A stretch of 64,000 nucleotides of DNA from an uncultured Clostridia bacterium (GTDB taxonomy: Bacteria; Bacillota; Clostridia; Christensenellales; UBA1242), in NCBI GenBank assembly GCA_934772045.1, contig CAKVMH010000001.1, forward strand, positions 17,006-81,005, given 5' to 3'. The notes beneath the pieces were generated by a model that was not told the DNA's origin, made no database searches, and worked only from the letters and a program-made list of their open reading frames with translations. The translations under genes and the position numbers were made by a program. Of this stretch, positions 1-64,000 are shown piece after piece; positions within the stretch are counted from its first letter, which is position 1, and every line of letters starts with the position of its first letter.

Positions 1-53
1 TAATTAGGTTATAAAACGCGCAAAGTAAGCTAATTATTAAAATTGATATAAAA

Positions 54-81
54 ATAGCAAAAATTTTACGCTTTTTGCTAT
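54..81. terminator. Bidirectional stem-loop downstream of the patatin-like gene
   Basis: Perfect 10-bp inverted repeat ATAGCAAAAA/TTTTTGCTAT with an 8-nt loop, A/T runs on both sides. Confidence 0.6.
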
Positions 82-105
82 CATTTTTATTATTTTTAGA
101 ATTTT

Positions 106-981
106 TTACCAAATTTGTTGTTTGCGTTTGTCTATCCATTTTCTTTTGTGCTTACCTAAAAATATTTTTTCAATTTCTGGCAGGGCCTTAACAACGGCGT
201 CGTAACCGGCCTTTATCATATCGTCTTTGTGTTCAAGTTTAAGCGAATTAAACCTAGCCATATCTGGCGCAATTACAAGGTCACTCCACATAAGACCTTG
301 CTTTGAATTATTGACCATCATAATGCCAATGCTAGTAACAAATTGCGTCCACATTTTTGTGCTTTCTGTGCCACCGCCACGTGTTGAATTGCAGTCGATT
401 GTAATAACAAAATCGCAACCATTTTTATAAAGAACGTCAGAAGGAACATTGTTTCTAACACCGCCATCAATCAGCGTCATTCCCCTGTAATTAACAGGTA
501 AAAACACGCCAGGAATTGCACAACTGCCAGTGATAATGCTTGTAAGTTTCCCAGAATCAAACACTTGTTGCTTGCCCGTCTTTAAATCAACAGCGACGGC
601 ATAATATTTCATTTTGAGTTGTTCAATTCGTTTAATTGGTAAAGCTCGGTCAAGTGTTAAAGCCAAATTGTCCATGCTTGACGGCAAAATGCCAAACCTT
701 TGTTTTATAAAATCACTTTCTTTAACTTGATTTGACATGGCATAAATTTGTTCATATGTCAACCCACTTGCGTACAACGCACCAAAAAGGCTACCCGCAC
801 TTGCACCTGCAACTGCATCAAATTTAATACCATATTCTTCAAAAGCTTTAAACGCACCGAGATGAGCAAAACCACGTGTCCCACCACCGCTCAAACATAA
901 ACCAATTTTGTATTTCTTATGAAACACATTCATGCGTTTTAAGCCCGTTTTTGATAATAATCCCATAAGTTTATTATGCAC
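106..981 (-). CDS. Patatin-like phospholipase
   Basis: 291-aa ORF with LSGGGTRG oxyanion motif and GASAG (GxSxG) nucleophile motif; GTG start at 981 preceded by AAAGGTGA SD. Confidence 0.85.
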   Translation of the reverse strand: MHNKLMGLLSKTGLKRMNVFHKKYKIGLCLSGGGTRGFAHLGAFKAFEEYGIKFDAVAGASAGSLFGALYASGLTYEQIYAMSNQVKESDFIKQRFGILPSSMDNLALTLDRALPIKRIEQLKMKYYAVAVDLKTGKQQVFDSGKLTSIITGSCAIPGVFLPVNYRGMTLIDGGVRNNVPSDVLYKNGCDFVITIDCNSTRGGGTESTKMWTQFVTSIGIMMVNNSKQGLMWSDLVIAPDMARFNSLKLEHKDDMIKAGYDAVVKALPEIEKIFLGKHKRKWIDKRKQQIW

Positions 982-1176
982 AATAATCTCACCTTTATGT
1001 TATACATTATACAATAAACTGCTTAAATTTTCAAAGCCAATTGGTAAAATTTCACATATATACTTAAAAATTGCATCTATTTATTAAATACATAAATTGT
1101 TTTAATTCTATTATTACATATTAATTCTTATGTTTAAACTATTTAAAACCATTAATTAAATTTTTGTTAAGTTTAC

Positions 1177-1206
1177 AAAAAAATCCCAACAATGTGGGAT
1201 TTTTTA
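1177..1206. terminator. Bidirectional stem-loop terminator
   Basis: AAAAAAATCCCA..TGGGATTTTTT hairpin just downstream of the 1250 gene. Confidence 0.6.
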
Positions 1207-1249
1207 TGTATTTTAAAGTGTTTTTTCACTAATATTATTAATTTTTTAA

Positions 1250-2689
1250 TTATTCGTTGCTTTCGCCTTCGTTTGAACCTTGTTCACCATTACCTTGACG
1301 TTCACGAATTTTTTGAAGTGTTACATTTGCAAGTTCCAAATCTGATTCCAATTGTGAAATTTGTTCTTCCAAAATATTGTTAGTGTGTTCCAAAATTGGG
1401 AACCTATCTTTATTAGCATTGATAACATCTTCACAATGGTTAACACTTAACCTTAAACCGTCCAACAATTCAAGTTCATTTGCAAGTTTTTCAGCCTTTT
1501 CTTTATCAATGTCAACATAGTTATTAACACCGTATAAAGCAACCTTTTTCTTAGCAACAATCGCTTCTTTCCTACGAAGTTTTGTTTGATACCTTTCAAG
1601 GTCGTTCATAACTTTCTTCAAAGGACGATATTCTTTCATGTTTGTTTTGTAATCTTTCTTAGCATTTTTAAGACGTTCTTCCAAAACAGCAATTCTGTTC
1701 AAACATTCTTCTTCAGTCATGTCAATAACAACTTCAGTTGTAACAACATTTTGTTTTTCAGTTAATTGTTTGTTTAAACTTTCAAGTTGAGATGTAAGTT
1801 CAGCAATTCTTTTGTTTGCATCTTCAAGTTCTTTGCTTGTTTGTTCTGTTTTGTCTTCAACAGGTGCAGTTGTTTCTTCTACAACTTCTTCTGTCGGTGT
1901 TTCAGTTTCATCAGCTTCTTGTTCAACTTCTTCTGTTTCAACCGGAGTTTCTTCCGTTGTTACTTCATCGGTTTCTTCTGTTGAAGCTTCTTCGGTTGCT
2001 TCAGCAGTTTCAGTTACTTGTTCAACTTGTTCTGGTTGTTCTGTTTCTTCTAAATCTGCTTCTGTTTCATCAGTTCCATTTAAAACTTTGTCTATGCTGT
2101 AATTTGCTAAAATTGGGTTTTCTTCTTCCCCAGCTTCTTCAACCTTTTCTTTTTCTTCATCAACAACTTCATTGTTAATTTCGTCAATCAAACTTTCAAT
2201 GTCGAAGTCATCATCTTCGGTTTGATTTTCTTCTTTTTCTTCACCTTCGCCAACAATCATAGGTGCATCTTCCAATGTTTTAACATCGTTTGCAGATGCA
2301 TCATCTTGTTTTGCTTCATTTTCAGATTTCAACCTATTTTCAATTTCTTCAAGGTCAGCATCATTATCTTCAACAAGTTTAAATAAATCTTCATCTTTGC
2401 TATCTTGTGCAAGTTCTTTCTCTTTGTCTGCCTTAGCTGTGTTGATTTGTTCAAAATTGTAATCTTGTTGTTTTGTGTTCTCTGCTAACAACTGTTGTTG
2501 TTTATATTGAGTATAATCCATAACCTCAGGCTGATTTGATTGTGAAGTTGAACGTTCTTCATTATCAAAAGCACCGATTATGATATGCCCCAAAAATGCT
2601 ATCAAGCCACCAACAACAATGACGATACCAATAATTGCTAAAATTCCAACGAATGCTTGCCATTCCATAAACAAAAATCTCCTTTTCAA
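1250..2689 (-). CDS. Membrane-anchored, very acidic (E/D/T-rich) protein with C-terminal coiled-coil, function unknown
   Basis: 479-aa ORF; N-terminal hydrophobic helix (AFVGILAIIGIVIVVGGLIAFLG), long E/T/D low-complexity middle, heptad-like K/E/L C-terminus; start may be the internal MEWQ. Confidence 0.6.
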   Translation of the reverse strand: MKRRFLFMEWQAFVGILAIIGIVIVVGGLIAFLGHIIIGAFDNEERSTSQSNQPEVMDYTQYKQQQLLAENTKQQDYNFEQINTAKADKEKELAQDSKDEDLFKLVEDNDADLEEIENRLKSENEAKQDDASANDVKTLEDAPMIVGEGEEKEENQTEDDDFDIESLIDEINNEVVDEEKEKVEEAGEEENPILANYSIDKVLNGTDETEADLEETEQPEQVEQVTETAEATEEASTEETDEVTTEETPVETEEVEQEADETETPTEEVVEETTAPVEDKTEQTSKELEDANKRIAELTSQLESLNKQLTEKQNVVTTEVVIDMTEEECLNRIAVLEERLKNAKKDYKTNMKEYRPLKKVMNDLERYQTKLRRKEAIVAKKKVALYGVNNYVDIDKEKAEKLANELELLDGLRLSVNHCEDVINANKDRFPILEHTNNILEEQISQLESDLELANVTLQKIRERQGNGEQGSNEGESNE

Positions 2690-2846
2690 GTGTTTGCCTT
2701 ATTATATCTCATAATGTTTTAATTTTCAATACCTTTTGTGAAAAAATTTTAAAAAATTTTAATTTTTAAGCAGTTTTAGGCAAATTTTATGTAAAATAGT
2801 GCCATTTTTTAATAAATTTTTAAAATTACTTAGTAATTTTCTTAAT

Positions 2847-4190
2847 TTAATTAAAATTTCTAAGCCCTTTTGGATAGTGATTTTTAAACTTTCCGTTGGC
2901 AATTTTAAACCCACCAACAGGGCAACCCGACACCATAAAAGCACCATATCCATCTAAAAAATTTGCGTCGATTGTTTCACCTTTTAAGTATGCTTGAACT
3001 TGCTTTGCGGTGTAAGGAAAATCGAGTTGCAATTTAAAACATTTCCCAAATGCGGTGAATAGGTTATGAGATGGTTCAAATCGTTTATCTTTTACACTGC
3101 CAACCCGTACACCGATTGAATAATAATTTACACCTTTTTTTAATATATTTTCATTTAAAACCGCATATGCAAAATCGCCGTACTCAAAGCAATTGATTTG
3201 TGTTGTTAAATTATCACACACAAACTTTTGAGCCTGAGAGCAAACCTGCAATTTTAAATTTGATTTTGGCAAATCTTCATTTTCATTTAACTTTTGTAAC
3301 ACTGCAACAAATTGTCCTTCACCTTTTACTTTGTGTGGATACAACCTAACAACTTCTGGCATGTTAATACCGCGTGAAAAATTTGCGTCTATGTTTATCA
3401 ATTTATAATCATGTGTTTGTAAAAACTTAGAAACCACACCTTCATTTTCTTCATAAGAATACGTGCATGTAGAGTAAATTAAAAAACCATTTTGTTTCAA
3501 TGCCCTGTCCGCATTATTTGAAATTTCCAACTGCCTTTCCGCGCACATTTTTGGCAAATTAGGGTTCCATTCATTAACAACCGCTTCGCCACGCCTAAAC
3601 ATGCCTTCACCACTGCAAGGAGCGTCAACCAACACCACATCAAAACTGTTAGCATACGCATTTGCAATATTAGATGGCGTGTCGTTTGCAACAACAACAT
3701 TTTTAAGCCCCATCCTTTCTATATTAGAAAACAAGACCGCACAGCGTGCCGAATTAATTTCATTGCTTACAAGCACACCATTTGGTATTCTGTTTGCAAT
3801 CTGAATTGACTTTCCGCCAGGAGCAGCACACAAATCCAACACCTTTTCATTGCCCTTAAATGCTAACGCATTGACAGTAAACATTGCACTAGGCTCTTGC
3901 ATATAAAAAGCCCCAGCATGATGAAGTGGGTGCTTGCCCAATTTTCCACAAACATAAAAACCTTTACTTTCATATGTTATCGGGCTTATATCGAAATCTA
4001 CAATTTGTTTAAAATGCTCAATGTCAATTTTTTCATTTACAAACAAACCGGACTGTTTTGGTTGGTTTAAAGCTTGTAGAAAATCGTCAAATTCAGCGCC
4101 CAGTATTGTTTTCATTCGTTCTAAAAACTCAACAGGAAGGTTAATCTGTGCTACATCTTTTGGTGTTTTTGTGAATTTTTCTTTAATCAT
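2847..4190 (-). CDS. NOL1/NOP2/Sun-family RNA m5C methyltransferase (RsmF/RsmB-like)
   Basis: Motifs DLCAAPGGKS (SAM binding), DAPCSGEGMFRR and TCTYSYEENE (catalytic Cys motifs); start placed at MIKEKF rather than the ORF-track start 4226. Confidence 0.8.
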   Translation of the reverse strand: MIKEKFTKTPKDVAQINLPVEFLERMKTILGAEFDDFLQALNQPKQSGLFVNEKIDIEHFKQIVDFDISPITYESKGFYVCGKLGKHPLHHAGAFYMQEPSAMFTVNALAFKGNEKVLDLCAAPGGKSIQIANRIPNGVLVSNEINSARCAVLFSNIERMGLKNVVVANDTPSNIANAYANSFDVVLVDAPCSGEGMFRRGEAVVNEWNPNLPKMCAERQLEISNNADRALKQNGFLIYSTCTYSYEENEGVVSKFLQTHDYKLINIDANFSRGINMPEVVRLYPHKVKGEGQFVAVLQKLNENEDLPKSNLKLQVCSQAQKFVCDNLTTQINCFEYGDFAYAVLNENILKKGVNYYSIGVRVGSVKDKRFEPSHNLFTAFGKCFKLQLDFPYTAKQVQAYLKGETIDANFLDGYGAFMVSGCPVGGFKIANGKFKNHYPKGLRNFN

Positions 4191-4281
4191 ACGCAAATTA
4201 TAGCAGAAAGCATAAAAAAATACCACATTTTCTTGATTTTTTTTTGCAATTTAACTAAACTAAAAGTATAAGAAGGGGTAA

Positions 4282-5043
4282 ATGAGAAGTTTAGATATAA
4301 TTCGTCAAAAACGAAGGTTTATTATGTTCAGTGAAAAAACCAAATCCGCTGTTTTGGAACTGAACGCGTTTTTTGAGAAATACGCAATGCACTTTGAAGA
4401 TAAAATAAACAAACTTTTTATCTATTACGACACACCTGATTTTGCATTGCTTAAATCAAACATTGTTTTATTTAAAACTGTAATCGGAAATTTTTGCGAA
4501 TTGAACATGGCAACTGAAAAGATAAGTTCAACCAGCAGGTTCACCCTTCGCTCCACTTACAAACATTTCAGCAAACAAATAAAAGCACACGACCATTTAA
4601 TGAAGCATAAAGAATTTTTAATTGAAAATTTTAAAAACATGTTCATTTCCGGCGTGAATTTTGACCCTGAATTTTTGATGCAAAAATTGCAACCAGCATA
4701 CTCAATTAAAACTGTAAGTGAAGAATATCGTAGCACGAACGGCATAGGTTTTAAAATCACATATTCTTTCGATAAGGATATTTATACAAACCATTTCACA
4801 AAAATTTCAACAGTCGGCAACATATTAACAATTTACCAGCACAGCAATGAAACAACCGACCAATATTTAGACGACTTAATCAGCAAACTGACGCGCTATT
4901 GTAAAGAACTTGAACCTACAAGCGACACAAAAATTATGATATGTCGCACAATGACACAAAAGAAGCAAGAACAGTTAAATAAACTTGCACAAGAGCGCGA
5001 AAAATTAAAGCGTGATAAACTTTTAAGCAAGAAAAAGAAATAA
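4282..5043 (+). CDS. Hypothetical protein, possibly CYTH-like, with K-rich tail
   Basis: 253-aa ORF with GAAGGGG SD 4 nt upstream; weak resemblance (YYDTPDFALLKSNIVLF) to CYTH-domain proteins, from memory only. Confidence 0.45.
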   Translation: MRSLDIIRQKRRFIMFSEKTKSAVLELNAFFEKYAMHFEDKINKLFIYYDTPDFALLKSNIVLFKTVIGNFCELNMATEKISSTSRFTLRSTYKHFSKQIKAHDHLMKHKEFLIENFKNMFISGVNFDPEFLMQKLQPAYSIKTVSEEYRSTNGIGFKITYSFDKDIYTNHFTKISTVGNILTIYQHSNETTDQYLDDLISKLTRYCKELEPTSDTKIMICRTMTQKKQEQLNKLAQEREKLKRDKLLSKKKK

Positions 5044-5057
5044 TTAACAAACAATAA

Positions 5058-5083
5058 ACAAAAGGCAAAAAATGCCTTTTTTG
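5058..5083 (+). terminator. Rho-independent terminator
   Basis: AAAGGCA-aaaaa-TGCCTTT followed by T-run. Confidence 0.7.
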
Positions 5084-5330
5084 TTTGCACCAATACCTGT
5101 TTTTTTTAAGTTTGTTCGAATTTAAGACAGCAAGACCGCAAAATTACACAATACTTTCATGCCTGTTTTCAAGTTTAAATAAAATTTAGCGTATTCAATA
5201 AAATAGCTTATATTTACTTATGTTTATTTTAATGTTTATTTTAAAACAATCAAAGCACAAGTGTTTTTTATGCCACGCATAAATTTTATGTATGTTTAGA
5301 ATTTGAAATGAGATTGACTAAAATTTTATC

Positions 5331-6200
5331 ATGTTTTATGATTTAAACATGAACATAATTAATGGAAAAGAAGTGGCTACGCTTATTAAACAAATGATAG
5401 CCCAAAAAGTTGAAGAAAATTACATAAAAACTGGCAAAAAACTTCCTACACTCGCTTGTGTTTTGGTTGGCGATGACCCTGCAAGCAAAGTTTATGTTGC
5501 CAACAAAGAAAAGGCGTGCAAAATGGTTGGTTTTAACTCAGTTTTAAAAACACTGCCAGCAGACGCAACACAGAAACAGGTCGCAGATGTGATAACCGCA
5601 CTCAACAGTGATAAAAACATTTCAGGTATACTTTTGCAATTGCCTTTACCAAAACATTTAGATGAAAATGCGCTTATAAACTTAATCTCACCAAACAAAG
5701 ATGTAGACAGTTTAACCGACTTAAATTTAGGTCGCCTTTTTGCTGGCAAACATTTGATCGCACCATGCACCGCAACAGGTATAATTGATTTATTGGACAA
5801 TTACAACTTACCAATTCAAGGCAAGCGCGCAGTGGTTGTAGGGCGCAGTTTGTTGGTTGGTAAATCAGTTGCGAATCTGCTTGAACAACGCAACGCAACC
5901 GTTACAGTTTGTCATTCAAAAACTGAAAATTTGGCAGAAACTACTCGCCAAGCGGACATTTTGGTTGTCGCAATCGGTAAACCAAATTTTGTAACCAAAG
6001 AAATGGTGAAACCTGACGCCGTGGTTATAGATGTCGGTATAAATCGTCTTCAAACCGGTTTGGTTGGCGATGTTGATTTTGAAAATGTTAAAGATGTCGC
6101 ATCTTACATTACACCAGTGCCAGGTGGCGTTGGCCCAATGACAATTGCTGAGCTTATGAAAAACACATTAACTTTGCACGAGCAAACCGAAATATTATAA
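5331..6200 (+). CDS. folD: Bifunctional methylenetetrahydrofolate dehydrogenase/cyclohydrolase
   Basis: 289-aa ORF with typical FolD sequence (ILLQLPLPKHL, VVVGRSLLVGKSVANLL, TPVPGGVGPMT); true start may be MNIINGKE at 5349. Confidence 0.9.
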   Translation: MFYDLNMNIINGKEVATLIKQMIAQKVEENYIKTGKKLPTLACVLVGDDPASKVYVANKEKACKMVGFNSVLKTLPADATQKQVADVITALNSDKNISGILLQLPLPKHLDENALINLISPNKDVDSLTDLNLGRLFAGKHLIAPCTATGIIDLLDNYNLPIQGKRAVVVGRSLLVGKSVANLLEQRNATVTVCHSKTENLAETTRQADILVVAIGKPNFVTKEMVKPDAVVIDVGINRLQTGLVGDVDFENVKDVASYITPVPGGVGPMTIAELMKNTLTLHEQTEIL

Positions 6201-6250
6201 TACGAAAAATTTTCATCAACTAAAAATTTTATCATTCTTCACAATGAAAA

Positions 6251-6272
6251 AGCACTGCTAACCAGCAGTGCT
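6251..6272. terminator. Bidirectional terminator between folD and the lipoprotein gene
   Basis: AGCACTGCT-aacc-AGCAGTGCT flanked by A-run and T-run. Confidence 0.75.
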
Positions 6273-6338
6273 TTTTATGTTTAAATTTAGATAACGTAAT
6301 TCTATCACAAATTAATTTATGCCGAAATTTTAAATGAA

Positions 6339-7727
6339 TTATTCTTCATCGGTAGTTGGTTTTTCACCGTCTAAATATACACCAACCATTTCGCCTTCTT
6401 CACCGTGATTGTTTGTAACATTAATGCGGTAAAGGTAGCCATTGTTTTCACCTGTACAGTAATATAAATCGCCACCATTTAAGTCAATAAAGTCAGCATT
6501 GAATTCAATTTTACCTATAACAACAGGTTCAGCAGAAGCAATTGATTCATTCAACCAGTTGCTGTAACTAACTGTTTTAAGTTGATTGTTGTTGTCATAG
6601 TAAACAACACAACCATTCACAAAACCGATAACATTAATCTTTGTTACACTTGATTCACCTGCATTGTCTTCCAACTTATTGCCAAGCAAACTAGAACCTT
6701 TTTTAACAAACAAGAAACTATTGCCCTTTGTTGCCATTACCCTATTACCTTCTGGCAAAAGGAAAATGTCGTCTACAACTGAAGTGTCAAACATACGTTC
6801 AAATTGTCCACCAATTGTAGCACCATAAAGGAAAGTCGAACCATTTTCAGTTTTTGTTACATACACATAATTTTCTGCCACAAACTTAACAGTAATGTCG
6901 CCAGAACTGTTTTTCATAACAGTGTCAGCTGTCCTGCTGTTATCTGCCACATTGTAGCGGATTAAACTATACTTACCATCTTTCTTTTCAACAAAATATA
7001 TGCGGTTGCTTGCATTATCTGCACTGTCATAACCAAACACAATGCTTGACACATTGCTTGCAACTTCTTGCACTTTATCTTTTTTCTTTTTTGCTTCAAC
7101 ATCAACGCGGTAAAGCATATCTGTTTTGCCGTTACCGTTTAAATCATCACCTTTTTCGTTAACCAAAAGGTATGGCTTACCGTTTGCAAAATAATATTGA
7201 TAACTTAAATTTTCATGTTTAACATTTGCTTGATAAATTTCTTCCGGCTTATCGAAATTGCTGAGTTTAACACGATAGAACACTGCCCTTTCTTTTGCCC
7301 ATTCAGTTTTGCCGATTTTACCAGATTCATTTTCATTGCTTGGGCTAACAAAATAAATATAATCACCAAAAATATAAAGGTCAGTCGCATCAAAGCCTGC
7401 AAGTTTTGTGCTTACTTGACGGTAATAGTTGCCGTCTAAGTCGCCATCATCATTGCGGACAAAATTGCCTTGGCTATCAAGTTTAGCAACATATAAGCCA
7501 CCTTTTGTGAAACTTGAATTGCGTTGGTCGTCTGTCAAACTGCTAACCTTTTGGAAACCGTTTGCAAAGTAAACATAATCACCTTTCCTTACAACCATGC
7601 CACCATTGCCAATAACTGTTTCTTCAGTTGCTGGGTGGAACCCATTATCTTTCTTTTTGCACCCAATAACACCGAATGCAAACACACAAAGCAATAAACA
7701 AATTATAAATTTAGAAAACTTTTTCAT
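6339..7727 (-). CDS. Lipoprotein with beta-propeller-like repeats (DUF5050-like, tentative)
   Basis: Signal peptide plus lipobox (FGVIGC); repeated G-D-[YW]-[IV]-Y-F/Y motifs. Confidence 0.65.
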   Translation of the reverse strand: MKKFSKFIICLLLCVFAFGVIGCKKKDNGFHPATEETVIGNGGMVVRKGDYVYFANGFQKVSSLTDDQRNSSFTKGGLYVAKLDSQGNFVRNDDGDLDGNYYRQVSTKLAGFDATDLYIFGDYIYFVSPSNENESGKIGKTEWAKERAVFYRVKLSNFDKPEEIYQANVKHENLSYQYYFANGKPYLLVNEKGDDLNGNGKTDMLYRVDVEAKKKKDKVQEVASNVSSIVFGYDSADNASNRIYFVEKKDGKYSLIRYNVADNSRTADTVMKNSSGDITVKFVAENYVYVTKTENGSTFLYGATIGGQFERMFDTSVVDDIFLLPEGNRVMATKGNSFLFVKKGSSLLGNKLEDNAGESSVTKINVIGFVNGCVVYYDNNNQLKTVSYSNWLNESIASAEPVVIGKIEFNADFIDLNGGDLYYCTGENNGYLYRINVTNNHGEEGEMVGVYLDGEKPTTDEE

Positions 7728-8005
7728 ACTTCCTCGTTAAAAATAATTGCCAAAATGCACAACAATTAACCACAATGCAAACGAAAACCGCTTACACAAC
7801 TAAATTAACTTAAATAATGTGCTAATTTTTGCGCTGAATTAATATTAACACACAAACATTTTGTTGTCAATTAAAATGTTTATGTTAGTTTAACTTGACT
7901 TTAAGGTTTTTAATTGCGGTAAAATAAGTGCTTTTGTTTTATATTTTATCTAATATCTACATTTTTCTTGTCATATCTTAAATTTTCCATTTGTATAATT
8001 AAAAT

Positions 8006-8998
8006 ATGAAAAGCAAAACTTTAATTTTACAATCTCAACTGCCAAACAGTTCCGGCAGGGGGATACTCACTTTGTCATTTGATAACGACCTTCTTTCAGC
8101 AAAATTGCGCCTTTATAATTGCCCAAAACTAGACGCTTTTGCAAAACTGGGCGTTTATCATCAATCACAAGTTTATTCAAGCAACTTGCTGTTTAAAGAC
8201 GGCGCATACACAAGCTCACTTGTGGGCGATTTTGACATAAACACCGATTTTTATTGCGCCATTGTGGACACCGCAAACAACAACCAGCCACTGCTTGCAG
8301 GCGGAACATATGCCGGCTTTTATTTCGACGACACATCGGTGATAACCAATAACTTAAACAAAACTTTCAGCCCCAACCCAATTGTGCCAGATGCCGAGCC
8401 CACCGCCCGCGAAACAGCTTGCCTTGACCCCCAACCTGCCCCCGCGCGCGAGCCTTCAACCCCAACCCAACAAAACGAAAACTGTAACCTTTGTGCAAAA
8501 TGTAAGTATAAGGAATTTTTCTATACTCAAAACCCAATACAGCCACAAAACACAGCTTTAAACACAAACGAGCAAATGGCAGAACCCGCGCCCCAACCTG
8601 CCACATCAAACCAAACTTGCAAGCAAAGCACCCCTAACACCACAGCCCAAAATGACACAAAACCTAGCCCCAACCAAACAATCATTGAAAGCCTTGTGCC
8701 ACAGTTTGACTATATCTTTAAAACCTTCCCAGAATGCACCGAACTCAACACACGCATTGCCAATTCACGCTTTGTAACAATCTCTGAAAACAACTCCACT
8801 TACTGCCTAGGCGCAATTTACGAAGCGGATAACCTTAAATATATTTGTTACGCCGTCCCTGCAAACTACAACGCACCCATTCCCGAAGAACTAGGCGAAC
8901 ACCACCAGTGGCTCCCACTTGACCCAGAAGACCCACTTTCCGACGGCTACCACATAGTTTACCAAGACGCACACGACCTAAAAATAATCGAAGTTTAA
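8006..8998 (+). CDS. Hypothetical protein with central P/Q/T/N-rich linker
   Basis: 330-aa ORF; globular N- and C-terminal parts separated by a roughly 100-aa proline/glutamine-rich region; no family recognised. Confidence 0.5.
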   Translation: MKSKTLILQSQLPNSSGRGILTLSFDNDLLSAKLRLYNCPKLDAFAKLGVYHQSQVYSSNLLFKDGAYTSSLVGDFDINTDFYCAIVDTANNNQPLLAGGTYAGFYFDDTSVITNNLNKTFSPNPIVPDAEPTARETACLDPQPAPAREPSTPTQQNENCNLCAKCKYKEFFYTQNPIQPQNTALNTNEQMAEPAPQPATSNQTCKQSTPNTTAQNDTKPSPNQTIIESLVPQFDYIFKTFPECTELNTRIANSRFVTISENNSTYCLGAIYEADNLKYICYAVPANYNAPIPEELGEHHQWLPLDPEDPLSDGYHIVYQDAHDLKIIEV

Positions 8999-9049
8999 CC
9001 CACCTGCAAAATCAACCACACGCCACCCTAAATATAGTTATAAATTCAT

Positions 9050-9210
9050 GTCACCCTGAGCATAGCGAAGGGTCTTGTGCGTAGCACTTTTAAAGAATAT
9101 TTTCTTAAAAGCAAGGCAAGCCTTGCAAGATTCTTCGCTCCGCTAGAATCTGAAGATTTTTACCAAAATCATTCAGGTTCTTCGTGTTGCTAACGCTCGC
9201 TCAGAATGAC
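9050..9210. repeat. MITE-like palindromic repeat, copy A (with internal expansion)
   Basis: Ends GTCACCCTGAGCATAGCGAAGGGTC ... GCTCGCTCAGAATGAC are imperfect terminal inverted repeats; inner hairpin GCAAGGC-aa-GCCTTGC. Confidence 0.75.
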
Positions 9211-9264
9211 ATGTAAGTGCTTTTGAAGATTAATACCTTAAAAGCAAAACGATTACACAGCGTA

Positions 9265-9302
9265 GATTGCGACGCTATAATGTTAATTGAAAATTAACAT
9301 TT
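9265..9302 (+). repeat. 38-bp duplicated segment with TATAAT and 21-bp perfect palindrome, copy 1
   Basis: GATTGCGACGCTATAATGTTAATTGAAAATTAACATTT; palindrome ATGTTAATTgaaAATTAACAT at 9280-9300. Confidence 0.7.
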
Positions 9303-9414
9303 TAAAAAAGGGATCCCCAACAAAGCTTAACATTGTGGTTTTGTTGGGCTTAAGGAGCAACCGCTTAAAGGTTTATGTTTGCGTGGGGTTACCTAGCAAA
9401 CTAACATAAAAGCG

Positions 9415-9452
9415 GATTGTGACGCTATAATGTTAATTGAAAATTAACATTT
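9415..9452 (+). promoter_or_regulatory. 38-bp duplicated segment with TATAAT and 21-bp perfect palindrome, copy 2 (operator-like)
   Basis: 37/38 identical to 9265-9302; ends 19 bp before the 59-bp box of cassette 1. Confidence 0.5.
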
Positions 9453-9470
9453 CAAAAAATTTAGTTTTTT

Positions 9471-9529
9471 ATAATGGGAATTGTGATGGTTGCTATGCTC
9501 GCCTTCGGCGGTACTTTCGCGTACTTTAC
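9471..9529 (+). repeat. 59-bp conserved box, copy 1 (candidate recombination site)
   Basis: ATAATGGGAATTGTGATGGTTGCTATGCTCGCCTTCGGCGGTACTTTCGCGTACTTTAC, identical to the reverse complement of 10838-10896 and 11498-11556. Confidence 0.9.
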
Positions 9530-10058
9530 TGCTACTGCTACTGAGAGAACAGATGCTGTAAAAACTGGTTACATCAAATTATCAACAAATGATGACTTTG
9601 CTTTGGTTGCAGATGGTGTTCTTCCAGGTGATACATTAATTTCAAAAGCTGTTACAGTTACACCTAGCTACACAGGTTCTGATGGTGAATTTGTTGCCGT
9701 AAAAGTAACAATTAAAGCTGAAGCTGACAATGCAGAAAAAACAGATGTTACCGCAGCACTTAAACTTGGCTTTACCGCAGCAACTTCTGGTGAAGGTTGG
9801 TATAAATTAGACGGCAAAGAAGGTGTTTATTTCTGGGGTTCAAACGCAACTACTCCAGTTGCTATGACAGAAGCAAAAACAGTTTTAGAGCAATTAACTA
9901 TTGATACTTCAGTTGCAGATGACTGGAAACAAGAAAATGCAACAAATTCAGAAAGCAAATTAATGAATGCTACTGTAACAGTTACCATCTCAGCTAGAGG
10001 TGTTCAAGCTGCTCACGTAACCGATGCTGTTGACCAATTAAAACTTTTATTTGCTTAA
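9474..10058 (+). CDS. TasA/camelysin-family protein, cassette 1 (5'-truncated, probably silent)
   Basis: Starts directly at MGIVMVAMLAFGGTFAYFT (SipW-cognate-type signal peptide h-region) with no SD and no Lys-rich n-region. Confidence 0.7.
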   Translation: MGIVMVAMLAFGGTFAYFTATATERTDAVKTGYIKLSTNDDFALVADGVLPGDTLISKAVTVTPSYTGSDGEFVAVKVTIKAEADNAEKTDVTAALKLGFTAATSGEGWYKLDGKEGVYFWGSNATTPVAMTEAKTVLEQLTIDTSVADDWKQENATNSESKLMNATVTVTISARGVQAAHVTDAVDQLKLLFA

Positions 10059-10065
10059 TTAAATT

Positions 10066-10092
10066 AAAAAACACGCGTTAGCGTGTTTTTTC
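10066..10092 (+). terminator. Rho-independent terminator after cassette 1
   Basis: AAAAAACACGC-gtta-GCGTGTTTTTT. Confidence 0.8.
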
Positions 10093-10284
10093 TTGCTTTT
10101 AAGAAAATGAAAATAAAATTTTAACTTACTTATATAATATATTAATTATTAGAACAGCAAATTGATTTGCTGTTCTTTATATTAATATATATGTAAAAGC
10201 TAGCCTATTAATAATAATTTTCTTTTTTCAATTTACCTTTTTAATTTTTGTTTCCAAAAATTACGCGCCCCAAAAAAACAAAAG

Positions 10285-10312
10285 AAAAAAACCGACTAAT
10301 GTCGGTTTTTTA
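10285..10312 (-). terminator. Rho-independent terminator after cassette 2
   Basis: AAAAAAACCGAC-taat-GTCGGTTTTTT, bidirectional form. Confidence 0.8.
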
Positions 10313-10323
10313 ATAAAATTTAA

Positions 10324-10899
10324 TTAAGCTTTGAATGCAGAAGCTGCAAGAGCTTGAGCAACTGTTAATTCAGCATGTTGAACTGAACATGATGAAATTG
10401 TTACAGTGTAAGTTTTGCCCATGTTAGCATCATCTGTTCCATTAGGAGTTTCAGCCTTAAATGTTACTTTGAATGAAACAACTAATTCTGCAGACTTAAC
10501 AACGTCAGACCTTGTTTCTTTGTCTGCACCTGTATTTGCTTGACTGTTTTCGTAAACATAAACATCAGTGTAATCTGTTTCAGTTGACTTTGTTAATGTT
10601 TCACTACCGATTTTAACTTCAGTCAATTCAAATTGATCTGCTGGTAATGATGTAGTATCAATTTTGAAGAATACATATGTACCACGGTCAGATTCATCTT
10701 TGTAAGTAACACTTGAAGAAACTGATTCACCTGGTAACAAAGCAGATGTGTTACCTGTTAAAGTAATGGCTGTTGCTTCAGATGTTAATTTGATTGTACC
10801 TGTTTTGATAGAACCAGATTTGTTACCTGCGTTAGCAGTAAAGTACGCGAAAGTACCGCCGAAGGCGAGCATAGCAACCATCACAATTCCCATTATCAT
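10324..10899 (-). CDS. TasA/camelysin-family protein, cassette 2 (5'-truncated, probably silent)
   Basis: Starts MIMGIVMVAMLAFGGTFAYFT; no SD, no n-region; lies about 55 nt behind the terminator of the expressed paralog. Confidence 0.7.
   Translation of the reverse strand: MIMGIVMVAMLAFGGTFAYFTANAGNKSGSIKTGTIKLTSEATAITLTGNTSALLPGESVSSSVTYKDESDRGTYVFFKIDTTSLPADQFELTEVKIGSETLTKSTETDYTDVYVYENSQANTGADKETRSDVVKSAELVVSFKVTFKAETPNGTDDANMGKTYTVTISSCSVQHAELTVAQALAASAFKA
10838..10896 (-). repeat. 59-bp conserved box, copy 2
   Basis: Exact reverse complement of 9471-9529. Confidence 0.9.
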
Positions 10900-10956
10900 T
10901 GAGATTAATTTTTAAGTACGGAAATTGTAGGCGGACTTTCGCAACTTACTGCATAT

Positions 10957-10984
10957 AAAAAGATACACTGATGTGTATCTTTTT
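10957..10984 (-). terminator. Rho-independent terminator of the expressed TasA-like gene
   Basis: AAAAAGATACAC-tgat-GTGTATCTTTTT. Confidence 0.8.
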
Positions 10985-10992
10985 GAAAATTA

Positions 10993-11607
10993 CTAAGCAA
11001 CAGTGTAGCCAGCAGCAGTCAAAATTGTTTTAGCGTCTGCTTCAACATTTTTAACTTGTACAGACTTTGAACCAAGTTTTAATGAAACTTCAGCTCCCAT
11101 GTCAACAGGCTTTGTGCTGTCTTCTACAGATGTATTCCAATCTGAATTTGAGTCAAATTTAACTTGATCTACAACGCTTAAAGTTGTGTCTTTAGCTACG
11201 GCTTTAGGAGTTGATGTTGTTGCATCACTCCAAATATAGTAATCTGTTTCACCATATTTTACCCATTTGCCATCAGCTGTTGATTTTAATTCAACAGTAA
11301 GAGAAGTTGTACCAGCACTAAGACTAAATTCTACGATAACATAAGTATCAACTGTAGAACCTGCTGTTGTAACTGTAACAGCATCACATAATACATCTTG
11401 AGGCATTAAGAAACCAGTGATTTCCTTAACAGTGCCAGTTGCTGTCAATTTAACAGTACCTGTAGTAGCGGTTGCTGTTTTTGTACCAGCTGTAGATGTA
11501 AAGTACGCGAAAGTACCGCCGAAGGCGAGCATAGCAACCATCACAATTCCCATTATAATGATTGCAAATGTTGACTTAGCCATCTTTTTAGATTTCATTT
11601 TTGTCAT
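10993..11607 (-). CDS. TasA/camelysin-family fibre subunit, complete copy (expression site)
   Basis: ATG at 11607 with GGGG SD 8 nt upstream; full signal peptide MTKMKSKKMAKSTFAIIIMGIVMVAMLAFGGTFAYFT; the ORF-track TTG start at 11646 is less likely. Confidence 0.8.
   Translation of the reverse strand: MTKMKSKKMAKSTFAIIIMGIVMVAMLAFGGTFAYFTSTAGTKTATATTGTVKLTATGTVKEITGFLMPQDVLCDAVTVTTAGSTVDTYVIVEFSLSAGTTSLTVELKSTADGKWVKYGETDYYIWSDATTSTPKAVAKDTTLSVVDQVKFDSNSDWNTSVEDSTKPVDMGAEVSLKLGSKSVQVKNVEADAKTILTAAGYTVA
11498..11556 (-). repeat. 59-bp conserved box, copy 3 (in the expression site)
   Basis: Exact reverse complement of 9471-9529. Confidence 0.9.
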
Positions 11608-12083
11608 TTTATTTTCCCCTTTTAAATTTCTTTGGCTTTCTGCCAAAGATTGTTTACCTTTGGCTTTGCCAAAGGTTTTGTTGGGCTTTTGCCCATGTAA
11701 CCAAACTGCAAATTTAACTTCGACTTTAAATTTTGCAATTTGAGATATAGCATTTTTAGTTTGCCAAACTTAACTTTTGGCTGATGCCAAAAGTGTTCCC
11801 TAAATGCTTTGCGATGCCGAACCTTGCGAAAACGCAAGTTAAACATTTTAAAGCAATTTGAAAACCTTGTTCCCCGTGCCTAGTATGTACATTTCAAGCG
11901 CGGGAAGTTTGTATCACTACAAACAAATTTGCAAATTTACTTGTAGGGCTCCTAACCCTTACAATCTCAATGTGTCACCACACTAAGTTTGCCGTCCAAA
12001 TTTTAAATGTTAAATTAACTTTAAGCCAACTTAACAATAAAATTTGCTTTAACATGTAAACTACATCGACATCGTTCACTGTT
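11608..12083 (-). promoter_or_regulatory. Long structured 5' leader of the expressed TasA-like gene
   Basis: About 475 nt without a convincing ORF; GCCAAAG/CTTTGGC segments at 11630-36, 11642-48, 11657-64, 11668-75, 11773-81, 11786-94 and hairpin CTTGCG-aaaa-CGCAAG at 11823-38. Confidence 0.45.
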
Positions 12084-12089
12084 ATTACG

Positions 12090-12118
12090 ATTTTATAATA
12101 AACAAAAATGATAGTCAA
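12090..12118 (-). promoter_or_regulatory. Candidate sigma-A-type promoter for the TasA-like expression site
   Basis: TTGACT (12113-12118) - 17 nt - TAAAAT (12090-12095) on the minus strand. Confidence 0.35.
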
Positions 12119-12290
12119 ACAAAAAGTGACAAGTTTTTACAAATTTTTTAAATTTTAGCAAAAGCAAAATTTTTAGAGTGCTAATTTGTTTACTTAAACA
12201 GAATAAAGCCATATTGATTTGTCACCCTAAGTATGTTTGTGTTTATATGTTTACTATACTTAGCATAAGCAAATATACTTTATTAAGTAT

Positions 12291-12405
12291 GTCACCCTGA
12301 GTGTAAACGAAGGGTCTTGTGCGTAGCACTTTTAAAGATTAATTCTCAAAAGCAAGGCAAGCCTTGCAAGATTCTTCGCTTCGCTAACACTTCGCTCAGA
12401 ATGAC
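12291..12405. repeat. MITE-like palindromic repeat, copy B1
   Basis: GTCACCCTGAGTGTAAACGAAGGGTC ... GATTCTTCGCTTCGCT..CTCAGAATGAC with central GCAAGGC/GCCTTGC hairpin. Confidence 0.8.
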
Positions 12406-12464
12406 ATTTTTTATTCTACCGTATGTCACCCTTAACATAACATTTCAACCTGAGCTTTCTTCAA

Positions 12465-12569
12465 GTCACCCTGAGTGTAAACGAAGGGTCTTGTGCGTAG
12501 CACTTTTAAAAATCATTTTCTCAAAAGCAAGGCAAGCCTTGCAAGATTCTTCGCTTCGCTCAGAATGAC
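12465..12569. repeat. MITE-like palindromic repeat, copy B2
   Basis: Same element, 105 bp, near-identical to B1. Confidence 0.8.
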
Positions 12570-12769
12570 ACATAGTTAAAACATGTTGCCCAAACAAAAA
12601 TCATACTTATTAATAACCCGCTCGAAATGACAAATGGTTAAACAAAAAGATACGCTTGAACAAAAGCGTATCTTTTTAAATGTTAAATTTTCTACAAATA
12701 TATTTAAGGAAAATGTTTCACTTTGTAAAACATATTGTAGGCTTAACTAATCAAACAAATTAAAACAAA

Positions 12770-15700
12770 TTAAATTGTTGTGTTTTCAATGAGTTTAATT
12801 GCGGTGTATGTCAAATTCAACTCTGCATCGCCTTGCCCCATAAACGAGAGTTGTGCACCTGAACTTGTTTGTTGAATTTTATAAACATACACTTGTCCAT
12901 CTAAGGTATATGTAATTTGAATAGCATTGCCAACCTTAGAAACATCAACATTTAACAAAGCGTTGCCGTCTTTATCCGCCACCTTAACAGTGTCTGTTAA
13001 ATCTCCATTCCAATTCATGTTAAATGTGAATGTTAGCAATTCGTCAACGAAGTGCAATTCGGTGAGTTGAACTTTTTCGCCTTCGGTTGTTGCGTTGGTT
13101 AAGAAATCTAATTTAACTTCGGTGTTATAAGAATAGTTTTTGCCAGCATTTTTATTCACAACATCATTGCCTGTAAGTTGATGTGGATTTTTATTGTTCA
13201 ATTCCATAATGTCGGCATACAAGTTTTCGCTTGTCGACAATGCAAATGTGTTTTTAGTTATCTTCACATCGATAACTAGGTTATTGTTCATTGTGACTGT
13301 TGTGTCAATTTCATCGCTGGTTGCTGTTGCGCCACCTGAAATTGCGATTGTGAACTTCTCTTTCAATATTGAACTGATTTTAATGTTTGCTGTGCTGTTG
13401 GCATTTATATATTGACTAACAAAAGTTGTGTTGCCGTCCAGTTTTGTGTCATCCACCGAAATCTCGTTCAAATACTCGGCGCCTTCGCTAACTGTAAAGG
13501 TTATATTATATTTCCTTATATTCCTAATCTTTAAAGTAATAGTTTTATTATTATCATTATAGTTACCAGCAAGTGATGAAATCAAAGCCGTGTCAATTTT
13601 AAGCGTCGCTGGGCTTGTTGTTCCAATTTCTTTTTCCACCCCATTATTTACATAATAGAATTTAATTAAGGCTTCGTTTGCAAGGTCAGATTTACGCACC
13701 AAAGTTATTGTGTCGTTAATTGAGCAACTGCCAGCGGACAAAACCAAATTGCCGACATCTATTTTAACTGCTTGATTACCGTTGATTGAATAGGTGTAGT
13801 TATCCAAATTGTCGGTTACAAGTTCCATTTTTGTGTTAATAAGCACCTTTTGGAACAGCACGTAATATGTGCCTGAAATTGAATTGATAAATTCGTCGTT
13901 TGTAAGGCCGTCTGGGCAATTACCGTTTGTAATGGTTATTGTATTGCCCACTGGTTTCCATGCGGTGTTAATGTTGCCATAATTCTGTTTAACACCGACA
14001 AAGCGGTATCCGTTTGGAATGGTGCCAAGCCTGATTTCCACTTTCAAGCCTTCCAAGAAACTGCCTTGTTTGCCTTTGTCTGTGCCACTTATATACAAAC
14101 TTGCAAAGTTTTCCATTGCTTGTAAATCTTCATTATGGAAAACCGCGCCATTTGAATTGTCTGGCGAAACAACAAGGTTGATTTGACCCTTTTTGCGGTC
14201 ACTAATCACAAGTGTTAACAAAACTTCGCTTGCCTCATAATCCGCTGTGGAAACTTTAATTTGGTTACTAGAATTCATGCGCCCGCCAGCACCATTAACA
14301 AGCACTTCTAAATGATACAAATTGTTCAATGTATAAGACAATGTGATTGTGTCGTTTGCAACAACATGTGAGCCGTCGGCATTGTTTGTAATTCCACAAA
14401 GTTCCCCACGCGCAATTTTAATTTGCAAGTTAGTAACATACTCTTGCAATTGTTCTTCAGTTATGTATTTACCTTCGTTTTGATAATAGTAATTTACACC
14501 AAAAGGCAAAGTTGTTGGAATGAAGTTTGCATAAATTGTGCAATCGCCATTAACGGTGAATGATGACGAAATTTCCTCACCTAAATTAGATGTAAATGAA
14601 ACGGAAGTATAATATTTATTGTTCCATTCTGCACTTACAGAGTTACTAAGTTTTTTATGTGTGTAAATTGTGCTGACACCGCCAACTGATTCAACTGTCA
14701 AAGTCCTTGAATTGTTGTTATTCACACCATTTGAGATTGTCATGCTACGTTCTGTGCAATTTGTATCGTTTGGTTGGTCTTCCGGAACCGCACCCATCAA
14801 TTTGCCCGGCTCAATCTGCATTGTTATTTCATAAATAGGGCTAACTTCGACCACAATTGTGAATGTGCGCTTATCTTCTGGCACAATCACACCCGCACTG
14901 GTTTCCACCATACGGTAAAGTGTGTCTGTATCAATAGCCTTGCTATACACAGGTTTTTCAGTTAATGCAAAGTTGTATTGTTGCCTTAATAATGAGTATT
15001 CAGTTATCGCCCTTGGTTGATAGCCCCAAGCATTTAATATCGCATATTTATTTTCATTTATAAGCATGTAGTTGGTAACAAACGCACCGGTAGAGTCATT
15101 CAACGCATTGTAAGGCATTGTCCAATTCAAGACATCAGGAAGCGTCCAGTTAGACCTAACTTCACCATTTGAAATTGGTGTTGTATAGTCGTCAGTTTCA
15201 TAAACAACATATTTCACACTGAATGTAATGTATTCAACATTGATTGTTAAGTTGCCCAAACCCTGATTTTTATCCGCACTGTATGATGTATTTTCGCGAT
15301 AATAGAAATTCCTAAGCCAAGCACCACTCATGTTTAAAATGTATGTTTGGTCATTGCCCACCAAAGCCGGTGTTCCGTCCATATCTAAACTTGAAAGTTC
15401 TGTTTTGGTTTTTAATATTGTACCAGTGTATTCGTTCAATGAAAAGGCTGGTGTTTGAAGACCGAAACCAGCAAATGCGTGGTAATAAATTGAAAATCTG
15501 CTTCCACGCTTTAAATTTAAGTTATAGGTTTTATATGTGCCATTAGCATTTGTAAGGTTGTTTGTAATTATAATGTTGCCAGAATTTGTAACCTGCTTAA
15601 CCAATTCATCACGCATTTCAACTGTTGTGCTGTAATTAATTGGTTCAAAAGTCACATTCGCACTTATTTCATCGTTATCGTGCAACTTAATAAGTTCAAC

Positions 15701-18700
15701 ATCTGTTCCGTCTTCATACTTAGCCTTAAATAGTATTGTCTGCAAGCCATCACTGATTGTTGTGTCGTTTGTATGCAATGTGAACGCATATGATAAACTG
15801 TCTGCCTTTTCTTTCGTGATTGTACCTTTACCATTATTCATTTGAACGCCAAGCACGCCAGCAAAACGATAACCTATCATATCGTCGTAGTAATCGTTTG
15901 TTTTGCCCATGTCGGTAACTTTGCTTTGGTCATAAACATTTACCCTAATTTCACAGCCAGGGTAAATGACAATTGATTTTTCACCATGTGCTAATACCCA
16001 ACCAGAACTGCTAAGTTTTGAAACATCACTGCCCGCTGTGTTTTGTGCGTCTTTACCGATGTACTTATACATGTCAAAACCGCCAGCGTCGTTAAACTTG
16101 ATTATATATGACGCATTGTTTTCTGCGTTGCCATTATCGACAAGTTCAAGTTGAACATACCCATAAAAGCCTTGCAGACCTTCAACAATTGTATTTACAT
16201 CAAGGTTATATTGTTCGCGGTAGAAAATCGGGGAAAGGTTAAGGTTACCAAACGTCACGGTTTCTTCATCACAATTTAATGTCCAAACATCAGCAGTGCA
16301 TGCAAATATTTTGTCTACAACACTAACTGCATTCTTTTGCCCTTCGCTTTTTTCATCATAAATCGTTGTTGTGAAATTACACTTACCATCAGCACCATTG
16401 TAGCGCCATGAAATCAAGTTGTAGTAAGGTTTAACTAAACGTAAATCGCCTATAACATGGTCATTTAACAAGTAAATAAACATGCTTCCATCGGCGTTAG
16501 TGTAAACCGTCCTTAAATAATAATCATGTGCATTTGTTACATCTTCACCAGTGGTTGTGTAATCATAATTCACTGTGCCAACTTTATATTTGCTAACTTG
16601 AGCACCAAATATATTAGCATAATTTTCAGTTGGCTTATTTTTGTAAAGATCAATCTTATTTTCGTCTTGATCAGAATACTTACAAGTTACCCATTCGGTG
16701 TAATAATATACATCTGGGCTGTTTGCGATTGTTCCGCCTACATAATCCGTCCCAGCACCATCTTCACTCAGTTCAGCGTTGTCCGTGTTAATCAATTTTA
16801 CTTTATAAATGTTGTCAACTTCATGTTCAGTCAACGCCAAACTATAACACAAGTTTTCAAAATCAAATATGTTTTTATTTTCCACATTGTACTTGTAGTT
16901 TGATGTTGTAATATTTGTATACAACCAAGGCAACCCAGCACCATTACCATCATCACAAACAACAATGCTTTCACCAGCCGTATAGTAGGCTATGCTCTTA
17001 CCAATTGTCGCATGTTTGCCGACTTCAAGTTTATAAGTATCCATGTAAGAGATAACCTTTTCTTCACCCTCAAACTTCCCAGTTAACTTAATTTTCACAG
17101 GGTTCCAAACAGGTTGAATTGTGATTATCGTAGAAGCAAAAGTATAATCGCCCAAAGTCCATGTGTTGATTGCTTCAATCATAGAAGCAAGGCTTTTACG
17201 TATGGTAACACGATTGCCATCAGCCCCAAACAAGCTTGTAATATTAACAGTGTGTTGGTCAATTGAATCTTCTTTCCCCCAATCATTACCGTCAATGTAG
17301 ATGTAATAAGTCCTATTGTTATATTTGAAGCTTATCGTATAGCCCACAACATCAAAACCATAGTTGTAAATGGTGTATCTATTTGCATTGTCTATAAATG
17401 TCAAACTCAAATTTGGGTTAGATTTTAAATCTGAATATTTGGTGAATGCTGTATCTTTTGAGGAATACGCAAACGCCATGGTTGTTGTCGCATCTAAAGT
17501 AAATTTAACTTTTATTGAACCATTATCCGCTTCAACTTTGTTGCCGTTTGCACTAATGCCATATAAGTCGTTTTCTTTGTCAATTTCTGTCCATTTTGTT
17601 TTTGAATTGTCTATCTCGACATTATATTTCATGCTCCAACTTGGGATAACAATCATGTTAAACATTACGGGTTCATTAGTTGGCTTACCTTGGACATTTC
17701 CCTTGTCAAACACATTGTTTGGGGTATCTCCACTTTCTCCGCCAAAACCTCTAACTTGTGTTACCTTAACATATGTTTTTCCGTTAAATGTTGTAGTTGT
17801 GCCACCATCAGTTACAAATTCAACCCAATATCTAGATTGTGCAGTGTCGTTACCATTGCCGTCTTTTACCCAAATTACCCATTTATTTGTTTCGTCTTGG
17901 CGCTGATATCCGTAACTTTGTATAGCATCAATATCTAACAGCCAGCCATTAAACACGGCTTCTTTAACAAGTGGTTCGTAATCTTCACCGAAGAAGGCTT
18001 TAAGGCTTGAATCATCATTAGGTAAATACTTGTAATACAAAACATTTATTTTTGACAGCATGTTTTTAACAGCATCTAAATAGTCAACTCCGTTTACACT
18101 GTAAGGCTTGTTGTCTTTTGAAATTTCCGATGAATATCTAGCACCTTCATTGCCTGCCTTAACGCTATCTTTAATTGTGTATCCTAATGCAAAATCATAT
18201 TCTATTAACTCAATTTCAGCGGTAATCGTCAAGCTGTCATAACGCGCAAACTCAAATGTGGTGCCAGTCCCAACCGATGAATTTATGCCCGTTTTTGAAT
18301 TTTCCGCTTCAAAAGTTATGCTTTTTAACCTATACCCTTGCCACAATGATAGCGTGACAGTGTAATTTATTTTATTACCTTTTTTGTATGCCCCAAATTG
18401 AAATTGTGCCGATTGAGTACTCACATAATTGCCTTCATTCTTTATTTTTGTGCCTAGCCCAACATAGTAATCAAAGGCTTCCCATACTTGTGTTCCAGCA
18501 GTTGAAGTTTCTTTCCAGTCTGCACCAAGAATAGTCCTTCCGTCTGGTTGAACAGTCTCAGGCTGAATACCCTTTATTCTAAAATGTAAATCCGGCAGTA
18601 ATTTATCAGGATCTGGCGGATTTGGGTTTGGATCTGGCCCTGGATCAATCAAATGCACAAACTGTAATTGGATAATGCTATTTATACTTGTCTTATACGC

Positions 18701-20119
18701 CTCTTTGTCTGTATCCTGCCTAAGGTCATCACTTCCCACCAATATAGTGTTTTCATTGTGATAAACACCCAGTATGTATTTTACGCCACTACATACATAG
18801 CAGTCAGCATCATTTATCACAAATGAATATGTGCTGGTTACACCATCTATGCCCTTGATTTTCCATTGTTTAGGGTATCCCTCATAAGGTGCCACTTCAA
18901 CAACTGGCGTATTTTCGTTAACAACGATAGTAGGCGGTGATGGCAATTCCGTTCCTTCTTTAAACCAACTTACCGACGGCTGGCCAGATTTTGTTGGTTC
19001 AAATTTCACAGTGTATCTCGGGTAAATATATGCAACTACAAACACATTATTGCATTTTAAGCTACCTAGTGCATTTTCTCCATAGGCATCCGTACCCCAT
19101 TCTCCTAAATTTTCTCCACTTGAGTCAAAAATAGTCGTTGTATTATCTTTATTTTCACCGATTGACACAATAACCTTGTCGAATTTAAACTTGAAACCAT
19201 CATTTTCACTTTTAATTGTGTTTGTAATTGTAGTTTCTTTTCCGTCTACAGTAGCTGTTAATTTAAGCTCACAATCTGTGGTATAGTCAGTTTCACTAGG
19301 TTCACACACCGCTAATGTGGTGTAATCAAAATTGATTATATTTGTTTTTTCATACCAGTAAAATTTATAAGTTTCTATAAATTCGCCGGTATTTGCACTT
19401 CTCAAATCATAGCTGACTTTGTAGTCTTTAGGCCACTGGTTACTGGTTTTTAAAATTATTTTGCAAATAAATTCATCGTTAGCTGACGGATTTTGTTCAT
19501 ATGCATATGTAATTGATTCTTTATACTTCAGCCAATCAAATGAAGCACCATTTCTTATTATGGAATTATTAAGATTGAAACCATACCCGTAAAAGTACCC
19601 CTTTTGTATTTCTGAATCCGTTGGCTCAAACAACAAAGGAACTTCCTTTTGGTAAACTTTAAATTTATCTGTATAACCAGCGGTTATGCTTTTTATTTCA
19701 TTCTCTGCAGTGTCGCTTCCAATGTATACTTTAACTAAAAAGTCAACTGTTCTCCATTTCTCAAACTGCCTTAATGTTGGCAAACCACCATTGTATTCAT
19801 TCGTCCTAGGCTGGTACCACACAGAACCAGTTGTTCCAGGTTCAACACTGATAACCCAGCCCAATGTATCTTTGTAAAAAGTAGATGAGTTTACTTTGCT
19901 TTCTTCCTGCGCCCCCACTTTTAATTGCAATGAAGTATCATTTTTATCTTCCACATTCAAATTGTAATAAGCAGTGGGGATTGTTTCAGTTTCTGCCGAC
20001 ACCGCTGGCATATTTTTTGTTTTACTTAAACTCATCAGCCCAAACGCAAAAATAGAAACAACAATCATTAACATTGTCGTCAAAATATAAGTTTTTGTTT
20101 TCCCCTTTCCAAAACTCAT
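12770..20119 (-). CDS. Giant (2449 aa) secreted/surface protein, no recognised domain
   Basis: Uninterrupted 7.35-kb ORF; GAGGGGG SD; N-terminal signal/anchor (ILTTMLMIVVSIFAFGLMSL...AVSA); N/T/Y/G/V-rich beta-type composition; DPGPDPNPNPPDPD linker around residue 500; no LPXTG or lipobox. Confidence 0.8.
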   Translation of the reverse strand: MSFGKGKTKTYILTTMLMIVVSIFAFGLMSLSKTKNMPAVSAETETIPTAYYNLNVEDKNDTSLQLKVGAQEESKVNSSTFYKDTLGWVISVEPGTTGSVWYQPRTNEYNGGLPTLRQFEKWRTVDFLVKVYIGSDTAENEIKSITAGYTDKFKVYQKEVPLLFEPTDSEIQKGYFYGYGFNLNNSIIRNGASFDWLKYKESITYAYEQNPSANDEFICKIILKTSNQWPKDYKVSYDLRSANTGEFIETYKFYWYEKTNIINFDYTTLAVCEPSETDYTTDCELKLTATVDGKETTITNTIKSENDGFKFKFDKVIVSIGENKDNTTTIFDSSGENLGEWGTDAYGENALGSLKCNNVFVVAYIYPRYTVKFEPTKSGQPSVSWFKEGTELPSPPTIVVNENTPVVEVAPYEGYPKQWKIKGIDGVTSTYSFVINDADCYVCSGVKYILGVYHNENTILVGSDDLRQDTDKEAYKTSINSIIQLQFVHLIDPGPDPNPNPPDPDKLLPDLHFRIKGIQPETVQPDGRTILGADWKETSTAGTQVWEAFDYYVGLGTKIKNEGNYVSTQSAQFQFGAYKKGNKINYTVTLSLWQGYRLKSITFEAENSKTGINSSVGTGTTFEFARYDSLTITAEIELIEYDFALGYTIKDSVKAGNEGARYSSEISKDNKPYSVNGVDYLDAVKNMLSKINVLYYKYLPNDDSSLKAFFGEDYEPLVKEAVFNGWLLDIDAIQSYGYQRQDETNKWVIWVKDGNGNDTAQSRYWVEFVTDGGTTTTFNGKTYVKVTQVRGFGGESGDTPNNVFDKGNVQGKPTNEPVMFNMIVIPSWSMKYNVEIDNSKTKWTEIDKENDLYGISANGNKVEADNGSIKVKFTLDATTTMAFAYSSKDTAFTKYSDLKSNPNLSLTFIDNANRYTIYNYGFDVVGYTISFKYNNRTYYIYIDGNDWGKEDSIDQHTVNITSLFGADGNRVTIRKSLASMIEAINTWTLGDYTFASTIITIQPVWNPVKIKLTGKFEGEEKVISYMDTYKLEVGKHATIGKSIAYYTAGESIVVCDDGNGAGLPWLYTNITTSNYKYNVENKNIFDFENLCYSLALTEHEVDNIYKVKLINTDNAELSEDGAGTDYVGGTIANSPDVYYYTEWVTCKYSDQDENKIDLYKNKPTENYANIFGAQVSKYKVGTVNYDYTTTGEDVTNAHDYYLRTVYTNADGSMFIYLLNDHVIGDLRLVKPYYNLISWRYNGADGKCNFTTTIYDEKSEGQKNAVSVVDKIFACTADVWTLNCDEETVTFGNLNLSPIFYREQYNLDVNTIVEGLQGFYGYVQLELVDNGNAENNASYIIKFNDAGGFDMYKYIGKDAQNTAGSDVSKLSSSGWVLAHGEKSIVIYPGCEIRVNVYDQSKVTDMGKTNDYYDDMIGYRFAGVLGVQMNNGKGTITKEKADSLSYAFTLHTNDTTISDGLQTILFKAKYEDGTDVELIKLHDNDEISANVTFEPINYSTTVEMRDELVKQVTNSGNIIITNNLTNANGTYKTYNLNLKRGSRFSIYYHAFAGFGLQTPAFSLNEYTGTILKTKTELSSLDMDGTPALVGNDQTYILNMSGAWLRNFYYRENTSYSADKNQGLGNLTINVEYITFSVKYVVYETDDYTTPISNGEVRSNWTLPDVLNWTMPYNALNDSTGAFVTNYMLINENKYAILNAWGYQPRAITEYSLLRQQYNFALTEKPVYSKAIDTDTLYRMVETSAGVIVPEDKRTFTIVVEVSPIYEITMQIEPGKLMGAVPEDQPNDTNCTERSMTISNGVNNNNSRTLTVESVGGVSTIYTHKKLSNSVSAEWNNKYYTSVSFTSNLGEEISSSFTVNGDCTIYANFIPTTLPFGVNYYYQNEGKYITEEQLQEYVTNLQIKIARGELCGITNNADGSHVVANDTITLSYTLNNLYHLEVLVNGAGGRMNSSNQIKVSTADYEASEVLLTLVISDRKKGQINLVVSPDNSNGAVFHNEDLQAMENFASLYISGTDKGKQGSFLEGLKVEIRLGTIPNGYRFVGVKQNYGNINTAWKPVGNTITITNGNCPDGLTNDEFINSISGTYYVLFQKVLINTKMELVTDNLDNYTYSINGNQAVKIDVGNLVLSAGSCSINDTITLVRKSDLANEALIKFYYVNNGVEKEIGTTSPATLKIDTALISSLAGNYNDNNKTITLKIRNIRKYNITFTVSEGAEYLNEISVDDTKLDGNTTFVSQYINANSTANIKISSILKEKFTIAISGGATATSDEIDTTVTMNNNLVIDVKITKNTFALSTSENLYADIMELNNKNPHQLTGNDVVNKNAGKNYSYNTEVKLDFLTNATTEGEKVQLTELHFVDELLTFTFNMNWNGDLTDTVKVADKDGNALLNVDVSKVGNAIQITYTLDGQVYVYKIQQTSSGAQLSFMGQGDAELNLTYTAIKLIENTTI

Positions 20120-20509
20120 GTTCCCCCTCGTTTTTCACCCAAACAAGTTAGGTAATGTTATTTAAATTTTTAAATAACCTTCCCGTCTTTAATGCCATGC
20201 ACAAAATAACAAAACATCGGAAACTAATTCAAAATACATTTATGCAATAGATAAAACATCAAAGGCAATCCGGTTACACGTGCAAAACAAATTTCGCCAA
20301 TATTTAATTTTAGTTTACCACATTCGCTTTCTTTTTACAAATAATTACAAAATCTTTTCAAATAAATATTTATAAATATTTCTTCACACTGTACACATAA
20401 ATATGTGTTTAACATTAAGTCAAAGTCATCATTGCAAAATACCACATAAATCACGTAAACTAAATCTTCATATCACCCTAAGCGTGGGCAAATATATTAT
20501 ACTAAGTAT

Positions 20510-20560
20510 GTCACCCTGAACGAATGTGAATGGTCTTGCACGTTGTGCTTTTAAAGAATT
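20510..20560. repeat. MITE-like repeat, truncated/degenerate copy D
   Basis: GTCACCCTGAACGAATGTGAATGGTCTTGCACGTTGTGCTTTTAAAGAAT matches the left half of the element; flank AAATATATTATACTAAGTAT also matches the B1 flank. Confidence 0.6.
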
Positions 20561-20822
20561 TCACAATATGCACCATGTGTTGTTATTAATAAAATTAGTC
20601 AATAAGCAAGCACTAAATGTCACAAAAAAAATTAAAAATTCACACAAATTACCAAAAATATGCAAATTTTTAATGTTTTTTCATATATTTTTTAATTTTT
20701 TTTAAAATTTTCACTAAAATTTTATTTTTCTATCAATGTTTTAATTTATATTTTGATGTTTTTACAAATTTCAATGCGAATTTAAACATCATATATTAGC
20801 ATTTTTAATATCAATTAAAATG

Positions 20823-21950
20823 CTATTTTATCAATTCGTTAATTCTTCCCCCGCCGTAGCACATTCCATTTTCGTCGTACAAAACAGCAAATTGCCCAAT
20901 GGTAACTGCACGCTGACGTTCAGCAAATAACAGTTTGATTGTATGTTCATCAACAATTTCAACCTTTGTTGCTTGGTCTGGCTGACGATATCTAAGTTTT
21001 ACAAAACAATCAAAATCTTTATTTGGCATGTCAGCAATCCAATTAAAATCAGTAACAATGCAACCTGAACTATACATTTCATCACACTCACCACAATGCA
21101 CAAACAAAGTGTTTGTTTTAACATCTTTTTTAACAACAAACCACCTGTCGGCTTCATAGCCGTTTTTGCCACCAATATTTAAGCCTCTACGTTGCCCAAT
21201 TGTATAGTACATCACGCCATCATGTTTCCCAACAAGGTTGCCATCTAGGTCACGAATATCACCTGGTTGAGCTGGCAAAAATGTTTTCAAAAACTGCCTA
21301 AAGTTGCGCTCGCCGATAAAGCAAATCCCAGTGCTATCCTTCTTTTCAGCGGTACTTAAACCCAATTCTTTTGCTATTTGCCTTACTTCAGTTTTATCAA
21401 TGTCTGCCAGTGGGAACAATGTCTTTTTAAGTTGGCTTTGGTTTAATTGATTAAGGAAATATGTTTGATCCTTGTTTTTATCATGCGACTTATATAAGTA
21501 AACTTTACCGTCTTTATCCACACGTTTGCAATAGTGCCCTGTGGCAATATAATCCGCCCCCAATTCCATAGCATGTTTTAAAAATGGTCCAAACTTGATT
21601 TCCTTATTGCACATTACATCAGGGTTAGGTGTGTATCCCTTTTCATACTCTTCCAAAAAATAACTGAACACCCTTTCTTTATACTCTTTTGCATAATTAA
21701 CAGTGTAATAAGGTATACCGATTTTATTTGCAACCCTTTTAACATCCTCAAAATCTTGTTCCGCTGTGCAATTTCCATTAGGGTCAGTTTCTTCCCAATT
21801 CAACATAAATAAACCAATAACATTGTAACCTTGTTTTTTTAATAAATAAGCAGCCACCGAACTATCTACACCGCCAGACAACCCTACAACAACCGTTTTA
21901 TTTATATTAGAAACCGACGTACCATTTTCACCTTTTAAATCTTGTTGCAT
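20823..21950 (-). CDS. mnmA: tRNA-specific 2-thiouridylase
   Basis: PP-loop GLSGGVDSSVAA; full-length MnmA-like sequence (TGHY, CFIGE motifs). Confidence 0.9.
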   Translation of the reverse strand: MQQDLKGENGTSVSNINKTVVVGLSGGVDSSVAAYLLKKQGYNVIGLFMLNWEETDPNGNCTAEQDFEDVKRVANKIGIPYYTVNYAKEYKERVFSYFLEEYEKGYTPNPDVMCNKEIKFGPFLKHAMELGADYIATGHYCKRVDKDGKVYLYKSHDKNKDQTYFLNQLNQSQLKKTLFPLADIDKTEVRQIAKELGLSTAEKKDSTGICFIGERNFRQFLKTFLPAQPGDIRDLDGNLVGKHDGVMYYTIGQRRGLNIGGKNGYEADRWFVVKKDVKTNTLFVHCGECDEMYSSGCIVTDFNWIADMPNKDFDCFVKLRYRQPDQATKVEIVDEHTIKLLFAERQRAVTIGQFAVLYDENGMCYGGGRINELIK

Positions 21951-22185
21951 AAATCTCCTTAATAATTTTCAAATATCTCATTTAAAATTAATTAAATCCT
22001 ATAATAAATATGTCTTTAATTAAATTAAAACATTTTTTATTTATTTTTAATTAAACATCAATCAAAATCACTAAAATTTCATAAAAATTAATTATTTTTA
22101 TAATTTTAACGCAATTTTTATTATTTTTTATATGTTTTTTATTTTTTATTAATTATTTTGTTTATTATTTTCATTTTTTATTTAT

Positions 22186-22440
22186 TCTATCTCTACACTT
22201 ACTGGCATTTTGTACTTGTCAAAAATGATATTAATAATAAATTTTTTGTCTTCTTCAATGAACCTTCTCTTTTTTTCAATCATTCTATCTCTACACTTAC
22301 CGGTATTTTGAATTTGTCAAAAATGATATTAATAATAAATTTTTGTCTTCTTCAATGAACTTTCTCTTTTTTCAATTATCCCATCTCTACACTTACTGGC
22401 ATTTTGTACTTGTCAAAAATGATATTAATAATATCAAACA
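22186..22440 (-). repeat. Tandem repeat (about 96-98 bp x about 2.6) duplicating the 3' end of the TM2 gene
   Basis: ATCTCTACACTTAC[TC]GG[CT]ATTTTG[TA]A[CT]TTGTCAAAAATGATATTAATAATA recurs at 22189, 22287 and 22383. Confidence 0.85.
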
Positions 22441-22849
22441 GCCACATAACAAGAACCGCGCCCCAAATCAAAACTAAGACAGATAAAACTTCATTCACAA
22501 AGCCAGAAGCGACAATTTTGAACACGACCGTTAAGACAGCATTTGCAACACCAATAAGGAAAAATGCTGAACAAAATATCCCACGGACATAGCGCCCAAC
22601 ATAATAATTATGCGCACCCATAAAGCCTAAGAAAATCGCGAGCAACAAAAGTTTTGTTTTACTCACATCTGTTGGGCAACCTGTGCGAAACAAAACATCG
22701 TCGCGTCTGCCTTCTTTTAATGCCTTTTTGCCTGCCTTATTTGTTGCCGAATTAAATTTTGAAAAATTCAATTCACACGCAGAACATATGTTAGCACTTA
22801 TCGGCAATTTTTCCCCACACCTTGGGCATCGTTTCGTTAATTTTTTCAT
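22376..22849 (-). CDS. Zinc-ribbon plus TM2-domain membrane protein
   Basis: N-terminal CPRCG...CSAC ribbon; TM2-like hydrophobic core (LLLLAIFLGFMGAHNYYVGRYVRG). Confidence 0.75.
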   Translation of the reverse strand: MKKLTKRCPRCGEKLPISANICSACELNFSKFNSATNKAGKKALKEGRRDDVLFRTGCPTDVSKTKLLLLAIFLGFMGAHNYYVGRYVRGIFCSAFFLIGVANAVLTVVFKIVASGFVNEVLSVLVLIWGAVLVMWLFDIINIIFDKYKMPVSVEMG

Positions 22850-23226
22850 GTTTATATAATAGCATAAGTCAACATATTTGTAAATATTTGAAAACTAAAA
22901 TAAAATAAATTTTGTTATGTTTTAAATTAAAACAATCAATTTAAATATTTAATTTAAATAAATTTGTATTGCAAATTTGAATTTCTCAATAAAAATATAA
23001 AAAATTAAATAATTTAAACGTCATAAATAACTTAATTATAAAATAATGTTTAAAATATATTTTTTATTGATTATGCCAGTATTTATTAATAAATATCATT
23101 TTGCAAATAAAGAAATAATAAATTTTTTTTTAAAAAATAATTAAAATGCTAGATTTTTTAATAAAAATTATATAAAATATAATAAATTAAATTATTTTTT
23201 ATAATTTTTAAAATAAAGGAGTAATT

Positions 23227-23649
23227 ATGATTATATTATCATGCGACCACGCAGGCTATGATGCGATGCAAAAAATTAAAACCTTTTTTGACAACAAAAA
23301 GATTGAATATAAATACATGGGGCCTGCGACGCTTGACAAGGATGACGACTACCCTGACTTAATCAACCCAGCAACTGAAGAAGTTTTAAAAGATAAAGAC
23401 AATTGCGGGATTTTCCTATGCGGTTCAGGTGTAGGTGCAAATATCGTTGCAAATAGGCACAAAGGTATTCGTGCAGTCAATGCGTACGATTGTGCCATTG
23501 CTTACCTTGCAAGGAAAGATGAAGACGCCAACGTTTTAACCATGGGGGCAAGGCTACTATCTGTTAGAAGCATGATTAAAATAATCAAAGTGTTTTTAAC
23601 AAGTGAATTTGAAGGTGGACGTCACCTTAGGCGCATTTCAAAATATTAA
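23227..23649 (+). CDS. rpiB: Ribose-5-phosphate isomerase B (RpiB/LacAB family)
   Basis: 140-aa ORF, AAGGAG SD; CDHAG, GIFLCGSGVG and ANVLTMGAR motifs. Confidence 0.85.
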   Translation: MIILSCDHAGYDAMQKIKTFFDNKKIEYKYMGPATLDKDDDYPDLINPATEEVLKDKDNCGIFLCGSGVGANIVANRHKGIRAVNAYDCAIAYLARKDEDANVLTMGARLLSVRSMIKIIKVFLTSEFEGGRHLRRISKY

Positions 23650-23780
23650 ACTAATTTTGTAATAAACAAATTGTTTATAAACCATAAAATAATTTTAAAA
23701 ACAATAACATTTCACATAATAAAATTAAAAAAACAAATTCACTCGCCTTCACTTTTAAACACTGTACGTTGTTAGACCAC

Positions 23781-23833
23781 GATAAACCAATTTATTTCGC
23801 CGACGCTAATAAATCTAAATTATTGTTAATCAC
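23781..23833 (+). repeat. 52-bp hairpin repeat unit (dispersed family), single copy
   Basis: GATAAACCAATTTATTTCGCCGACGCTAATAAATCTAAATTATTGTTAATCAC followed by AATAAAAA plus terminator. Confidence 0.6.
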
Positions 23834-23840
23834 AATAAAA

Positions 23841-23869
23841 ATATACACCGCTAAAATTTAGGTGTATAT
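23841..23869. terminator. Bidirectional terminator (rpiB / radical-SAM gene)
   Basis: ATATACACC-...-GGTGTATAT then T-run; the 3' arm overlaps the end of the minus-strand CDS. Confidence 0.7.
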
Positions 23870-24747
23870 TTTTTACAATCTGCGCTTGATAAATCTTGCG
23901 TATAGCAATTCATTAAATTTAATTTGACTGCATGATTAACAACCCTTTTATATTCGATTGGTGTAATTTTCCTGTTAATTTCAGGATAATCCTTTGCATT
24001 AAAAACTGGTTCATATTGGCTCATTAAACTGACACATGCCGACTTACCAATTTCGTTTGCAACAAAGTCTAAACATTTTAAACTATCAGTTGAATGGGTT
24101 GGTAAAACTAAATGCCGTATAATTACACCTTTTTTCATCAGCCCATTTTCGTAAATATTTTTAGATTGTTGCCTAAACATTTCCTTAATTACAGCTTGGT
24201 TATTTTGTACATAATTATCCGCTTTGCTGTAACGCTTTGCCAATTCATTAGATGCGTATTTTAAATCAACAAGATAAATATCAACAAAGCCTTCCAACTT
24301 TTTTATAGTTTCTACCGATTCATATCCCCCACTATTCCACACCACTGGGATTTTGGGTTTATAAATTTTTAATGCTTTCAAAATTTGCTCAGTAAAATGT
24401 GTTGGTGTAACAAGGTTGATGTTATACGCCCCCATTAGCTCCAAGTTTTTAATTGTTTCAACCAATTTATCAATTGAATATATTTTGCCTTTCCCAAAAT
24501 AACTAATCTCATAATTTTGGCAAAACACACATTTTAAATTGCACCCAGCAAAAAATATTGCACCACTTCCCACGCCGTTTTCTAAGCCACTTATACAAGG
24601 TTCTTCAAAATGGTGAAGCATAACTTTGCTTATCTTAACATTATCATCAGCACCGCAAAAACCTTTCGTCTTTGTCCTATTCACACCACATTTACGCGGA
24701 CATATATTACACACCGAATTAGTATTTTGCTTTATTTTCTTATCCAT
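23851..24747 (-). CDS. Radical SAM enzyme, pyruvate-formate-lyase-activase-like (PflX type)
   Basis: CNLKCVFCQN (CxxxCxxC) radical-SAM cluster motif plus N-terminal Cys cluster CNICPRKCGVNR...FCG; start placed at MDKKIKQ. Confidence 0.75.
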   Translation of the reverse strand: MDKKIKQNTNSVCNICPRKCGVNRTKTKGFCGADDNVKISKVMLHHFEEPCISGLENGVGSGAIFFAGCNLKCVFCQNYEISYFGKGKIYSIDKLVETIKNLELMGAYNINLVTPTHFTEQILKALKIYKPKIPVVWNSGGYESVETIKKLEGFVDIYLVDLKYASNELAKRYSKADNYVQNNQAVIKEMFRQQSKNIYENGLMKKGVIIRHLVLPTHSTDSLKCLDFVANEIGKSACVSLMSQYEPVFNAKDYPEINRKITPIEYKRVVNHAVKLNLMNCYTQDLSSADCKKYTPKF

Positions 24748-24832
24748 ATTGTCAAGTTTACATCTGTTAGCAACAATTGTCAAATATGTTCTAAATTTGT
24801 GGACAAGCAAATATATTTATTTTGAGGTATTT

Positions 24833-25513
24833 ATGAAAAAGAAAATTTTAATTTTGTTTTTAGCAATTTGCTCACTTACATTTATTGCTTGCGGTAACAA
24901 AGGCCTAACACTAAAAGATTATATAATTGAAGAACGCCAAACTTTATACACCGCGCAAGACGACTTATACACAGCAAGTTTTAGTTCAGGCATGCGTGAA
25001 AGCAACTACTCATTTGACGGCGTAAAAAATGACATGGTTGAATTTGGCATAATTTGTTTCGCGCGTACAGACAGCAAAGCCATGGCAACGGATCATTACG
25101 CCTACACATTAAAAATAAACGACCAAACCTACACCGGTAATTTACAACAAAGCGAACTGGATAGTTCATATTCTGCCGACATACAAGTTTGTGCCCCAGC
25201 CGACGCAACTCTCAGTGTCCAAATTGACTTTACAGGCTACACCTTCAACAAGGATATGGCAAACACGACAGCCGAATTTGCCATTGACCACAACAAAGCG
25301 CTCGATATCGCAGGCAAAGAATTGAAACAGAGCATGAAAAATTTAAGCGCGGATAAAAACAACAAAATGGAAGCAGTGATGAAAATTGTTAAAGACACAT
25401 CAACTGAAGATAGCCACTACTATTGGTATGTTGGTGTTGTATCCACAAACGGCGATGTGCTTGGTGTACTTGTTGACAGCACAACAGGCGAAATCATCGC
25501 AAAAAAAGTTTAG
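24833..25513 (+). CDS. Lipoprotein, function unknown (PepSY-like C-terminus, tentative)
   Basis: MKKKILILFLAICSLTFIAC lipobox; GAGG SD; the ORF-track start 24626 is an artefactual extension overlapping the divergent gene. Confidence 0.7.
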   Translation: MKKKILILFLAICSLTFIACGNKGLTLKDYIIEERQTLYTAQDDLYTASFSSGMRESNYSFDGVKNDMVEFGIICFARTDSKAMATDHYAYTLKINDQTYTGNLQQSELDSSYSADIQVCAPADATLSVQIDFTGYTFNKDMANTTAEFAIDHNKALDIAGKELKQSMKNLSADKNNKMEAVMKIVKDTSTEDSHYYWYVGVVSTNGDVLGVLVDSTTGEIIAKKV

Positions 25514-25529
25514 CGACATGCTAAACTTT
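25505..25529 (+). terminator. Rho-independent terminator
   Basis: AAAGTTTAGC-gacat-GCTAAACTTT plus T-run, overlapping the stop codon. Confidence 0.7.
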
Positions 25530-25685
25530 TTTTATGCAACATCAAACTTTATTTACGAACACTTGTGAATATTGTAACTTTATTTTCACATCAAACATTT
25601 AAAGCATAATTAAAGTTTTTAAAATTTATAAACTAAAAGCACGCAAAATCAACAAAACTTAATTCATTCCAAAGTAAGCGCAAAC

Positions 25686-26126
25686 TTAAAATGTACCTGA
25701 TATAATCTTTTCAACAATATCCTTGTTGTCGTCAATCAAATCAAATGCTTCAATCATTGCTTCGTCCATATCTTCATTTTGCAAATAATCTTTAATGCGA
25801 TTGACAAAATTAATACCATTATATTTAACAAACCTCAATTCAGCAGGCGCGATAATAAGCTTTAAATTTAGAATATCACTCACCGCTTGAGCACTAACTG
25901 TCGCATAAAACTTAAAAAATTTATTTTTACAATTATATATGTTCCTAATACCAATAGCTTTGCACAACCTTATAACGCAAAGTTCTTTAACTGCACGGTC
26001 AAAAGATTGTTCGGTAAGGTTTGGCATTTCCATTTGTAGGAAGGTGCAAACCCTAGAAAGCATTTCATTTTCTTCGCTTGAACGAGATTTATTCGTAATA
26101 ATTAAATTAATGTTATTTGTTTCCAT
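25686..26126 (-). CDS. Hypothetical protein (146 aa)
   Basis: ORF only; no family recognised. Confidence 0.4.
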   Translation of the reverse strand: METNNINLIITNKSRSSEENEMLSRVCTFLQMEMPNLTEQSFDRAVKELCVIRLCKAIGIRNIYNCKNKFFKFYATVSAQAVSDILNLKLIIAPAELRFVKYNGINFVNRIKDYLQNEDMDEAMIEAFDLIDDNKDIVEKIISGTF

Positions 26127-26179
26127 ATCTTCACTATATAATATTTTTGTACAAAAGTCAACATTTTGTACAAAAAAAT

Positions 26180-26521
26180 TTAAATATTTGAAACGTTCGC
26201 AAGCTCTTGATGTTCACGCTCGTAACGACACTTCATTTCTTTATACTTTTCGCTCAAATCAAATATGTATTTTTGTTTGCCTTCAATTGACAAGGTGCTG
26301 TAATACTTATTGTCAATAAGTTCTTTAATAGGATTAATTACAATGCTGTCACTGTTCAAAATCTTGCAAACGCGCTCATATAACTCTTGTTCCTTTTCAC
26401 TCAACCCGAGTTTCGCATATGGCAGTTGTTCAAAAACCGACCTTTCCTTATTAAAGTTTTTCATTCTGTTTTTTGCATCTCTTGCTAAAAAGTAAAGTTT
26501 GCCTTTTATCTTTTTTTTCAT
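26180..26521 (-). CDS. Hypothetical protein (113 aa, K/E-rich)
   Basis: ORF only; no family recognised. Confidence 0.4.
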   Translation of the reverse strand: MKKKIKGKLYFLARDAKNRMKNFNKERSVFEQLPYAKLGLSEKEQELYERVCKILNSDSIVINPIKELIDNKYYSTLSIEGKQKYIFDLSEKYKEMKCRYEREHQELANVSNI

Positions 26522-26802
26522 ATCTACATCTATCCCCCTTGTTAGCTAGGATACAAAAAAGACCGATTTAAATAAACTGTTTTCGTCAAATTATTTTGTC
26601 TTATTTAAGGTTTATGTGTTGTTTTTCATAATTTTTGTCGAATTCAACAAAAATCAAATTTTAACAAAACTTTTTCTCGCCCAAAAGAAATATTTTAAAC
26701 TATCATAATCTTATTTTTAATTAAAACACATTTTACTTTTATGCCATTTTAACATTATTAAAATCGTTGAACACACTTTCAACTTTTATGAAGCACGTGA
26801 AA

Positions 26803-26823
26803 AAAGTGGGTTTCCCCACTTTA
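26803..26823 (-). terminator. Rho-independent terminator
   Basis: AAGTGGG-tttc-CCCACTT with flanking A/T runs. Confidence 0.7.
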
Positions 26824-26841
26824 AATTTTTGAATAAAATTT

Positions 26842-27279
26842 TTAAAACTTATGTCCGCAATGAGCACAATATTCAGCTTCTGGGTCACTTTTACCTTTGC
26901 AAAGTGGACAAACACGTTTGCCAGTTGGAGTTTGTTTAGCCCCACAATGTGTGCAAAATTCAGCGTCTTTATCTAAAAGCTTGCCACATTTATCACAAAG
27001 CCTGTCATGGTCAACACCTTTTGCATATCCAATATCACGCACGCTTTTCCTAAAACCAGACATGCCTGCACTTACAATAAGCATAGCCAACCCTAACATC
27101 AAAAGCGACAATGCAACAACAATTGCCACTGCAAGGATAACATATTTTGACCAATGGCTCATTTTAATAACCGCAAAAACACCGCCAAAGCCAGCACCTA
27201 CAGCCAAAGCCAAAACCAAAATTGCAACAAGGATTAAAGTTCCTTTGCCATAGCGCTTTTCCCTATACCTAAAACACAT
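26842..27279 (-). CDS. Membrane protein with two C-terminal zinc ribbons
   Basis: Two or three TM helices then CDKCG..CTHCG and CPLCK..CAHCG. Confidence 0.65.
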   Translation of the reverse strand: MCFRYREKRYGKGTLILVAILVLALAVGAGFGGVFAVIKMSHWSKYVILAVAIVVALSLLMLGLAMLIVSAGMSGFRKSVRDIGYAKGVDHDRLCDKCGKLLDKDAEFCTHCGAKQTPTGKRVCPLCKGKSDPEAEYCAHCGHKF

Positions 27280-27286
27280 AATTCAC

Positions 27287-28402
27287 CTACACTTTTTCGC
27301 CACAATCTGGGCAGAATTTAGTTTTTGCTGAAAGTGATTTACCACACTTAGGGCAAACTTTGCCAACTGACAACTTTTCGCCACAGTTAACACAAAACTT
27401 GCTACCTTTTGTTATAGGTTCGCCACATTTTGGGCAAGAAAGCGCTTGTGTTGCACCACATTCAGGGCAGAATTTTGATTTTCCAGGTATGCTTGCGCCA
27501 CATTTAACGCATTGAACAGTTGCTTGACGTTTTGTATCCTTAGCACTGCCAACTGCTTCGGTAAACATATTGCCCATTTGAACGCCGGCACTTAAACCAA
27601 CACCCATGCCAGCAAAGTTATTGCCACCAGGGTTTTTAGCGGATTCTTCAATGGCGTTTGCTGCTTTGAATTGTGTGTATGTGCCCATTTTGTCACTGAT
27701 AACGCCCATTTTTGTGCGTTCGTCAAGCATTTTTTCGACATCTTCAGGGAGTGACAAGTTTTCAATAACAAAATTTGAAACCTTTAAACCCAAAGGTGCA
27801 AATTCTTCTTTCGCATGTTCTTCAACTGCTTTGCCCAACTCTTTGTATTTAGCAGCCAAATCAAGTGCTGAAAGTTTGCTTTCACCAATAACATCGGTAA
27901 GCAATTGAATTAAAGTTGATTTGTATTGTGTTGAAATGTCATTAACACGGTAAATTGGGCTTGTGCCAAAACATTCTTTCATAAATTTTGTTGGGTCATT
28001 AACTTGAACTGAGAATGTACCAAAACCACGCAAACGAATGTTGCCGAAATCAACATCGCGCATCATGATAGGGTTTTGTGTGCCCCATTTTAAGCCCATG
28101 AAACGTTTTGTGTTAATGAAATATACTTCAGCTTTAATCCTGCTGTTGCCCAATGTTGGCAAACTCAACATCTTTGTTAAGAAAGGAATGTTTTCAGTTG
28201 AAAGTTTGTATGTACCTTCACCAAACACGTCCGCTATTTGACCTTTGTGCACAAAGATTGCAACCTGGCTTGGCCTTACAACCAATGTGGAGCTGTTCAT
28301 GATTTCAGCACCGGACTCCATTGGGTAACGATACACGATCACATCAGCACTTGAATCTTTCCATTCAATAACCGATAAAAATTGTTTTCTAAATAATCCC
28401 AT
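27287..28402 (-). CDS. SPFH (stomatin/prohibitin/flotillin)-type protein with three C-terminal zinc ribbons (YdjI/COG4260-like)
   Basis: 371-aa ORF; N-terminal 280 aa resemble the SPFH 'virion core protein-like' family; CVKCG..CPECG, CPKCG..CVNCG, CPKCG..CPDCG. Confidence 0.7.
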   Translation of the reverse strand: MGLFRKQFLSVIEWKDSSADVIVYRYPMESGAEIMNSSTLVVRPSQVAIFVHKGQIADVFGEGTYKLSTENIPFLTKMLSLPTLGNSRIKAEVYFINTKRFMGLKWGTQNPIMMRDVDFGNIRLRGFGTFSVQVNDPTKFMKECFGTSPIYRVNDISTQYKSTLIQLLTDVIGESKLSALDLAAKYKELGKAVEEHAKEEFAPLGLKVSNFVIENLSLPEDVEKMLDERTKMGVISDKMGTYTQFKAANAIEESAKNPGGNNFAGMGVGLSAGVQMGNMFTEAVGSAKDTKRQATVQCVKCGASIPGKSKFCPECGATQALSCPKCGEPITKGSKFCVNCGEKLSVGKVCPKCGKSLSAKTKFCPDCGEKV

Positions 28403-28487
28403 AATTTCTCCTTCAAAAACAATACAGTATTTATAGTTTAATATGATTTTACATTAAATATGATTAAAATGTCAATTATTTTAAAAG

Positions 28488-29300
28488 TTATTTGTTATCA
28501 TTTTCTTGCGTCAATTCAGCTACTGCAGTTGCATCTTCATTTTCGCCCAAGTTAGTTTCAGTAGCCTCCACTTTTGTCTCATGCGTCAATTTTCCGGGCT
28601 TAACTTTGGCACCAGTTTCATTATCTGTTTGGCAATTCTCATTCTTTAACTTGACAGCGCAACCTTTTGCAACTGCCCATGCTAAAATACCGCCACAAAT
28701 GTTACCTAATGTCATAATTAAAAGGTAACCAAAAGTTTTAAAACTCCAAACCCCAGCAAACGTAAAATAGAACATGTTAGCAACACAATGTTCAAATCCA
28801 CACAACACAAAAACGCTAACACCAAAAAACAATGCCAAAGCACGAACAAGTTCGCCTTTAAAATTTTTAAAACCATGGACAGCAACAAATATCAACACAT
28901 TGCACAACACCGCCAAAATGAAAACACTTGCTAAACTATCTGCCAATTTTATGTTTGCAATTGACAAACATTTTTCAGTTAAACTGCTTAGCCTTGTAAG
29001 CCTTAAAAATAACCCAACGCAAACAGAGCCAACTAAATTGCCACACCAAATGCCAAAAAGGTTAAAAATATATTTAGGTTTATTTTCAAACGCATAACAA
29101 ACCTTACCTGTAAACAAATTGAAATTGAATGTTAAGATTGTAAATAACCCAATTGTAAAAAATAATGCACCAACAATTTTATTGACACAACTTAAATATG
29201 CAAGCCCACCAATTGCAATGCAGACCCCCGCTGGGATTGCTTTTAAAAAATCCAATAATACCGAATATAAATAATTTTTGGTTTTTTCTTTTGTTTTCAT
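28488..29300 (-). CDS. Formate/nitrite transporter (FNT) family channel
   Basis: Six TM segments; FNT signatures FNLFTGK and GFEHCVANMF; acidic C-terminal tail. Confidence 0.8.
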   Translation of the reverse strand: MKTKEKTKNYLYSVLLDFLKAIPAGVCIAIGGLAYLSCVNKIVGALFFTIGLFTILTFNFNLFTGKVCYAFENKPKYIFNLFGIWCGNLVGSVCVGLFLRLTRLSSLTEKCLSIANIKLADSLASVFILAVLCNVLIFVAVHGFKNFKGELVRALALFFGVSVFVLCGFEHCVANMFYFTFAGVWSFKTFGYLLIMTLGNICGGILAWAVAKGCAVKLKNENCQTDNETGAKVKPGKLTHETKVEATETNLGENEDATAVAELTQENDNK

Positions 29301-29586
29301 ACTATTATTATATCATATAAGGACATTAAATTACAATTAAAACATTGCAAATAAACACACATAAAATTTATTTGTTTTCAATTTATTTTTTAATTTATAG
29401 TTAATTATTTTAATTATATTTTTATGATTATTTATAAAAAAACAATTTTAATTTTTTGTTTTATTATTTATAAAAATTTATAAAAATATTAAAAAATATA
29501 TTAAATTAATTAAAATTAAATAAAAATTTCATTATAAAATTAATTTTTTGATATTTTTTTATAAATATTATTTATTTTTAATTTTT

Positions 29587-30354
29587 TCATTTTTTTCTAT
29601 TTATAAATTTAGTTATAATTTCATCAATTTTAGATTGATATTTTACACTCATATAAAACAGCACTGCCAAAGCAACAGCAATGATAACCCACACCACTAA
29701 ACCCCAGCCAGCAAAAGGTATCACAGCACCGCTTCCAAACAGCACAGTGCAACCAATTCCCACCGCTCTACATAAAACATTAGTTACAAAAAAGAATGTA
29801 AAACTCATGTTTGTTATACCTGCGACCACACACAAAATGTCGTCTGGGAACATTGGAAACACCATCATAAGGAAAAACACATATTTACCTTCACTAATAA
29901 TTTTTATCCATTTTTCAGCACTCGTTTCGCCCGCTATCCAATATAGAAATTTTCGCCCCGCTTTGCGTCCGAGCCAAAAGTTAAACAAACTGCCTAACAT
30001 TATGGCAATATAACTTAACAAAAACGCCTTCCACTTTGGAAAAATTAAAACGCCTGCCATTGTCACAATTATAGAAGGAATCTGCAAAAATGTGGTTTGT
30101 AAAAATTGAAACAACATAAACAAAAGCGAACTAAATACACCACCACACTCGACAACCTTCCTTAACTTTTCAATTGAATTTATTTTTTGCCACAATCCAA
30201 GATGTTTAAATATTAAACATACAACATAACCTAAACCTACAAGTGCAGATAAAAAAACAAAAGCGCGGAAAATGGTTGTCCACACTGTGTGTTTTTTCAT
30301 TTTATTTTGAACAGCAACATTTTCTTTAAATATTCCTTGCTTTGTTGTCCACAT
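29587..30354 (-). CDS. TVP38/TMEM64 (DedA-related, SNARE-associated) membrane protein
   Basis: Polytopic; VFPMFPDDILCVVAG motif; start may be the internal MKKHTVW (30300). Confidence 0.7.
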   Translation of the reverse strand: MWTTKQGIFKENVAVQNKMKKHTVWTTIFRAFVFLSALVGLGYVVCLIFKHLGLWQKINSIEKLRKVVECGGVFSSLLFMLFQFLQTTFLQIPSIIVTMAGVLIFPKWKAFLLSYIAIMLGSLFNFWLGRKAGRKFLYWIAGETSAEKWIKIISEGKYVFFLMMVFPMFPDDILCVVAGITNMSFTFFFVTNVLCRAVGIGCTVLFGSGAVIPFAGWGLVVWVIIAVALAVLFYMSVKYQSKIDEIITKFINRKK

Positions 30355-30492
30355 AAAACATTATATTAAATTTTTAAAAAAACTTTACTTTAAAGCCCAT
30401 TTATATTTTAAATAAATTGATAAATGATTAATTTAAATTCAATTTTAATTATAATTTAACTTTTACATTTAAACCTGCAATCTAAATTATTA

Positions 30493-31506
30493 TTAAATGA
30501 ACTTTTCAGTTTCTTTAATGATTTTTTGCATCATTTTAACCGCTTCGACAGGATGTTTGCCAGACGCTGATTCTCCAGACAACATGACCGCATTTGTCCC
30601 ATCATAAAGCGCATTTGCAACATCGCTAACTTCTGCACGTGTAGGGCGTAAATTGTTAATCATGCTTTCAAGCATTTCAGTTGCAACAATGACAAACTTA
30701 CCTTTACGCACCGCTTTTGAAATCATGTCTTTTTGAATGTGAGGCAATTTTTCCATAGGCAATTCAACGCCAAGGTCGCCACGCGCAACCATGAGTCCGT
30801 CGCTCGTTTCAATGATTTCGTTTAAATTCTTAACGCCCAAAGCAGATTCAATTTTAGAAATTATTTTCATATTGCTTTTATTTTCAGCCAAAATTTTTCT
30901 AACGGCTTGAACATCTTTTTTACTGTTTACAAAACTTATTGCAACCATATCAAATTTGTTTTTTACTGCCCAAATGATGTCTTGCAGGTCTAAATCGTTA
31001 ACATATTTGATGTTTAATTTAAGGTTTGGTATAAACAAACTTTTATTGTTGCTTAAAATTCCACCATTCTTTGCAATCGTTATAATGTCCTTTTCAGTTT
31101 TGTCCACAACTTTAAATTCAAGCAAACCATCATTAGCCTTAATCACACTTCCAATTTCCACATTTTTCACAATGCGCGGTTGATTGATTGAAACAATCTC
31201 AGCATTGCCAACAACACTCTTTGCTGTAAAAACAAAATTTTGTCCTTTTTTAATGTCAACTTTGCCGTCTTTAAAAGTTTTAACCCTAATTTCAGGCCCG
31301 CGCGTATCCAACATAAGTGAAAGATTAAACCCTTCTTTCCTTAATTGTTTTACATTAGCAACAATTGCTTCCATATCTCCATGTTTTGCGTGTGAAAGAT
31401 TGATGCGGACAATATCCATGCCAGCCTGCGCCATTTTCTTCATTGTTTGAAAATCAAAACTGCTAGGCCCAATAGTAGCAACAATCTGTGTTTTATCGTT
31501 AGTCAT
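30493..31506 (-). CDS. pyk: Pyruvate kinase, short form lacking the C-terminal domain
   Basis: N-terminus [27 protein letters not shown] motifs present; the ORF stops at 337 aa, at about the end of the A-domain barrel. Confidence 0.8.
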
Positions 31507-31632
31507 AATTCCCCTTTACATTATATTATCACACTTACAAACTTCTTACAATTAATTTACATTTATATTTTCATTATATCAGGTAAATAAAATTTGTAAT
31601 TATTAAAATTAAATATAAATTTTTAAAATCTA

Positions 31633-31661
31633 TTGAAATTTTGGCGTGTTAAGGCTATAAT
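31633..31661 (+). promoter_or_regulatory. ssrA promoter
   Basis: TTGAAA (31633-38) - 17 nt - TATAAT (31656-61); tmRNA 5' G lies 9 nt downstream. Confidence 0.7.
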
Positions 31662-31669
31662 AATTATAT

Positions 31670-32025
31670 GGGGATGAATTAGTTTCGACTGTCATGCTCT
31701 GTTTTGATACGCATGCCGAGCGTCGGCTCGTTAAACACGTCTTGTTTTTGAACAAGATTAAATAAATCAAAACAACAATAAACTTGCTATGGCTGCCTAG
31801 TTGCACCTAGCCGTCAGTTTGGCAGTACCGATATGCCAAAGTCTGGCGTCGTAAATCGGTAAACGATTGATTTTGTCGCCTAGCGAACTCAATTGTACTT
31901 ATAGGCTTGAAACCCGCAAGTGTTGGTGTAAGTTGCAGGTTTTGAAATATAGTCATCAACTAAGCATGTAGTGTATGATTTCAAAGCATGGTAGGACATG
32001 GGTGCAACCCCCATCATCTCCACCA
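31670..32025 (+). ncRNA. ssrA: tmRNA (transfer-messenger RNA)
   Basis: 5' GGGGATG pairs with 3' CATCTCC-ACCA; T-arm-like GGGTGCAACCCCC; internal tag frame ending ..AAT AAA CTT GCT ATG GCT GCC TAG (..NKLAMAA*) at 31762-31800. Confidence 0.9.
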
Positions 32026-32033
32026 ATTTTTAA

Positions 32034-32136
32034 ATAAACCAAATTATTTCGCTGTCGCTCTTAAATTTGGTTTGTCGTATTAAGAATAAGCCAATTTACT
32101 TCGCTGTTGCTCGTAAATAAGGCTTGTTGTATTCAC
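32034..32136 (+). repeat. Two tandem 52-bp hairpin repeat units (dispersed family)
   Basis: AATAAACCAAATTATTTCGCTGTCGCTCTTAAATTTGGTTTGTCGTATTAAG / AATAAGCCAATTTACTTCGCTGTTGCTCGTAAATAAGGCTTGTTGTATTCAC. Confidence 0.75.
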
Positions 32137-32140
32137 AATA

Positions 32141-32200
32141 AAAAAAACAGTTAAATGAAGTGACCCCATAGGAGTTTACTTGAAAATTAACTGTTTTTTA
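32141..32200. terminator. Bidirectional terminator (ssrA / barstar-like gene)
   Basis: AAAAAAACAGTTAA ... TTAACTGTTTTTT long-loop hairpin. Confidence 0.55.
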
Positions 32201-32476
32201 TTGTATTGTAACTTTAAATTCATTTGGAAATTTTTTTTCAGCATCAAAGAAACAATTTAAAATTTTAGTTATAATTTCATCGTTATAATCATTTTCCTTT
32301 CCTGTAAAATTTTTTAAAACAATTTCACAAGGTGTATTTATGAAGCCTGTCAACATATCCCAAAGTGCATCTGCATTTTTACCAAACCATTCAGGCAATT
32401 TCATCTCTTTTTGTATAAGGTCATAAAATTCATCACCCCACTTGAAATTTTTTCTATCAAACACATATTTTTCCAT
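32198..32476 (-). CDS. Barstar-family ribonuclease inhibitor / immunity protein
   Basis: LPEWFGKNADALWDMLTGFINTPCEIVLKNF aligns by eye with barstar [31 protein letters not shown]. Confidence 0.75.
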   Translation of the reverse strand: MEKYVFDRKNFKWGDEFYDLIQKEMKLPEWFGKNADALWDMLTGFINTPCEIVLKNFTGKENDYNDEIITKILNCFFDAEKKFPNEFKVTIQ

Positions 32477-32496
32477 TATTATTCTCCCTATTCTTA

Positions 32497-32835
32497 TTAA
32501 GAATTATAATCATAAGAAATTTTGTTTTTCTTTTCACCTAATAGATTTTTAATATATCCACTTTCAACTTTACACCACCATTTTGGATCGTTTCTAGGAA
32601 TTCCACTTAATATGTATTCATCAGGACATCCACCGTCTTCAACTAATTCTAAATCTTCAATTTTGATAGAAGAACATTTGTACATATCCTTGTGATTACC
32701 CGTTTCAAAAGCAACATAGAACTCACTATTCCTAATTTCAGGCAACCATATAATTCCAATTTCATCCTTAAAAGCATTGTCTTTTTTATATCTTTCTCTA
32801 TCAACAAGCAGTTTTACTTTATCTAAGTATTTCAC
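32497..32835 (-). CDS. Small hypothetical protein, immunity/antitoxin-like (DUF4926-like N-terminus, tentative)
   Basis: 112-aa ORF between two barstar-like genes; N-terminal pattern resembles small SH3-like immunity proteins. Confidence 0.4.
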   Translation of the reverse strand: MKYLDKVKLLVDRERYKKDNAFKDEIGIIWLPEIRNSEFYVAFETGNHKDMYKCSSIKIEDLELVEDGGCPDEYILSGIPRNDPKWWCKVESGYIKNLLGEKKNKISYDYNS

Positions 32836-32929
32836 TATGCCAACCTCCTATCAAAGTAACACAGCTTAATTTTCCTTCCGGAAAAACGATAAATAACGAT
32901 TTTACATCACATATTCCATATTTAATTCT

Positions 32930-33253
32930 TTATTTTTCCATAGGTTCGAATTCGATAGTATTATTTGGATGTTGTTTAACAAAGTCTTGCAATACTTCAA
33001 AGATAATTTTCCATTCATAATCATCATAAGTCGTTTTTTGCTTTATTTTTTTCAAATCAAAGCCTACAAACACAAACTTTATATTCTTGTCATGATTATA
33101 CCACAAAAATTCATCAAGCATATTTGCGTTGTAATTAAGGTTTGGATAATCTTCCCAATCCATAAAGCCTTTACCATTCAATTCTTCGTATACCTGCGTA
33201 TAAAAATCTTTGTAGCTTGTCAAATTATCCCTATTAAAAATTATCACTTGCAT
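32930..33253 (-). CDS. Barstar-like immunity protein (divergent)
   Basis: 107 aa; NLNYNANMLDEFLWY region aligns with the barstar NLDALWDCL helix; similar length and layout. Confidence 0.5.
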   Translation of the reverse strand: MQVIIFNRDNLTSYKDFYTQVYEELNGKGFMDWEDYPNLNYNANMLDEFLWYNHDKNIKFVFVGFDLKKIKQKTTYDDYEWKIIFEVLQDFVKQHPNNTIEFEPMEK

Positions 33254-33373
33254 TTTCTTCTCCTTATTTTATAAACATCACTTGCCTTTCATCATGAAAT
33301 TCCGAATAAAACATAAGTCCATCATTTGAATAATACAACCTTCATTTTAGATTTTTAAGTACTACATTTAAAA

Positions 33374-33859
33374 TTAGTAAGCCTTTTTTAAATCTTTTTC
33401 TATTTGTTTTGTTTTTAAAGTTTCGCGTTTGTCGGCAAGATTTTTACCGCGTGCTGTGGCAATTTCAACTTTTAAATTGCTACCACTGAAATATGCCTTT
33501 GTTGGCACAAGTGTTAAATGCTCCTGTTCCAATGCTTTTTTAATTTTTTGTATTTCAATTTTATGCAATAACAGTTTCCTATCTCGCCTTGTTCTGTCAC
33601 CAAAGCGACCAGCGTCAAAACTGTTTGAATATTCTTTAATATAACTGTTGCGTAAAAAACATTCATCATCTTTAATGTAAGCATAACAATCTACCAAAGA
33701 AAGGTGCCCTGCGCGAACCGATTTTATTTCATCACCAGTAAGCACAATGCCTGCTTCATAAAAATCTAACAAATTATATTCAAACCTAGCGCGCCTATTT
33801 TCCGCCACCAGGCGTGGGCTTTCTTTTTTTTCACTCTTATTTTTGACTTTCATTTTCAT
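33374..33859 (-). CDS. smpB: SsrA-binding protein
   Basis: 161 aa; ENRRARFEY, GDEIKS, LLLHK motifs typical of SmpB. Confidence 0.9.
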   Translation of the reverse strand: MKMKVKNKSEKKESPRLVAENRRARFEYNLLDFYEAGIVLTGDEIKSVRAGHLSLVDCYAYIKDDECFLRNSYIKEYSNSFDAGRFGDRTRRDRKLLLHKIEIQKIKKALEQEHLTLVPTKAYFSGSNLKVEIATARGKNLADKRETLKTKQIEKDLKKAY

Positions 33860-33986
33860 ATTTTAAATTTTACCACACTTCTCAAAAAAAACCAACCACA
33901 TTTAAACAGTGCAGACAAAGTGTGCATATAAATTAAGTTTATGGCAGTTAACAAAAATTAAATATAGGTCATTTTTAATTACCCTA

Positions 33987-34015
33987 TTGATATTCTTACT
34001 TTTGTGTGTTATAAT
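33987..34015 (+). promoter_or_regulatory. Promoter of the small-ORF/PIN-like operon
   Basis: TTGATA (33987-92) - 17 nt - TATAAT (34010-15) with TGT extended -10. Confidence 0.6.
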
Positions 34016-34034
34016 CCGAGCAATAAGGGAGTGA

Positions 34035-34220
34035 GTGATGCTAAATAGTAATTTACTTGTAAGGTGTTTTGCTCGCGCGTCTGCGTCTAGCACAATCGAT
34101 TGTGACATATACACCCAAATTGAACAAGCACAAAAGTTAATGGAATGCAAAAGTTACGAACAACAAACAAAAGAATATGCAAAATTTTTAATGAAGTTTG
34201 CAAAAAGGAGGAACAGTTAA
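34035..34220 (+). CDS. Small protein (61 aa), possible antitoxin/partner of the PIN-like protein
   Basis: GGGAGTGA SD; stop overlaps the downstream ATG (TAATG). Confidence 0.4.
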   Translation: MMLNSNLLVRCFARASASSTIDCDIYTQIEQAQKLMECKSYEQQTKEYAKFLMKFAKRRNS

Positions 34221-35047
34221 TGAAATCACACGATGGTTTTTATCATGAAGACACTTATTTTTCAATAGACAGCGACCTTGTATTATGCCTTGCAGAAATT
34301 CACCATATACAAAGATTTTATGGCAAGGTTGAATATTATCACATAAACAAAAAATACTTCGCTGCCAGAAATAACTTTAATGAAATAATGTATTTGTACG
34401 AACTTATTTCAACAGGCAAACTTAAACCAGTTATTACAAACACAGTTTTCCAAGAAATTAGCGGAAGTATCTATGCAACAGACAGCGGTAACTTTGATAT
34501 TAATATTATCAAGTTTTTTGAAGACTTTTGTTACGCTCCAAAGCCGAATGTTTTGTTATCTAATCGTGAAAGCGACCGCGTACAAGTTTTGGCAAAAAAG
34601 TATTGCTTACCTTACAAAGACAATACAAAGAAAAAACACCCAGCACCTATGAAATTTAAATTCAATGCATACTTTAACATGATGTTGCCTGAAAATGATG
34701 CCGTTTGTGTTGCGGAAGCTTCTGAAATGAATTTGTCTTTCTTAACATACAATGGTAGGCATCTCATTTGGCGTGGAAAAGATGAAGATGCAAAAGTAAG
34801 GACACTCGGTATAGTTGCAATTAACATACAAAGCGGATACTATACACAAACTCCAACCGGAAGCAAAATCGTTCCAAAGCCAATGTATTTGCTTGATTTT
34901 GTCAACTCTGTTAAAGCGTGTGATGGTGGTTTAAATTTCTACGACTGCCCATCGCCAGACCCAAATAGGATTGTGCGTTTAAAAGACTTAATTGACCTTG
35001 AAGCATTTAAAGCCGAACTTAAAAAAGAAGATGATGAAATTGTGTAA
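34220..35047 (+). CDS. PIN-like domain protein (putative nuclease)
   Basis: AAAGGAGG SD; SIDSDLVLCLAE, PVITNTVFQEI and NDAVCVAEASEMNLSFLTYNGRHL match the acidic-residue pattern of PIN domains; start at MKSHDG rather than ORF-track 34145. Confidence 0.5.
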   Translation: MKSHDGFYHEDTYFSIDSDLVLCLAEIHHIQRFYGKVEYYHINKKYFAARNNFNEIMYLYELISTGKLKPVITNTVFQEISGSIYATDSGNFDINIIKFFEDFCYAPKPNVLLSNRESDRVQVLAKKYCLPYKDNTKKKHPAPMKFKFNAYFNMMLPENDAVCVAEASEMNLSFLTYNGRHLIWRGKDEDAKVRTLGIVAINIQSGYYTQTPTGSKIVPKPMYLLDFVNSVKACDGGLNFYDCPSPDPNRIVRLKDLIDLEAFKAELKKEDDEIV

Positions 35048-35117
35048 TTTAAAATGTAAAAATTTACAACTTTTTCAATTTATACATAAAATTTAAAACG
35101 CATAACACCCAACATTA

Positions 35118-35167
35118 TTAAAATGGACTAATTTACTTTGCTTTGCTCGTAATATATATCGTTCAAC
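35118..35167 (+). repeat. 52-bp hairpin repeat unit, degenerate single copy
   Basis: ..GGACTAATTTACTTTGCTTTGCTCGTAATATATATCGTTCAAC followed by A-run plus terminator. Confidence 0.5.
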
Positions 35168-35201
35168 AAAAAAGCAGCTAATCAAATTAACTGCTTTTTT
35201 T
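35168..35201. terminator. Bidirectional terminator
   Basis: AAAAAAGCAGCTAAT-caa-ATTAACTGCTTTTTTT. Confidence 0.7.
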
Positions 35202-35235
35202 AATTTCATTTGATATTAATCAGTATTACATCTTA

Positions 35236-36240
35236 CTATTTTGTAGTGATTTCTTTTGAAACAACATCATAAGATGTGTTGTTGTTGATTGTTGCATTGT
35301 GCCCGTCAACAAGGTAAACACCAATTGCATTGCCGTGGTCACTTGTGATTGTTGCATTTGTAATTGTAACAGTAGGTTCACCACCTGGATAATCCATTGC
35401 ATCAACACAAATAGCATCGCCTGTTGAAGTTGCACCGCCATGCCTATTTTCATAGTCTGCCTTAGCACCCTTTGCGTGAAGTGTTGCGCCATTAATTGTT
35501 GTTGTGCCACATTTAATGTAAAGTGCTGTATCTGCGGTGATTGTTGCTGCACCAATATTTAATGTGCCGATGTTTTGCATATAAATACCAATTTCGCCAC
35601 CTTCAATTTTTGCGCCATCATTAATTTCAATTGTGTATCCGCCTTTACCAGCTGTACCATTTGCACTTAAAACCGCTGTTAAACCTTCAGCTTTCAATGT
35701 GCCATAAACATATGCTTTTGAATTTGCGTCTTCAATTGTAATAGCGTTATTTGTTGTGCCACCAATTTTATTTGCAACGATTGTGCAATTATTTGCAACT
35801 GTAACTTCTCCGCCTTTTTGCACCCAAACACCCCATTTTTGTGTTTCAAGTGTGCCATTTTGTAACTTTAAAGTTGTATTTGCTTTCCTTGCAGCCAAGT
35901 CAAAACCGCCAGCTTGTGAGCTAAGTTTGTGCCCGCCCAGGTCAATTAACATATTTACGTCAATTGAAATATACCCTGTTAAAGTATAATCTTTCATCAA
36001 AGTAATTTCGTCACCGTCTTCCAAACTGTCAACTAATTCGGTTGTGAAATAGTCCACGTATCTAACTTCTTCGCCTTCCTTAATCTTAAGAACTGCTTTG
36101 TCGCTTACAGCACCACATTCGCACAAAAAGTCGTCACCAAAACTATGTTGATGTTTATCGCATGCTGTCAAAGTAAACAATGCACTAACCATCAAGCAAA
36201 GTGTAAGCAAAAAACCTAATAATGTCTTTTTCTTTGTCAT
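35236..36240 (-). CDS. Lipoprotein with right-handed beta-helix-like repeats
   Basis: MTKKKTLLGFLLTLCLMVSALFTLTAC lipobox; G/T/A/N-rich periodic repeats (..NATI.., ..GATL..). Confidence 0.65.
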   Translation of the reverse strand: MTKKKTLLGFLLTLCLMVSALFTLTACDKHQHSFGDDFLCECGAVSDKAVLKIKEGEEVRYVDYFTTELVDSLEDGDEITLMKDYTLTGYISIDVNMLIDLGGHKLSSQAGGFDLAARKANTTLKLQNGTLETQKWGVWVQKGGEVTVANNCTIVANKIGGTTNNAITIEDANSKAYVYGTLKAEGLTAVLSANGTAGKGGYTIEINDGAKIEGGEIGIYMQNIGTLNIGAATITADTALYIKCGTTTINGATLHAKGAKADYENRHGGATSTGDAICVDAMDYPGGEPTVTITNATITSDHGNAIGVYLVDGHNATINNNTSYDVVSKEITTK

Positions 36241-36360
36241 AAATCCCCCTTTAAAATGTTGTCCACTTTTATTGTATTCAACACACCTAGTCTAACAAAT
36301 TGTTGTTATCTAAGCAACTTAATTTGATATAGATTTCAATTTATTTCAAAAAGATTTTGT

Positions 36361-38622
36361 TTATCTTTTCCTTTTTTGTCGGTTTTTGTCGAAATTTCTG
36401 CTTTCCTTTTTGGTTTTCTTTTGACTTTTCCTTGTTGCCTGTTTTCCTTTGCCTTTTGTGGACTTTGTGTGTTTAGTGTTTAGGTTTTGTTTTTTGCTTT
36501 TATTCACAACAAAAGCACCTAATTTAAGCCCTGTATCAGCAAGAGTGAAATCAATTTGACGCAGTTGTGTGTTTGTGTTTGCAACAATGATGTTAATCTT
36601 GTCACCAATTGTATAGGTGTGTGTTTCACCTTTTAAACTTAAACTCATGTCATCATAGACATAGTTGTCCATTGGCAAATCTTCTGCACGAACCAAACCT
36701 TCAACGCCATTCTCAAGTTCAACAAAAATGCCAAATTCTTGCACACCAGAAATTGTGCCAGTAAATTGCTCGCCCAAAAATTTGTGCATGTACAGTGCTT
36801 TTTTGTAATCATCAACTTCGCGCTCTGCTTGGTCAGCATTCTTTTCAGTAGCACTTGCTTGTTCGCTTGCGCGTGCAACAATCGGTGGATATTTTCGTTT
36901 TAATTCGTCCAATGGCACACCGTTTAAGTACTGCTTAATTATGCGGTGTATCATTAAATCTGGATAACGCCTAATTGGGCTTGTGAAATGGCAGTAAAAT
37001 TCACTTGCAAGCCCAAAATGCCCTAAACATTCGGGTGCATAGCGCGCCTTCATCATGCTTCTTAAAAGCAATTTCATCATTGTTGTTTCACCAGGCATGC
37101 CCAAAATCTTTTTGGTGGTTTGTTGGAACGCCATCGGCTTGTCGCCTTCTTTATCCAACGAATTTGCAACACCAAAATTGTTTAAAATGTTGGTTATGCG
37201 CAACAATTTATCCGCATCTGGTTTTTCATGTACACGATAGATGAATGGCAGTTTTATGTCAAAGAACTGCTTTGCCACACATTCATTTGCAAGTATCATT
37301 AAACTTTCAATTACTTCATGTGCTTCATCTTGCGTGCGCTTTTCAATGCTTACTATTTCACCTGCATCGTTTTCCAAAATGTAAGGCTCAGGCAAATTAA
37401 AGCGAATTTCACCGCGTGATTCACGCTGAATTTTTAATTTGGCTGAAATTTGTTGATAAGTCAAAATATCATCATAAACATCGCTGTATTTTTCTTTTAA
37501 TAAATTGTCGCCATTAATTATGCCCATAACTTCGGTGTACGTCATTCTGTGCGAGGAACAAATCACGCCTTCATGCACACTGCTTTCCAGCACTCGCGCA
37601 TTTTCGTCTAACACGATTTCTACTGTCAAAGTTAAGCGGTTGACACCTTCGTTAAGCGAACATATGCCGTTAGAAAGTTCTTTTGGAAGCATAGGTATCA
37701 CTTGATTTGAAAAGTATACACTCGTTCCCCTTTCAAAAGCGGTTTTATCCAGCGCACAATTTTCAGTAACATACTGGCTTACATCTGCAATATGTACATA
37801 AAGTTTATATCCATTCCCAAATTTTTCAATAGCCAATGCATCGTCAAAGTCGCGTGCATCTTCGCCGTCGATTGTAATAACCCTTTGTTTTGTGTAGTCG
37901 GCGCGTTTTTTGTATTTGCGTAAATCTACTGTTTGGTTAATGTTTTTTGCTTCTGTCAATGTCTTTTGATCAAATTTATCTTGCAAATTGAACGAGCGAA
38001 TAATTGAAAGTTGTTCGGCTTTTGGCTGATTTGCTTTACCCAATATTTCCACAATCTTGCCATGCGCAATGTTGGTGCCTATGCTGTTTATGTCTAGTTC
38101 CACCCAAACTTTTTGGTTGTTTTGTGCATTTAGTGCGTCGCCTTTATATATCCTAATTCGTGGCAACCTTACATCATCAGGGAAAACCACATCTTTTGAT
38201 TTACCTGAAATAAATGTGCCAACCACATGCGTGGTGTTGCGTTTCAAAACTTTAACAACCCTTGCTTCAATGTCTTGCTCGGCATTGGTGTTAGTTATTT
38301 CCACTAAGCATAAATCGCCATCAAATGCGCCATTAATTGCAAATGCGGGTATGAAAAAGTCAGGGTAATTTTCCACTTTTGCAAAGCCATAACCCTTTTT
38401 GTTTACACTTACAACCGCAGTTAAATAACCCCTGTCGGCAGAAATTGAAATTTTATCATTTTCATCCAAAAACAAAACACCAGTTTCAATCAAGGCATTA
38501 ATTTCATTTTTTAAATCAATATCCGCTTTGTTTGTTATTTTTTTTAACTTTTTAACCAATGTATCTAAACTATAATAACTTAACTTTTCTTGCCTAATGA
38601 GGTTGACCAAATTTAATTCCAT
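36361..38622 (-). CDS. rnr: Ribonuclease R
   Basis: 753 aa; RNB catalytic region (DGEDARDFDDA, HFGL..YCHFTSPIRRYPD), C-terminal S1 domain and K-rich tail. Confidence 0.9.
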   Translation of the reverse strand: MELNLVNLIRQEKLSYYSLDTLVKKLKKITNKADIDLKNEINALIETGVLFLDENDKISISADRGYLTAVVSVNKKGYGFAKVENYPDFFIPAFAINGAFDGDLCLVEITNTNAEQDIEARVVKVLKRNTTHVVGTFISGKSKDVVFPDDVRLPRIRIYKGDALNAQNNQKVWVELDINSIGTNIAHGKIVEILGKANQPKAEQLSIIRSFNLQDKFDQKTLTEAKNINQTVDLRKYKKRADYTKQRVITIDGEDARDFDDALAIEKFGNGYKLYVHIADVSQYVTENCALDKTAFERGTSVYFSNQVIPMLPKELSNGICSLNEGVNRLTLTVEIVLDENARVLESSVHEGVICSSHRMTYTEVMGIINGDNLLKEKYSDVYDDILTYQQISAKLKIQRESRGEIRFNLPEPYILENDAGEIVSIEKRTQDEAHEVIESLMILANECVAKQFFDIKLPFIYRVHEKPDADKLLRITNILNNFGVANSLDKEGDKPMAFQQTTKKILGMPGETTMMKLLLRSMMKARYAPECLGHFGLASEFYCHFTSPIRRYPDLMIHRIIKQYLNGVPLDELKRKYPPIVARASEQASATEKNADQAEREVDDYKKALYMHKFLGEQFTGTISGVQEFGIFVELENGVEGLVRAEDLPMDNYVYDDMSLSLKGETHTYTIGDKINIIVANTNTQLRQIDFTLADTGLKLGAFVVNKSKKQNLNTKHTKSTKGKGKQATRKSQKKTKKESRNFDKNRQKRKR

Positions 38623-38789
38623 AATTTGATTTTATCAAAAATTAAAAAAAAATACTAATAAATAGCACTTAAATAATCTTTTGGCTTTAAATTTACCTTA
38701 TTTTAATGCTTAAAGCATGAAAAAGGAGCCATACAACAAACATAAAGCCCCTTTTAACTAATAATTCCAAATACTTAAAACCCTAAATT

Positions 38790-39092
38790 TTAGAACATTG
38801 TAGGTATTTTTACTAAGATCCAATAGATTATGCAGAACAAAGCAATCACGCCAACAATGATGTAAGCCAATTTTGTTATTCTACCTTCACGTGAACCGCC
38901 TTTGTTTTGTGCATAATAACTGTCTTGATTGCCAGTTATAACATTGCCAGAATCACCGTCGCCATTAATTTGCATAAACACAAGCACAACAAGTGCCAAT
39001 GCCAAAATTGCCAAAATAACCAAACAAACACTTTCCAAAACTGGAAAAGATTTTGTTATCCATTGTGGAACTGTGCCTAAAACATAACTCAT
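38790..39092 (-). CDS. secG: Preprotein translocase subunit SecG
   Basis: About 100 aa, two TM helices, conserved position upstream of rnr-smpB; start at MSYVLG. Confidence 0.6.
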   Translation of the reverse strand: MSYVLGTVPQWITKSFPVLESVCLVILAILALALVVLVFMQINGDGDSGNVITGNQDSYYAQNKGGSREGRITKLAYIIVGVIALFCIIYWILVKIPTMF

Positions 39093-39233
39093 AAGTCCTC
39101 CAAACTGATGAAACTTGCAAACCTCTAACAATTTCAATTTAAGAAATACTGAGATTAGCAAAACATTCTTTTTTAAATTTTTGCAAGGTAATTATATCAC
39201 ATCTAAATGTTATTGACAAGCAATTTCCGCAAA

Positions 39234-39455
39234 TTAATGCCTTAAAGCTGTCAAATAAATTAAAAGTGCAAACATTAAAATAGCCAAAACCAAAAGCCCC
39301 AACTTTTCAAAGTTCTTTTGTTTGCCGTCATACGCCTTGAAGAAATTCATAACACAAAGTAAAATACCAGACACTAAACAGACAAAAATTGTAATAAACC
39401 AAATGGTATGCATGTTTTGAATGAAATTTACAAATTGATAATATGCAGCTTTCAT
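39234..39455 (-). CDS. Small two-TM membrane protein
   Basis: 73-aa ORF with two hydrophobic helices. Confidence 0.4.
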   Translation of the reverse strand: MKAAYYQFVNFIQNMHTIWFITIFVCLVSGILLCVMNFFKAYDGKQKNFEKLGLLVLAILMFALLIYLTALRH

Positions 39456-39615
39456 AACTATCCTTTTAACCTGGGTACACCCTTAAATTTAACTTGATTT
39501 TAGCAAATTATTGCGCGTTTGTCAATGGTAAAAATTAATTAACAAAACATACGCTGAACATTTACAAATTGAACCTTTAACCAAATGTAAATAATTTAAC
39601 TTGCAATATTTAAAT

Positions 39616-41085
39616 TTACTTTACCAAACTTTCACCTTCAAAGCTTGGGTTTGGTTCAACCCCCATCAAACTTAAAAATGTTGGTGCGACATCTTTTAAT
39701 TCACCTTTCTTTTTTAATTTATGAGGCTTGCTATCCACAACCGCAAACATAACTCGGTTTAATGTGTGTGCATAATGTGGTTCGCCATTAGGATAACGCA
39801 TTTGCTCGCTGTTACCATGGTCGGCAGTTATAACCACAAAATAGTCTTTTAATTGTGCAAATTTAACGATTTTTTCCACACATTTATCCAAAAAATCAAG
39901 CGACTTCACAACTGCATCATAATCACCTGTATGTCCAATCATGTCTGGGTTGGAAAAGTTTACAATTACGGCATCATAACCATCCTTCATTGCTTCAATT
40001 GTTTCCTGCGTAATTTTGTTGGCTTGCATGTGTGGTGTTTTGTTAAAATGTGTCACTTTTGCAGTTGGCACATGTATGCGGTCTTCATTTTTAAAAGGTG
40101 GTTCATATTCCCCATTCAAAAAGTAAGTTACATGCGCGTACTTTGTGCTTTCACTTATTTTAACCTGCCTTAAATTCAGCTTCGAAAGGTGCTCACTCAA
40201 AGTGTTTTTAACTATTTGTTTTGGATAAAAAACTTTTGTTTTTGCAGTTGCAACATTTGCCATAGTGGCAATTTTTACATGCTTTTCTGCCACCATTTTT
40301 ACAATTTGGCGTAGTCTGTCTTCGCGGAAATTAAAGAAAATCACATAGTCATTTTTATTTAAACTTATATCTTCTTTCGTTTTAACATGGATAGGTTTAA
40401 CAAATTCATCGGTTACACTATGCTTGTGTTGATCAGCCAAATATGCTTCAATTTCATTATCTAATATGCAGTTTTCGCTGTTAAACATTGCACTCACTGC
40501 CAATTCGGTTCGATCTAAATTATTTTCCCTGTCCATCGCCCACGCTCGCCCAGACACACTTGCAATTTCGCAATTTTGTGTTGATGCAATATGTTTTCTT
40601 AACTCGCGCAAGTATTTTAAACTATCTGCACTGCCACAATCACGCCCGTCAGTTATAAGGTGTAAATAAATATGTTTTGCTTTCCCGCTAAAAATACGCA
40701 TAAGTTCGTAACAATGCTCTATGTTGCTGTGGATATTTTTATCGCTCATCAACCCAACCAAATGCACATCAGCTTTGCCAGTTACAACATCATTTTCCAC
40801 TTGTTTCAGCGTTAAATTATTCTCAAATTTATGCGCTAAAATTTCGTCCCTAATTAATTTTGCTGTTGCAGGCACAACTCTACCTGCACCGATTGTCAAA
40901 TGCCCAACTTCGCTTCCGCCCATTTCGCCAGCAAAAAGCCCAACTGCTTCACTGTCAGTTTTTAAAAGTGAAATGTTTGTTTTTAAGCTTTTTAAAAATG
41001 GTGTATTCGCATTAGCGACGGCATTAAATTTATCCGCCTTGCCTTCGCCATACCCATCTAAGATAATTAAAACACCCTTTTTCAT
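39616..41085 (-). CDS. gpmI: 2,3-bisphosphoglycerate-independent phosphoglycerate mutase
   Basis: LIILDGYG, GGSEVGHLTIGAGR, ADHGN motifs; ATG at 41085 behind a GGGGG SD. Confidence 0.9.
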   Translation of the reverse strand: MKKGVLIILDGYGEGKADKFNAVANANTPFLKSLKTNISLLKTDSEAVGLFAGEMGGSEVGHLTIGAGRVVPATAKLIRDEILAHKFENNLTLKQVENDVVTGKADVHLVGLMSDKNIHSNIEHCYELMRIFSGKAKHIYLHLITDGRDCGSADSLKYLRELRKHIASTQNCEIASVSGRAWAMDRENNLDRTELAVSAMFNSENCILDNEIEAYLADQHKHSVTDEFVKPIHVKTKEDISLNKNDYVIFFNFREDRLRQIVKMVAEKHVKIATMANVATAKTKVFYPKQIVKNTLSEHLSKLNLRQVKISESTKYAHVTYFLNGEYEPPFKNEDRIHVPTAKVTHFNKTPHMQANKITQETIEAMKDGYDAVIVNFSNPDMIGHTGDYDAVVKSLDFLDKCVEKIVKFAQLKDYFVVITADHGNSEQMRYPNGEPHYAHTLNRVMFAVVDSKPHKLKKKGELKDVAPTFLSLMGVEPNPSFEGESLVK

Positions 41086-41137
41086 ATTAACCCCCAAAAA
41101 GAAAAGGACACAATAAATGTGCCCAATTCAAATAAAA

Positions 41138-42319
41138 TTAAACATTGTCAATCAATTCAATACAAGGCAATTTTTTACCCTGCAACAGTGTAAGGCTTGC
41201 CCCGCCACCTGTTGATAAATGAGTAATGCGCTTAGCATACCCTAAATTTTGAATGGACGCTATGCTATCACCGCCACCAATCATGGTAACAGCCTTGCTT
41301 TTTGCAACATATTTTGCAATTTTATTTGTGCCTTTTTTGAACCTGTCGTATTCATACACGCCCAAAGGTCCATTCCAAACAATGGTTTTTGCCTTTTTGA
41401 TTGCTTTTTTGAACATTTTAACAGTCTTAGGCCCAATATCCATACCTTGATACGATTCATCAAAGAAACCACTTATAAAACGCTTGCTTTCAGCATCTTC
41501 GCTAAAATCTTTTGCACCGATGTTATCAGTCGGCAACACAATTTTAACACCTTTTTCTTTCGCTTTATCTAAAATTTCCTTTGCTAAATCAAGTTTAGAA
41601 TTATCAACAATAGAGTTGCCCACAGCACCACCAATTGCCTTAACAAATGTGTAAGCCATGCCACCGCCAATCAAAATTGTGTCGGCAACATTAAGCAAGT
41701 TTTCAACAACTGGAAGTTTATCTGCGACTTTAGCCCCACCCAAAATAGCCACAAATGGATGACTTGGGTTATTCATAATCTTATCAAACATTTCAAGTTC
41801 ATGCTCAACCAAGAATCCAATAACAGATGGCAACAATTTTGCAATGCCATAAGTTGACGCGTGTTTGCGGTGTGCGGTTGCAAATGCTTCAAACACGTAA
41901 ATATCCGCAAGTGAAGCAAGGTGAGAAGCAAACTCTGCGCTGTTCTTTTCTTCTTCTGGATAAAAGCGAATATTTTCCAACATCAACACATCGCCTTGGT
42001 GCATTTTATCGATCATTTCCTTAGTGCTGTCTGCCAACACATCTTCGGCAAAAGAAATCGGCTTGTCCAACAATTTGCTAAGCCTTGAAAGCACTGGACG
42101 CAATGAAAGTTTGCTGTCCACTTGCCCATTTGGCCTGCCCAAATGAGAACATAAAATAACCTTAGCATTATGTTCAATCAAATAATTAATGGTAGGTAAT
42201 GTTGCAACAATGCGTTCATCATCAACGATTTTCAAATCAGCATTAATAGGCACGTTGTAGTCAACCCTGACAAACACGCGCTTATCTGCAACATCGATAT
42301 CTCTAATTGTTTTTTTCAT
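41138..42319 (-). CDS. pgk: Phosphoglycerate kinase
   Basis: RVDYNVP, SHLGRP, GGGDS..., STGGGASL motifs. Confidence 0.9.
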   Translation of the reverse strand: MKKTIRDIDVADKRVFVRVDYNVPINADLKIVDDERIVATLPTINYLIEHNAKVILCSHLGRPNGQVDSKLSLRPVLSRLSKLLDKPISFAEDVLADSTKEMIDKMHQGDVLMLENIRFYPEEEKNSAEFASHLASLADIYVFEAFATAHRKHASTYGIAKLLPSVIGFLVEHELEMFDKIMNNPSHPFVAILGGAKVADKLPVVENLLNVADTILIGGGMAYTFVKAIGGAVGNSIVDNSKLDLAKEILDKAKEKGVKIVLPTDNIGAKDFSEDAESKRFISGFFDESYQGMDIGPKTVKMFKKAIKKAKTIVWNGPLGVYEYDRFKKGTNKIAKYVAKSKAVTMIGGGDSIASIQNLGYAKRITHLSTGGGASLTLLQGKKLPCIELIDNV

Positions 42320-42749
42320 AACCAACTCCCAAAGGCGTCATTTTTTAATCTCAATAACATCTAATAACCATTGTCATAAATCGGCAAACCAAAATTAAAA
42401 ATTTAAATAAAGTTTTTGATTAAATTTATGACACATTGTGGAAAAGATAAAAAACCTATTCCACCCCTAGAATACATACACTTATAATAACATAACTTAT
42501 TTAAATTTCAAAACTATTTTTTACAAAATTGAAAATTTTTTCTATTTTCATTAAAAAAATTCTAATTTCAAAGTTTGATTTATTAGAATTTTAATTTAAG
42601 TATCCACTGGCATGTCTTGCCCGCAAATATGTAAAAGGAAATAGAATTTATAGTTCTAATTTAAAGCAACAAATGCAAGAATTATAAATTGCGAATTTAA
42701 ACCAAAGTAAAATCAATCTTGCAAACAAAAAAGAACTTTGCAAATAGGG

Positions 42750-43301
42750 TTAAATTTTAAAAACACTAACCTTATAAAAGTTTGTTTTTAATGTTCGATT
42801 ATTAACCAATAAACTGCCGTGTTTATTGCAAAAAATGTAAATCTTATTTTTTGAGCAGTGCGCAATATTCGGTTTTATATGTTCGTTTGAAAGAATAATT
42901 TTATGGTTTTTAAAATAGTTTGTGGTTTTGTCGCCAACCACAAAAGAACATTTTGTTCGTCCGTGGCACACTTGTCGATTGTTTTCGTTTCCCATAATGT
43001 CAATTTTAACACCGTATTTAAGGTTCGACATATACACCTTTTCGCCGTCACAAACAATAAGCCCTTTTGTTTTGATTCCTTGCCTTACAACATTTATCCC
43101 CGCCACCACAACAGCCTTTAAACTGGAAGACAAAAACATAAGTTCCTTGGTAACCAAACCATAATCTAGCAACTCGTCTTTTAAAATATAATCATAAATA
43201 ATGCCAAAGTTAAAAATAAGCAAATTGCATTGCTTTAACTTGGCAAAATGGTTAAGATAAAACGACTTATAACTGCCCCCAGAAACACAAACAATCTTCA
43301 T
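42750..43301 (-). CDS. Hypothetical protein (183 aa) downstream of the ArsR regulator
   Basis: ORF only; no family recognised. Confidence 0.4.
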   Translation of the reverse strand: MKIVCVSGGSYKSFYLNHFAKLKQCNLLIFNFGIIYDYILKDELLDYGLVTKELMFLSSSLKAVVVAGINVVRQGIKTKGLIVCDGEKVYMSNLKYGVKIDIMGNENNRQVCHGRTKCSFVVGDKTTNYFKNHKIILSNEHIKPNIAHCSKNKIYIFCNKHGSLLVNNRTLKTNFYKVSVFKI

Positions 43302-43331
43302 ACTTTATAGTATGAAAATTTTTTCAATTTG

Positions 43332-43646
43332 CTAAATACATTCTGCACCGGCGTTTAAAACCTGCTCAATTCCTTCTTGCCTTATGTAGTAGACAATATT
43401 TTTGCCAGTGCGTGCCGACTCCACAATATTGAGCGCTTTCAAAATTTTCAATTGATGGCTTATTGTCGTTTGGTTAGTTTCTAACACCACGGCAATATCC
43501 CCAACACACAGCGGTTTAAGTGTCAATAGGATAATAATTTTAAGCCTTGTGTCGTCACTGAAAGCGTAAAAGAAACTAGCGAAATTTTTTAGTTCAACAG
43601 CCTTTGGCAAATGCTTTTTTAAATTTATTTCTTCACTTATTTCCAT
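43332..43646 (-). CDS. ArsR/SmtB-family transcriptional regulator
   Basis: FSDDTRLKIIILL...CVGDIAVVLETNQTTISHQLKILK wHTH signature. Confidence 0.8.
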   Translation of the reverse strand: MEISEEINLKKHLPKAVELKNFASFFYAFSDDTRLKIIILLTLKPLCVGDIAVVLETNQTTISHQLKILKALNIVESARTGKNIVYYIRQEGIEQVLNAGAECI

Positions 43647-43750
43647 AGAAATAACTTTAACAAATAATATATTTTAACAAAATTATTCACATTGTTTTTT
43701 GCTGTCGAATAAATACAAATAACATAAAAATATGAATAAGGAGCAAGAAA

Positions 43751-43939
43751 ATGAATATAAACGCGTTTTATATTTTGTTCGCAATTTTAATTGCGATAAT
43801 TGCACAAGCGACAAACACTGATTTAGCCAACAACACCACCTTCCTGCTTTTATTATTACTTGCACTTGGCGCGTATGGTCAAAACAGCAACAATAACAAC
43901 AATTGCTATGTTTACGGTCAACAACGCAGTTTTATCTAA
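43751..43939 (+). CDS. Small hydrophobic peptide (62 aa) with N/Q-rich tail
   Basis: AAGGAG SD 8 nt upstream; two hydrophobic stretches; divergent from the ArsR gene. Confidence 0.4.
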   Translation: MNINAFYILFAILIAIIAQATNTDLANNTTFLLLLLLALGAYGQNSNNNNNCYVYGQQRSFI

Positions 43940-43977
43940 TCGAAAAAATAATTATACATAAATTAAATAATTATAAT

Positions 43978-44033
43978 TAATAAACCAATTTATCTCGCAT
44001 TCTTTAATTTATAAGGTTTACAGATAATCAGAA
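43978..44033 (+). repeat. 52-bp hairpin repeat unit, degenerate single copy
   Basis: AATAAACCAATTTATCTCGCATTCTTTAATTTATAAGGTTTACAGATAATCAG. Confidence 0.5.
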
Positions 44034-44085
44034 AACAAATTTTTTTCACATAAACTCATAAATATGATTTGTTGTTTAAAAAATA

Positions 44086-44113
44086 CAAAAAATCCACGAT
44101 GTGTGGATTTTTC
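44086..44113. terminator. Bidirectional terminator
   Basis: AAAAAATCCAC-gatgt-GTGGATTTTT. Confidence 0.7.
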
Positions 44114-44266
44114 ATTTTCTAACAATAAATCTTAAATTATTATTGTGCATACAAACTATTTTTACTGGCGAAAACAAATATTTTAGTTATTATATTAAAT
44201 GTTTTGTATGCAATGATTTTATTTTAATTTTTAATAAGTATATTTTATCATTAATTTTTTATTAAT

Positions 44267-45313
44267 TTAATTATTAAAATAATTAATTCCCATATTTGTT
44301 TTCATTCTAATTAAATTTTCAAAAGCAACTTTGCGTGCTTTCTCTGTCCCCGCACGTAAAATTTCAAACACTTTATTTGTATCTTTTGCCAATTCCTTTC
44401 TGCGCTCTCTAATCGGTTGTAGCAACTCTTGCAAAATGTTATTTAAGAACTTTTTAATTTTCATATCGCCCAAACCACCACGTGAATAATGCGCTTTAAG
44501 TTCATCAAGTGAGTGATATTCTGGCAAATACTTTTCAAAATGCTCTGGCTTGCAGAACACGTCAAGATAAGTAAACACAGTGTTACCTTCCACCTTGCCA
44601 GGGTCTTCTACGCGAATGTGACCAGGGTCAGTGTACATTGAAAATACTTTTTGTTTAATTACGTCTGGTTCATCGCAAAGGTAAATGCAATTCCCCAAGG
44701 ACTTACTCATTTTCGCTTTGCCGTCGGTTCCAACCAAGCGGTAGCAACTTTGTTTTTCTGGCAAAACTGCCTTCGGTTCAACAAAAGTTTCGCCATACAA
44801 GTTGTTGAATGAGCGAACAATCTCGCGCGCTTGTTCAATCATTGGCAATTGGTCGTCACCAACAGGTATTATGCTTGCATTAAAGGCAGTAATATCTGCC
44901 GTTTGGCTTACTGGATAGGTTAAAAACCCCATAGGAATAGTGTTGCTGAAATCTTTTGTTTTAATTTCTTCTTTAACCGTTGGATTACGTTCCAATCTTG
45001 CAAGCGTAACAAGGTTCATAAAGTAAAAAGTAAATTCAGTTAATTCACTAACTTCACTTTGCACAACAAATGTAATCTTATTAGGGTCCAACCCCACTGC
45101 CAAATAGTCCAACATAACATTAAGGACATTATCTCTCACTTTTTGCACATTGCCAAAATTGTCAGTCAACGCTTGTGCATCTGCCAACATAACATAATAT
45201 TCATCGTAATCGCCTTTGTTTTGCAATTCCAGCCTTCTCATCAAACTTCCAACATAATGACCAATGTGCAAGTTGCCTGTTGGACGGTCAGCTGTTAAAA
45301 TAATTTTTTTCAT
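44267..45313 (-). CDS. trpS: Tryptophan--tRNA ligase
   Basis: 348 aa; HIGH motif (NLHIGHYVG) and KMSKS present. Confidence 0.9.
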   Translation of the reverse strand: MKKIILTADRPTGNLHIGHYVGSLMRRLELQNKGDYDEYYVMLADAQALTDNFGNVQKVRDNVLNVMLDYLAVGLDPNKITFVVQSEVSELTEFTFYFMNLVTLARLERNPTVKEEIKTKDFSNTIPMGFLTYPVSQTADITAFNASIIPVGDDQLPMIEQAREIVRSFNNLYGETFVEPKAVLPEKQSCYRLVGTDGKAKMSKSLGNCIYLCDEPDVIKQKVFSMYTDPGHIRVEDPGKVEGNTVFTYLDVFCKPEHFEKYLPEYHSLDELKAHYSRGGLGDMKIKKFLNNILQELLQPIRERRKELAKDTNKVFEILRAGTEKARKVAFENLIRMKTNMGINYFNN

Positions 45314-45470
45314 AATTTCTCCTTTTTAAAACGTTTTTCATTTATTTTTAATTAATTTAAATTATTTTTTATTTATATTTATTTTTTTATTATTTCCATT
45401 GCCAAAACATTAAATTTATTTTTAAATATTTAAGTAAACAATTTTTAAGATATGTTTTGATAATATATTA

Positions 45471-45626
45471 AATAACTAATTTGATTTGCTCTCGCTCTTA
45501 AACCGGTTTGTTATTATTCAGAATAAACCATTTTACTTCGCTTCTGCTCGCAAATCTGGTTTGTTGTTATTCAGAATAAACCTATCTTCTTCGATCCCGC
45601 TCGCAAATATGGTTTGTTGTATTCAC
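45471..45626 (+). repeat. Three tandem 52-bp hairpin repeat units
   Basis: ..AATAAACCATTTTACTTCGCTTCTGCTCGCAAATCTGGTTTGTTGTTATTCAG / AATAAACCTATCTTCTTCGATCCCGCTCGCAAATATGGTTTGTTGTATTCAC, plus a more divergent first unit. Confidence 0.75.
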
Positions 45627-45663
45627 AATAAAAAATTCAGTGTGCCACATAAACACGCTGAAT
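45626..45663 (-). terminator. Rho-independent terminator / possible attenuator upstream of trpS
   Basis: Sense ATTCAGCGTG-tttatgtgg-CACACTGAAT (one mismatch) followed by TTTTTT. Confidence 0.7.
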
Positions 45664-45743
45664 TTAAATTCCTATCAAAGGTTCATTAAAAGATTTTGTT
45701 TGTGGCGAATGAAAATACCACTTACACACAGTGTAAGTACGAT

Positions 45744-45773
45744 TTACCAGTTACGCCAACTTAATCTTTTCAT
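45744..45773 (-). CDS. Candidate leader peptide MKRLSWRNW (2 Trp in 9 codons)
   Basis: AGGAGAAATTATGAAAA translation-initiation region is identical over 17 nt to that of trpS; lies behind a strong promoter; hairpin ACTTACAC/GTGTAAGT starts 5 nt after its stop. Confidence 0.4.
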   Translation of the reverse strand: MKRLSWRNW

Positions 45774-45839
45774 AATTTCTCCTAATATTTTAAGCATTGA
45801 AATTAATAATATTTAATCCACCATTTCACTGCTATTTTT

Positions 45840-45868
45840 ATGATAGCACACTAAAATACAATTGTCAA
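45840..45868 (-). promoter_or_regulatory. Strong sigma-A-type promoter in front of the mini-ORF
   Basis: TTGACA (45863-68) - 17 nt - TATCAT (45840-45) with TGC extended -10. Confidence 0.6.
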
Positions 45869-45886
45869 CAAAATTGTAAATTTAGA

Positions 45887-47158
45887 TTAATTCGTATTTT
45901 TGTTTTGTTCTTCGTCTTTTATACGTGCCCGTTCATAAATCAATATTCCCAACATATTAATGCTATACACAATTGAAAATACAATCAACATAATGTTAAA
46001 CAGTATTTGTGAGTTTGAAAAGCTTAACAAACACACAAGCCCAAAAGTCAACACACGTGAAAAGCACAAAGTTATTTCAATGATGCCTTGATGTTCGCCA
46101 ATATCCTGATAAAGACCCGCTTCTTTCAAATCTTTATTCCTAAACACATCATATTGCACTTTAAACAGAGCGGAACAAATTTCTGTGCAGAAATTGAAAA
46201 TTATAACTGTTACAATGTTAGGGTTAACGATGAATATCACACTGCCGACAACTGGCAACAAGCTAATTAAAATATAAAGCCAGTTGCGTTTGCCTTCTTT
46301 TGTAAATCGGTTAAATGTTAATATAAACAAAATAACAGCCACAGCAATTACACTTGTAATTGCACCCAAACTTAAATTACTGCCACATTCAAGCATAACA
46401 CAAACGCTTATAAGTGTGGACAAAACGGAAGTCATGCCATGAATGAAGCTGAAATTATATGCCCTTTTAACTTTTATATATAATGGGAAATTTGCTTTTA
46501 AACGCTCCCAGTAATCTGGTATATTAAAATCGCTGTTTTCTGGTTTTTTGGCATGCACCACAAATGAAACCGCAATTTGCAATAAACAAATGATAAACAC
46601 GTAAATCGCAACTTGGCTGAAAGTGGACACTTCAATTAATGCACCAACTGTAATTGGAAAAATAACATTGACCGATTGCCTCAAAATGTAGGTAAATACC
46701 GCAAATTTATTGATACTTTTACGGCTTACCATTTCTTGTTTTAACACATTGTAACTTGCCCAATAAAACCCTTTTGAAAACCCTTCCAGCAAACCTGCAA
46801 GCCAAATATATCTTGCAATTTGCTCACCAAAGAAAATTGAAAACAGCACCACACCCGCGCGCATAACTAGCGACAACCTGTAAACCCAAATTCTGTTTGT
46901 TTTTGCAACAAGAAAACTTGCTAAATAATAGATAACCAGCATTACAGCATAGCCTATAACCTCAAATAAACTTGCCTTAAAGCAATAGTCAAATGCGCTG
47001 GTTGAAAAACTGTATAGGTGTGCAATTAAAAATGTGGAAACAAATATGTCAACAGCTTTTGCCAAGGTATGACAAAAACCCAACCCACGGTTGGCATGCC
47101 CATCTTTTTTGCTTGTTGCGATGTCATAGTTGTAACCCATAAAGTCATTATACAACAA
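45887..47158 (-). CDS. Polytopic membrane transporter (MFS-like, substrate unknown)
   Basis: 423-aa ORF with about 11-12 hydrophobic helices. Confidence 0.55.
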   Translation of the reverse strand: MLYNDFMGYNYDIATSKKDGHANRGLGFCHTLAKAVDIFVSTFLIAHLYSFSTSAFDYCFKASLFEVIGYAVMLVIYYLASFLVAKTNRIWVYRLSLVMRAGVVLFSIFFGEQIARYIWLAGLLEGFSKGFYWASYNVLKQEMVSRKSINKFAVFTYILRQSVNVIFPITVGALIEVSTFSQVAIYVFIICLLQIAVSFVVHAKKPENSDFNIPDYWERLKANFPLYIKVKRAYNFSFIHGMTSVLSTLISVCVMLECGSNLSLGAITSVIAVAVILFILTFNRFTKEGKRNWLYILISLLPVVGSVIFIVNPNIVTVIIFNFCTEICSALFKVQYDVFRNKDLKEAGLYQDIGEHQGIIEITLCFSRVLTFGLVCLLSFSNSQILFNIMLIVFSIVYSINMLGILIYERARIKDEEQNKNTN

Positions 47159-47216
47159 AATTAAAATTTATTAAAAGAATTTGTTGTCTTTTGCACAAAT
47201 AACACAATATTTTCAT

Positions 47217-47248
47217 AAAAAAAATTCCATGTTTCCATGGAATTTTTG
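47217..47248. terminator. Stem-loop terminator between tuf and the transporter gene
   Basis: AAAAAAAATTCCATG-tttc-CATGGAATTTTT. Confidence 0.7.
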
Positions 47249-47549
47249 TAAAATCGCAACAAACCAACATATAACAATCAGTTTTATTGAGATAAAAGGT
47301 CGCACTGGCCGGTGAAACCTTTACGCGCTAACATAAAATTATCATAAATCTCAGTTCGGTAGCTAATCAAAGTGAAACCTATGATCATAACCTAGCAAAG
47401 CCAGCCAATTTAAGTGCAGTTTAATTTAATTTGATCAGGACTAAACAAACCACAACTTAAACCAAATGGAAATGTTAGATTATACAATTTTAACCTTTAA
47501 AAGGATTTAATTAGTTAAATAATTAACTATTTTTAGGCAATTTCAAAAA

Positions 47550-48755
47550 TTAACCAAGAATTTCTGAAACAACGCCTGAACCTACTGTACGGCCACCTTC
47601 ACGGATAGCGAACCTCATACCCTTTTCAATAGCGATTGGGTGGATAAGTTCGATTTCCATTGTGATGTTGTCGCCTGGCATTACCATTTCAACGCCATCT
47701 GGAAGTTTGATTGAACCGGTAATATCAGTTGTACGAACGTAGAATTGTGGACGATAACCATTGAAGAATGGAGTATGACGACCACCTTCTTCTTTCTTCA
47801 AAACGTAAACTTCAGCTTTGAAGTGTGTGTGTGGTGTGATTGAACCTGGTTTAGCAAGAACTTGACCACGTTCAATTTCAGTACGTTGGATACCACGAAG
47901 CAACAAACCTGCGTTATCACCTGAACGAGCTTCGTCAAGTGACTTACGGAACATTTCAATACCTGTGATAACAACTTTACGGGTAGGTTTAATACCAACC
48001 AATTCAACTTCTTCGTTGAGGTGGCAAACACCGCGTTCAACTCTACCTGTAGCAACAGTACCACGACCAGTGATTGAGAATACATCTTCAACTGGCATTA
48101 AGAAAGGTTTATCAGTGTCACGAACTGGGTCTGGAATATAGGTATCAACAGCGTCCATCAATTCACGGATGCAGTCGCAAGCAGGATCATTAACGTTACC
48201 AGCAGAAGCAGCTTCCAAAGCTTTAAGAGCAGAACCCTTAATGATTGGAGTTGTATCGCCAGGGAAACCATATGATGACAATAAGTCACGGATTTCCATT
48301 TCAACCAAGTCTAAGATTTCTGGATCGTCAACTTGATCAGTTTTGTTCATGAATACGATGATGTAAGGAACGCCTACTTGACGAGCAAGCAAGATGTGTT
48401 CTTTAGTTTGAGGCATTGGGCCGTCAGTTGCAGCAACAACGAGGATTGCGCCGTCCATTTGAGCAGCACCAGTGATCATGTTTTTAACATAGTCAGCGTG
48501 TCCTGGGCAGTCAACGTGAGCGTAGTGACGTTTAGCTGTTTCGTACTCAATGTGTGATGTGTTAATTGTAATACCGCGCGCCCTTTCTTCAGGGGTGTTG
48601 TCAATACCAGCATAGTCTTTCTTATCAGCATTGAAGCCCATGCCAGCAAGAGTCAAGTTAATAGCAGCGGTTAATGTAGTTTTACCATGGTCAACGTGGC
48701 CAATAGTACCAATGTTAACGTGTGGTTTAGTTCTATCAAATTTAGCTTTAGCCAT
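47550..48755 (-). CDS. tuf: Elongation factor Tu
   Basis: [18 protein letters not shown] motifs; 401 aa. Confidence 0.97.
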
Positions 48756-48969
48756 TTTTATTGTTCTCCTTTTTAAATAATAAACAATTATATTCTAATT
48801 TAATTTGCATTAATAAGTCAAGCAAATTTTGAATGTTTTTTATTTTCTTTTATTTGCTAAATATAACAAATTATTGTGGTTTTTAAGTGAAAATTGAATG
48901 TTGATTTAAACTGCCTGTGCACAATTGCAATCCAAATTAAATTCAACTTTCACCTTTAAACTACAACAA

Positions 48970-51051
48970 TTATTCAGCCAATTTTTTCCTGTCGCCAATA
49001 ACTTTATCAGCAACATTTTTTGGACATTCAGCATAGTGATCTGGCACCATTGTGAATGTACCACGGCCTTGTGTTGAACCACGAAGGTCGGTTGAGTAAC
49101 CAAACATTTCGCTAAGTGGAACTTCAGCATGAATAACTTGGCTACCATATTTAGCTTCTGTACCAGTAAGCACACCACGGCGTGATGTAAGCCCGCCCAT
49201 AACAGAACCCAAATATTCGTCTGGTGTTGTAACTTCAACTTTCATGATAGGTTCAAGTAACACTGGGTCAGCTTTAGCCATAGCGTCTTTAAATGCCATA
49301 GAACCAGCAATTTTAAACGCCATTTCACTAGAGTCGACATCGTGGTAAGAACCGCCCAACAAAGTAACTTTGAAGTCAATTGTTTCGTAACCAGCAACCA
49401 CGCCAGCCTTTTTAGCTTCTTGAATACCTGCGTCGATTGGTGGGATAAATTCTTTTGGAACTTCACCGCCGACAACTTTGCTTTCAAAGATGTAGCCTTT
49501 ATCTCTTTCCAATGGTTCCATTAAAATCTTACAGTGACCATATTGACCACGACCACCAGATTGTTTAATGTACTTACCTTCGGCTTCAACAGCTTTACGG
49601 ATTGTTTCTTTGTAAGCAACTTGTGGTTTACCAACAGTTACTTCAACGCCGAATTCACGTTTCATACGGTCAACCAAAATGTCAAGGTGCAATTCGCCCA
49701 TGCCGGCGATAATTGTTTGACCAGTTTGGTCATCAGTGTATGATTTGAAAGTAGGGTCTTCTTCCATTAATTTAGAAATTGCGATGCCCAACTTTTCTTG
49801 TGCTTGCTTGTCCTTAGGTTCGATTGCTTGTTGGATAACTGGTTTCATAAATTCCATTTCTTCCAACTTGATAGGATGATTTTCATCGCAAAGTGTGTCA
49901 CCTGTGCCAGTGTTTTTTAAACCAACAACTGCGCAGATATCACCTGCCAAAACTTCATCAATATCAGTACGGTTGTTTGCATGCATGTGAAGCAAACGGC
50001 CGATACGTTCTTTTTTGTCTTTACTTGCGTTCAAAACGTAACTACCAGCACTCAACTTACCGCTATAAACACGAATGAATGTGATACGACCAACATATGG
50101 GTCAGTTGCAATTTTAAATGCAAGTGCTGCAAATGGTTCGTCGTCACTGTTGTTACGAGTAACTTCTGTGCCATCTTCCAACGTACCTTTAATAGGTGGT
50201 ACATCGATTGGGCTTGGCATATAATCAACAATTGCATCAAGCAATTCTTGTATACCTTTGTTCCTTGCAGCTGTTCCGCATAAAACTGGGAACATTTTAA
50301 GTGAACATGTTGCTTTACGAATACCCTTTTTAATTTCGTCAATTGTAAGTTCTTCACCCATGAAGAATTTATCCAACAATTCGTCATCAGTTTCAGCAAC
50401 AGATTCAATCATTTTTTGCCTGTATTCTTGGCATTGAGCAAGCATGTCAGCTGGAATTTCTTCTTCCCTAACATCTTTGCCAAGGTCATCATAGAACACA
50501 TAAGCTTTCATTTTAACAAGGTCAACGATACCTTTAAATGTTTCAGCTTCTCCGATAGGAAGTTGAAGTGGAACAACATTTGCACCCAAAACTTCTTTCA
50601 TTGATTTAACAGCCTTTAAGAAGTTTGCGTCGTTGATGTCCATCTTATTTACAAAGCAAAGCCTTGGAACGTTGAACTTGCTTGCTTGACGCCAAACGTT
50701 TTCACTTTGTGCTTGAACGCCAGCACGCGCACTGAACAATGCAACCGCACCATCAAGCACTTTCAAACTACGTTCAACTTCAACAGTGAAGTCCACGTGT
50801 CCTGGGGTGTCGATGATGTTGATTGTGCAATCTTGCCACTTACATGTGGTACAAGCAGATGTGATTGTAATACCACGTTCTTGTTCTTGTGCCATCCAGT
50901 CCATTGTTGCTTCACCGTCGTGTACTTCACCAATTTTGTGGTTAATACCGGTGTAGAACAATATACGTTCAGTGGTGGTTGTTTTACCAGTATCGATGTG
51001 CGCCATAATACCGATATTTCTAATTTTTTGTAATGGTACTGTTCTCGCCAT
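48970..51051 (-). CDS. fusA: Elongation factor G
   Basis: [18 protein letters not shown] motifs; 693 aa. Confidence 0.97.
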
Positions 51052-51066
51052 TTAATCCCCCTTAAA

Positions 51067-51537
51067 TTACCAACGATAGTGTGCAAAAGCTTTGTTGGCT
51101 TCAGCTTGCCTGTGCATATCGTCGCGTTTCTTAATTGCGCCACCTGCTTGATTGTAGGCGTCAGCAATTTCAGCACTTAACCTTGCGTCCATACCACGTT
51201 CGTTACGCTTCCTAGCAGCCATAACTAACCAACGGATTGCAAGTGTTTGTTGTCTATCAGCGCTAACTTCCATAGGAACTTGATAGTTTGCGCCACCAAC
51301 ACGCCTAACTTTTGTTTCAAGTTTAGGTTTAACATTTTCAATTGCTTGGTTAAGCACAACCATTGGTTCTTCACCAATTTTTTCAGCGGAAGTTTTCATT
51401 GCACTATAAACGATTGATTGTGCAATACCCTTTTTACCATCAACCATAACTTGGTTAATAAGTTTTGAAACTACGGTTGAATTGTATAATGGATCAGGTA
51501 TCACATCACGCTTTACAGCAGCATTTCTTCTTGACAT
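51067..51537 (-). CDS. rpsG: 30S ribosomal protein S7
   Basis: MSRRNAAVKRDVIPDPLYNS...; AAGGAG SD; the ORF-track start 51567 is an extension. Confidence 0.95.
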   Translation of the reverse strand: MSRRNAAVKRDVIPDPLYNSTVVSKLINQVMVDGKKGIAQSIVYSAMKTSAEKIGEEPMVVLNQAIENVKPKLETKVRRVGGANYQVPMEVSADRQQTLAIRWLVMAARKRNERGMDARLSAEIADAYNQAGGAIKKRDDMHRQAEANKAFAHYRW

Positions 51538-51592
51538 AATATTTCTCCTTATTTTATTTTTTAACAATAAAACATTGATTTAATTAGATGTT

Positions 51593-52288
51593 TTATTCAT
51601 CCAAACCTAAATTTAATAAAATTTCGGTTTGTTCTTCCTTTGACATCTTTTGCATTTTTTGTTTAAATTTAGCGGTCATCTGTTCGAGTGAAATTTCTTC
51701 ATCAGTCTTTTTCTTGCCAACAATTAATTCACTGTGTGGCAATGTTTCAATCCAACGGCAAAACTCACGCCATTCAGGCAAACGGTGATTTTTGCGCTGT
51801 GCATAAACTGTTTTCAACTGACGATAATTTGTTGTTAACCTTGCAGTCAACATAAAGCCAGATGGAATGTTGTATAAAAGTTTTAAATACTTTTCCGCTT
51901 TCAATGGTGAATCTTCAGGTTCGTCTAAATATTCTTGCTTAATTTCATTAATCCTTCGCAAAATACACTTATCCACATAATTGTTGCATTGTTTATCAAT
52001 GTCAAACTTGCTAATTCTGTGCATGGTGGATTGGCTTGAAACAAAATATAAAAATCTATATCTTTCAGCCTCTGTCCACGCTTTAAGTGAAAATGACACA
52101 TCGAACGACACATTTATGCCTGTTAAGAACTGGTCGTGCCCTTCACCTTTGCCCGATTGCGCAAGGGTTAACACGGTTTTTGTGATGTCTGTGTTAAGAA
52201 CATCATTGTCAACCGACATAGGATATTTGCTTGCCTTAATTGATTCATCAAAACCACTAACTACAACATTTTCAATTTTAAATTCCAT
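51593..52288 (-). CDS. ThyX-fold (Thy1-like) protein, divergent, inserted between rpsL and rpsG
   Basis: By-eye alignment to ThyX: GHDQFLTGINVSFDVS../AERYRFLYFVSSQSTMHR vs HGHETPFEH..F.V../FRHRIASYNELSGRY; LTTNYRQLKTVYAQR..EWREFC vs TVNARSLMNFLNLR..WEIQ; GAGG SD. Confidence 0.5.
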   Translation of the reverse strand: MEFKIENVVVSGFDESIKASKYPMSVDNDVLNTDITKTVLTLAQSGKGEGHDQFLTGINVSFDVSFSLKAWTEAERYRFLYFVSSQSTMHRISKFDIDKQCNNYVDKCILRRINEIKQEYLDEPEDSPLKAEKYLKLLYNIPSGFMLTARLTTNYRQLKTVYAQRKNHRLPEWREFCRWIETLPHSELIVGKKKTDEEISLEQMTAKFKQKMQKMSKEEQTEILLNLGLDE

Positions 52289-52330
52289 ATAAATACCTCA
52301 TAATTAAAATTTGCAATGTTAATTAGGCGT

Positions 52331-52359
52331 ATTTATATTTAAAAAAGCAAAACTGTCAA
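52331..52359 (-). promoter_or_regulatory. Candidate promoter for the ThyX-like gene (and rpsG-fusA?)
   Basis: TTGACA (52354-59) - 16 nt - TATAAA on the minus strand. Confidence 0.4.
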
Positions 52360-52477
52360 TTTATTATTTAATTAATACGTTAAGCACTTATATTGATTTT
52401 CAGTGCTAACTCAATTCAAGGTTTAAATTTCATTGGGGCTTTTAGCACCTAACAAAAATTTATGCAATAAATTTTTA

Positions 52478-52515
52478 TTTTGAGCCCGCTCAAATCAAGG
52501 TTAAGAATTAACCTT
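52478..52515 (-). promoter_or_regulatory. Two hairpins immediately after rpsL
   Basis: AAGGTTAA-gaa-TTAACCTT overlapping the rpsL stop; TTGAGC-cc-GCTCAA next to it; no clear U-run on the sense strand. Confidence 0.4.
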
Positions 52516-52885
52516 ATTTAGGGCGTTTAGCGCCGTATTTACTTCTACCTTGTTTACGTTTTTGAACAGCCGCTGTATCAAGCGCACCACGAACAACGTG
52601 ATAACGTACACCTGGAAGGTCAGGAACACGACCGCCACGAACCAACACAACGTTGTGTTCTTGCAAGTTATGTCCTTCGCCTGGGATATAGCATGTTGTT
52701 TCCTTGCCATTTGACAAACGAACACGGCAAATCTTACGCAAAGCTGAGTTTGGTTTTTTAGGTGTTGTTGTTGTAACTGTTAAGCACACACCACGTTTTT
52801 GTGGGCATTCGTCCAAAAGGATTGATTGTGATTTAGCAGTTTGTTTAACACGACCCTTTCTTACCAATTGATTAACTGTAGGCAT
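52514..52885 (-). CDS. rpsL: 30S ribosomal protein S12
   Basis: [12 protein letters not shown]...[10 protein letters not shown]...; 123 aa. Confidence 0.97.
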
Positions 52886-53179
52886 TTTTCCTCCTTAAAA
52901 TTTTGCATGGAATAATCCATATTGCTTTTGGCAAGTTCAAGTTTCCTTTACCCGCCTTCTGCGTTGTGTTGAGTAACTTTAAATTACCCAACTTTTGTTT
53001 TGGTTTAAGCATGTTTCCAAAACGGTTTGCATTGCCAAGCAATGCGCGGTTAGTTTTAAAAGCCTAAAACCAATTTCTTTACTTTCGTGTGAATTTTAAG
53101 AAACAGTTTTAAAACAGTAAAACTAACAAAAAGCAACCTCTTCCTAATGGCAAAGCAGCATTTTGCCATAGTTGGAAGA

Positions 53180-53208
53180 ATTATACTAAATTATAGCCAT
53201 AAAGTCAA
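53180..53208 (-). promoter_or_regulatory. Candidate rpsL promoter giving a roughly 290-nt leader
   Basis: TTGACT (53203-08) - 17 nt - TATAAT (53180-85). Confidence 0.5.
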
Positions 53209-53454
53209 TAGTTTTATCTATTTTACAGCCCAAAAATTTAGCACGCATTGCCATTGCATTTTTAACTGCCTAAATATAACATTGCACAAATATATTAGCA
53301 AAACGCTCATTTAAAAGCCATAACCAAAACCCACAAAAAATTTATTGTTGATATAAACTATTTTTATAATAAATTATAAAATTATCTCGTAATTTCAATC
53401 ACCGAATGATGAATAACATCATACTGTGCAATTAATCACAAACCAACATTTATC

Positions 53455-53486
53455 CAAAAAAAGGCCTACATTTGTAGGTCTTTTTA
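53455..53486 (-). terminator. Terminator after rplQ
   Basis: AGGCCTACA-tt-TGTAGGTCT (one mismatch) flanked by A-run/T-run. Confidence 0.65.
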
Positions 53487-53679
53487 AATCTCTATTTAAA
53501 CTTTTTATCGATTTGTCTTTTAATAAATGCAATGCTTAAACACTGTTAGTTGGTTTGTCTTTTGCATGAATTAATGCTTAAATGATAAACAATTTACATA
53601 ATATTTCGCTAATTTAATAAATTAAATCAACTCAATAATTCGATTAGTAATGTAAACATTACGAATGGCATCTATTGAA

Positions 53680-54189
53680 CTAGATAAGTTCAATAATTGC
53701 CATTTCAGCATTATCCCCTTTGCGGATACCAGTTTTCATAATGCGGGTATAACCGCCACCTTGACCAAGTTCTTTTGCGCGTGCTGCATATTTAGGAGCA
53801 TACACATTGAAGATTTTTTCGCAAAGTGGATTTTTGATGTTGTCTATACGTGTAAGGTAATCAGCCTTCTTTTCGCCTGGTTTGCGTTGTTCCTTAACTG
53901 AGTAAGTTTTAGCCATAATTTTCCTGCGTGCTGCAAGTTTTTTAGGGCCATCGTTCATAACTTCGCGTGTTGTTTTTTCGCCCTTAGCGTTAACGGTTGA
54001 TTTGTTAACAGTAACAACATCGTCGTAAGAGTTAATTGCAAGTGTCAACAATTTTTCAACATAACTTCTAAGAGATTTAGCGCGAGCAACAGTTGTTTCG
54101 ATTTTGCCTTTCCAAAGTAAATCGGTTGCTTGGTTACGCATGATAGCAAGTCTTTCCTCAGTAGGACGGCCTAATTTAGCATTTGACAT
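53680..54189 (-). CDS. rplQ: 50S ribosomal protein L17 (long form)
   Basis: LGRPTEERLAIMRNQATDLL... typical bL17 N-terminus, with internal extension. Confidence 0.9.
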   Translation of the reverse strand: MSNAKLGRPTEERLAIMRNQATDLLWKGKIETTVARAKSLRSYVEKLLTLAINSYDDVVTVNKSTVNAKGEKTTREVMNDGPKKLAARRKIMAKTYSVKEQRKPGEKKADYLTRIDNIKNPLCEKIFNVYAPKYAARAKELGQGGGYTRIMKTGIRKGDNAEMAIIELI

Positions 54190-54203
54190 ATTATTTGTCC
54201 TCC

Positions 54204-55160
54204 TTAATAATTTTCGTTGCCTTCAAGGACAATGCCAAGTGCTTCAAGTTTAGCAATAACTTCTTCCATAGATTTAGCACCCATGTTGCGCACTTTCATC
54301 ATTTCACCGCGAGTCTTTTTAGCAAGGTCGCCAATAGTGTCGATGCCAGCACGTTTCAAGCAGTTATAGCTACGAACGCTCAATTCCATTTCCTCAATAG
54401 GTTTTTCGTATAATTTTGTTCTTTCGTCTTCTTTACGCGCAACTAAGATATTCATACCGTCCATACCTTCAACAAGTTCAACGAACATAGTTGCGTAATC
54501 GTTTAAAAGTTTTGCAGAAAGTGCAACAACTTCTTTTGCACTGACTGTACCGCGAGTTTGAACATCAAGCACAAGTTTGTCGTAGTCAAGGCTACGGCCA
54601 ACACGGCTAGATTGAACTTCAAAGTTAACGCGTTTAACAGGAGTGAATAATGAATCGATGGCGATGTAATCCACTTCATCAGAATATTCTTTATTTTGAC
54701 TTGCAGGCACATAGCCACGGCCACGGCCAACATACAAAGTCATTTGAAGGTCAGCGTCGTCGTCAAGTGTGCAAATGTACAAATCAGGGTTAACAACTGA
54801 AATGCCTTCTTCACATTCAATATCTTTTGCGTAAACTGTTTTAGGGCCTTTAACATTTAATGTCATTTTGCCTTTAAAATCTTCATCTGTGCTTTCAGTT
54901 TTAACAGCCAAAGATTTCAAGTTCAACACAATGTCTGGCACATCTTCGGTCACGCCTTTGATTGTTGAAAATTCATGCAACACGCCTTTGATTTTGATAC
55001 CAACAACTGCAGCACCAGGAAGAGAACTTAAAAGTGTCCTTCTCAACATGTTGCCGATTGTGATGCCAAAGCCTTTTTCCATTGGTTCCACTGTGATAAT
55101 CGCATTCGCACCGTTGTCTGATTCTTCCAAAAGAATTTTTGGTTTTTCGATTTCCATCAT
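54204..55160 (-). CDS. rpoA: DNA-directed RNA polymerase subunit alpha
   Basis: 318 aa; NTD and CTD (ELSVRSYNCLKRAGI) motifs. Confidence 0.95.
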   Translation of the reverse strand: MMEIEKPKILLEESDNGANAIITVEPMEKGFGITIGNMLRRTLLSSLPGAAVVGIKIKGVLHEFSTIKGVTEDVPDIVLNLKSLAVKTESTDEDFKGKMTLNVKGPKTVYAKDIECEEGISVVNPDLYICTLDDDADLQMTLYVGRGRGYVPASQNKEYSDEVDYIAIDSLFTPVKRVNFEVQSSRVGRSLDYDKLVLDVQTRGTVSAKEVVALSAKLLNDYATMFVELVEGMDGMNILVARKEDERTKLYEKPIEEMELSVRSYNCLKRAGIDTIGDLAKKTRGEMMKVRNMGAKSMEEVIAKLEALGIVLEGNENY

Positions 55161-55174
55161 AATTATTTCTCCTA

Positions 55175-55795
55175 TTATCTTGAATAAAATTCGACAATTA
55201 AGTGTTCTTGAATGTTCAAGTCAATATCGTCGCGTTCTGGCAATGCCAAAACTTTACCTGTAAGGCTGTCCATATTGAATTCAAGCCATTTTGGTGTGCC
55301 AACTTTTGTTGACTCTTTAAGTGCTTTGAACATATCAAGTTCTTGTTTGCTTTCTTTAACAGCAATCACATCGCCAACTTTAACTTGGTATGATGGGATA
55401 TTAACTTTTTTGCCGTTAACAGTGATGTGACCGTGGTTAACGATTTGCCTAGCTTCGGCACGAGATGAACCCAAACCGCAACGATAAACCACGTTGTCAA
55501 GCCTTAATTCAAGCATTTTAAGTAAAGCCCAACCAGTAGCTTCTTTGCTAGCAGTTGCCTTTTCATAGTAAATTCTAAATTGTTTTTCAAGTAAACCATA
55601 GTTACGGCGCACTTTGTTCTTTTCGCGCAATTGGATGCCGTATTCACTGATTTTCTTCCTGCCTGTCCCGTGTTGACCAGGAACAACTGGGCGTTTATCA
55701 AATGAACACTTTGTTAAGCACCTTTCGCCTTTTAAGAAAAGTTTGCAACCTTCCCTACGGCATTGCTTACAACTTGGATTAGTATTTTTTGCCAT
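55175..55795 (-). CDS. rpsD: 30S ribosomal protein S4
   Basis: 206 aa; CKQCRREG..., S4 RNA-binding domain. Confidence 0.95.
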   Translation of the reverse strand: MAKNTNPSCKQCRREGCKLFLKGERCLTKCSFDKRPVVPGQHGTGRKKISEYGIQLREKNKVRRNYGLLEKQFRIYYEKATASKEATGWALLKMLELRLDNVVYRCGLGSSRAEARQIVNHGHITVNGKKVNIPSYQVKVGDVIAVKESKQELDMFKALKESTKVGTPKWLEFNMDSLTGKVLALPERDDIDLNIQEHLIVEFYSR

Positions 55796-55803
55796 ATTTC
55801 CTC

Positions 55804-56196
55804 CTATAACCTTCTAGCCTTAGGTGGCCTGCAACCATTGTGTGCGATTGGAGATACATCTTTAATCATGGTCACTTGAAGACCAGCACTGCCAACTGCA
55901 CGGATAGCAGATTCACGGGCAACACCCGCACCTTTAACATAAATTGCAACTTTGGTGATACCAAAAGATGCAACATCTTTTAAACAAGCTTCAACAGCGT
56001 CTTGTGCTGCGAATGGTGTTGTTTTCTTAGCACCACGGTTACCACGCGCGCCAGCACTTGATTGTGCAAGAAGGTTGCCTTGGCAAGTTAAAGATACGAT
56101 TGTGTTGTTTGGACCAGCCAAAATGCGCACTTCACCAGCACCATCTGGGGCTAAAAATTTCTTTTTCTTTACAACTTTTTTAGTAGTCTTAGCCAT
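55804..56196 (-). CDS. rpsK: 30S ribosomal protein S11
   Basis: 130 aa; typical uS11 sequence ending NGCRPPKARRL. Confidence 0.95.
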   Translation of the reverse strand: MAKTTKKVVKKKKFLAPDGAGEVRILAGPNNTIVSLTCQGNLLAQSSAGARGNRGAKKTTPFAAQDAVEACLKDVASFGITKVAIYVKGAGVARESAIRAVGSAGLQVTMIKDVSPIAHNGCRPPKARRL

Positions 56197-56206
56197 TTAT
56201 TCCTCC

Positions 56207-56575
56207 TTACTTCTTCTTGTTAGCTATTGTCTTTTTAGGACCTTTGCATGTACGAGCATTTTGCTTGCTTGATTGTCCACGAACAGGCAAATGAGCGATA
56301 TGCCTAAGCCCACGATAGCATCTAATTTCTTTTAATCTTTTGATGTCTAATGCGACATCTTTGCGTTTTTCACCTTCAACAACACAATGTGCTTCGATGT
56401 ATTTACGGATAGCAGCAATGTCATTTTCGGTAAGGTCTTTGACACGAGTGTCTGGGTTAATACCAGTTTCGGCCAAAATTTTGTTGGAAGTGGTTCTGCC
56501 AATACCATAAATGTAGGTCAAACCGATTTCCACTCTCTTTTCATTAGGTAAATCCACACCGGATATACGAGCCAT
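56207..56575 (-). CDS. rpsM: 30S ribosomal protein S13
   Basis: [10 protein letters not shown]... behind a GGAGGA SD; the ORF-track start 56668 is an extension. Confidence 0.95.
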
Positions 56576-56693
56576 TTTGATTCCTCCAAATAATATTTTG
56601 CATTTGTTTGGCATTTGCGGGACGCAAATGTTGAATTTAAAATTGATAAACTGCAAGTTCACTTGCAAAGTTTTAAAGATTTTAAATTCACTA

Positions 56694-56854
56694 AAATCCT
56701 AACAAATGCAAAGTAGGATTTTAGCTGTCTAAATATGTTGAGAACGCAAGTTCGAAACATATTTTGTTCGCATTTTGATTTTACTACAAATCCTAACAAA
56801 TGCAAAGTAGGATTTTAGGTGTCTAAATATGTTAAGTGCTTGCACGAAACATAT
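56694..56854. repeat. Tandem pair of roughly 68-bp double-hairpin units (period 94 bp) in the rpmJ-rpsM spacer
   Basis: AAATCCTAACAAATGCAAAGTAGGATTTTAG[CG]TGTCTAAATATGTT..AAACATAT at 56694 and 56788. Confidence 0.8.
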
Positions 56855-57015
56855 GAATTTTCATTAACTAGACACAAAGTTAAGTTTGATTATTTTAGTT
56901 TTATAATACTCACAACACCAAATTGCCGCGAGATGTTGTGCTTGTTTTCAAATTTAATATTGCTTAAAAGCAACCGTTGTAAGGATAGTACTTACAAACA
57001 AAGACGGCCAAGGAA

Positions 57016-57132
57016 TTAGCCTTGGCGTTGTTTATGTTTAGGTGATTTTGAACAGATTACCATAACTTTACCATTGCGTTTGATAACCTTGCATTTTTCA
57101 CAAATTGGTTTAACAGATGGGCGCACCTTCAT
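57016..57132 (-). CDS. rpmJ: 50S ribosomal protein L36
   Basis: Not in the ORF track (38 aa): [38 protein letters not shown]. Confidence 0.9.
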
Positions 57133-57186
57133 GCTATATTTCTCCTTTTTGAGTTAAAATTAAAATTTATACAGTTCAGTGACCGT

Positions 57187-57408
57187 TTAGTTTTTATCAC
57201 GCCAAACGATTCTGCCTTTGGTTAAGTCATAAGGGGTCATTTCCACTTTAACTTTGTCGCCAAGCAAAACGCGAATTTTATTAGTACGCAACTTGCCTGA
57301 AACATAAGCAGTGATGTAATGGTCGTTCATAATCTTAACCTTGAAATTGCCGTTTGATAAAACATCTACAATTTCACCTTCTACATCGATAACATCTTCT
57401 TTCGACAT
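57187..57408 (-). CDS. infA: Translation initiation factor IF-1
   Basis: 73 aa; [14 protein letters not shown]... S1-like fold sequence. Confidence 0.95.
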
Positions 57409-57409
57409 A

Positions 57410-57682
57410 CTACTCCTTTACAATTTTATACGCTTTAAGCGCATTATAGATTTCAGTGTCTGTGACGATTGGTGAAAGGAACTTGTTGTAGATACTTTCA
57501 TCATGCGCCAACTTCACCAAGTGTTTTGGGTTTTTTGTCTTTAATTTGTTACGAACTCGAAATCTACCATCTATTATAACAGGATATCCAATTTTGTCAA
57601 TAGAAACCACCAAAAATATGCGGTCTTTATCGTGCCCAGCAACTGATTTTACAATGTCACCAGCAGTAAATTGATTGTTCAT
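57410..57682 (-). CDS. KOW-domain RNA-binding protein (YbzG-like) between map and infA
   Basis: [22 protein letters not shown] motif; AGGAGTGG SD before MNNQF. Confidence 0.7.
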
Positions 57683-57689
57683 ACCACTC

Positions 57690-58436
57690 CTATAACGATA
57701 GAATTTCAACACCATCTTTTGTAATTAAAACAGTGTTTTCGTAATGTGCGCTAGGCAGACCGTCCCAAGTGGATATTGTCCAGTCGTTGTCTTCCACAAC
57801 CACATCACGTTTGCCGAGGGTTGACATCGGTTCAATTGCCAATGTCATACCGGCTTGAAGCACAATACCAGAATTGTACTTACCATAGTTTGGCACATAA
57901 GGGTCTTCGTGCATTTCAGTGCCTATGCCGTGCCCTGTCAATTCACGCACAACGCCATAACCGCGGTCTTCAAGGTATTTTTGGATTTGGTGGCTGATGT
58001 TACCCAGCCTACTGCCAGCCTTAATGCCTTTGATACCTTCAAAGAATGACTGTTTTGTGTCGTTAATTAACCTTTGTTTTTCAATTGACACATTGCCAAC
58101 AGCGAATGTTCGCGCTGCGTCACTTTGCCACCCGTCGTAGATGACGCCACAGTCAACGCTGATTATGTCGCCATCTATTAAAGGTTGATCGTTACAAAAC
58201 CCGTGCACCACTTGCTCATTAACACTCGCGCAAATGGTAAACGGAAAGCCCTCGTAGCCGAGGAAGGAAGGAATTGCGCCTTGGGATTTAATATATTGAT
58301 AGGCCAAATCGTTAAGGCGCAAACTGGTTTGGCCAGGGAAAATGTGTTGTTCAAGCATTTTTAAGGTGTCGCTTAAAATTTTGCCTGCTTTACGCATTTT
58401 TTCTATTTGTTCTTCATTTTTAATGGTTATACTCAT
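57690..58436 (-). CDS. map: Methionine aminopeptidase type I
   Basis: 248 aa; metal ligands in the D..D..H..E..E pattern (ISVDCG, DSARTF, GHGIG, LAIEP, HYENT). Confidence 0.95.
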   Translation of the reverse strand: MSITIKNEEQIEKMRKAGKILSDTLKMLEQHIFPGQTSLRLNDLAYQYIKSQGAIPSFLGYEGFPFTICASVNEQVVHGFCNDQPLIDGDIISVDCGVIYDGWQSDAARTFAVGNVSIEKQRLINDTKQSFFEGIKGIKAGSRLGNISHQIQKYLEDRGYGVVRELTGHGIGTEMHEDPYVPNYGKYNSGIVLQAGMTLAIEPMSTLGKRDVVVEDNDWTISTWDGLPSAHYENTVLITKDGVEILSL

Positions 58437-59050
58437 TTTAATACCTTCATTACAGTTTCAAGCACTTTTGTAGGTGTTTGGCTTGCGTCGACATCTACAA
58501 CTTTAACGCCCCATTGCCTATATAATTCCAGCAAAGGGTATGTTTCACTTTCGTAAATTTTAAAGCGGTTGTTTATTGAATCAATCGTGTCGTCAGTGCG
58601 CTTAATAAGTTCACCGCCACACGCTGGACAAGTTAAATCATTAACTGCCGATAATTTAGTTATCTTTTTGCATTTGTTGCAAGTAAGGCGGTTTAATAAC
58701 CTTTCAATTGCCATTTCCTTGCTTAAATACAAGTGAATAACCAAATCCACATTCATAATTTCTTTAAGACGCTTTGCTTGACCGATTTCCCTAGGAAAGC
58801 CGTCAAACACAACATTTGGTTTTGCAATTTTGTGCAATTTGTTTTTAAGCACTTGCATAACAAGGTCGGTGCTAACAAGCTGTCCGTCTGCAATGCATTG
58901 CTCAATAACTTTGCCGAGCATTGAGCCTGTGGATATTTCATCACGGAGTATTTGCCCTGTGGAAATCAACTCAAACTCAAGTTTCCCTTGCAAATCATCA
59001 ACAAGTGTGCCTTTACCTGAACCCTGTATTCCTATTAAAACAATGTTCAT
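58433..59050 (-). CDS. adk: Adenylate kinase (zinc-lid type)
   Basis: P-loop GIQGSGKGT; lid CNKC..CPACG. Confidence 0.9.
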   Translation of the reverse strand: MNIVLIGIQGSGKGTLVDDLQGKLEFELISTGQILRDEISTGSMLGKVIEQCIADGQLVSTDLVMQVLKNKLHKIAKPNVVFDGFPREIGQAKRLKEIMNVDLVIHLYLSKEMAIERLLNRLTCNKCKKITKLSAVNDLTCPACGGELIKRTDDTIDSINNRFKIYESETYPLLELYRQWGVKVVDVDASQTPTKVLETVMKVLK

Positions 59051-59075
59051 ATAACCCCTTAAACCGGCTTTTAAA

Positions 59076-60386
59076 TTACTTTAAAAACCCGCGATAGTTC
59101 CTTGCAAGCATTTGTGCTTCAAGTTGTTTGTCAAATTCAAGCGCAACAGAAACAACGATAAGCATACCAGTTGCACTAAATGCACTTGTAACACCGCCAG
59201 CACCGATACCAGTGAAGAGCAATGTAGGAACAAGAGCCATAAATGCTAAGAATATTGCACCGAAAAGTGTAATTCTTTTGTTTATGCCACCTAAGTAATC
59301 TGCGGTAGGTTTACCTGGGCGAATACCTTGAATAAAGCCACCATTTTGCTGAATTTGACGTGAAATTTGGTCAGTATCAAATTGCAATGCTGAATAGAAG
59401 TATGCAAACGCCAAAATCAAAAGTGACAATACAATTGCATAAATCCATGTGCCCGCGCCAAGCCATTTATTCCACCAGCCAATGAACCCGCCAGTTGCTG
59501 TTGGGTTAATCATAGACATGATAAGTTGTGGGAATGAAAGAATTGTGCTTGCGAAAATGATAGGCATAACGCCGTTTGCATTCACCCTAATAGGAATGAA
59601 TGTTGATTGACCGCCATACATTTTCCTGCCCTTCATTTGTTTTGCGTATTGAACATTAACCCTGCGTTCGCCACCGTCTACAAAGACAACGAGTGCAAAG
59701 ATTAAAACCAACACAGCAACGAACAAAATCAAGCGCCAAATTGCTTTTTGTGTTGTTTCGCCACCAACAGACATATCTTTAAAGTTGTTAAAGATTGTTG
59801 TTGCAGCACTTGATAAAATACCAACGAAGATGAGCAAAGACATACCATTGCCAATGCCAATTTCTGTGATTTTTTCACCAAGCCAAACAGTAAACATTGC
59901 ACCAGCAACCAACATTGTAACAACAAATGCATAGAACAAGAATTTGTTGTTACCAAAAGCGGTTAAATCTGCACTGCTTGCTGTGTTAAAACCAATTGCA
60001 ATACCAAGTGCTTGCGCAATTGCAATCACTAATGCTGCAATTTTGGTGTATAAATTTAAACGTTTTCTGCCATCTGCGCCACCATCTTTTGCCATTGCTT
60101 GCCAGCTAGGAATAACTGCGCTAAGCAATTGAATGATAATGCTTGATGTGATGTATGGGGACACACCGAGCGCCAAGAAAGAACCTTGACTGAGCGCGCC
60201 ACCACTTACTGCACTAAGCAAGCTAAGGAAGGTGTTGCCTTCCACATTACTGCCGTATGCACCAATTTCCACACCTGGAATTGGAATCCAACAACCAAGG
60301 CGGAAAATGAATAATAAGAGAACAGTTAAAAGTAACTTCCTTCTTATTTCTTTAATTTTAAATGCGTCAGCTAATGTTTTAAACAT
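59076..60386 (-). CDS. secY: Preprotein translocase subunit SecY
   Basis: 436 aa, 10 TM, typical SecY sequence. Confidence 0.95.
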   Translation of the reverse strand: MFKTLADAFKIKEIRRKLLLTVLLLFIFRLGCWIPIPGVEIGAYGSNVEGNTFLSLLSAVSGGALSQGSFLALGVSPYITSSIIIQLLSAVIPSWQAMAKDGGADGRKRLNLYTKIAALVIAIAQALGIAIGFNTASSADLTAFGNNKFLFYAFVVTMLVAGAMFTVWLGEKITEIGIGNGMSLLIFVGILSSAATTIFNNFKDMSVGGETTQKAIWRLILFVAVLVLIFALVVFVDGGERRVNVQYAKQMKGRKMYGGQSTFIPIRVNANGVMPIIFASTILSFPQLIMSMINPTATGGFIGWWNKWLGAGTWIYAIVLSLLILAFAYFYSALQFDTDQISRQIQQNGGFIQGIRPGKPTADYLGGINKRITLFGAIFLAFMALVPTLLFTGIGAGGVTSAFSATGMLIVVSVALEFDKQLEAQMLARNYRGFLK

Positions 60387-60832
60387 TATACCTCCTCTAC
60401 ACTGCCACCTTGTGCTGTAATTTTATCTTTTGCTGATGTTGTGAATTTGTTAGCAACAACTTTTAAAGCAACGGTAAGTTCACCATTACCTAAAATTTTA
60501 ACGCCGTCCTTTTCAATTTTTGAAAGGATGCCTGATTCAAGTAATTTAACAGCGTCAACTGTTGTGTTTGCTTCAAAACAATTCAAAGCGCTAACATTAA
60601 CAACAGAGTAAACTTTTTTGAATTTAGCATTGCTAAATCCCTTGCTAGGAACTCTTCTGTACAAAGGGTTTTGACCACCTTCAAATCCAGGGCGAACACC
60701 GCCACCAGAACGAGCATTTTGGCCTTTGTGACCTTTACCAGAGGTTTTACCTATACCACTACCGATACCACGGCCAAGCCTTTTTTTGCTTGTTCTAGCG
60801 CCTTCGGCATATGTTAATTCGTGTATATACAT
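60386..60832 (-). CDS. rplO: 50S ribosomal protein L15
   Basis: [26 protein letters not shown].. behind an AAGGAGTG SD. Confidence 0.95.
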
Positions 60833-60842
60833 AATCACTCCT

Positions 60843-61040
60843 TTACGCTTCTTCTTCCACTTTTAACAAGTGTTTAACTTTGAAGATGCTTCCTCTTATA
60901 CAATCGTTGTCAGGAAGGATACGGGTTTGACCAAGTTTTTTGAAACCAAGGGCTTCAACAACTTTGGCTTGTTCTTTGTTGTAACCAACAGCACTTTTTA
61001 CATAAGTAACCTTAATGGTCTTTTGTGATTTCTTAGCCAT
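60843..61040 (-). CDS. rpmD: 50S ribosomal protein L30
   Basis: 65 aa; operon position and sequence. Confidence 0.9.
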
Positions 61041-61048
61041 ATATCCTC

Positions 61049-61576
61049 CTAAATTTCTTCAACTGGTAAACCACGAAGGAGAGCAACTTGTTCTTTGGTC
61101 CTTAAAGATTTAAGACCATTTAAAGTAGCCCTAGCAACATTGATTTTGTCAGTTGAGCCATAAATTTTTGCAGTTAAATCGGTGTAACCTGCCATTTCAA
61201 ATACGGTACGAGCCGCACCACCAGCAATCAAACCGCTACCTTTTTTAGAAGGAAGCATTTTAACGCTTGTTTTAGCAAATTTACCAATTGTTTCATGTGG
61301 GATAGTCCCGTTAATTACAGGAACAGTAATTAAAGATTTTTTAGCAGCCTTGGTTGCCTTTTCGATAGCAGCTGGAACTTCTGCAGCTTTAGCAATACCC
61401 ATGCCAACCCTGCCTTTCTTGTCACCAACAATGACAAGTGCAGAGAAACGCATAGTACGCCCGCCCTTAACAACTTTTGTTACACGGCGGACATCCAACA
61501 TTTTCTTGTCGAATTCGTCTTTAATTTCTTCCCTTTCTCTAGGTTTTCTAAATTCACGTTTTTGTTGTTGTGCCAT
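61049..61576 (-). CDS. rpsE: 30S ribosomal protein S5
   Basis: 175 aa; VVKGGRTMRFSALVIVGD motif. Confidence 0.95.
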   Translation of the reverse strand: MAQQQKREFRKPREREEIKDEFDKKMLDVRRVTKVVKGGRTMRFSALVIVGDKKGRVGMGIAKAAEVPAAIEKATKAAKKSLITVPVINGTIPHETIGKFAKTSVKMLPSKKGSGLIAGGAARTVFEMAGYTDLTAKIYGSTDKINVARATLNGLKSLRTKEQVALLRGLPVEEI

Positions 61577-61585
61577 AATCTCTCC

Positions 61586-61954
61586 TTAAAATTCCAAGCC
61601 ACCGGCTCTAGCACCGTCAGCAAGTTCTTTAACTCTTCCTGTATAAAGATATCCACCACGGTCGAAAACAACAGTTTTGATTTTTGCTTTTTTAGCAAGT
61701 TTAGCGATTTGTTCGCCAACATATTTTGCTGCTTCTTTGTTGGTCATATCTTTAATTTTTGCCTTAACTTCTTTTTGAGTTGTGTTGCAAGCAACAAGTG
61801 TAACACCCTTACTATCATCAATAATTTGGGCATAAATGTTGCTTAAACTGCGGTAAACGCAAAGGCGTGGGCAAGCAGTTGTGCCAGATAAATTATGACG
61901 CAATCTGATATGGCGTTTTACACGTTTTGCATTCTTATTCTCTTTATTTATCAT
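61586..61954 (-). CDS. rplR: 50S ribosomal protein L18
   Basis: 122 aa; typical uL18 sequence ending GARAGGLEF. Confidence 0.95.
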   Translation of the reverse strand: MINKENKNAKRVKRHIRLRHNLSGTTACPRLCVYRSLSNIYAQIIDDSKGVTLVACNTTQKEVKAKIKDMTNKEAAKYVGEQIAKLAKKAKIKTVVFDRGGYLYTGRVKELADGARAGGLEF

Positions 61955-61964
61955 AACTTACCTC

Positions 61965-62510
61965 CTACTTTTTCTTACCGGCTGCTTTACCCGGTTTTAA
62001 GATAACTGGTTCGTTTGTGTAGTGGATACCATAACCATGGTATGGTTCCATAGGGCGAAGTGCGCGGATTTTTGCTGCAACTGCGCCAACCAATTCTTTA
62101 TTAGCACCACAAACAAGGATTGTGTTGTTGTCTGGCACTTCAAAAGTAATGCCGTCTTCTTCTTCAATTTCAACTGGGTGTGACAAACCTAATGCCATAA
62201 CCAATTTTTTACCTTGTTTATTAAGTTTGTAACCAACGCCGTTAACTGTTAAAGATTTTTTGAAACCTTCAGTTACGCCTGTAACCATATTGTGGATAAG
62301 TTGGCGATACAAACCTTGTTTAGCATTGCTGTCAGTTGTATCGTCAAGGCGAGCAACATAAATGTGACCGTCTTTAACTTCAACTGCAACATTCTTTGAA
62401 AATTCTTGTGTCAAAGTTGCCTTAGCACCTTTAACTGTAACGATGTGACCATTAACTTCAACAGTCACACCTGCTGGGATAGCGACAGGTAATTTACCAA
62501 TTCTTGACAT
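61965..62510 (-). CDS. rplF: 50S ribosomal protein L6
   Basis: MSRIGKLPVAIPAGV.. behind a GGAGGG SD. Confidence 0.95.
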   Translation of the reverse strand: MSRIGKLPVAIPAGVTVEVNGHIVTVKGAKATLTQEFSKNVAVEVKDGHIYVARLDDTTDSNAKQGLYRQLIHNMVTGVTEGFKKSLTVNGVGYKLNKQGKKLVMALGLSHPVEIEEEDGITFEVPDNNTILVCGANKELVGAVAAKIRALRPMEPYHGYGIHYTNEPVILKPGKAAGKKK

Positions 62511-62518
62511 ATACCCTC

Positions 62519-62917
62519 CTACCATACATAGGCGAGAACTTCGCCACCTATGTTCATTTTTCTAGCAACCTTATCTGTAACGATGCCTTTGCTTGTTGAA
62601 ACAATTGCGATACCTAAGCCGTTAAGAACTTGTGGTAATTGTTCAGCGTTGGCATAAATCCTCAAACCAGGTTTGCTAATTCTTTTAAGCCCTTGAATAA
62701 CTTTTTCGCCATTAGGACCATATTTAAGTGTGATTTCAATCATATTAACGCCGTCAACTGCTTCAGTTTTATATTCAGCGATAAAGCCTTCTTTCTTTAA
62801 AATTTCAGCAATTGCAAGTTTGGTTTTTGATTGAGGAACAAGCACACTTTCATGCTTAGCCATATTCGCATTACGGATACGGGTGAGCATATCTGCGATT
62901 GGGTCTATACTTAACAT
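62519..62917 (-). CDS. rpsH: 30S ribosomal protein S8
   Basis: 132 aa; [14 protein letters not shown]-terminus. Confidence 0.95.
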
Positions 62918-62929
62918 AATCTTCTCCTT

Positions 62930-63115
62930 TTACCAACTAGCTTTCTTAACACCAGGAATTTCACCTTTGTTAGCCAAGTTTCTAAAACATATTCTGCAAA
63001 TACCATATTTTTTAAGCACAGCGTGTGGACGGCCACAAAGGGAACAACGCGTATATTCACGTGTTGCGAACTTTTGTTGTCTTTGTTGTTTATTAATCAT
63101 TGCTTTTCTTGCCAT
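62930..63115 (-). CDS. rpsN: 30S ribosomal protein S14, zinc-binding type Z
   Basis: 61 aa; CSLCGRP..CRIC. Confidence 0.95.
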
Positions 63116-63124
63116 AATCCACTC

Positions 63125-63682
63125 CTACTTCTTTTTCCTAAATGGTACGCCCATTAACTTTAACAATTCGAATGCTTCTTCGTTTGTGTTTGCTGTTGTA
63201 ACAAACATAATGTCGAAACCACGAACAGAATCAATCTTATCATAAACGATTTCTGGGAAGATAATTTGTTCTTTAACACCGAAACTGTAGTTACCGCGAC
63301 CATCGAATGATGTTGTGCTTAAACCTTGGAAGTCACGCACACGAGGCAATGCAACTGAAATCAACCTATCGAAGAATTCATACATTTTTTCACCACGAAG
63401 TGTAACTTTCGCACCAATTTTTTGACCTTGACGAAGTTTGAAATTCGCAACTGATTTTTTTGCTGTTGTAACAACTGCCTTTTGACCAGCAATCAAGCTC
63501 AATTCGTCAACTGCTGTGTTGAAAGTTTTAGCATTGTCTTTTTCTTTACCAAGACGAAGTGATAAAACGATTTTTTCAACGCGAGGAATTTGCATTACAT
63601 TTTTGTAACCAAAATGTTCCTTCATTTGAGGCCTTACAACTTCGTTATAGTATGCATGACGCCTATTAATTTCTTTTTCCAT
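63125..63682 (-). CDS. rplE: 50S ribosomal protein L5
   Basis: 185 aa; typical uL5 sequence. Confidence 0.95.
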
Positions 63683-63695
63683 TAGTCATACTCCT

Positions 63696-64000
63696 TTATG
63701 CTTTTTTGCTAGATTTAGCAGATTTAGTTGCTTTTTTAGTTTTAACAACTTCTAAACTAGCGCCACATTTTTTGCAAACGCGTACATGTTTACCATCGAC
63801 ATCATTGTGAGCAACGCGAGTTGCTTTTTTGCACGCTGGGCAAACAACTTGTACATTTGAAACATCGACAGCGCCTTCGGTTTTAATAATACCGCCCTTG
63901 TCGTCTTTGCTTCTTGGTTTTGTGTGATGAGATTGAATATTAACATTAGCAACAACAACTTTGCCGTTGTCACGGTTAACTTCAAGCACTTCACCAGTTT
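63696..64000 (-). CDS. rplX: 50S ribosomal protein L24 (5' end outside the window)
   Basis: C-terminal part of uL24 (..HTKPRSKDDKGGIIKTEGAVDVSNV..), contains CPAC...CKKC; the ORF runs off the window edge. Confidence 0.85.
   Translation of the reverse strand, partial: TGEVLEVNRDNGKVVVANVNIQSHHTKPRSKDDKGGIIKTEGAVDVSNVQVVCPACKKATRVAHNDVDGKHVRVCKKCGASLEVVKTKKATKSAKSSKKA

What the first reader, a model, noticed from the sequence alone, without database searches (positions are those of the whole stretch)
31670..33859. Orphan immunity-gene islet (two barstar-like genes and one small immunity-like gene) wedged between convergent ssrA and smpB
Seen: ssrA (plus strand) and smpB (minus strand) converge. 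The 1.35 kb between them carries three small minus-strand genes. One (32198-32476) has a clear barstar signature (LPEWFGKNADALWDMLTGF). One (32930-33253) is a divergent barstar-like protein. One (32497-32835) is of immunity/antitoxin size. No RNase or toxin gene, integrase or secretion gene accompanies them. Tiny ORF fragments (MKVVLFK*, MMDLCFIRNFMMKGK*) lie in the 33254-33373 spacer. Known: rnr-smpB-ssrA are usually collinear in Firmicutes, and the 3' end of ssrA is a classic island integration site. Arrays of orphan immunity genes protect against toxins from competitors. Inference: this is the remnant of an ssrA-targeted island, or an acquired immunity array against secreted barnase-type RNase toxins. 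The ssrA orientation suggests a local inversion.
Basis: partly seen in the sequence, partly recalled or inferred. Interest (0 to 1): 0.55.

Follow-up and report, generated by a model that had tools for sequence, protein, structure and literature searches.

The report
Toxin-less RNase-immunity gene array beside ssrA
Between smpB and the tmRNA gene of an uncultured human-gut Clostridia bacterium lie three intact RNase-toxin immunity genes, two of them still preceded by the last 25-31 codons of their deleted toxin genes: an ordinary but unusually clear example of a bacterium losing its toxins and keeping the antidotes.

Summary
tmRNA (31670-32025, +) and smpB (33374-33859, -) converge. The 1348 bp between them carries three intact minus-strand genes.

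- **g1 (32198-32476)** is a bona fide barstar (Pfam 61 bits).
- **g3 (32930-33253)** is a divergent barstar. Pfam misses it, but hhalign gives 94% and its best PDB fold match is barstar 2cx6.
- **g2 (32497-32835)** belongs to a DUF4926-like family with an SH3-like N-terminal domain.

In relatives, g3-family genes always follow a ~190-aa barnase-domain toxin, and g2-family genes always follow a ~210-aa unclassified toxin. Several of these pairs sit at this same smpB-ssrA locus.

The spacers hold the C-terminal 25-31 codons of exactly those two toxins (tblastn E about 1e-8).

The islet is therefore a decayed polymorphic-toxin locus reduced to an immunity-only array. It lies at a clade-wide hotspot at the ssrA 3' end. 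The convergent ssrA orientation is ancestral (19 of 20 species), not a local inversion. The window has no integrase, no second ssrA 3' end and no intact toxin.

This is a new member of a known kind (polyimmunity or orphan-immunity loci). Interest is moderate.

The parts
31670..32025 (+). ssrA (tmRNA gene). Its 3' CCA end faces the islet. A promoter-like TTGAAA-17-TATAAT lies at 31633-31661.
   Evidence: Rfam RF00023, 128 bits, E 1e-49; promoter scan
32033..32136 (.). Two tandem 52-nt units (79% identical), each folding into a hairpin. They lie between the tmRNA 3' end and the terminator, are specific to this species and occur nowhere else in the window.
   Evidence: the repeat finder D1; fold z = -5.0; motif search finds only these two copies; relatives have only about 20 nt here
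32142..32199 (.). Bidirectional terminator-like hairpin (13-bp perfect arms, with an A-run on one side and a T-run on the other) shared by the converging g1 and ssrA transcripts. Equivalent hairpins close the cassettes in relatives.
   Evidence: the repeat finder I16; fold; comparison with L016, L022, L040 and L029
32198..32476 (-). g1: a canonical barstar-family RNase inhibitor (92 aa) with no barnase gene upstream.
   Evidence: Pfam PF01337, 61.4 bits; PDB barstar E 4.6e-9; 82-84% identical single-gene barstar cassettes in L029 and L138; dN/dS 0.08 against L029
32497..32835 (-). g2: immunity protein (112 aa, GTG start, AGGAGG ribosome-binding site) of a DUF4926-like family. It has an SH3-like N-terminal domain and a conserved WWCKVE...GEKKNK C-terminal part. 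It is the partner of the unclassified 'type X' toxin.
   Evidence: 308 homologues; 13 of 59 members give sub-threshold DUF4926 hits; AF2 pLDDT 95; always directly downstream of type X toxins; dN/dS 0.10 against L016
32834..32929 (-). Stub 2: the last 25-31 codons of a type X toxin gene (RIKYGICDVKSLFIVFPEGKLSCVTLIGGWH), with no start codon, running into the g2 start.
   Evidence: tblastn against the L016 toxin, residues 187-211: 72% identity, E 3e-8. DNA homology to L016 starts about 8 nt before the g3 stop.
32930..33253 (-). g3: divergent barstar-fold immunity protein (107 aa) from a small family absent from Pfam. It is the partner of ~190-aa barnase-domain toxins.
   Evidence: hhalign against barstar 93.9%, E 1.5e-7; AF2 pLDDT 95 with beta-alpha-alpha-beta-alpha-alpha-beta order; Foldseek top hit 2cx6_A barstar, TM 0.61/0.70; always directly after PF00545 toxins
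33264..33356 (-). Stub 1: the last 25 codons plus stop codon of a barnase-type toxin gene (RLYYSNDGLMFYSEFHDERQVMFIK*). An in-frame stop lies just upstream. The stub starts 18 nt after the smpB stop codon.
   Evidence: tblastn: 67% over 30 aa against the L015 toxin, E 6e-8; 84-88% over 25 aa against the L028 and L138 toxins, E 1e-8; 24 of 25 residues match the L135 toxin
33374..33859 (-). smpB, the upstream co-directional neighbour and possible source of read-through transcription into the array.
   Evidence: Pfam SmpB 161.6 bits; NCBIfam equivalog. No terminator-like site found between smpB and g3.

Best explanation
The islet is what remains of two or three small toxin-immunity cassettes that once lay next to the 3' end of ssrA. 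The toxin genes have been deleted down to their last 25-31 codons. The three immunity genes remain as a compact co-directional array directly behind smpB.

Inferred mechanism: g1 and g3 are barstar-fold proteins that would plug the active site of barnase-type RNases. g2, a DUF4926-like protein, would bind and neutralise a second toxin type, probably also an RNase. Because the cell makes the antidotes but not the toxins at this locus, the array most likely protects it against these toxins when relatives in the same gut community, or their phages, deliver them.

Shown: the gene identities, the toxin stubs, the strict toxin-immunity pairing in relatives, the hotspot, and the intactness of the genes across strains.

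Inferred: binding and neutralisation, the protective role, and the way the toxins are delivered.
For: - **g1 is barstar.** Pfam gives 61 bits and the key acidic residues are kept.
- **g3 is barstar-like.** hhalign gives 93.9% and the best PDB fold match is barstar 2cx6.
- **The pairing is strict.** In every fetched locus, barnase-domain toxins are followed by g3-family genes and type X toxins by g2-family genes. The 22 contigs of other organisms cover at least ten different loci.
- **Intact pairs sit at this very locus in related species.** L016/L026 and L022 carry type X toxin plus a g2 homologue. L028, L040 and L138 carry a barnase toxin plus a g3 homologue.
- **The window keeps the toxin C-termini directly upstream of g3 and g2.** The tblastn E-values are 6e-8, 3e-8 and 1e-8.
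- **The stubs have decayed while the immunity genes have not.** Stub 1 has an in-frame stop and neither stub has a start codon. All three immunity ORFs are intact wherever the 10 same-species contigs reach them, and these come from several cohorts. dN/dS is 0.08-0.10 against orthologous cassettes.
- **Toxin loss with immunity retention recurs elsewhere.** The identical protein P0076 is found both with an intact toxin (L051, L053, L054) and with only a 57-codon remnant (called ORF 46 aa) (L050, L052).
- **Toxin-bearing relatives share the habitat.** L022 comes from the same Hadza gut MAG set as contigs of this species.
- **Published support.** Imm-Barstar is specific for barnase-like toxins, and polyimmunity loci have been proposed as a pre-emptive defence (PMC3482391). 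DUF4926 lies downstream of BECR-Tox3/DUF6883 RNase toxins that are often fused to Phage_Mu_F (bioRxiv 10.64898/2026.08.28.747851).
Against: - No binding, expression or protection data exist.
- g2 itself does not reach the DUF4926 threshold, and the type X toxin domain matches no family or structure. Its activity is therefore unknown.
- The low dN/dS values mix lineages that still have the toxin with this one, so they do not prove selection on the orphan state.
- Only 64 kb of the genome was searched. A matching toxin elsewhere would make the genes non-orphan.
- The toxins have no signal peptide or recognised trafficking domain, so intercellular delivery is not established. They might act inside the producing cell as toxin-antitoxin-like modules.
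Confidence: 0.7

Rival explanations
1. Neutral relic. The three genes are leftovers of decayed cassettes that have not yet become pseudogenes and give no benefit.
For: The toxins are gone and the cassette promoters and left arms are missing. Within-species diversity is too low (0-1.7% divergence) to measure selection on the orphan state.
Against: The adjacent toxin remnants are reduced to 25-31 codons and stub 1 carries an in-frame stop. In contrast, all three immunity ORFs, their Shine-Dalgarno sequences and the toxin-immunity junctions are intact in every contig that reaches them. Three separate deletions each stopped just short of an immunity gene. Orphan immunity genes have experimentally shown protective roles in gut Bacteroidales (bioRxiv 10.1101/471110, PMC12247911, abstracts only).
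Confidence: 0.15
2. Not orphan. The genes serve toxins that the same genome encodes elsewhere. This locus is then a spare or second immunity set for the cell's own weapons.
For: Relatives carry several toxin-immunity pairs at different loci in one genome (L045, L051, L052). Only 64 kb of this genome was available.
Against: No barnase-type or type X toxin sequence other than the two stubs occurs in the window. In all other loci seen, the toxin lies immediately upstream of its immunity gene.
Confidence: 0.1
3. Orphan antitoxins of intracellular toxin-antitoxin or abortive-infection modules. The ~200-aa toxins never leave the cell, and the surviving genes act as anti-addiction modules or have no role.
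For: The toxins are short, lack signal peptides and lack any recognised secretion domain. The hotspot also carries defence genes such as Abi_2 and a methylase in relatives.
Against: - The toxins have the architecture of polymorphic toxins: a shared N-terminal module (MG[VI]LD..KD, CxxC...HxxCxC) with interchangeable C-terminal toxin domains, each with its own immunity gene downstream.
- Tandem immunity paralogues follow single toxins (L011, L044).
- In phage contig L044 the toxin sits directly after the portal gene, the MuF position, which points to delivery through virions.
- The immunity gene lies downstream and has no DNA-binding domain, unlike typical type II antitoxins.
Confidence: 0.05

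Closest known systems
Polyimmunity loci and orphan immunity gene arrays (Zhang et al. 2012, PMC3482391; AID systems of gut Bacteroidales, bioRxiv 10.1101/471110)
   Same: Tandem, co-directional, closely spaced immunity genes of different families with no functional toxin. The proposed role is pre-emptive protection against toxins of neighbours in a dense gut community.
   Different: - This array has only three genes.
- It has no adjacent recombinase.
- It does not vary between strains of the species.
- Its genes are separated by recognisable toxin-gene stubs, whereas Zhang et al. state that polyimmunity loci are never interrupted by toxin cassettes.
- It therefore looks like a decayed toxin locus rather than an assembled immunity collection.
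- The host is a Gram-positive-type Clostridia lineage, not Bacteroidales with T6SS.
Barnase-barstar (Tox-Barnase / Imm-Barstar) pairs
   Same: g1 is a canonical barstar. g3 has the barstar fold and secondary-structure order, and an invariant acidic residue (E48) on the helix that aligns with barstar's inhibitory helix. In relatives g3-family genes sit where barstar sits, right after a PF00545 domain.
   Different: There is no intact barnase here. g3 is not detected by Pfam Barstar and belongs to a small separate family (59 clusters at 50% identity among 1.84 billion proteins). The partner toxins are not secreted barnases with signal peptides. They are ~190-aa proteins with an N-terminal Cys/His module.
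MuF polymorphic toxins of temperate phages (Jamet et al. 2017, PMC5576092) and BECR-Tox3/DUF6883-DUF4926 pairs (bioRxiv 10.64898/2026.08.28.747851)
   Same: - The lost toxins have a conserved N-terminal part, a variable C-terminal toxin domain and a small downstream immunity gene.
- In viral contig L044 a type X toxin lies immediately after the portal gene and is followed by three g2-family genes.
- The g2 family is DUF4926-like.
- Zhang et al. list MuF as a trafficking mode for the barnase-like toxin.
   Different: - Pfam Phage_Mu_F, PHROGs and NCBIfam do not recognise the N-terminal module, and the type X domain is not detected as DUF6883.
- There is no match in 50,697 phage genomes.
- The g3 family is absent from IMG/VR.
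- Most copies are chromosomal with no phage genes nearby.
Orphan cdiA-CT/cdiI and rhs-CT/immunity modules; tandem islands at ssrA; integrase-less CIME-type elements (recalled from general knowledge)
   Same: Displaced toxin 3' fragments lie next to retained immunity genes. In relatives the cassettes are bounded by copies of the ssrA terminal octamer, as in successive integrations at a tmRNA gene.
   Different: The stubs here are far too short, and lack the conserved N-terminal region, to be rebuilt by recombination. The window has no att duplicate and no integrase.

Membership tests
Barstar (PF01337) - g1 | Sequence match above the curated Pfam threshold over the whole domain | tested here: met
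   61.4 bits against a cutoff of 23.4, covering profile positions 3-92 of 96; PDB barstar E 4.6e-9
Barstar (PF01337) - g1 | Acidic residues of the inhibitory helix (barstar Asp35, Asp39) conserved | tested here: met
   The aligned motif GKNADALWDMLTG has Asp at both positions
Barstar (PF01337) - g1 | Encoded next to a barnase-type RNase gene | tested here: not met
   No barnase in the window. The 5 closest metagenomic relatives are also stand-alone, although 41 of 80 more distant barstar loci have a barnase match in the flanking 3 kb, in nearly all directly upstream.
Barstar (PF01337) - g1 | Inhibits a barnase-type RNase | not testable with these tools
   Needs biochemistry
Barstar superfamily - g3 | Sequence match to the Pfam Barstar model | tested here: not met
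   No hit at E<=1 for g3 or its L011 paralogues. One distant family member, P0272, reaches only 15 bits. A family profile finds no barstar among PDB sequences.
Barstar superfamily - g3 | Profile-profile homology to barstar | tested here: met
   hhalign of A4 against A6: probability 93.9%, E 1.5e-7, 85 aligned columns. The barstar profile had only 4 sequences.
Barstar superfamily - g3 | Barstar fold | tested here: met
   AF2 pLDDT 95 with beta-alpha-alpha-beta-alpha-alpha-beta order. Foldseek rank 1 is 2cx6_A barstar: E 2.1e-3, probability 1.0, TM 0.61/0.70. The next hit has TM 0.32.
Barstar superfamily - g3 | Gene directly downstream of a barnase-domain toxin | tested here: met
   Met in relatives: L011-L013, L015, L028, L040, L045-L049, L135, L138 and L139. 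In the window only the toxin's last 25 codons remain.
DUF4926 (PF16277) - g2 | Sequence match above the curated threshold | tested here: not met
   g2 has no hit. 13 of 59 family members hit; the best scores 27.9 bits, below the cutoff of 29.1.
DUF4926 (PF16277) - g2 | Small SH3-like beta-barrel domain | tested here: inconclusive
   The AF2 model has pLDDT 95. Foldseek returns SH3, KOW, PsaE and L21e domains, but only at E 0.06 or weaker and TM about 0.4.
DUF4926 (PF16277) - g2 | Sits downstream of a toxin as its putative immunity gene | tested here: met
   Always directly after type X toxins. The published DUF6883-DUF4926 association is, but the type X toxin is not detected as DUF6883.
Polyimmunity locus (Zhang et al. 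2012) | Tandem co-directional immunity genes with short intergenic distances | tested here: met
   Three genes on the minus strand with spacers of 94 and 20 nt
Polyimmunity locus (Zhang et al. 2012) | Never interrupted by toxin genes or toxin cassettes | tested here: inconclusive
   There are no intact toxins or usable cassettes, but 25-31-codon toxin stubs precede g3 and g2
Polyimmunity locus (Zhang et al. 2012) | Content varies between strains; a recombinase is often adjacent | tested here: not met
   The array is the same in 10 same-species contigs. There is no recombinase in the gap or its flanks. Content does vary between species.
ssrA-targeted integrative island | Lies at the 3' end of ssrA | tested here: met
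   The array ends 172 nt from the tmRNA CCA end
ssrA-targeted integrative island | Direct repeat of the ssrA 3' segment at the far boundary | tested here: not met
   There is no second copy in the window within 3 mismatches, and the 22-nt cassette arm is absent. Both are present in relatives L016, L022, L024, L029, L036, L040 and L138.
ssrA-targeted integrative island | Integrase gene | tested here: not met
   None between smpB and ssrA or in the flanking genes
MuF polymorphic toxin system (applies to the deleted toxins) | MuF domain recognised by profile | tested here: not met
   No Phage_Mu_F hit at E<=10; no PHROG or NCBIfam hit. The resemblance of the CxxC...HPxCxC motif is recalled from memory only.
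MuF polymorphic toxin system (applies to the deleted toxins) | Gene immediately downstream of a phage portal gene | tested here: inconclusive
   True in the one viral contig found, L044 (P22_portal, 91 bits). Not true of the chromosomal copies. No hits in 50,697 phage records.

The most novel reading that the evidence does not exclude
In this gut Clostridia clade, small integrase-less cassettes insert one after another at the terminal octamer of ssrA (CTCCACCA). Each cassette carries a single barstar gene, or a mini-toxin plus its immunity gene, with its own promoter and terminator and a conserved 22-nt arm (CAAGTTAAACGTCCGTCGAAAA). Successive insertions would build integron-like arrays between smpB and ssrA. 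The window would show the end state of such an array: toxins and cassette arms pruned away, and the immunity genes fused into an operon behind the essential smpB gene. If the toxins travel in phage heads in the way proposed for MuF proteins, the array would act as immunity against toxins injected by phages.
Probability: 0.3. Interest if true: 0.6.

Novelty: new member of a known kind. Interest (0 to 1): 0.42.

Why it matters
Orphan immunity arrays are well documented for T6SS toxins in gut Bacteroidales. They are much less documented for Gram-positive-type gut Clostridia, where the toxin delivery routes are poorly known.

This locus gives a step-by-step picture of how such an array can form. 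Related species carry complete toxin-immunity cassettes at the same site. This species carries stubs plus immunity genes.

The work also defines three things that could be tested directly by co-expression:
- a barstar-like family that current profile libraries miss;
- a second line of genomic evidence linking a DUF4926-like family to an unclassified toxin;
- a family of ~200-aa modular toxins with a shared Cys/His N-terminal module.

The practical consequence is modest. It improves the annotation of several hundred "hypothetical" proteins and flags the smpB-ssrA interval as a place to look for conflict systems in these uncultured lineages.

Tried and rejected
- **ARAGORN** found no tmRNA; Rfam did.
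- **Direct BLASTP** of g1 against g3 gave only a 25-residue N-terminal match, E 0.034.
- **Sequence searches of PDB** with g2, g3 and their family profiles gave nothing meaningful.
- **A full HMM search** of 1.84 billion representatives with the g3 profile did not bridge to canonical barstars. It showed only a small closed family.
- **Type X toxin:** no hit in Pfam, NCBIfam, PHROGs or PDB sequences.
- **The ~190-aa minus-strand ORFs** inside some relatives' cassettes were checked as possible small serine recombinases. Their sequences do not look like resolvases, and several are unrelated to each other.
- **The two 52-nt repeats** after ssrA were compared with the relatives' pseudo-ssrA ends. 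Apart from a shared GAGCAA there is no convincing similarity.
- **The idea of a recent ssrA inversion** was rejected.
- **The dN/dS script** failed on identical sequences, and one smpB pair used wrong coordinates. Only the g1 and g2 values are used.
Full report
**1. The observation**

Rfam finds a full-length tmRNA at 31670-32025 on the plus strand (128 bits). ARAGORN had missed it.

The 1348 bp between them contain three intact minus-strand ORFs at exactly the reported coordinates:
- g1, 32198-32476, 92 aa;
- g2, 32497-32835, 112 aa, with a GTG start;
- g3, 32930-33253, 107 aa.

G+C in the islet is 0.26-0.30, against 0.33-0.40 in the flanking genes. The window comes from an uncultured human-gut member of the Clostridia. 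Its relatives are labelled Candidatus Onthoplasma or 'Christensenella sp. UBA4626'. Ten same-species metagenome contigs from several cohorts carry the same genes and are 98.3-100% identical over the islet.

**2. What the three genes are**

*g1* is a canonical barstar. It scores 61.4 bits against Pfam PF01337 (cutoff 23.4) and E 4.6e-9 against PDB barstar chains. The acidic residues aligned with barstar Asp35 and Asp39 are conserved.

*g3* has no Pfam, NCBIfam, PHROG or PDB sequence match. Several other lines of evidence place it with barstar:
- A profile of its family aligns with a small barstar profile at 93.9% probability, E 1.5e-7, over 85 columns.
- Its AlphaFold model (pLDDT 95) has the barstar order of secondary-structure elements.
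- Its top PDB fold match, well ahead of everything else, is the barstar homologue 2cx6 (TM 0.61/0.70).
- The family is small: 162 clusters at 90% identity and 59 at 50% among 1.84 billion representatives. None carries a Pfam label.

*g2* belongs to a family of at least 308 clusters. Thirteen of 59 sampled members give sub-threshold DUF4926 hits. The model (pLDDT 95) has an SH3-like N-terminal barrel, but no significant PDB neighbour.

**3. Context in other genomes**

In every locus recovered, g3-family genes lie immediately downstream of a ~185-226-aa protein whose C-terminal half is a barnase/PF00545 domain. g2-family genes lie immediately downstream of, or overlap, a ~210-218-aa protein with an unclassified C-terminal domain. 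I call this second toxin 'type X'.

The two toxin types share an N-terminal module (MG[VI]LD..KD, then CxxC ... HxxCxC) and differ in the C-terminal half. This is the architecture of polymorphic toxins. Single toxins can be followed by two or three tandem immunity paralogues (L011, L044).

One IMG/VR contig (L044) has a type X toxin directly after a P22-type portal gene. Three g2-family genes follow it, and then putative scaffold and capsid genes. This is the position that Jamet et al. used to define MuF toxins (PMC5576092).

The evidence against MuF membership is substantial:
- No profile recognises a MuF domain.
- Neither toxin matches any of 50,697 phage records.
- The g3 family is absent from IMG/VR.

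MuF membership is therefore a lead, not a finding. A 2026 preprint reports DUF4926 as the conserved downstream partner of BECR-Tox3/DUF6883 RNase toxins, which are often fused to Phage_Mu_F. This fits g2, although type X is not detected as DUF6883.

**4. The toxin stubs**

tblastn of the relatives' toxins against the window finds exactly two matches, both inside the islet's spacers.
- Window 33356..33267 (minus) matches the last 25-30 residues of barnase-type toxins: 67% to L015 (E 6e-8), 84-88% to L028 and L138 (E 1e-8), and 24 of 25 residues to L135. The alignment ends at the same stop codon, which is followed by the g3 ribosome-binding site.
- Window 32908..32834 matches the last 25 residues of the L016 type X toxin (72%, E 3e-8) and runs into the g2 start.

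Stub 1 has an in-frame stop five codons into the alignment, and neither stub has a start codon. DNA homology to the intact cassettes begins abruptly. For stub 1 it begins at window position 33341, close behind the smpB stop; the protein-level match already starts 18 nt after that stop. For stub 2 it begins about 8 nt before the g3 stop. For g1 it begins 4 nt before the ATG.

The same decay is seen elsewhere. The identical g2 homologue P0076 occurs both with an intact 210-214-aa toxin and with only a 57-codon remnant of the toxin (a 46-aa called ORF in L050).

**5. The locus across the clade**

Twenty-six related species share the backbone secG-rnr-(334-aa gene)-smpB-[variable]-tmRNA(minus)-pyruvate kinase-VTT. 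tmRNA converges on smpB in 19 of the 20 species where both are in view. Only the most distant one (L042) is collinear. The orientation is therefore ancestral, not a local inversion.

The gap ranges from 166 bp (L032) to 5685 bp (L031), and exceeds 7 kb where tmRNA lies outside the fetched flank. It holds:
- intact type X toxin plus g2 pairs (L016/L026, L022);
- barnase toxin plus g3 pairs (L028, L040, L138);
- a lone g1-type barstar (L029);
- other cargo: DUF1848, helicases, TraX, a D12 methylase, Abi_2, an AAA_5 ATPase, a T4SS coupling protein, Rep and an IS.

In species without cargo, a terminator hairpin and T-run abut the tmRNA 3' end (L032, L037, L041). In species with cassettes, that ancestral flank is followed by a copy of the ssrA terminal octamer (TGGTGGAG on this strand), joined to a conserved 22-nt sequence, CAAGTTAAACGTCCGTCGAAAA. 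Then come the cassette, its own terminator and the real tmRNA (L016, L022, L029 with three such junctions, L036, L040, L138, L139). L024 carries a 25-nt displaced ssrA 3' fragment.

This pattern suggests serial insertion at the ssrA 3' end. The window has neither the octamer copy nor the 22-nt arm, and it has no integrase. What is specific to the window's species is that smpB and the neighbouring 300-aa gene have swapped order relative to the closest relatives (L017-L020). That swap is probably the event that placed smpB 18 nt from stub 1.

**6. Interpretation**

The best reading is a decayed polymorphic-toxin locus reduced to a small heterogeneous immunity array. It is probably co-transcribed with smpB, since no terminator-like site lies between smpB and g3. 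A shared bidirectional hairpin at 32142-32199 would terminate it.

Two observations favour retention by selection over pure relic status:
- The toxin remnants are destroyed, while the immunity ORFs and their ribosome-binding sites are intact in every contig that reaches them.
- dN/dS is 0.08-0.10 against orthologous cassettes.

These tests are indirect. The concept is established: Zhang et al. 2012 describe polyimmunity loci and the specificity of Imm-Barstar for barnase-like toxins, and orphan immunity arrays are documented in gut Bacteroidales.

What this case adds is the intermediate state, with stubs still in place, together with a barstar-like family missed by current models, a DUF4926-like partner of an unclassified toxin, and the cassette structure at ssrA in relatives.

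Three things remain untested: whether the genome has matching toxins elsewhere, how the toxins are delivered, and whether the proteins bind as predicted.

Noticed in passing
window 32033-32136: Two tandem 52-nt units (79% identical) lie directly after the tmRNA 3' end. Each forms a 10-12-bp hairpin. They occur nowhere else in the window and are absent from related species, which have only about 20 nt here. Their function is unknown; they could be extra ssrA terminators or a small inserted repeat.
   Followed up: partly
window 34145-35047 (+) and 33374-33859 (-), compared with L017-L020: The 300-aa gene has no family match. In the closest related species it lies between smpB and tmRNA. In this species it lies on the other side of smpB, so the two genes have swapped order. 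No smpB remnant was found elsewhere in the window.
   Followed up: partly
L016 7273, L022 8712, L029 7477/7895/8295, L036 7789, L040 8021, L138 386, L139 53: Copies of the ssrA terminal octamer (TGGYGGAG) are joined to a conserved 22-nt sequence, CAAGTTAAACGTCCGTCGAAAA. These junctions bound small cassettes (barstar alone, or toxin plus immunity) in several species. They look like att-type junctions of integrase-less elements.
   Followed up: partly
L044 2731-8552 (IMG/VR contig): A phage head module with a P22-type portal, then a 218-aa type X toxin that overlaps the portal gene's end, then three tandem g2-family immunity genes, then putative scaffold and capsid genes.
   Followed up: partly
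L003 12645-12959 and L005 3946-4260: Some strains of the same species carry an extra 104-aa HTH_3 (XRE-type) gene, an insertion of about 660 bp, between the promoter side of ssrA and pyruvate kinase. In these strains the barstar is 96 aa instead of 92.
   Followed up: no
window 30493-31506 (-): The pyruvate kinase is only 337 aa and has the barrel domain without the C-terminal PK_C domain. The orthologue in L016 is 480 aa and has PK_C. The short form is also called in the same-species contigs.
   Followed up: no
window 12770-20119 (-): A 2449-aa ORF has no Pfam match at E<=0.001.
   Followed up: no
L020 8785-8874: An internal fragment of a barnase-type toxin (about 30 codons, E 2e-4) lies next to the tmRNA 3' end with no immunity gene. 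This is another decayed cassette in a related species.
   Followed up: no
L040 8054-8626 (-), L019 10726-11280 (-), L015 8311-8949 (+): A recurring ~185-212-aa protein (KERYA[YF]V...YKCD motif) accompanies barnase toxin-immunity pairs in several loci.
   Followed up: no
window 33374-33859 (-): SmpB has a 14-residue Lys-rich N-terminal extension (MKMKVKNKSEKKES...) relative to the 147-aa orthologue in L016.
   Followed up: no

Follow-up and report, generated by a model that had tools for sequence, protein, structure and literature searches.

A putative ribosome-mediated attenuator with a nine-codon Trp leader upstream of trpS in an uncultured Christensenellales bacterium

The locus described here lies on the minus strand of a 64,000-nt stretch of DNA from an uncultured Clostridia bacterium, referred to in its entirety as the window. 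In the direction of transcription, a near-consensus promoter is followed by a Shine-Dalgarno (SD) sequence, a short ORF encoding MKRLSWRNW, a perfect 8-bp hairpin, a terminator, a set of 53-nt repeats and trpS. The last (44267–45313, or 44267–45323 together with its SD AGGAG at 45323–45319) encodes a 348-aa tryptophan–tRNA ligase, as identified by comparison with relatives and by TIGR00233 (235 bits, cut-off 177); it is the single trpS copy seen within the window and the predicted target of the regulation discussed below. The TrpRS sequence of this species was found on 17 contigs, for instance from run ERR7745382. The promoter (45840–45868), which an earlier note on this DNA had described as a strong TTGACA-17-(−10) site, is indeed present, with a −35 TTGACA at 45868–45863, a 17-nt spacer and an extended −10 (TGcTATCAT, 45848–45840). 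It scores 11/12 plus the TG, is the top promoter-like site across 44000–46500 and has an equivalent, with perfect −35 and extended −10, in relatives L001–L006, L137, L138 and L141. The leader ORF (45744–45773) reads ATG AAA AGA TTA AGT TGG CGT AAC TGG TAA and is preceded, 5 nt before its ATG, by an SD AGGAG (45779–45783). As the note had it, this is an ORF of nine codons, plus TAA, in which codons 6 and 9 (45756–45758 and 45747–45749) specify Trp, i.e. two of the nine.

Beyond the ORF, the leader RNA is highly structured. The segment from 45783 to 45627 folds at −41.1 kcal/mol (z = −4.3), which none of 200 shuffled sequences equalled. Its first half forms a long stem-loop, SL1 (−24.9 kcal/mol), whose 5′ strand, segment 1 (AAAAGAUUAAGUUGGCGUA, 45752–45770, helices P0 and P1), consists of codons 2–8 of the ORF and whose 3′ strand is segment 2 (S3′, UUCGCCACAAACAAAAUCUUUU, 45688–45709). 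At the apex of SL1 is the 8-bp hairpin P2 (ACTTACAC/GTGTAAGT, 45738–45720, −8.9 kcal/mol), found just where the note had placed it; it starts 6 nt after the stop codon, and GG and a U-rich tract (UAUUUUC) come after it. The whole element (45711–45738), flagged as terminator-like by our scan, resembles a pause site or a weak terminator. RNAalifold independently recovered P1 (UGGCGUA/UACGCCA), with 98.6% of cells paired and one compensatory change; the sequences of P1 and P2 are almost invariant, and their covariation support is weak, 173 of 500 shuffles equalling that single change. The terminator T2 (segments 3 and 4), reported in the note at 45626–45663, was found at 45665–45627, with a stem spanning 45665–45633 (−13.3 kcal/mol, one C·A mismatch) and a T run, T6AT2, ending at 45627. 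Across 11 lineages its position is conserved, compensatory changes affect six of the seven pairs of its stem with 96% of cells paired, and its covariation score was reached by none of 500 shuffles.

Between T2 and trpS lie 316 A+T-rich nucleotides containing inserted repeats, the nature of which had been recognized, but whose dimensions had to be revised: rather than three units of 52 bp, there are 2.4 clear copies of a 53-nt hairpin repeat (45505–45632) and a degenerate one extending down to about 45466, so that the array occupies 45466–45632. Two more copies are found directly after the tmRNA gene (32033–32142). The repeats recur unchanged in a second sample of the window species (L148) and are absent from L137, the nearest other species, L138 and L141; they are best taken as a dispersed element inserted in the window species, outside the conserved mechanism. 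A promoter scan found no promoter-like site of at least 9/12 between T2 and trpS, which reduces the concern, raised in the note, that trpS might have its own promoter in 45314–45470, although this A+T-rich spacer may still harbour a weak one. The spacer also contains a G/C island, UUUUGGCAAUGG, within a mini-ORF, MFWQWK* (45390–45410), that was considered as a second leader and rejected because it lacks an SD and relatives do not keep its frame. A UUGGC(A/G) island occurs 79–103 nt before the trpS ATG in L002, L137, L141 and L143 as well, and inspection of the relatives' sequences revealed no consistent −10 after it. Finally, the identity over 17 nt between the SD/start regions of the leader and of trpS is real (26 nt at 85%), but its interpretation as a duplication or an insertion scar was dropped, since it is not kept in relatives, which leaves two near-consensus SD-ATG-AAA sites.

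Conservation of the mini-ORF and of its Trp codons, the comparison proposed in the note, was assessed in 14 leaders from other species ('Ca. Onthoplasma', Christensenellales UBA1242), loci that are mutually related and for which counts and p-values are therefore not independent. The leader precedes trpS in every one of the 14 whose contig extends to the downstream gene, while the upstream gene differs (MFS transporter, tuf, a DNA-alkylation repair gene or other). What is kept in the 14 leaders is the ATG, the reading frame and at least one in-frame Trp codon located two to three codons before the stop. The peptides are MKRFSWRNW, MTRFSWRNW, MKRLSWRIW, MKNLSWRNW, MKRLSWRLW and MKMFSWRIW, with further variants MMKMFAWRW, MKKMLWWNK, MLKFFGWRI and MNLCWRN/G. 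A 4–5 nt SD match is retained in 12 of the 14. L008 and L122 have a weak SD or possibly a leaderless in-frame upstream ATG. The P2 sequence is near-invariant in all leaders and always starts 4–6 nt past the stop codon, the remaining residues and the 5′ UTR being variable. ORFs starting with ATG, of at most 20 codons and with at least two Trp codons, were found in 9 of 17 trpS-upstream regions of the clade versus 3 of 204 control intergenic strands (Fisher p = 1.6e-9, for related loci that are not independent). The leader is absent altogether in relatives L009, L010, L011, L013, L015, L140 and L145. A metagenome scan for the P2 hairpin pattern gave 56 matches, of which only L122, L134 and L136 are real leaders, the others being fortuitous hits to environmental contigs of no relation.

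The note had proposed that this leader takes the place of a T-box, and covariance-model searches agree with the absence of the latter. No match to the T-box family (RF00230) was found in the window at the Rfam gathering score, nor in 45200–46000 at E ≤ 10, and the same holds for Trp_leader; the leader matches no Rfam family. The same search does detect Trp T-boxes before the trpS genes of more distant relatives, at 74–94 bits (L049 94, L037 92, L024 89, L033 85, L029 76 and L026 74), whose TrpRS is about 70% identical, indicating that in the phylogenetic neighbourhood the same gene is under tRNA-Trp control. TRAP, which in B. subtilis binds nine to eleven (G/U)AG triplets spaced 2–3 nt apart, finds no such target here, as there is no run of even four triplets in 45314–45840. 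In T-box-bearing relatives, a small ORF with a Trp codon (..KRWC..) lies between the T-box terminator and trpS, and constrained folds of it revealed no switch sequestering the trpS SD. The 'MMVHRWH' ORFs of L023 and L025, by contrast, were discarded as leaders, being merely T-box sequence read as protein. Other Trp-codon leaders are found at the same place in sister lineages. That of L012 and L014 (MN..WYWRNI*) gives a textbook terminator/antiterminator switch in silico, plain minimum free energy (MFE) folds flipping from terminator to antiterminator once the Trp codons are occupied by a ribosome. In L016 and L019, a segment complementary to the terminator 5′ arm lies directly past the stop codon, and the leader of L028 contains WWW.

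The note had been unable to identify a clear antiterminator, a weakness that is now reduced by a conserved candidate pairing. Segment 2 (CGCCACAAAC) has two alternative partners, the ORF (UGGCG...) and the apex of T2 (GUGUUUAUGUGGCA, 45656–45643). In the window, the pairing of segment 2 with the apex amounts to −12.2 kcal/mol as a two-strand duplex (p = 0.005) and to −14.4 kcal/mol in cis, versus −13.3 kcal/mol for T2. In 14/14 leaders, which have about nine different terminator sequences, the apex is where segment 2 forms its most favourable duplex with the terminator, with energies of −9.6 to −15.8 kcal/mol versus −10.6 to −18.3 kcal/mol for the terminators and p ≤ 0.03 each versus shuffles. 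These values were obtained with the whole terminator hairpin as target; with an earlier target cut inside the loop, the result was not significant for window-like leaders. When RNAs truncated before the 3′ arm of the terminator were folded, a ribosome on the first Trp codon led to the pairing of segment 2 with the apex, and its absence to SL1, in the window leader, L001, L003, L008 and L122. With the ribosome on the second Trp codon, the antiterminator persists in L001 and is not formed in the window leader, L003 and L005; in the window leader, a small GUGGU/GCCAC hairpin replaces it both in this case and with the ribosome at the stop codon. The outcome of these truncated folds depends on the footprint, assumed to be −15 to +12 around the A-site codon. 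In full-length MFE folds with the footprint masked, the antiterminator did not win and the terminator persisted in all leaders of this type, except in L007 with the ribosome at the stop codon. Since the terminator wins at equilibrium, antitermination would have to be kinetic. The antiterminator spans only the T2 apex and not the whole 5′ arm, and would be expected to exclude the terminator on steric grounds.

Together with the absence of a T-box and the conserved Trp-codon leader, this candidate pairing supports the reading put forward in the note, i.e. a classical ribosome-mediated transcription attenuator that would raise trpS expression when charged tRNA-Trp is scarce, to which we give a probability of about 0.7. 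The parts, their conservation, their alternative pairings and their association with trpS can be read in the sequences compared, and a plausible order of events can be outlined from them. Transcription would begin at the 45868–45840 promoter, and the first ribosome would translate the nine-codon leader while the polymerase is still in the leader region. A polymerase pause at P2 and its U-rich tract would probably keep the two machines in step. The key element would be segment 2 (45709–45688), with its mutually exclusive partners. When Trp-tRNA is plentiful, the ribosome would reach the stop codon, 6 nt before P2, and depart, upon which segment 1, including the UGGCG of Trp6-Arg7, would zip with segment 2 around P2 to form SL1; T2 could then fold and transcription would end at about 45627. 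When Trp-tRNA is scarce, the ribosome would stall with the first Trp codon in its A site and segment 1 within it, leaving P2 folded and segment 2 free to pair with the emerging upper 5′ arm and loop of T2, which would be unable to close, and the polymerase would read through into trpS. A role for Trp9 is less apparent, as the truncated folds of the window leader lack the antiterminator when a ribosome is on the second Trp codon. Timing and pausing in this scheme are inferred, as is the direction of the response, which follows the logic of the Trp T-boxes that occupy the same place in distant relatives.

An alternative already considered in the note is that the unit is an independent small gene, producing a transcript of approximately 200 nt (a trans-acting sRNA or the mRNA of a 9-aa peptide) beside a trpS expressed from its own weak promoter in the spacer. 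The unit does have a strong promoter and a strong terminator of its own, it is separated from trpS by 316 nt in the window, the conserved UUGGC(A/G) island 79–103 nt before trpS could be a −35, and L007 has TGTTATAAT immediately past its terminator. There is also a precedent for trans functions of terminated attenuator RNAs and leader peptides, rnTrpL and peTrpL in Sinorhizobium (bioRxiv 10.1101/606483). However, the distance between terminator and trpS ATG is only 39–74 nt in L146, L008, L144, L007 and L122; it is 39–53 nt in L144/L146 and L008 and 39–63 nt once L007 is included, which leaves no room for a separate trpS promoter. These short gaps in five relatives, and a window spacer in which the scan found no promoter-like site of at least 9/12, suggest that trpS would need read-through. 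Moreover, the unit stays with trpS despite the changing upstream gene, conservation is limited to the Trp codon(s) and the RNA pairings rather than the peptide, structurally different Trp-codon leaders are found at the same place in sister lineages, and the UUGGC island lacks a consistent −10. We thus regard a small gene of this kind as unlikely.

Two other readings retain the leader but change its logic. In one, P2 and its U tract (45738–45711) are a regulated terminator or pause that is melted by the ribosome at the stop codon, or else translation simply couples basal expression without any sensing of Trp. Read-through would then need completed translation of the leader and fall when Trp-tRNA is scarce. 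This would make sense of the terminator-like appearance of P2 and of the strict 4–6 nt distance separating it from the stop, as a terminating ribosome would open P2 and one at the first Trp codon would not, and the L007 folds with a ribosome at this position have the P2 3′ arm released to pair with the terminator 3′ arm. It is nevertheless quite improbable. The U tract is short, interrupted (UAUUUUC) and starts 2–3 nt past the stem, the complementarity that leaders keep between segment 2 and the T2 apex is left unexplained, and producing less TrpRS when tRNA-Trp is uncharged is the opposite both of the T-box logic of the same gene in relatives and of the textbook switch of the L014-type leader. 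In the other, which appears very improbable, the ORF is incidental and the stem-loop (P1/P2, GUGGUAUUUU and CGCCAC) is an RNA switch that binds a protein, a small ligand or, as a minimal T-box, uncharged tRNA-Trp through UGGC/GCCA. The conservation of P1, P2 and the GUGG/CCAC motifs is one of sequence and not of covarying pairs, and UGGC is complementary to GCCA, the 3′ end expected of a bacterial tRNA-Trp. Yet a T-box match is lacking even at E ≤ 10, the 35–60-nt 5′ UTR is not conserved, so that there is no Stem I or specifier, L007, L008 and L122 lack the internal-loop copy of UGG (the second one), and a TRAP-type run of (G/U)AG triplets is absent. SD, ATG, frame and stop position are all kept, for which an RNA that is not translated would have no need.

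Ribosome-mediated attenuation, the favoured reading, would make the leader an analogue of E. coli trpL, whose leader contains Trp-Trp-Arg (WWR). Like trpL and other classical attenuators, it has a short translated ORF with Trp followed by Arg codons (here WR); in the model, a stalled ribosome masks segment 1 and releases segment 2 to the terminator region, the ORF-adjacent hairpin could be a pause signal, and the antiterminator is no more stable than the terminator, making the choice a kinetic one. There are clear differences, however. No sequence relation exists, as reflected by the absence of a Trp_leader match, the ORF has only nine codons and the gene under its presumed control encodes a tRNA synthetase instead of a biosynthetic enzyme. 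In addition, segments 1 and 2 have an extra apical hairpin between them, segment 2 is not covered by a ribosome that has reached the stop codon, and the antiterminator pairs with the terminator apex rather than with its whole 5′ arm.

Closer in terms of gene are pheST of gamma-proteobacteria with its pheM leader and the trpS and leuS genes of Streptomyces, where expression of an aminoacyl-tRNA synthetase gene is controlled, through termination/antitermination, by a leader peptide with many residues of the cognate amino acid. The present case differs from these in sequence and in phylum, the latter here being the Firmicutes (Clostridia, Christensenellales UBA1242), and concerns the one trpS seen in the window rather than an auxiliary antibiotic-resistant copy. 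A 2010 article by Vecchione and Sello in J Bacteriol reportedly deals with S. coelicolor trpRS1. Streptomyces trpS and leuS have been predicted to be preceded by classical attenuators, comparable to that of pheST in gamma-proteobacteria, a prediction that was made for trpS2 of S. avermitilis; the same comparative study found no Firmicutes aminoacyl-tRNA synthetase gene under classical attenuation (PMC1262725). The window leader shares with the Trp T-box leaders of Firmicutes the gene, the position, the presumed signal (charging of tRNA-Trp) and the output by a terminator, but has no Stem I, specifier or T-box sequence and would sense via a translating ribosome instead of by direct binding of tRNA. 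A combination of the two principles is known from the B. subtilis rtpA (anti-TRAP) leader, in which, according to PMC10327191 (citing Chen & Yanofsky 2003 and 2004), a T-box is followed by a Trp-codon leader peptide, for tandem sensing of tRNA-Trp. The T-box-bearing relatives also have a Trp-codon small ORF before trpS; the window has no T-box, and its leader ORF would act together with a terminator. The leader is thus probably an attenuator of familiar design, unusual for the gene and the phylum in which it occurs.

Aminoacyl-tRNA synthetase genes of Firmicutes are textbook T-box riboswitch territory. It is conceivable, albeit tentative and somewhat short of an even chance, that a clade of genome-reduced gut Firmicutes ('Ca. 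Onthoplasma' and its neighbours, UBA1242) has replaced the Trp T-box of trpS by at least three leader-peptide architectures, possibly derived from the Trp-codon small ORF (..KRWC.., ..KRWRN..) found between T-box and trpS in sister lineages. The three architectures are the SWRNW type, in which a CCAC segment has three possible partners, the WYWRNI type and the WSTRWR type. If true, this would be a captured transition from a tRNA-sensing to a ribosome-sensing RNA, and Firmicutes would have their first case of an aminoacyl-tRNA synthetase gene under classical attenuation. The presence of the same gene with a T-box in some gut lineages and with short Trp-codon leaders and terminators in others provides a natural series for the study of sensor replacement. 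With nine codons, the leader is among the smallest attenuator ORFs and might serve as a compact part responsive to Trp-tRNA. As a probable cis-regulatory RNA that is missed by current Rfam models, it would also be relevant to the annotation of gut metagenomes.

The 574-nt gap on the minus strand between a gene for a 423-aa membrane protein (47158-45887; MFS transporter-like in relatives) and trpS, the tryptophan--tRNA ligase (TrpRS) gene (45313-44267; TIGR00233 match), holds all the leader parts that an earlier note had picked out from the sequence. A promoter, TTGACA-17-TGcTATCAT (45868-45840), which is the top promoter-like site of the region, is followed by a leader ORF, MKRLSWRNW* (45773-45744), with AGGAG 5 nt ahead, a perfect 8-bp hairpin named P2 (45738-45720), after which comes GGUAUUUUC, an intrinsic terminator named T2, whose stem spans 45665-45633 and whose T run reaches 45627, a block of 53-nt repeats between 45632 and about 45466, and about 150 nt of A+T-rich DNA leading to the trpS Shine-Dalgarno (SD) site. 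The leader RNA, with a fold of -41.1 kcal/mol (z = -4.3), is far more structured than its shuffled versions. The 17 nt that match the trpS start region exactly, also pointed out in that note, are not kept in relatives and reflect two near-consensus ribosome-binding sites. Ahead of the leader SD, the 5' UTR contains a possible hairpin (45793-45833, minus strand; AGCAgUGAAAU...AUUUCAaUGCU) that may act as a 5' stabilising stem-loop, and relatives display differing hairpins at the same place (e.g. UUUAAGCAauuUGCUUUAAA in the trpS locus L003).

Rfam covariance models, with the cut-off relaxed to E<=10, gave no match resembling a T-box or trp leader anywhere in 45200-46000; over the whole window, their sole match was a full-length tmRNA (31670-32025, plus strand; 128 bits, E=1e-49). 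ARAGORN reported no tmRNA and no tRNA across the 64 kb. At the gathering score, none of 18 close loci has a T-box ahead of trpS, while the same model detects one directly upstream of trpS in relatives with a TrpRS ~70% identical (74-94 bits, E 1e-14 to 1e-19), in which a GAA-UGG-A/G specifier can be discerned by eye. tRNA-Trp-dependent control of trpS therefore exists nearby in the clade, and the window lineage lacks the T-box. In nine T-box-bearing loci (L024, L026, L027, L029, L030, L033, L037, L040 and L049), a short ORF that has a good SD and encodes a conserved K-R-W-C (AAACGAUGGUGCAC) lies in the stretch from the T-box terminator to trpS, 27-49 nt ahead of the trpS start codon. This arrangement recalls the anti-TRAP operon of B. 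subtilis (T-box plus Trp-codon leader peptide); constrained folds revealed no obvious switch sequestering the trpS SD. The window organism is related to 'Candidatus Onthoplasma', whose members are gut bacteria of family UBA1242 (Firmicutes, Clostridia, Christensenellales) with 0.75-0.9 Mb genomes (PMC12306168), and its closest TrpRS among species representatives is 91% identical.

The promoter-ORF-P2-terminator unit is found upstream of trpS in eight loci of relatives (L001-L008), in the metagenome loci L122, L134 and L136 (trpS downstream was confirmed for L122; the other two contigs stop short of the downstream gene) and in Logan, ENA and NCBI contigs (L137, L138, L141, L143, L144, L146 and L147). 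The mini-ORF and its Trp codons, whose conservation the earlier note had proposed as a check, are thus kept upstream of trpS wherever the contig reaches the downstream gene. The peptides are MKRLSWRNW, MKRFSWRNW, MTRFSWRNW, MKRLSWRIW, MKNLSWRNW, MKRLSWRLW, MKMFSWRIW, MMKMFAWRW, MKKMLWWNK, MLKFFGWRI and MNLCWRN/G; the leaders retain an SD and an ATG, carry one or two in-frame Trp codons placed 2-3 codons short of the stop, and have that stop 4-6 nt before P2, and the remaining residues and the 5' UTR vary. Since the gene upstream differs by locus (MFS transporter, tuf, DNA-alkylation repair gene and others), the unit travels with trpS. ATG-initiated ORFs of <=20 codons with >=2 Trp occur in 9/17 trpS-upstream regions of the clade versus 3/204 control intergenic strands (p=1.6e-9, for loci that are phylogenetically non-independent). 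The terminator keeps its position as its stem changes, with compensatory changes in 6/7 pairs and 96% of cells paired, a covariation score reached by 0/500 shuffles (arms registered by hand). Any leader upstream of trpS is absent in seven loci (L009, L010, L011, L013, L015, L140 and L145); in L140 (about 300-372), a terminator-apex-like sequence, GTTTGTGTTTGTTTTGTGGAC, lies ahead of a simple promoter, which suggests that the leader was lost there.

Free leader RNA is predicted to form one long stem-loop, SL1 (-24.9 kcal/mol), whose 5' strand is codons 2-8 of the ORF (AAAAGAUUAAGUUGGCGUA; segment 1), whose apex is P2 and whose 3' strand is UUCGCCACAAACAAAAUCUUUU (segment 2). P1 (UGGCGUA/UACGCCA) and P2 were both recovered by RNAalifold from ten leaders, although covariation adds little because these helices are nearly invariant. 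The earlier note saw no antiterminator, and full-length constrained folds of the window leader type agree, as T2 was never removed. Even so, segment 2 shows complementarity to the T2 apex, which comprises the upper part of the 5' arm, a G/U-rich loop that is unusually large and one base, the first, of the 3' arm. The window pairing joins CGCCACAAACAA and GUGUUUAUGUGGCA (two-strand duplex, -12.2 kcal/mol; folded in cis, -14.4; T2 itself, -13.3). The best duplex between segment 2 and the terminator falls on the apex in 14/14 leaders despite their differing stems (-9.6 to -15.8 kcal/mol; p 0.000-0.030 against shuffles), the paired sequences being CCACGAAAAC with GUUUUUAUGG in L003, GCC-CAAAAAC with GUUUUUGGGC in L005, CCACUAAA with GUUUGGUGG in L141 and GCCA-CAAAACAU with AUGUUUUGUUGGC in L144. 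In folds ending before the 3' arm, P2 persists and segment 2 is paired with the apex when a ribosome occupies the first Trp codon; without a ribosome, segment 2 is taken up by SL1. In L007 (3895-3945), the terminator 3' arm repeats the P2 5' arm (ACTTACAC), and an extended -10, TGTTATAAT, follows the T run.

These comparisons and folds outline a putative attenuator with the classical 1:2, 2:3, 3:4 logic, segments 3 and 4 forming T2, in which P2 would be inserted between segments 1 and 2. On steric grounds, a loop wholly engaged in a helix of ~10 bp could not be closed by the stem beneath, so apical pairing should block the terminator; the antiterminator is, in this model, kinetic and apical. 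Given the fixed 4-6-nt spacing between stop and P2, a terminating ribosome would open P2 and one stalled at the first Trp codon would leave it closed. Once P2 is open, the following GUGG is predicted to pair with CCAC of segment 2, which would hold the latter off the terminator until SL1 reforms, and P2 with its U-rich tract resembles a pause signal. When each step occurs, whether the polymerase pauses and which way the switch responds are inferred.

Alternatively, trpS may be transcribed in the window species from a weak promoter within the 316-nt spacer, but the promoter scan found no site scoring >=9/12 between T2 and trpS. In five relatives, the terminator ends 39 (L146), 46 (L008), 53 (L144), 63 (L007) or 74 nt (L122) before the trpS ATG, which leaves essentially no space for a separate promoter, and trpS would therefore have to be transcribed through the terminator there. 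The spacer itself holds 2.4 copies, plus a degenerate one, of 53-nt units (AACAAACC-N28-GGUUUAUU hairpins) without a U tract. These repeats, which the earlier note had listed, belong to a dispersed family (units of ~53 nt, hairpin of ~44 nt, AATAAACC-N28-GGTTTGTT; here at 45466-45632), with two further copies at 32033-32142 (plus strand), directly after the tmRNA gene. The family is without an Rfam match and looks like a small REP/MITE-like element. The repeats are identical in L148, another sample of the same species, and absent from L137 (TrpRS 94% identical; T2 110 nt from trpS) and all other relatives examined, and are therefore a spacer insertion outside the regulatory design; L001 (3910-3950) has a single related unit in opposite orientation ahead of trpS. 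The sole G/C island of the A+T-rich spacer, UUGGCA/G (45390-45410, minus strand), is conserved 79-103 nt before the trpS ATG in L137, L002, L141 and L143; it sits in the window in a mini-ORF, MFWQWK*, without SD, and reads AUUGGCGUAAAA in L141, resembling UUGGCGUAA of the leader. Among the relatives compared, this ORF is not conserved and no consistent -10 follows the island. Elsewhere in the window, a tandem repeat of period 96 (22174-22433; 2.7 copies, 89% matches, TRF score 436) adjoins an A+T-rich low-complexity stretch (22114-22186).

Sister lineages have structurally different Trp-codon leaders upstream of trpS: MNIIINKNSWCWRNI* and MNTIMNKNFWYWRNI* (WCWRNI, WYWRNI) in L012 (1-233) and L014 (3751-3920), MFNTIKSLNIWSTRWR* (WSTRWR) in L016 (3583-3718), MKFILKKSWQNWINHRYSM* (WQNW) in L019 (about 3450-3620), MKKFMWWWQII* (WWW) in L028 (3825-3987), ..LKSWRKA* (SWRKA) in L020 and ..FKRWRNACEI* (KRWRNACEI) in L022. 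In plain minimum-energy folds of L014, a ribosome footprint on either Trp codon converts the terminator into the antiterminator and one on the stop codon converts it back, which is, in silico, textbook attenuator behaviour. The stop codons of L016 and L019 are followed directly by a stretch that is complementary to the 5' arm of the terminator. The L020 terminator hairpin contains the Trp codon.

Leader-peptide attenuation has long been known, and an auxiliary trpS of Streptomyces is reportedly, going by the title of a 2010 paper, under attenuation mediated by the ribosome. Among aminoacyl-tRNA synthetase genes, pheST is a described case and Streptomyces trpS and leuS are predicted ones; the same source states that those of Firmicutes use T-boxes 'and none' classical attenuation (PMC1262725). 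The window element differs from these attenuators in having no sequence relation to them and in belonging to a Clostridia lineage, and it matches no Rfam family. What makes it interesting in evolutionary terms is that related gut bacteria would have either a T-box or an attenuator at one and the same gene.
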